The notes below the pieces were generated by a model. That model saw nothing but the letters and a program-made list of their open reading frames with translations, had not been told where the DNA came from and ran no database searches. Both the position numbers and the translations under genes were made by a program. This document shows, piece by piece, positions 1-532 of a stretch of DNA of 532 bases. Within the stretch, counting starts at the first letter, position 1. Each line of letters begins with the position of its first letter. This DNA is from a phage. The DNA is taken from the sequence record EF517005.1; one strand, given 5' to 3'.

Positions 1-532
1 GCTTCGGTCGTATCCGTGACCTTGAAGCTAAGCACTTCAAGAAAAACGTTGAGGAACAACTCAACAAGCGCGTAGGGCACGTCTACAAGAAAACATTTAT
101 GCAAGTTGTCGAGGCTGACATGCTCTCTAAGGGTCTACTCGGTGGCGAGGCGTGGTCTTCGTGGCATAAGGAAGACTCTATTCATGTAGGAGTACGCTGC
201 ATCGAGATGCTCATTGAGTCAACCGGAATGATTAGCTTACACCGCCAAAATGCTGGCGTAGTAGATCAAGACTCTGAGACTATCGAACTCGCACCTGAAT
301 ACGCTGAGGCTATCGCAACCCGTGCAGGTGCGTTGGCTGGCATCTCTCCGATGTTCCAACCTTGCGTAGTTCCTCCTAAGCCGTGGACTGGCATTACTGG
401 TGGTGGCTATTGGGCTAACGGTCGTCGTCCTCTGGCGCTGGTGCGTACTCACAGTAAGAAAGCACTGATGCGCTACGAAAACATTTACATGCCTGAGGTG
501 TACAAAGCGATTAACATTGCGCAAAACACCGC
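1..532 (+). CDS. 1: Partial (internal) CDS of a T7-like phage single-subunit DNA-dependent RNA polymerase, covering approximately residues 150-327 of the T7 RNAP numbering; truncated at both window edges
   Basis: Frame 3 (codons at 3-5, 6-8, ...) is open over the whole window. The translation FGRIRDLEAKHFKKNVEEQLNKRVGHVYKK...GISPMFQPCVVPPKPWTGITGGGYWANGRRPLALVRTHSKKALMRY...PEVYKAINIAQNT matches the T7 RNA polymerase N-terminal domain as recalled from memory, with 5 of about 176 residues different. E222 (GAG, 216-218) and P266 (CCG, 348-350) are in their wild-type state. No start or stop codon in frame, so both gene ends lie outside the window. The symbol '1' is the T7 gene number, not a bacterial-style gene name. 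Confidence 0.95.
240..287 (+). other. Sub-region of the RNAP CDS encoding the promoter-intercalating beta-hairpin (approximately residues 230-245 in T7 numbering: HRQNAGVVDQDSETIE here)
   Basis: Positional mapping onto T7 RNAP numbering from the translated frame. The hairpin's function (duplex opening, Val237 stacking on the template) is established knowledge for T7 RNAP. The exact hairpin boundaries are approximate and given from memory. Confidence 0.6.

Follow-up and report, generated by a model that had tools for sequence, protein, structure and literature searches.

The window (i.e., the whole 532-nt stretch of phage DNA analysed here) is a fragment of T7 gene 1, the gene for the single-subunit RNA polymerase, and it departs from the wild-type sequence at six bases, all of which are G:C>A:T transitions. 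These differences probably arose through G:C>A:T-specific laboratory mutagenesis of T7 gene 1. A laboratory origin and the class of agent are what we infer as most likely from the sequence, in which the spectrum and density of changes match those of mutagenised T7 genomes. The allele is without a match in the collections searched, yet it lies only 6 nt from wild type and calls for no new biology, the gene and the kind of lesion both being already known.

Megablast and a base-by-base comparison placed the window at positions 3619 to 4150 of the T7 reference genome (NC_001604.1), where it is collinear with wild-type gene 1 without indels and identical at 526 of 532 bases (98.9%). The reading frame at window 3-530 on the plus strand (frame 3; 176 codons) is open from end to end, is the only such frame in the window, and corresponds to codons 151 to 326 of gene 1, as supported by alignment, structures, and Pfam. 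The encoded fragment matches wild-type T7 RNA polymerase at 171 of 176 residues. Its residues 1 to 176 align to residues 151 to 326 of the T7 RNA polymerase chains in the PDB (1aro, 1cez, and 1qln; E = 6e-115), from which it differs at five residues alone, and it scores 51.7 bits against the Pfam family RPOL_N (PF14700), above the curated cutoff of 30.1. The catalytic palm and fingers (D537 and D812) and the specificity loop (residues 739 to 770) are encoded outside the 532-base window, as is the rest of the full-length reading frame. The window lies wholly inside gene 1, so the choice between a phage genome and an expression cassette is a question of the flanks. T3-like sequences are approximately 74 to 75% identical to the window, which bears out the original prediction that the fragment is far nearer to T7 than to T3. 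No Rfam families, sigma-70-like promoters, or repeats were found in the window. Two weak hairpins followed by T runs, resembling intrinsic terminators, occur on the minus (antisense) strand at window 47-66 and 461-474 (2 found versus 0.3 expected in shuffled sequences); the six changes all lie outside them, and they are probably incidental.

The six changes, all given on the plus strand, comprise five G>A and one C>T. At window 93, GCA>ACA (context aaaGcat) replaces A181 with Thr in the H subdomain (residues 151 to 190), and at window 231, GTT>ATT (context atgGtta) replaces V227 with Ile in the promoter-binding domain just ahead of the intercalating hairpin. A third G>A, at window 265 (GGT>GAT; context tagGtca), yields G238D within the intercalating beta-hairpin (residues 230 to 245), adjoining Val237. 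The single C>T, at window 333 (CTG>TTG), is silent at L261 in the C-linker. Two further G>A changes hit adjoining codons, namely GAC>AAC at window 480 (D310N; context gaaGacg), at the end of the N-terminal domain, and GTT>ATT at window 483 (V311I; context gacGttt). Thus, five of the six are missense and none affects a third codon position. The mutated G is preceded by a 5' purine in five cases, including L261, for which the mutated G lies on the other strand; V311I is the sole exception. With only six events, neither this context preference (P = 0.12 under a background of 51%) nor the 5:1 bias of G>A over C>T (P = 0.22) is significant alone. The original prediction listed these five substitutions together with a probable synonymous change at L261; its coordinates, codons, and wild-type residues are all correct against NC_001604.1, in which L261 does read CTG. 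The BLASTN comparison that it proposed, against T7 gene 1 and T7-like phages, returned wild-type T7 as the best match, with six mismatches.

Records of wild-type T7 and of its laboratory derivatives were then compared with the window. V01146, NC_001604, AY264774, T7.1, and the DE3 prophage each differ from it at exactly the six sites. The 28 Escherichia coli genomes that contain gene 1 differ at the same six sites; they include C41/C43, BL21(DE3) with its derived strains, T7 Express, Origami, and Rosetta, along with BL21-AI, for which the total is nine. Among the wild-type and engineered T7, DE3, T7 Express, and BL21-AI records searched, none had fewer than six mismatches. Wild-type T7 and the standard DE3 and T7 Express cassettes are therefore excluded as sources, since all of their records disagree with the window at each of the six sites. 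The three additional differences in BL21-AI (NZ_CP047231.1, positions 74320 to 74851) are departures of that strain from wild type, namely N165Y (A>T), H176R (A>G), and L246P (T>C) at window 45, 79, and 289; they look like a PCR-type spectrum, unlike that of the window, and may be either a feature of the strain or an assembly error.

Searches for the allele itself were likewise negative. Five 41-mers were concatenated, with the variant base in the middle of each to force any 28-base megablast seed to include it, and this query had no match among 50,697 phage records; K and K115, two mutagenised isolates (see below), escape this test only through lacking V311I. An exact 29-mer spanning D310N and V311I had no matches in the viral, genome, and metagenome contig collections. 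Megablast against the PLSDB plasmids gave no match of any kind, which makes this collection uninformative on cloning vectors. A protein database search with the 176-residue fragment gave three remote partial matches (at most 67% identity); the T7 RNA polymerase family is seemingly absent from that database, which is thus uninformative on variant frequencies. Two of these matches are annotated as Streptococcus danieliae and Xylella fastidiosa, on contigs of 395 and 295 nt, and resemble pieces of phage or contaminant DNA that ended up in bacterial assemblies. A separate observation concerns the 5,728-bp metagenome contig IMGVR_UViG_3300009034_000458, which matches wild-type T7 at every base of the window region (100%) and may represent either contamination with laboratory T7 or DE3 or a genuine environmental T7.

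Natural sequences diverge from T7 in a manner opposite to that seen in the window. We examined a sample of 30 natural T7/T3-like sequences, consisting of ten relatives spanning 94% to 75% identity and twenty IMG/VR contigs. The nearest of the relatives are approximately 94% identical and carry 24 to 43 changes from T7 in the window region. In relatives at least 90% identical to T7, 183 of 192 differences (95%) are at third positions and 184 (96%) are synonymous, leaving 4% non-synonymous; 37% of the 192 differences are G>A or C>T, with mixed directions and with transversions included. Under this natural pattern, the probability of six changes without a third-position hit is approximately 1e-8, that of at least five non-synonymous changes among six is approximately 7e-7, and that of six G:C>A:T changes among six is 0.0026. 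The affected residues are also conserved, with A181, V227, D310, and V311 kept in 30/30 sequences and G238 replaced only in phage Tarrare, by Ala. Searching IMG/VR with degenerate codons for the variant residues returned 0 contigs, versus 21 for a wild-type control motif, and A181T, V227I, G238D, and V311I each had no IMG/VR match in these scans.

A natural and very close T7 relative, unsampled in the collections searched, could in principle account for the window, since the allele is missing from those collections and an unsampled phage is formally possible. The T at window 333 does occur in nature (in Yersinia phage Y and one IMG/VR contig) and is the sole recurring change. Nevertheless, none of the five variant residues turned up among the 30 relatives or in any IMG/VR contig, and the combination of six G:C>A:T transitions, no third-position change, and missense changes at conserved residues effectively excludes such a relative, which we regard as extremely improbable. 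The original prediction had left T7 itself, a very close relative, and a laboratory or mutagenised allele as candidate sources; we regard the last of these as the probable answer, with wild-type T7, the DE3 cassette, and a natural relative set aside. It had also held that the window alone could not tell these sources apart, which proved too cautious, in that the pattern of the six changes does separate them.

The six changes have a close counterpart in the genomes of mutagenised T7 isolates. Four such isolates were compared, namely K (AY264775), K115 (AY264776), P (AY264777), and P82 (AY264778), with a nitrosoguanidine-type agent presumably having been the mutagen for the K and P isolates. Relative to its ancestor (AY264774), K carries 413 substitutions genome-wide, of which 94% are G:C>A:T, corresponding to 5.6 per 532 nt as against 6 in the window; among 532-nt windows of K (mean, 5.5 changes; standard deviation, 2.7), 47% hold at least six. 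A 5' purine precedes the mutated G in 80% of cases in K, versus 51% in the background and five of six in the window (n = 6). Gene 1 holds 27 to 28 substitutions in K/K115 and 19 to 21 in P/P82, nearly all of them G>A or C>T, and the 532 bases that correspond to the window hold five changes in K/K115 and three in P/P82, all G>A or C>T. We take these isolates to be the lines that Bull et al. (2003, J Mol Evol 57:241) mutagenised and then allowed to recover.

The window is not itself one of these four isolates, since it shares a single site with K/K115 (window 480; D310N), out of five, and none of the three sites of P/P82. Common ancestry with K through D310N is unsupported, given that coincidence with K at one or more sites has a probability of approximately 0.14 and that the other four sites of K are unshared. 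The presence of D310N in both K/K115 and the window may reflect chance, a mutational hotspot (gaaGacg), or a tolerated or beneficial change. GU071092 was also considered as a possible sister record of a T7 mutagenesis study and was rejected, as it is an unrelated cyanophage. The proportion of missense changes sets the window apart from the viable lines. Gene 1 of the K and P lines holds 15 missense to 31 synonymous changes (33% missense), whereas the window holds 5 to 1 (83%; binomial P = 0.016; Fisher P = 0.026).

These observations suggest that T7 gene 1, in a laboratory lineage or a clone, would have been exposed to a mutagen that yields almost only G:C>A:T changes. The most likely agent would be an alkylating one of the nitrosoguanidine type, and such an agent was reportedly used on T7 in the Bull and Molineux experiments. 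An identical spectrum would be expected from hydroxylamine, EMS, bisulfite, or a cytosine deaminase; with six changes, and with strand bias and context both short of significance, alkylating agents, hydroxylamine, bisulfite, and deaminases are indistinguishable here. In T7, G:C>A:T changes dominate after mutagenesis with nitrosoguanidine or hydroxylamine (PMC6042481, a paper from the Bull laboratory), and EMS, MNNG, and 2AP all enhance G:C>A:T changes (Badran and Liu, PMC4633624). Read by eye, the deaminase contexts of the window are mixed (one TC, three AC, and two GC; WRC in 3/6 and TC in 1/6), and the AID (WRC) and APOBEC (TC) contexts are thus uninformative as identifiers of a deaminase.

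Given laboratory mutagenesis, the vehicle could well have been a mutagenised phage genome, a reading to which we assign nearly even chances. The missense excess over the viable phage lines also makes it possible that the source was a clone subjected to mutagenesis, a member of a library, or a variant obtained by selection. It may reflect weaker selection on gene 1, as in a clone or library, or selection for an altered enzyme, and with six events it is only suggestive. Random mutagenesis, in vitro or in vivo, of a cloned T7 RNA polymerase gene on a plasmid or a selection phage (e.g., by hydroxylamine, EMS, MNNG, or a deaminase hypermutator) is a sub-case of the same laboratory origin, differing in the vehicle and in the selection regime (either a library member that escaped selection or a variant that was selected), and we hold it possible though doubtful. 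Unselected G:C>A:T changes in the window are expected to be missense in 68% of cases, with which five or more of six agrees (P = 0.38), in addition to exceeding the missense fraction of the viable mutagenised lines (P ~0.02); five missense changes at naturally kept residues would be expected if selection was weak or a new function was selected, and the 5:1 excess of G>A over C>T fits a deaminase acting on one strand. This excess is, however, not significant, the deaminase contexts are mixed, and a single round of library mutagenesis would typically give fewer changes than the 1.1% seen here. Moreover, the window contains no known engineered substitution (E222 and P266 are wild type), and literature searches for the five substitutions found no paper linking them to T7 RNA polymerase.

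The remaining alternatives differ in how they account for the uniform spectrum. Damaged, bisulfite-like, or low-coverage data in which cytosines were deaminated, over a genuine wild-type T7 or DE3 template, would show exactly C>T and G>A; T7 and DE3 are common laboratory contaminants, and the IMG/VR contig mentioned above has 100% wild-type T7 sequence in this region. Such a sequencing or template-damage artefact is nonetheless very unlikely, as changes at 1.1% spread evenly over 532 nt of assembled consensus would need very low coverage, and the 5'-purine-G context (5/6) fits alkylation better than spontaneous deamination, albeit weakly. Slightly less likely still is a variant evolved by PACE or error-prone PCR with a broad-spectrum mutator. 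T7 RNA polymerase is routinely subjected to continuous evolution (PMC4633624), and the allele is not wild type; however, mutagenesis with MP6, the PACE plasmid, is described as broad, with more uniform transitions and transversions (PMC4633624), and six of six G:C>A:T changes would be unexpected. The PCR-like changes of BL21-AI (A>T, A>G, and T>C) represent a different signature, and hallmark specificity changes such as E222K are missing. It is also conceivable, although improbable, that the five substitutions form a selected combination from unpublished directed or compensatory evolution that alters promoter opening or the transition from initiation to elongation. If so, the missense excess (P ~0.02) and the recurrence of D310N in K would reflect selection, with G238D (tip of the intercalating hairpin), A181T (H subdomain), and D310N/V311I (junction of the N-terminal and polymerase domains) as candidates.

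G:C>A:T mutagenesis in the laboratory, our preferred explanation, would leave an enzyme whose properties can be gauged from the regions affected. The fragment takes in the H subdomain (residues 151 to 190), the latter half of the promoter-binding domain together with its intercalating hairpin, the C-linker (residues 251 to 296), and the junction with the polymerase domain, with the N-terminal domain ending at about residue 312 (PMC11617373, PMC4176174); the intercalating beta-hairpin comprises residues 230 to 245 (PMC4176174). Judged from the substitutions themselves, the encoded enzyme is probably still active, since V227I and V311I are conservative, D310N is compatible with viable phage (being carried by K/K115), and position 238 tolerates Ala (in phage Tarrare) and Leu, with G238L reportedly keeping the yield of in vitro transcription (bioRxiv 10.1101/2024.05.23.595468). 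Among the substitutions, G238D would be the likeliest to weaken promoter melting, placing a negative charge next to the promoter-opening Val237.

Engineered and evolved alleles of the same gene were also compared, and none of them includes a substitution found in the window; a literature search on deep mutational scanning of T7 RNA polymerase returned nothing relevant. Two T7 clones, MZ375237 (T7_30L) and MZ375279 (T7_240L), carry Q184R (window 103), with T7_240L also carrying A188T (window 114); both residues are in the H subdomain, a few residues from the A181T of the window. In the MZ3752xx series, many records disagree with the window at one further position, suggesting that Q184R recurs. 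We take this series to be the heat-adaptation clones of PMC8923235.

The biological weight of the window is small, as few enzymes have been studied as thoroughly as T7 RNA polymerase and the laboratory use of G:C>A:T mutagens on T7 is documented. Its use lies in provenance, in that the window can be flagged as a mutagenised sequence of laboratory derivation and not mistaken for a natural T7 relative or a standard DE3 cassette. In addition, it carries five substitutions at naturally conserved residues, the functional compatibility of which could be read off if the source were a viable phage.

Known systems frame this interpretation from several sides. The DE3 prophage, V01146, AY264774, and the chromosomes of BL21(DE3), T7 Express, and related strains are identical to wild-type T7 gene 1 in this region. 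The orthologous genes of Salmonella phage PSP2-22, Escherichia phage N30, and Cedecea phage Yanou encode a protein identical to that of wild-type T7 in the region at 94% DNA identity, with only synonymous third-position differences and none of the five missense changes. E222K, P266L, K180E, G238L, BL21-AI, and the heat-adapted clones are laboratory alleles of the same gene with mixed types of mutations, of which K180E, G238L, Q184R, and A188T fall in the same subdomains as changes in the window. The gene 1 sequences of K/K115 and P/P82 bear a signature of purifying selection, whereas the window has no such synonymous excess; these mutagenised genomes resemble the window in their near-exclusive G>A and C>T changes and in the density of those changes, and K prefers G preceded by a purine, a context of five of the six changes in the window (P = 0.12 under the background).

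Follow-up and report, generated by a model that had tools for sequence, protein, structure and literature searches.

The window, i.e., the whole stretch of 532 nucleotides that was analysed, is an internal segment of gene 1 of bacteriophage T7, the structural gene for the phage RNA polymerase (RNAP). Read from base 3, the segment (positions 1..532, plus strand) encodes residues 151-326 in a frame that is open at both ends. It corresponds to nucleotides 449-980 (codons 150-326) of the gene and is colinear with positions 3619-4150 of NC_001604. Megablast and a base-by-base comparison give an identity to T7 of 98.9% over 532/532 bases, 526 of the 532 bases being the same, with zero indels, and megablast returns the same 98.9% for every wild-type T7 or DE3 record matched. 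Wild-type gene 1 (NC_001604 3171-5822), which is also carried by the DE3 prophage of BL21(DE3), has the same frame and is colinear with the window, whereas the window shows five amino acid replacements and one silent change. Comparison of the translated window with PDB chains of T7 RNAP matches residues 151-326 (E = 6e-115) and confirms the residue numbering, and the Pfam match of the product is RPOL_N. Near-identity, colinearity, and an intact frame place the window in gene 1 of T7 (species Teseptimavirus T7).

A megablast search of phages, plasmids, and E. coli genomes detects nothing closer to the window than wild-type T7. The next natural phages follow at 94.4% nucleotide identity or less, and no record falls between 98.9 and 94.4%. 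As the nearest records are all T7 itself and the next natural phages do not exceed 94.4%, the window is considered to be T7 plus six derived changes. K-mers spanning window positions 480/483, 231/265, 265, or 93 have zero exact matches in viral, genome, and metagenome contigs, and Rfam, promoter, and terminator scans of the window return nothing relevant. Two terminator-like hairpins with T-runs exist on the minus strand at window positions 47-66 and 461-474, with 0.3 being expected in shuffled sequences. These antisense hairpins lie inside the coding sequence, are also present in wild-type T7, and are probably chance matches. A search of a 5.8-billion-protein collection with window positions 3-532 yields only five short partial matches (51-76% identity), T7 RNAP itself being missing; because T7 RNAP and its close homologues are absent from the results, this search is uninformative for the T7 RNAP family.

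When compared with NC_001604 3619-4150, the window has exactly six differences, five of them missense (G>A) and one silent (C>T), and no transversions. All six are G:C>A:T changes, which corresponds to a density of 1.13%. In the numbering of NC_001604 they are G3711A, G3849A, G3883A, C3951T, G4098A, and G4101A. The original prediction had listed these six sites with their coordinates, their codon positions, and the single silent C>T change, and had described the differences as transitions throughout, with five missense G>A changes and a ratio of non-synonymous to synonymous changes (N:S) of 5:1. Base-by-base comparison with NC_001604 bears out all of this, with six out of six changes being G:C>A:T.

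In T7 RNAP, residues 151-190 constitute the H subdomain and residues 191-267 the promoter-binding domain (PMC11617373). The first change, A181T (GCA>ACA, window position 93, 5' neighbour A), resides in the H subdomain, and the next two, V227I (GTT>ATT, position 231) and G238D (GGT>GAT, position 265), each with a 5' G, reside in the promoter-binding domain. G238D adjoins Val237 of the intercalating β-hairpin, which comprises residues 230-245 and opens the promoter (PMC4176174). The silent change in codon L261 (CTG>TTG, position 333) is the sole change in the opposite direction, and the mutated G on the other strand has a 5' A. D310N (GAC>AAC, position 480, 5' neighbour A), which is also encountered in the laboratory isolates K and K115, and V311I (GTT>ATT, position 483, 5' neighbour C) form a pair of same-direction changes separated by 3 bp where the N-terminal domain (residues 1-312) ends. 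All six changes are given here as they read on the plus strand. The five replacements are conservative or surface-plausible and affect residues showing little or no variation in the relatives sampled, which would fit tolerated passengers. An obvious functional hypothesis exists for G238D alone, and a functional or selected role is conceivable for this change beside Val237 in the promoter-opening hairpin. No paper naming any of the five replacements in connection with T7 RNA polymerase was found in a literature search.

The same segment was aligned from 13 natural relatives ranging from 94% down to 74% identity, among them N30, Yanou, PSP2-22, Bas104, YpP-Y, IME390, 3A_8767, Vi06, Tarrare, and two T3-like phages, and from several laboratory T7 derivatives. 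At four of the five missense sites the T7 residue is kept in 13/13 relatives, and G238 is kept in all except Tarrare, which has Ala. None of the 13 natural relatives sampled carries any of the replacement residues of the window. Since the relatives keep the T7 residues and none has those of the window, the five missense changes are derived in the lineage of the window. The silent TTG codon at position 333 recurs naturally in Yersinia phage YpP-Y and is the sole recurrent change among the 13 relatives.

Natural differences in this segment run in mixed directions, include 15-30% transversions, and are almost purely synonymous. Natural T7 relatives at 4.5-12% nucleotide divergence show 0-7 amino acid changes in the segment, and N30, Yanou, and PSP2-22 show zero. 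For the eight closest species, N:S is 0:24, 0:25, 0:27, 2:32, 3:36, 3:40, 2:49, and 7:58, and the pooled natural ratio of 17:291 differs clearly from the 5:1 of the window (Fisher p = 6e-6). With a natural omega of about 0.018 in the segment, five non-synonymous changes out of six have a probability of about 3e-7. Six G:C>A:T changes out of six have a probability of about 0.001 if the natural spectrum of the window is assumed and of 0.64 with the spectrum of isolate K. The 176-residue translation of the window was also compared by tblastn with 50,697 phage records. Among the 1601 records that matched, no protein is closer to that of the window than wild-type T7 at 97.2%, a value at which several distinct natural species tie with wild-type T7. 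The window thus displays neither the mostly synonymous, mixed-direction differences nor the naturally seen residues of divergence within Teseptimavirus, and natural divergence is for practical purposes excluded as the origin of the changes. The original prediction had likewise held that this is not ordinary natural divergence, a view that agrees with the N:S contrast (17:291 vs. 5:1, p = 6e-6) and with the lack of the window's residues in all relatives. It had also named what would speak against it, i.e., a natural isolate with exactly these residues, and no such isolate exists among the 13 relatives, nor is anything closer present among the 1601 records matched by tblastn.

Laboratory-mutagenised T7 genomes offer a much better match. 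Whole records were compared for the wild type (AY264774) and for the isolates K (AY264775), K115 (AY264776), P (AY264777), and P82 (AY264778), all K and P substitutions being tabulated against their wild type AY264774. Isolate K has 419 substitutions in 39 kb (1.07%), 389 of which (93%) are G:C>A:T, and P has 243 substitutions in its first 30 kb (0.81%) with the same spectrum. We take the K and P isolates to have been produced with nitrosoguanidine. Inside the 532-bp segment K has five and P three G:C>A:T changes, and K115 has five differences from T7, all of them G>A or C>T and including the change at position 480; six or more G:C>A:T changes occur in 42% of K's 532-bp windows. The mutated G is preceded on its 5' side by a purine in 80% of cases in K, in 85% in P, and in 5/6 in the window, compared with 51% of all G's in the genome; for the window alone (n = 6, too few sites for a firm decision) this context reaches p = 0.12 and a likelihood ratio of about 4 over a context-free model. 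As expected for an alkylating type of mutagen, which gives almost only G:C>A:T changes and no indels, the window shows six out of six such changes and an ungapped alignment. K and P thus share with the window the T7 backbone, the gene, a density of about 1%, a nearly exclusive G:C>A:T spectrum, and a relaxed N:S, with a similar proportion of 5'-purine-G sites among the six, and the window looks like a random piece of a K/P-type genome in every measurable respect. The isolates AY264775-AY264778 and their wild-type parent AY264774 are assigned to Bull et al. (2003, J Mol Evol 57:241).

The window does not share the set of substitutions that is fixed in K or P in this segment. K has D310N (G4098A) in common with the window but lacks its other five sites, and P lacks all six; conversely, the window carries one of the five K sites and none of the three P sites in the segment and is devoid of the other K and P changes. 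Since five of its six sites are absent from K and all from P, the window represents a lineage or clone separate from the K and P records. Under a context-weighted model 0.28 sites would be expected to coincide with K, and the probability of a chance overlap at one site is about 0.25. This value is likely to be an underestimate, as 16 sites are common to K and P vs. 6.9 expected, and the shared D310N is compatible with chance or a mutational hotspot. Common ancestry with K by way of D310N was considered and rejected as unproven in view of these same figures. The 16 substitutions that K and P have in common genome-wide are identical, the expectation of about 6.9 applies after 5'-purine weighting, and gene 1 contains two of the 16, at positions 3285 and 5541 of AY264774. 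The excess of sharing between K and P points to mutagen hotspots or parallel selection.

The original prediction had called the changes strongly strand-biased, and this part does not hold up. Five G>A to one C>T is within noise and compatible with equal numbers (two-sided binomial p = 0.22), and a split as one-sided as this, or more so, is seen in 17-19% of the 532-bp windows of K and P that have 5-7 changes. Isolate K is balanced, with 196 G>A to 193 C>T genome-wide and 14:13 in gene 1, and gene 1 of P is skewed the opposite way, with 5 G>A to 13 C>T. A strand asymmetry linked to replication or transcription at gene 1 was therefore rejected, given the balance in K (14:13) and the reversal in P (5:13). 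A runs test reveals at most weak clustering of like changes (z = -1.6 for K and z = -0.9 for P). Among G:C>A:T pairs of K and P that are no more than 3 bp apart, 13 of 14 have the same direction, and the pair at window positions 480 and 483 fits this behaviour; such close pairs could be due to co-mutation on the same strand or to GG/CC context. The 5:1 preponderance of G>A is a sampling fluctuation, and no strand-specific process is required at this locus.

The excess of non-synonymous changes, which the original prediction had linked to a possible selected allele, proves equally unremarkable. Of all possible G>A changes in the window 78% alter the protein or create a stop codon, compared with 58% of C>T changes, and 77% are missense once stop-creating G>A changes are set aside. 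This high share of non-synonymous changes arises because G is enriched at codon positions 1 and 2. In the coding sequence of K, G>A changes comprise 119 non-synonymous and 52 synonymous ones and C>T changes 64 and 108, respectively, and the window follows this asymmetry. The neutral missense fraction expected for viable G:C>A:T changes in the window is 0.67, and the 5/6 observed does not exceed it significantly (p = 0.36), so there is no excess above neutrality for this spectrum that would indicate positive selection. The 5:1 ratio shows that purifying selection is absent, not that positive selection is present. Overall, the original prediction is partly supported: its attribution to mutagenesis was right in its main thrust, and its claims of strand bias and selection are unsupported.

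The window is likely to stem from a laboratory derivative of T7, or from a cloned gene 1, that underwent heavy G:C>A:T chemical mutagenesis, most probably by an O6-guanine alkylator of the N-methyl-N'-nitro-N-nitrosoguanidine (MNNG) type. Mutagenesis by an alkylating agent such as MNNG or ethyl methanesulfonate (EMS), which the original prediction had favoured, is also our best explanation, with K and P showing the same density and spectrum and, over the six sites, a similar 5'-purine context. The data show the spectrum, the density, the sequence context, a lack of purifying selection, and the agreement with mutated T7 genomes; the identity of the agent and the history of propagation are inferred. 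According to the mechanism proposed, guanine would be alkylated at O6 on either strand, preferentially at 5'-purine-G sites, and O6-alkylguanine would pair with T at replication, leading to G>A on the strand that bears the lesion. The resulting changes would be fixed under little purifying selection, either by bottlenecks or by hitch-hiking at a very high mutation rate. They would then build up at about 1% of sites, including residues that never varied in natural relatives, precisely because the hits are fixed with little purifying selection. Bull and co-workers, in their 2003 study, reportedly passaged T7 through bottlenecks with nitrosoguanidine. In PMC4811365 that study is cited as an example of random mutations being fixed by serial bottlenecks. 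When T7 is treated with nitrosoguanidine or hydroxylamine, G:C>A:T changes dominate, and nitrosoguanidine causes about four viable mutations per genome per infection (PMC6042481). The five replacements are best read as random, neutral-to-mildly-deleterious passengers and not as a set that was designed or selected.

Hydroxylamine, EMS, and heat deamination cause the same base change as an alkylator. A history of the same class with another agent, i.e., hydroxylamine acting on free phage or cloned DNA, EMS, or a heat- or bisulfite-type deamination of cytosine, each of which gives C>T on either strand, would account for all six changes being G:C>A:T and is unlikely. Hydroxylamine is documented to cause mainly G:C>A:T in T7, with as many as eight mutations in each genome per treatment (PMC6042481), and heat raises G:C>A:T in phage T4 (PMC8923235). 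Against these agents stands the context: a 5' purine precedes five of six mutated G's, a share similar to the 80-85% of K and P, with a likelihood ratio of only about 4 over a context-free process. A bisulfite treatment affecting one strand would, in addition, leave the single opposite-direction change unaccounted for. With respect to heat, the heat-adapted T7 lines (MZ375233-MZ375293; PMC8923235) are laboratory-evolved as well and bear Q184R and A188T in the H subdomain encoded by gene 1. Unlike the window, they have only one or two changes in the segment, which are parallel and selected and include A>G, and the heat-adaptation study reports no synonymous changes (PMC8923235). These lines exhibit a selection signature and not a mutagen load. 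In MZ375237 and MZ375279, for example, changes correspond to window positions 103 and 114; Q184R is an A>G change, and some clones also have A188T. The recurrence of Q184R and A188T across many heat-adapted clones suggests that they were selected. UV light was rejected as the agent, since only one of the six mutated C's has a 5' pyrimidine and the reported UV spectrum of T7 consists mainly of G:C>T:A.

Improbable, and more so than a different chemical agent, is an origin of the window as a selected T7 RNAP allele from directed or continuous evolution, by means of an in vivo mutator, a PACE-like system, or a deaminase-polymerase fusion, in which replacements would have been enriched. Five of the six changes do alter the protein, G238D is a neighbour of Val237 within the intercalating hairpin (residues 230-245), and D310N recurs in isolate K. 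However, N:S is no higher than neutral G:C>A:T mutagenesis predicts (0.67, p = 0.36), none of the five replacements is named together with T7 RNA polymerase in the literature searched, and the recurrence of D310N is unsurprising by chance (about 0.25 in the context-weighted model and probably higher). Broad-spectrum mutators are not expected to produce six G:C>A:T changes out of six. Evolution based on a deaminase fits the motifs poorly, with TC at one of six sites. Moreover, as transcription-coupled deamination hits mainly the non-template strand, the coding strand would be expected to show C>T where G>A is seen.

A sequencing or template-damage artefact, with cytosine deamination in the DNA, in a clone, or in a read of the wild-type gene from T7 or BL21(DE3), is very improbable. 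C>T and G>A are indeed the very changes that deamination damage yields, contamination with the T7 RNAP gene, which 28 E. coli genomes carry, is common in laboratories, and the window is short. Nevertheless, a density of 1.1% in a consensus is far above the damage rates that survive assembly, the window has zero indels or other errors, and the 5' purine at five of its six mutated G's is in line with genuinely mutagenised genomes.

Still more remote is an unsampled close natural relative of T7 bearing these residues. Phage diversity is undersampled, and the silent TTG codon at position 333 is indeed present in Yersinia phage YpP-Y. The interval between T7 at 98.9% and the next phages at 94.4% is empty, though, none of 13 relatives carries the window's residues (four of the five positions being invariant and G238 differing only in Tarrare, with Ala), no protein among the 1601 records matched by tblastn is closer than wild-type T7, and an omega of about 0.018 makes five non-synonymous changes out of six improbable (3e-7).

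Scarcely credible, to the same degree, is a strand-asymmetric DNA deaminase, be it a bacterial anti-phage or toxin enzyme or an engineered one, that would have acted on T7 replicating in a cell, with a preference for the template strand of gene 1 and with D310N as a hotspot. The 5' neighbours of the C's that would have been deaminated are G, A, A, G, T, and A, so that TC occurs at one and WRC at two of the six sites, and no enrichment of an APOBEC (5'-TC) or AID (WRC) signature is found in this small sample of six. Deamination at Dcm sites (CCWGG) was rejected as well, as none of the six sites fits the motif.

As a presumably MNNG-mutagenised T7 sequence, the window is a laboratory object of an already known kind, whole mutagenised T7 genomes having been publicly available since 2003. 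Its biological significance is slight, as it is a further example of a chemically mutagenised allele of T7 polymerase. It is more useful for calibration: a strand bias over six events and a high N:S require no process that is strand-specific or selective, given that most G>A changes on a coding strand are non-synonymous by nature. T7 RNAP would tolerate changes at residues that do not, or hardly, vary among natural relatives, including G238D by Val237, provided that the source was a viable phage or clone. Sequences mutagenised in the laboratory should be recognised in scans before biology is inferred from them.

Two other sequences that match T7 gene 1 deviate from the wild type. E. coli BL21-AI (NZ_CP047231.1 74320-74851) shows three differences from T7, at positions equivalent to 45, 79, and 289 of the window; all are missense and of mixed type, i.e., A>T (N165Y), A>G (H176R), and T>C (L246P), and the other 27 DE3-type E. 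coli genomes are wild-type in the 532-bp segment. The Acinetobacter phage YC#06 (Vieuvirus; ON391949.1 47302-47784) has an unannotated fragment at the end of its record that is about 95% identical to T7 gene 1. This fragment has 12 differences, 10 of which are transversions and 10 non-synonymous, together with length differences, and looks like contamination or a low-quality assembly end and not like a real gene.

Follow-up and report, generated by a model that had tools for sequence, protein, structure and literature searches.

The window, that is, the whole 532-nucleotide stretch of DNA analysed here, is a fragment of the known T7 RNA polymerase (RNAP). Judged from its sequence, it belongs most probably (probability roughly 0.7) to a T7 gene 1 allele of laboratory type that arose by mutagenesis; G238D would be one of its five missense hits, placed by chance in the promoter-opening hairpin. 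As far as the searched collections and literature go, the allele has not been described; it is a point-mutant form of a known protein, loaded with mutagen-type changes, and it represents no new kind of feature.

Identity and placement of the window

The window was compared by megablast with phage records, E. coli genomes and plasmids. All 532 bases were aligned to wild-type T7 and DE3 at 98.9% identity, with six mismatches and no gaps, and no record closer than these (526/532 bases) was found in the three sets. The search of 50,697 phage records gave 221 matches; the best of them, all listed wild-type T7 and DE3 records among them, stood at 98.9%. The same 98.9% full-length match was obtained in 28 E. 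coli (DE3)-type chromosomes, and the plasmids gave no match to the window. The aligned span is NC_001604 positions 3619–4150, within the gene 1 (RNA polymerase) CDS at 3171–5822, and takes in a part of the N-terminal domain together with the beginning of the thumb region. The catalytic palm residues D537 and D812 and the specificity loop (739–770) lie beyond it.

The only frame open from end to end begins at base 3, the first base of codon 151, and continues for 176 codons with no stop. Query residues 1–176 were aligned to residues 151–326 of PDB T7 RNAP chains (1aro_P, 1cez_A and others), with the Asp facing Gly238, which independently confirms the codon numbering. The RPOL_N domain (Pfam PF14700) was matched at 51.7 bits against a cut-off of 30.1. 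Near-identity, collinearity, reading frame and RPOL_N thus agree in identifying the protein. Both strands of the window were searched against Rfam with no match. An overlapping feature on either strand was considered and rejected, as Rfam was empty and the open reading frames on the other strand and in other frames are short, lie inside gene 1 and are unsupported.

Relative to the wild-type enzyme (NP_041960; PDB 1CEZ, 1QLN and 1ARO), 526/532 nucleotides and 171/176 residues are the same. The reading frame, the hairpin length, V237, R231 and the flanking strands are unchanged; the differences are A181T, V227I, G238D, D310N and V311I and one silent change (Table 1).

Table 1. Features of the window, with positions counted from its first base
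Feature	Position	Strand	Basis
T7 gene 1 internal fragment, nt 449–980, codons 150 (partial) to 327 (partial)	1..532	+	megablast, CDS annotation, Pfam, PDB chains
Codon 181, GCA>ACA, A181T, G→A at 93	93..95	+	T7 alignment
Codon 227, GTT>ATT, V227I, G→A at 231; strand entering hairpin	231..233	+	T7 alignment
Intercalating beta-hairpin, codons 230–245, HRQNAGVVDQDSETIE; wild type HRQNAGVVGQDSETIE	240..287	+	literature range, alignment numbering
Codon 237, GTA = Val, unchanged; -5 base pair stacking residue	261..263	+	sequence; stacking from literature
Codon 238, GAT = Asp (wild type GGT = Gly), G→A at 265	264..266	+	sequence, T7 alignment, PDB chains
Codon 261, CTG>TTG, Leu silent, sole coding-strand C→T, at 333	333..335	+	T7 alignment
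Codons 310–311, GAC GTT>AAC ATT, D310N and V311I, G→A at 480 and 483	480..485	+	T7 alignment

The six differences and their origin

The window departs from wild-type T7 at six sites, each of them a G:C→A:T transition; on the coding strand, G→A is read five times and C→T once. Of these changes five are missense and one (L261) is silent, and their density is 1.1%. For a natural control, 76 IMG/VR loci encoding related RNAPs were assembled, and the 15 with ≤80 differences from T7 in the segment were used. These carry 25–65 differences each; pooled, they give 174 distinct variant sites, of which 148 (85%) are synonymous and 26 non-synonymous, and 52/174 (30%) are G:C→A:T. Under this natural pattern, the probability that six of six changes are G:C→A:T is about 7e-4, and that at least five of six are non-synonymous is about 4e-4.

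Many natural phages are 94–99% identical to T7 in this region, and one of them (L009; IMGVR_UViG_638277131_000001) also has the silent L261 change, the only one of the six changes to be found in a natural relative. Descent from a natural T7-like lineage, with ordinary divergence as the source of the differences from reference T7, is nevertheless highly improbable, given that the relatives differ at many more sites, mostly synonymous ones and with a mixed spectrum. The five missense variants are also absent from all 76 IMG/VR loci. Exact matches were sought and none was found for the G238D-spanning 27-mer or the D310N/V311I 30-mer (IMG/VR, GTDB genomes and JGI metagenomes), or for the A181T pattern or V227I in T7 sequence context (both IMG/VR). 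In the literature search neither G238D nor any of the other four substitutions was found in connection with T7 RNA polymerase or RNAP, and the sole 'G238D' match in a supplement concerned E. coli mutL and was irrelevant. A known engineered variant was rejected as an identification, there being no match in the searched literature.

Six G:C→A:T changes in 532 bases, mostly missense and unlike those of natural relatives, give the allele the look of a mutagen-derived one, as judged from six sites only. Among the possible G:C→A:T changes in the window 64% are missense (67% with stop codons left out), so five missense changes in six are what unselected G:C→A:T mutation is expected to give (P = 0.36). 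The base 5' of the mutated G was a purine, which MNNG is expected to favour, at 5/6 sites against a background of 46% (binomial, P about 0.08, not significant), and the strand ratio of G→A to C→T was 5:1 (P = 0.135, not significant, from six sites only). EMS, MNNG and 2AP strongly raise G:C→A:T, and C→T is what deaminases produce (PMC4633624). On the proposed course of events, a wild-type T7 sequence would have gained the six changes through an alkylating agent (MNNG or EMS), hydroxylamine or a cytidine deaminase, and G238D would most simply be one random hit among several.

A mutagenised bacterial chromosome would carry changes at a far lower density than 1.1%, a figure that suits mutagenesis targeted to a gene or the growth of a small phage genome in the presence of a mutagen. 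T7 populations grown in MNNG reportedly reach a few hundred mutations per genome, a similar order of density, and the MNNG-mutagenised T7 said to have been described by Springman et al. in 2010 is a candidate kind of source. The two G→A changes that give D310N and V311I lie 3 nt apart in adjacent codons, which processive deamination, alkylation or chance could explain.

Distant homologues were collected by HMMER from 1.84 billion cluster representatives (716 matches; 150 proteins were taken, and the 146 spanning the hairpin were aligned). All five substituted residues were found at their own aligned columns in some homologue: Thr at 181 in 16/146 representatives, Ile at 227 in 42/146 (and in Pektosvirus), Asp at 238 in 5/146, Asn at 310 in 32/146, where it is the commonest residue, and Ile at 311 in 8/146. 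The mean BLOSUM62 score of the five missense changes is 1.2 vs -0.18 for random G:C→A:T missense changes (P about 0.03), with G238D the least conservative (-1). The conservative set of changes, together with the occurrence of the same residues in homologues, is a hint that function was under some selection in this allele, and the enzyme probably still works.

The same observations bear on an artefactual origin, in which cytosine-deamination damage, sequencing or assembly errors, or in-silico changes would have been laid over a wild-type T7/DE3 template. A set made up of G:C→A:T alone is the signature of a deaminated template too, T7 RNAP/DE3 DNA is a ubiquitous laboratory sequence, and the missense variants occur in no other record of the collections scanned. 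An artefact is improbable all the same: a missense set that is conservative beyond the random expectation is not what damage or random editing would give, changes due to damage rarely become fixed in a consensus assembly at 1.1% of sites and, as weak evidence, no stop arose though 14/272 possible G:C→A:T changes create one.

Two of the other substituted positions have features of their own. V227I is reportedly included in a commercial thermostability patent list, and the pairing of Ile227 with Asp238 also occurs in Pektosvirus (LITID...AGQADKD). Ala181 is unvarying in 48/48 distinct close-relative proteins and variable in distant ones; A181T adjoins K180, at which K180E is reported to reduce dsRNA by-products (bioRxiv 10.1101/2024.05.23.595468).

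Position 238 and the hairpin tip in relatives

The preliminary description had placed an Asp codon, in the position of a Gly, directly beside an intact Val237 in the promoter-opening hairpin. Both parts are borne out. GAT rather than GGT, adjoining GTA, is read in the sequence and in the T7 alignment, and the PDB chain alignment together with the literature range sets residue 238 within the hairpin next to Val237. The hairpin and its role are textbook matter; its range is given in the literature as residues 230–245 or 232–242/243, with V237 stacked on the -5 base pair. Residue 238 is one residue off the midpoint of the 232–242 range. An AF2 model of the fragment put residues 233–240 in a loop between strands 227–232 and 241–246, at low confidence (mean pLDDT 45, six-sequence alignment). 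The net charge of the T7 hairpin is -2 (D240, E242) and becomes -3 with G238D, and distant homologues average +1.7.

Among the IMG/VR loci, Gly238 is unvarying in the nearest clades to T7, namely the T7 group, the T3 group with AGNAGSD, and the two intermediate lineages L018 and L024. In two loci (L071 and L072), the Pectobacterium phages PP81 and PPWS4, the sequence reads AGQADKD, which places Asp opposite 238 with no gap in the alignment. PP47 is identical to PP81 over 525 compared bases, and the more divergent MA1A and MA6 have AGQADKD too; Asp occupies the 238-equivalent in 5/5 isolated Pektosvirus phages checked (PP81, PP47, PPWS4, MA1A and MA6). The Pektosvirus RNAPs have a hairpin of the same length as that of T7 and, like the window, Ile at 227 (in PP81, PP47 and PPWS4 and in MA1A and MA6). 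They differ in being about 59% identical to the window protein, in recognising other promoters and in the surroundings of the Asp, with Ala at 237 where T7 has Val, neighbours Q236 and K239, and the tip QADK vs VVGQ in T7. On this comparison the fold accepts Asp at 238, which does not show that T7 RNAP accepts it.

In another clade of the HMMER set, Lys is found at the 238-equivalent (AGNAKLD). Column 238 of the 146 distant representatives holds N in 24, K in 18, G in 18, T in 9, R in 9, A in 7, P in 7, S in 6 and H in 6, with gaps in 29. The hairpin tip is hypervariable in length and sequence across this set, and columns 232–242 contain at least one acidic residue in 83/146. The preliminary description had let its case depend in part on whether Asp is common at this position in functional T7-like polymerases; it is present, in 5/146 representatives plus Pektosvirus, without being common.

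Val237 is itself not conserved, being Ala in T3-like (AGNAGSD) and Pektosvirus (AGQADKD) proteins (loci L019–L023, L071 and L072). A large group at about 62% identity (IMG/VR loci L025–L069 and L073–L077), of K11/KP32-like appearance, has three more residues in its hairpin and an acidic tip (KNKMADGSDDVTSMQM); hairpin length and charge thus vary even among the close relatives recovered. The matches of a word-indexed protein search were limited to five incomplete T7-like RNAP sequences, which are filed under Streptococcus danieliae, Xylella fastidiosa and Klebsiella pneumoniae and are probably phage DNA in bacterial assemblies. In the 50%-cluster library, the top representative was 63% identical (P0001, partial) and the best near-full-length ones 49% (P0006) and 52% (P0008), as if the library were without the T7, T3 and K11 clades.

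Possible effect of G238D on promoter opening

Random replacements of residue 238 were already covered by earlier published work, in which a saturation library of G238 yielded G238L (Mut13), whose RNA yield was not different from wild type when assayed by in vitro transcription yield only, at high enzyme and template concentrations (bioRxiv 10.1101/2024.05.23.595468). Mut18 (K8N/Q232L/N233D/E242D/N488D) from the same work showed clearly reduced transcription, for which its authors blame the three hairpin substitutions; hairpin changes are therefore not uniformly neutral. At the neighbouring residue, Q239K, Q239L and Q239R were recovered in functional SPACE-/PACE-evolved polymerases (PMC11720261). 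These variants resemble G238D in changing the hairpin at or adjoining its tip, and none of them is G238D. Hairpin mutants were also studied by Brieba & Sousa (2001) and Stano & Patel (2002), according to whose titles elongation and pre-melted promoters were unaffected.

Gly at 238 is not required, as Asp is found there in Pektosvirus and Lys in another clade, the tip is varied and G238L is active. The preliminary description had gone on to propose that an acidic side chain at this site could alter promoter melting, promoter strength or selectivity. Its structural premise stands; the case for Asp as a notable functional change is weakened by the natural Asp and Lys, the yield of G238L and the random-type set of mutations in which it occurs.

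An effect of G238D on promoter opening is plausible and probably mild. Asp238 would replace a probable turn glycine and put a third acidic residue on the hairpin face that wedges into the DNA. Most likely the open complex would be modestly destabilised on duplex promoters, with weaker binding and more sensitivity to salt as the visible signs, while elongation and transcription from pre-melted promoters would be expected to be unaffected, as published for other hairpin mutants. On our analysis a mild or neutral phenotype is to be expected on balance, a clear duplex-specific defect is a doubtful but serious second prospect, and changed selectivity is improbable. The known specificity determinants, such as residue 748 and the 739–770 loop, are outside the window. 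Because Gly238 is unvarying in the closest clades and the Pektosvirus neighbours differ, Asp238 in the T7 context could do more harm than the Pektosvirus precedent suggests.

G238D might instead have been selected as the functionally important change, in a screen or evolution experiment for promoter melting, lower toxicity or selectivity, the other changes having come along as passengers or helpers. Its site in the promoter-opening hairpin next to V237, the unvarying Gly238 of the T7 and T3 clades and its BLOSUM62 score, the lowest among the missense changes, would suit such a history, as would the recurrent substitution of the neighbouring Q239 in PACE/SPACE evolution towards new promoters and the clear loss of transcription with the hairpin triple Q232L/N233D/E242D within Mut18. 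Selection is unlikely, however: nothing sets G238D apart from the five other transitions of the same type, no link to T7 RNAP was found in the searched literature, G238L equals wild type in yield, and Asp is native at this position in Pektosvirus. Slightly less likely still is a selected change that retunes promoter opening, made up of G238D by itself or of G238D and V227I, which sits at the hairpin base, and recovered in a mutagenesis campaign that the searchable literature does not yet describe; such retuning could, for example, give an attenuated, less toxic T7 RNAP or an altered dependence on duplex stability or on the -5/-4 sequence.

On present evidence the check comes out negative: the window is an ordinary T7 RNAP fragment with a mutagen-type load, its hairpin substitution falls at a naturally variable position that a saturation library has already sampled, and it is no discovery. 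Should G238D measurably alter promoter melting, it would add a minor entry to what is already a well-developed structure-function map of this hairpin, and it may then offer a handle on expression strength or on the salt sensitivity of in vitro transcription.
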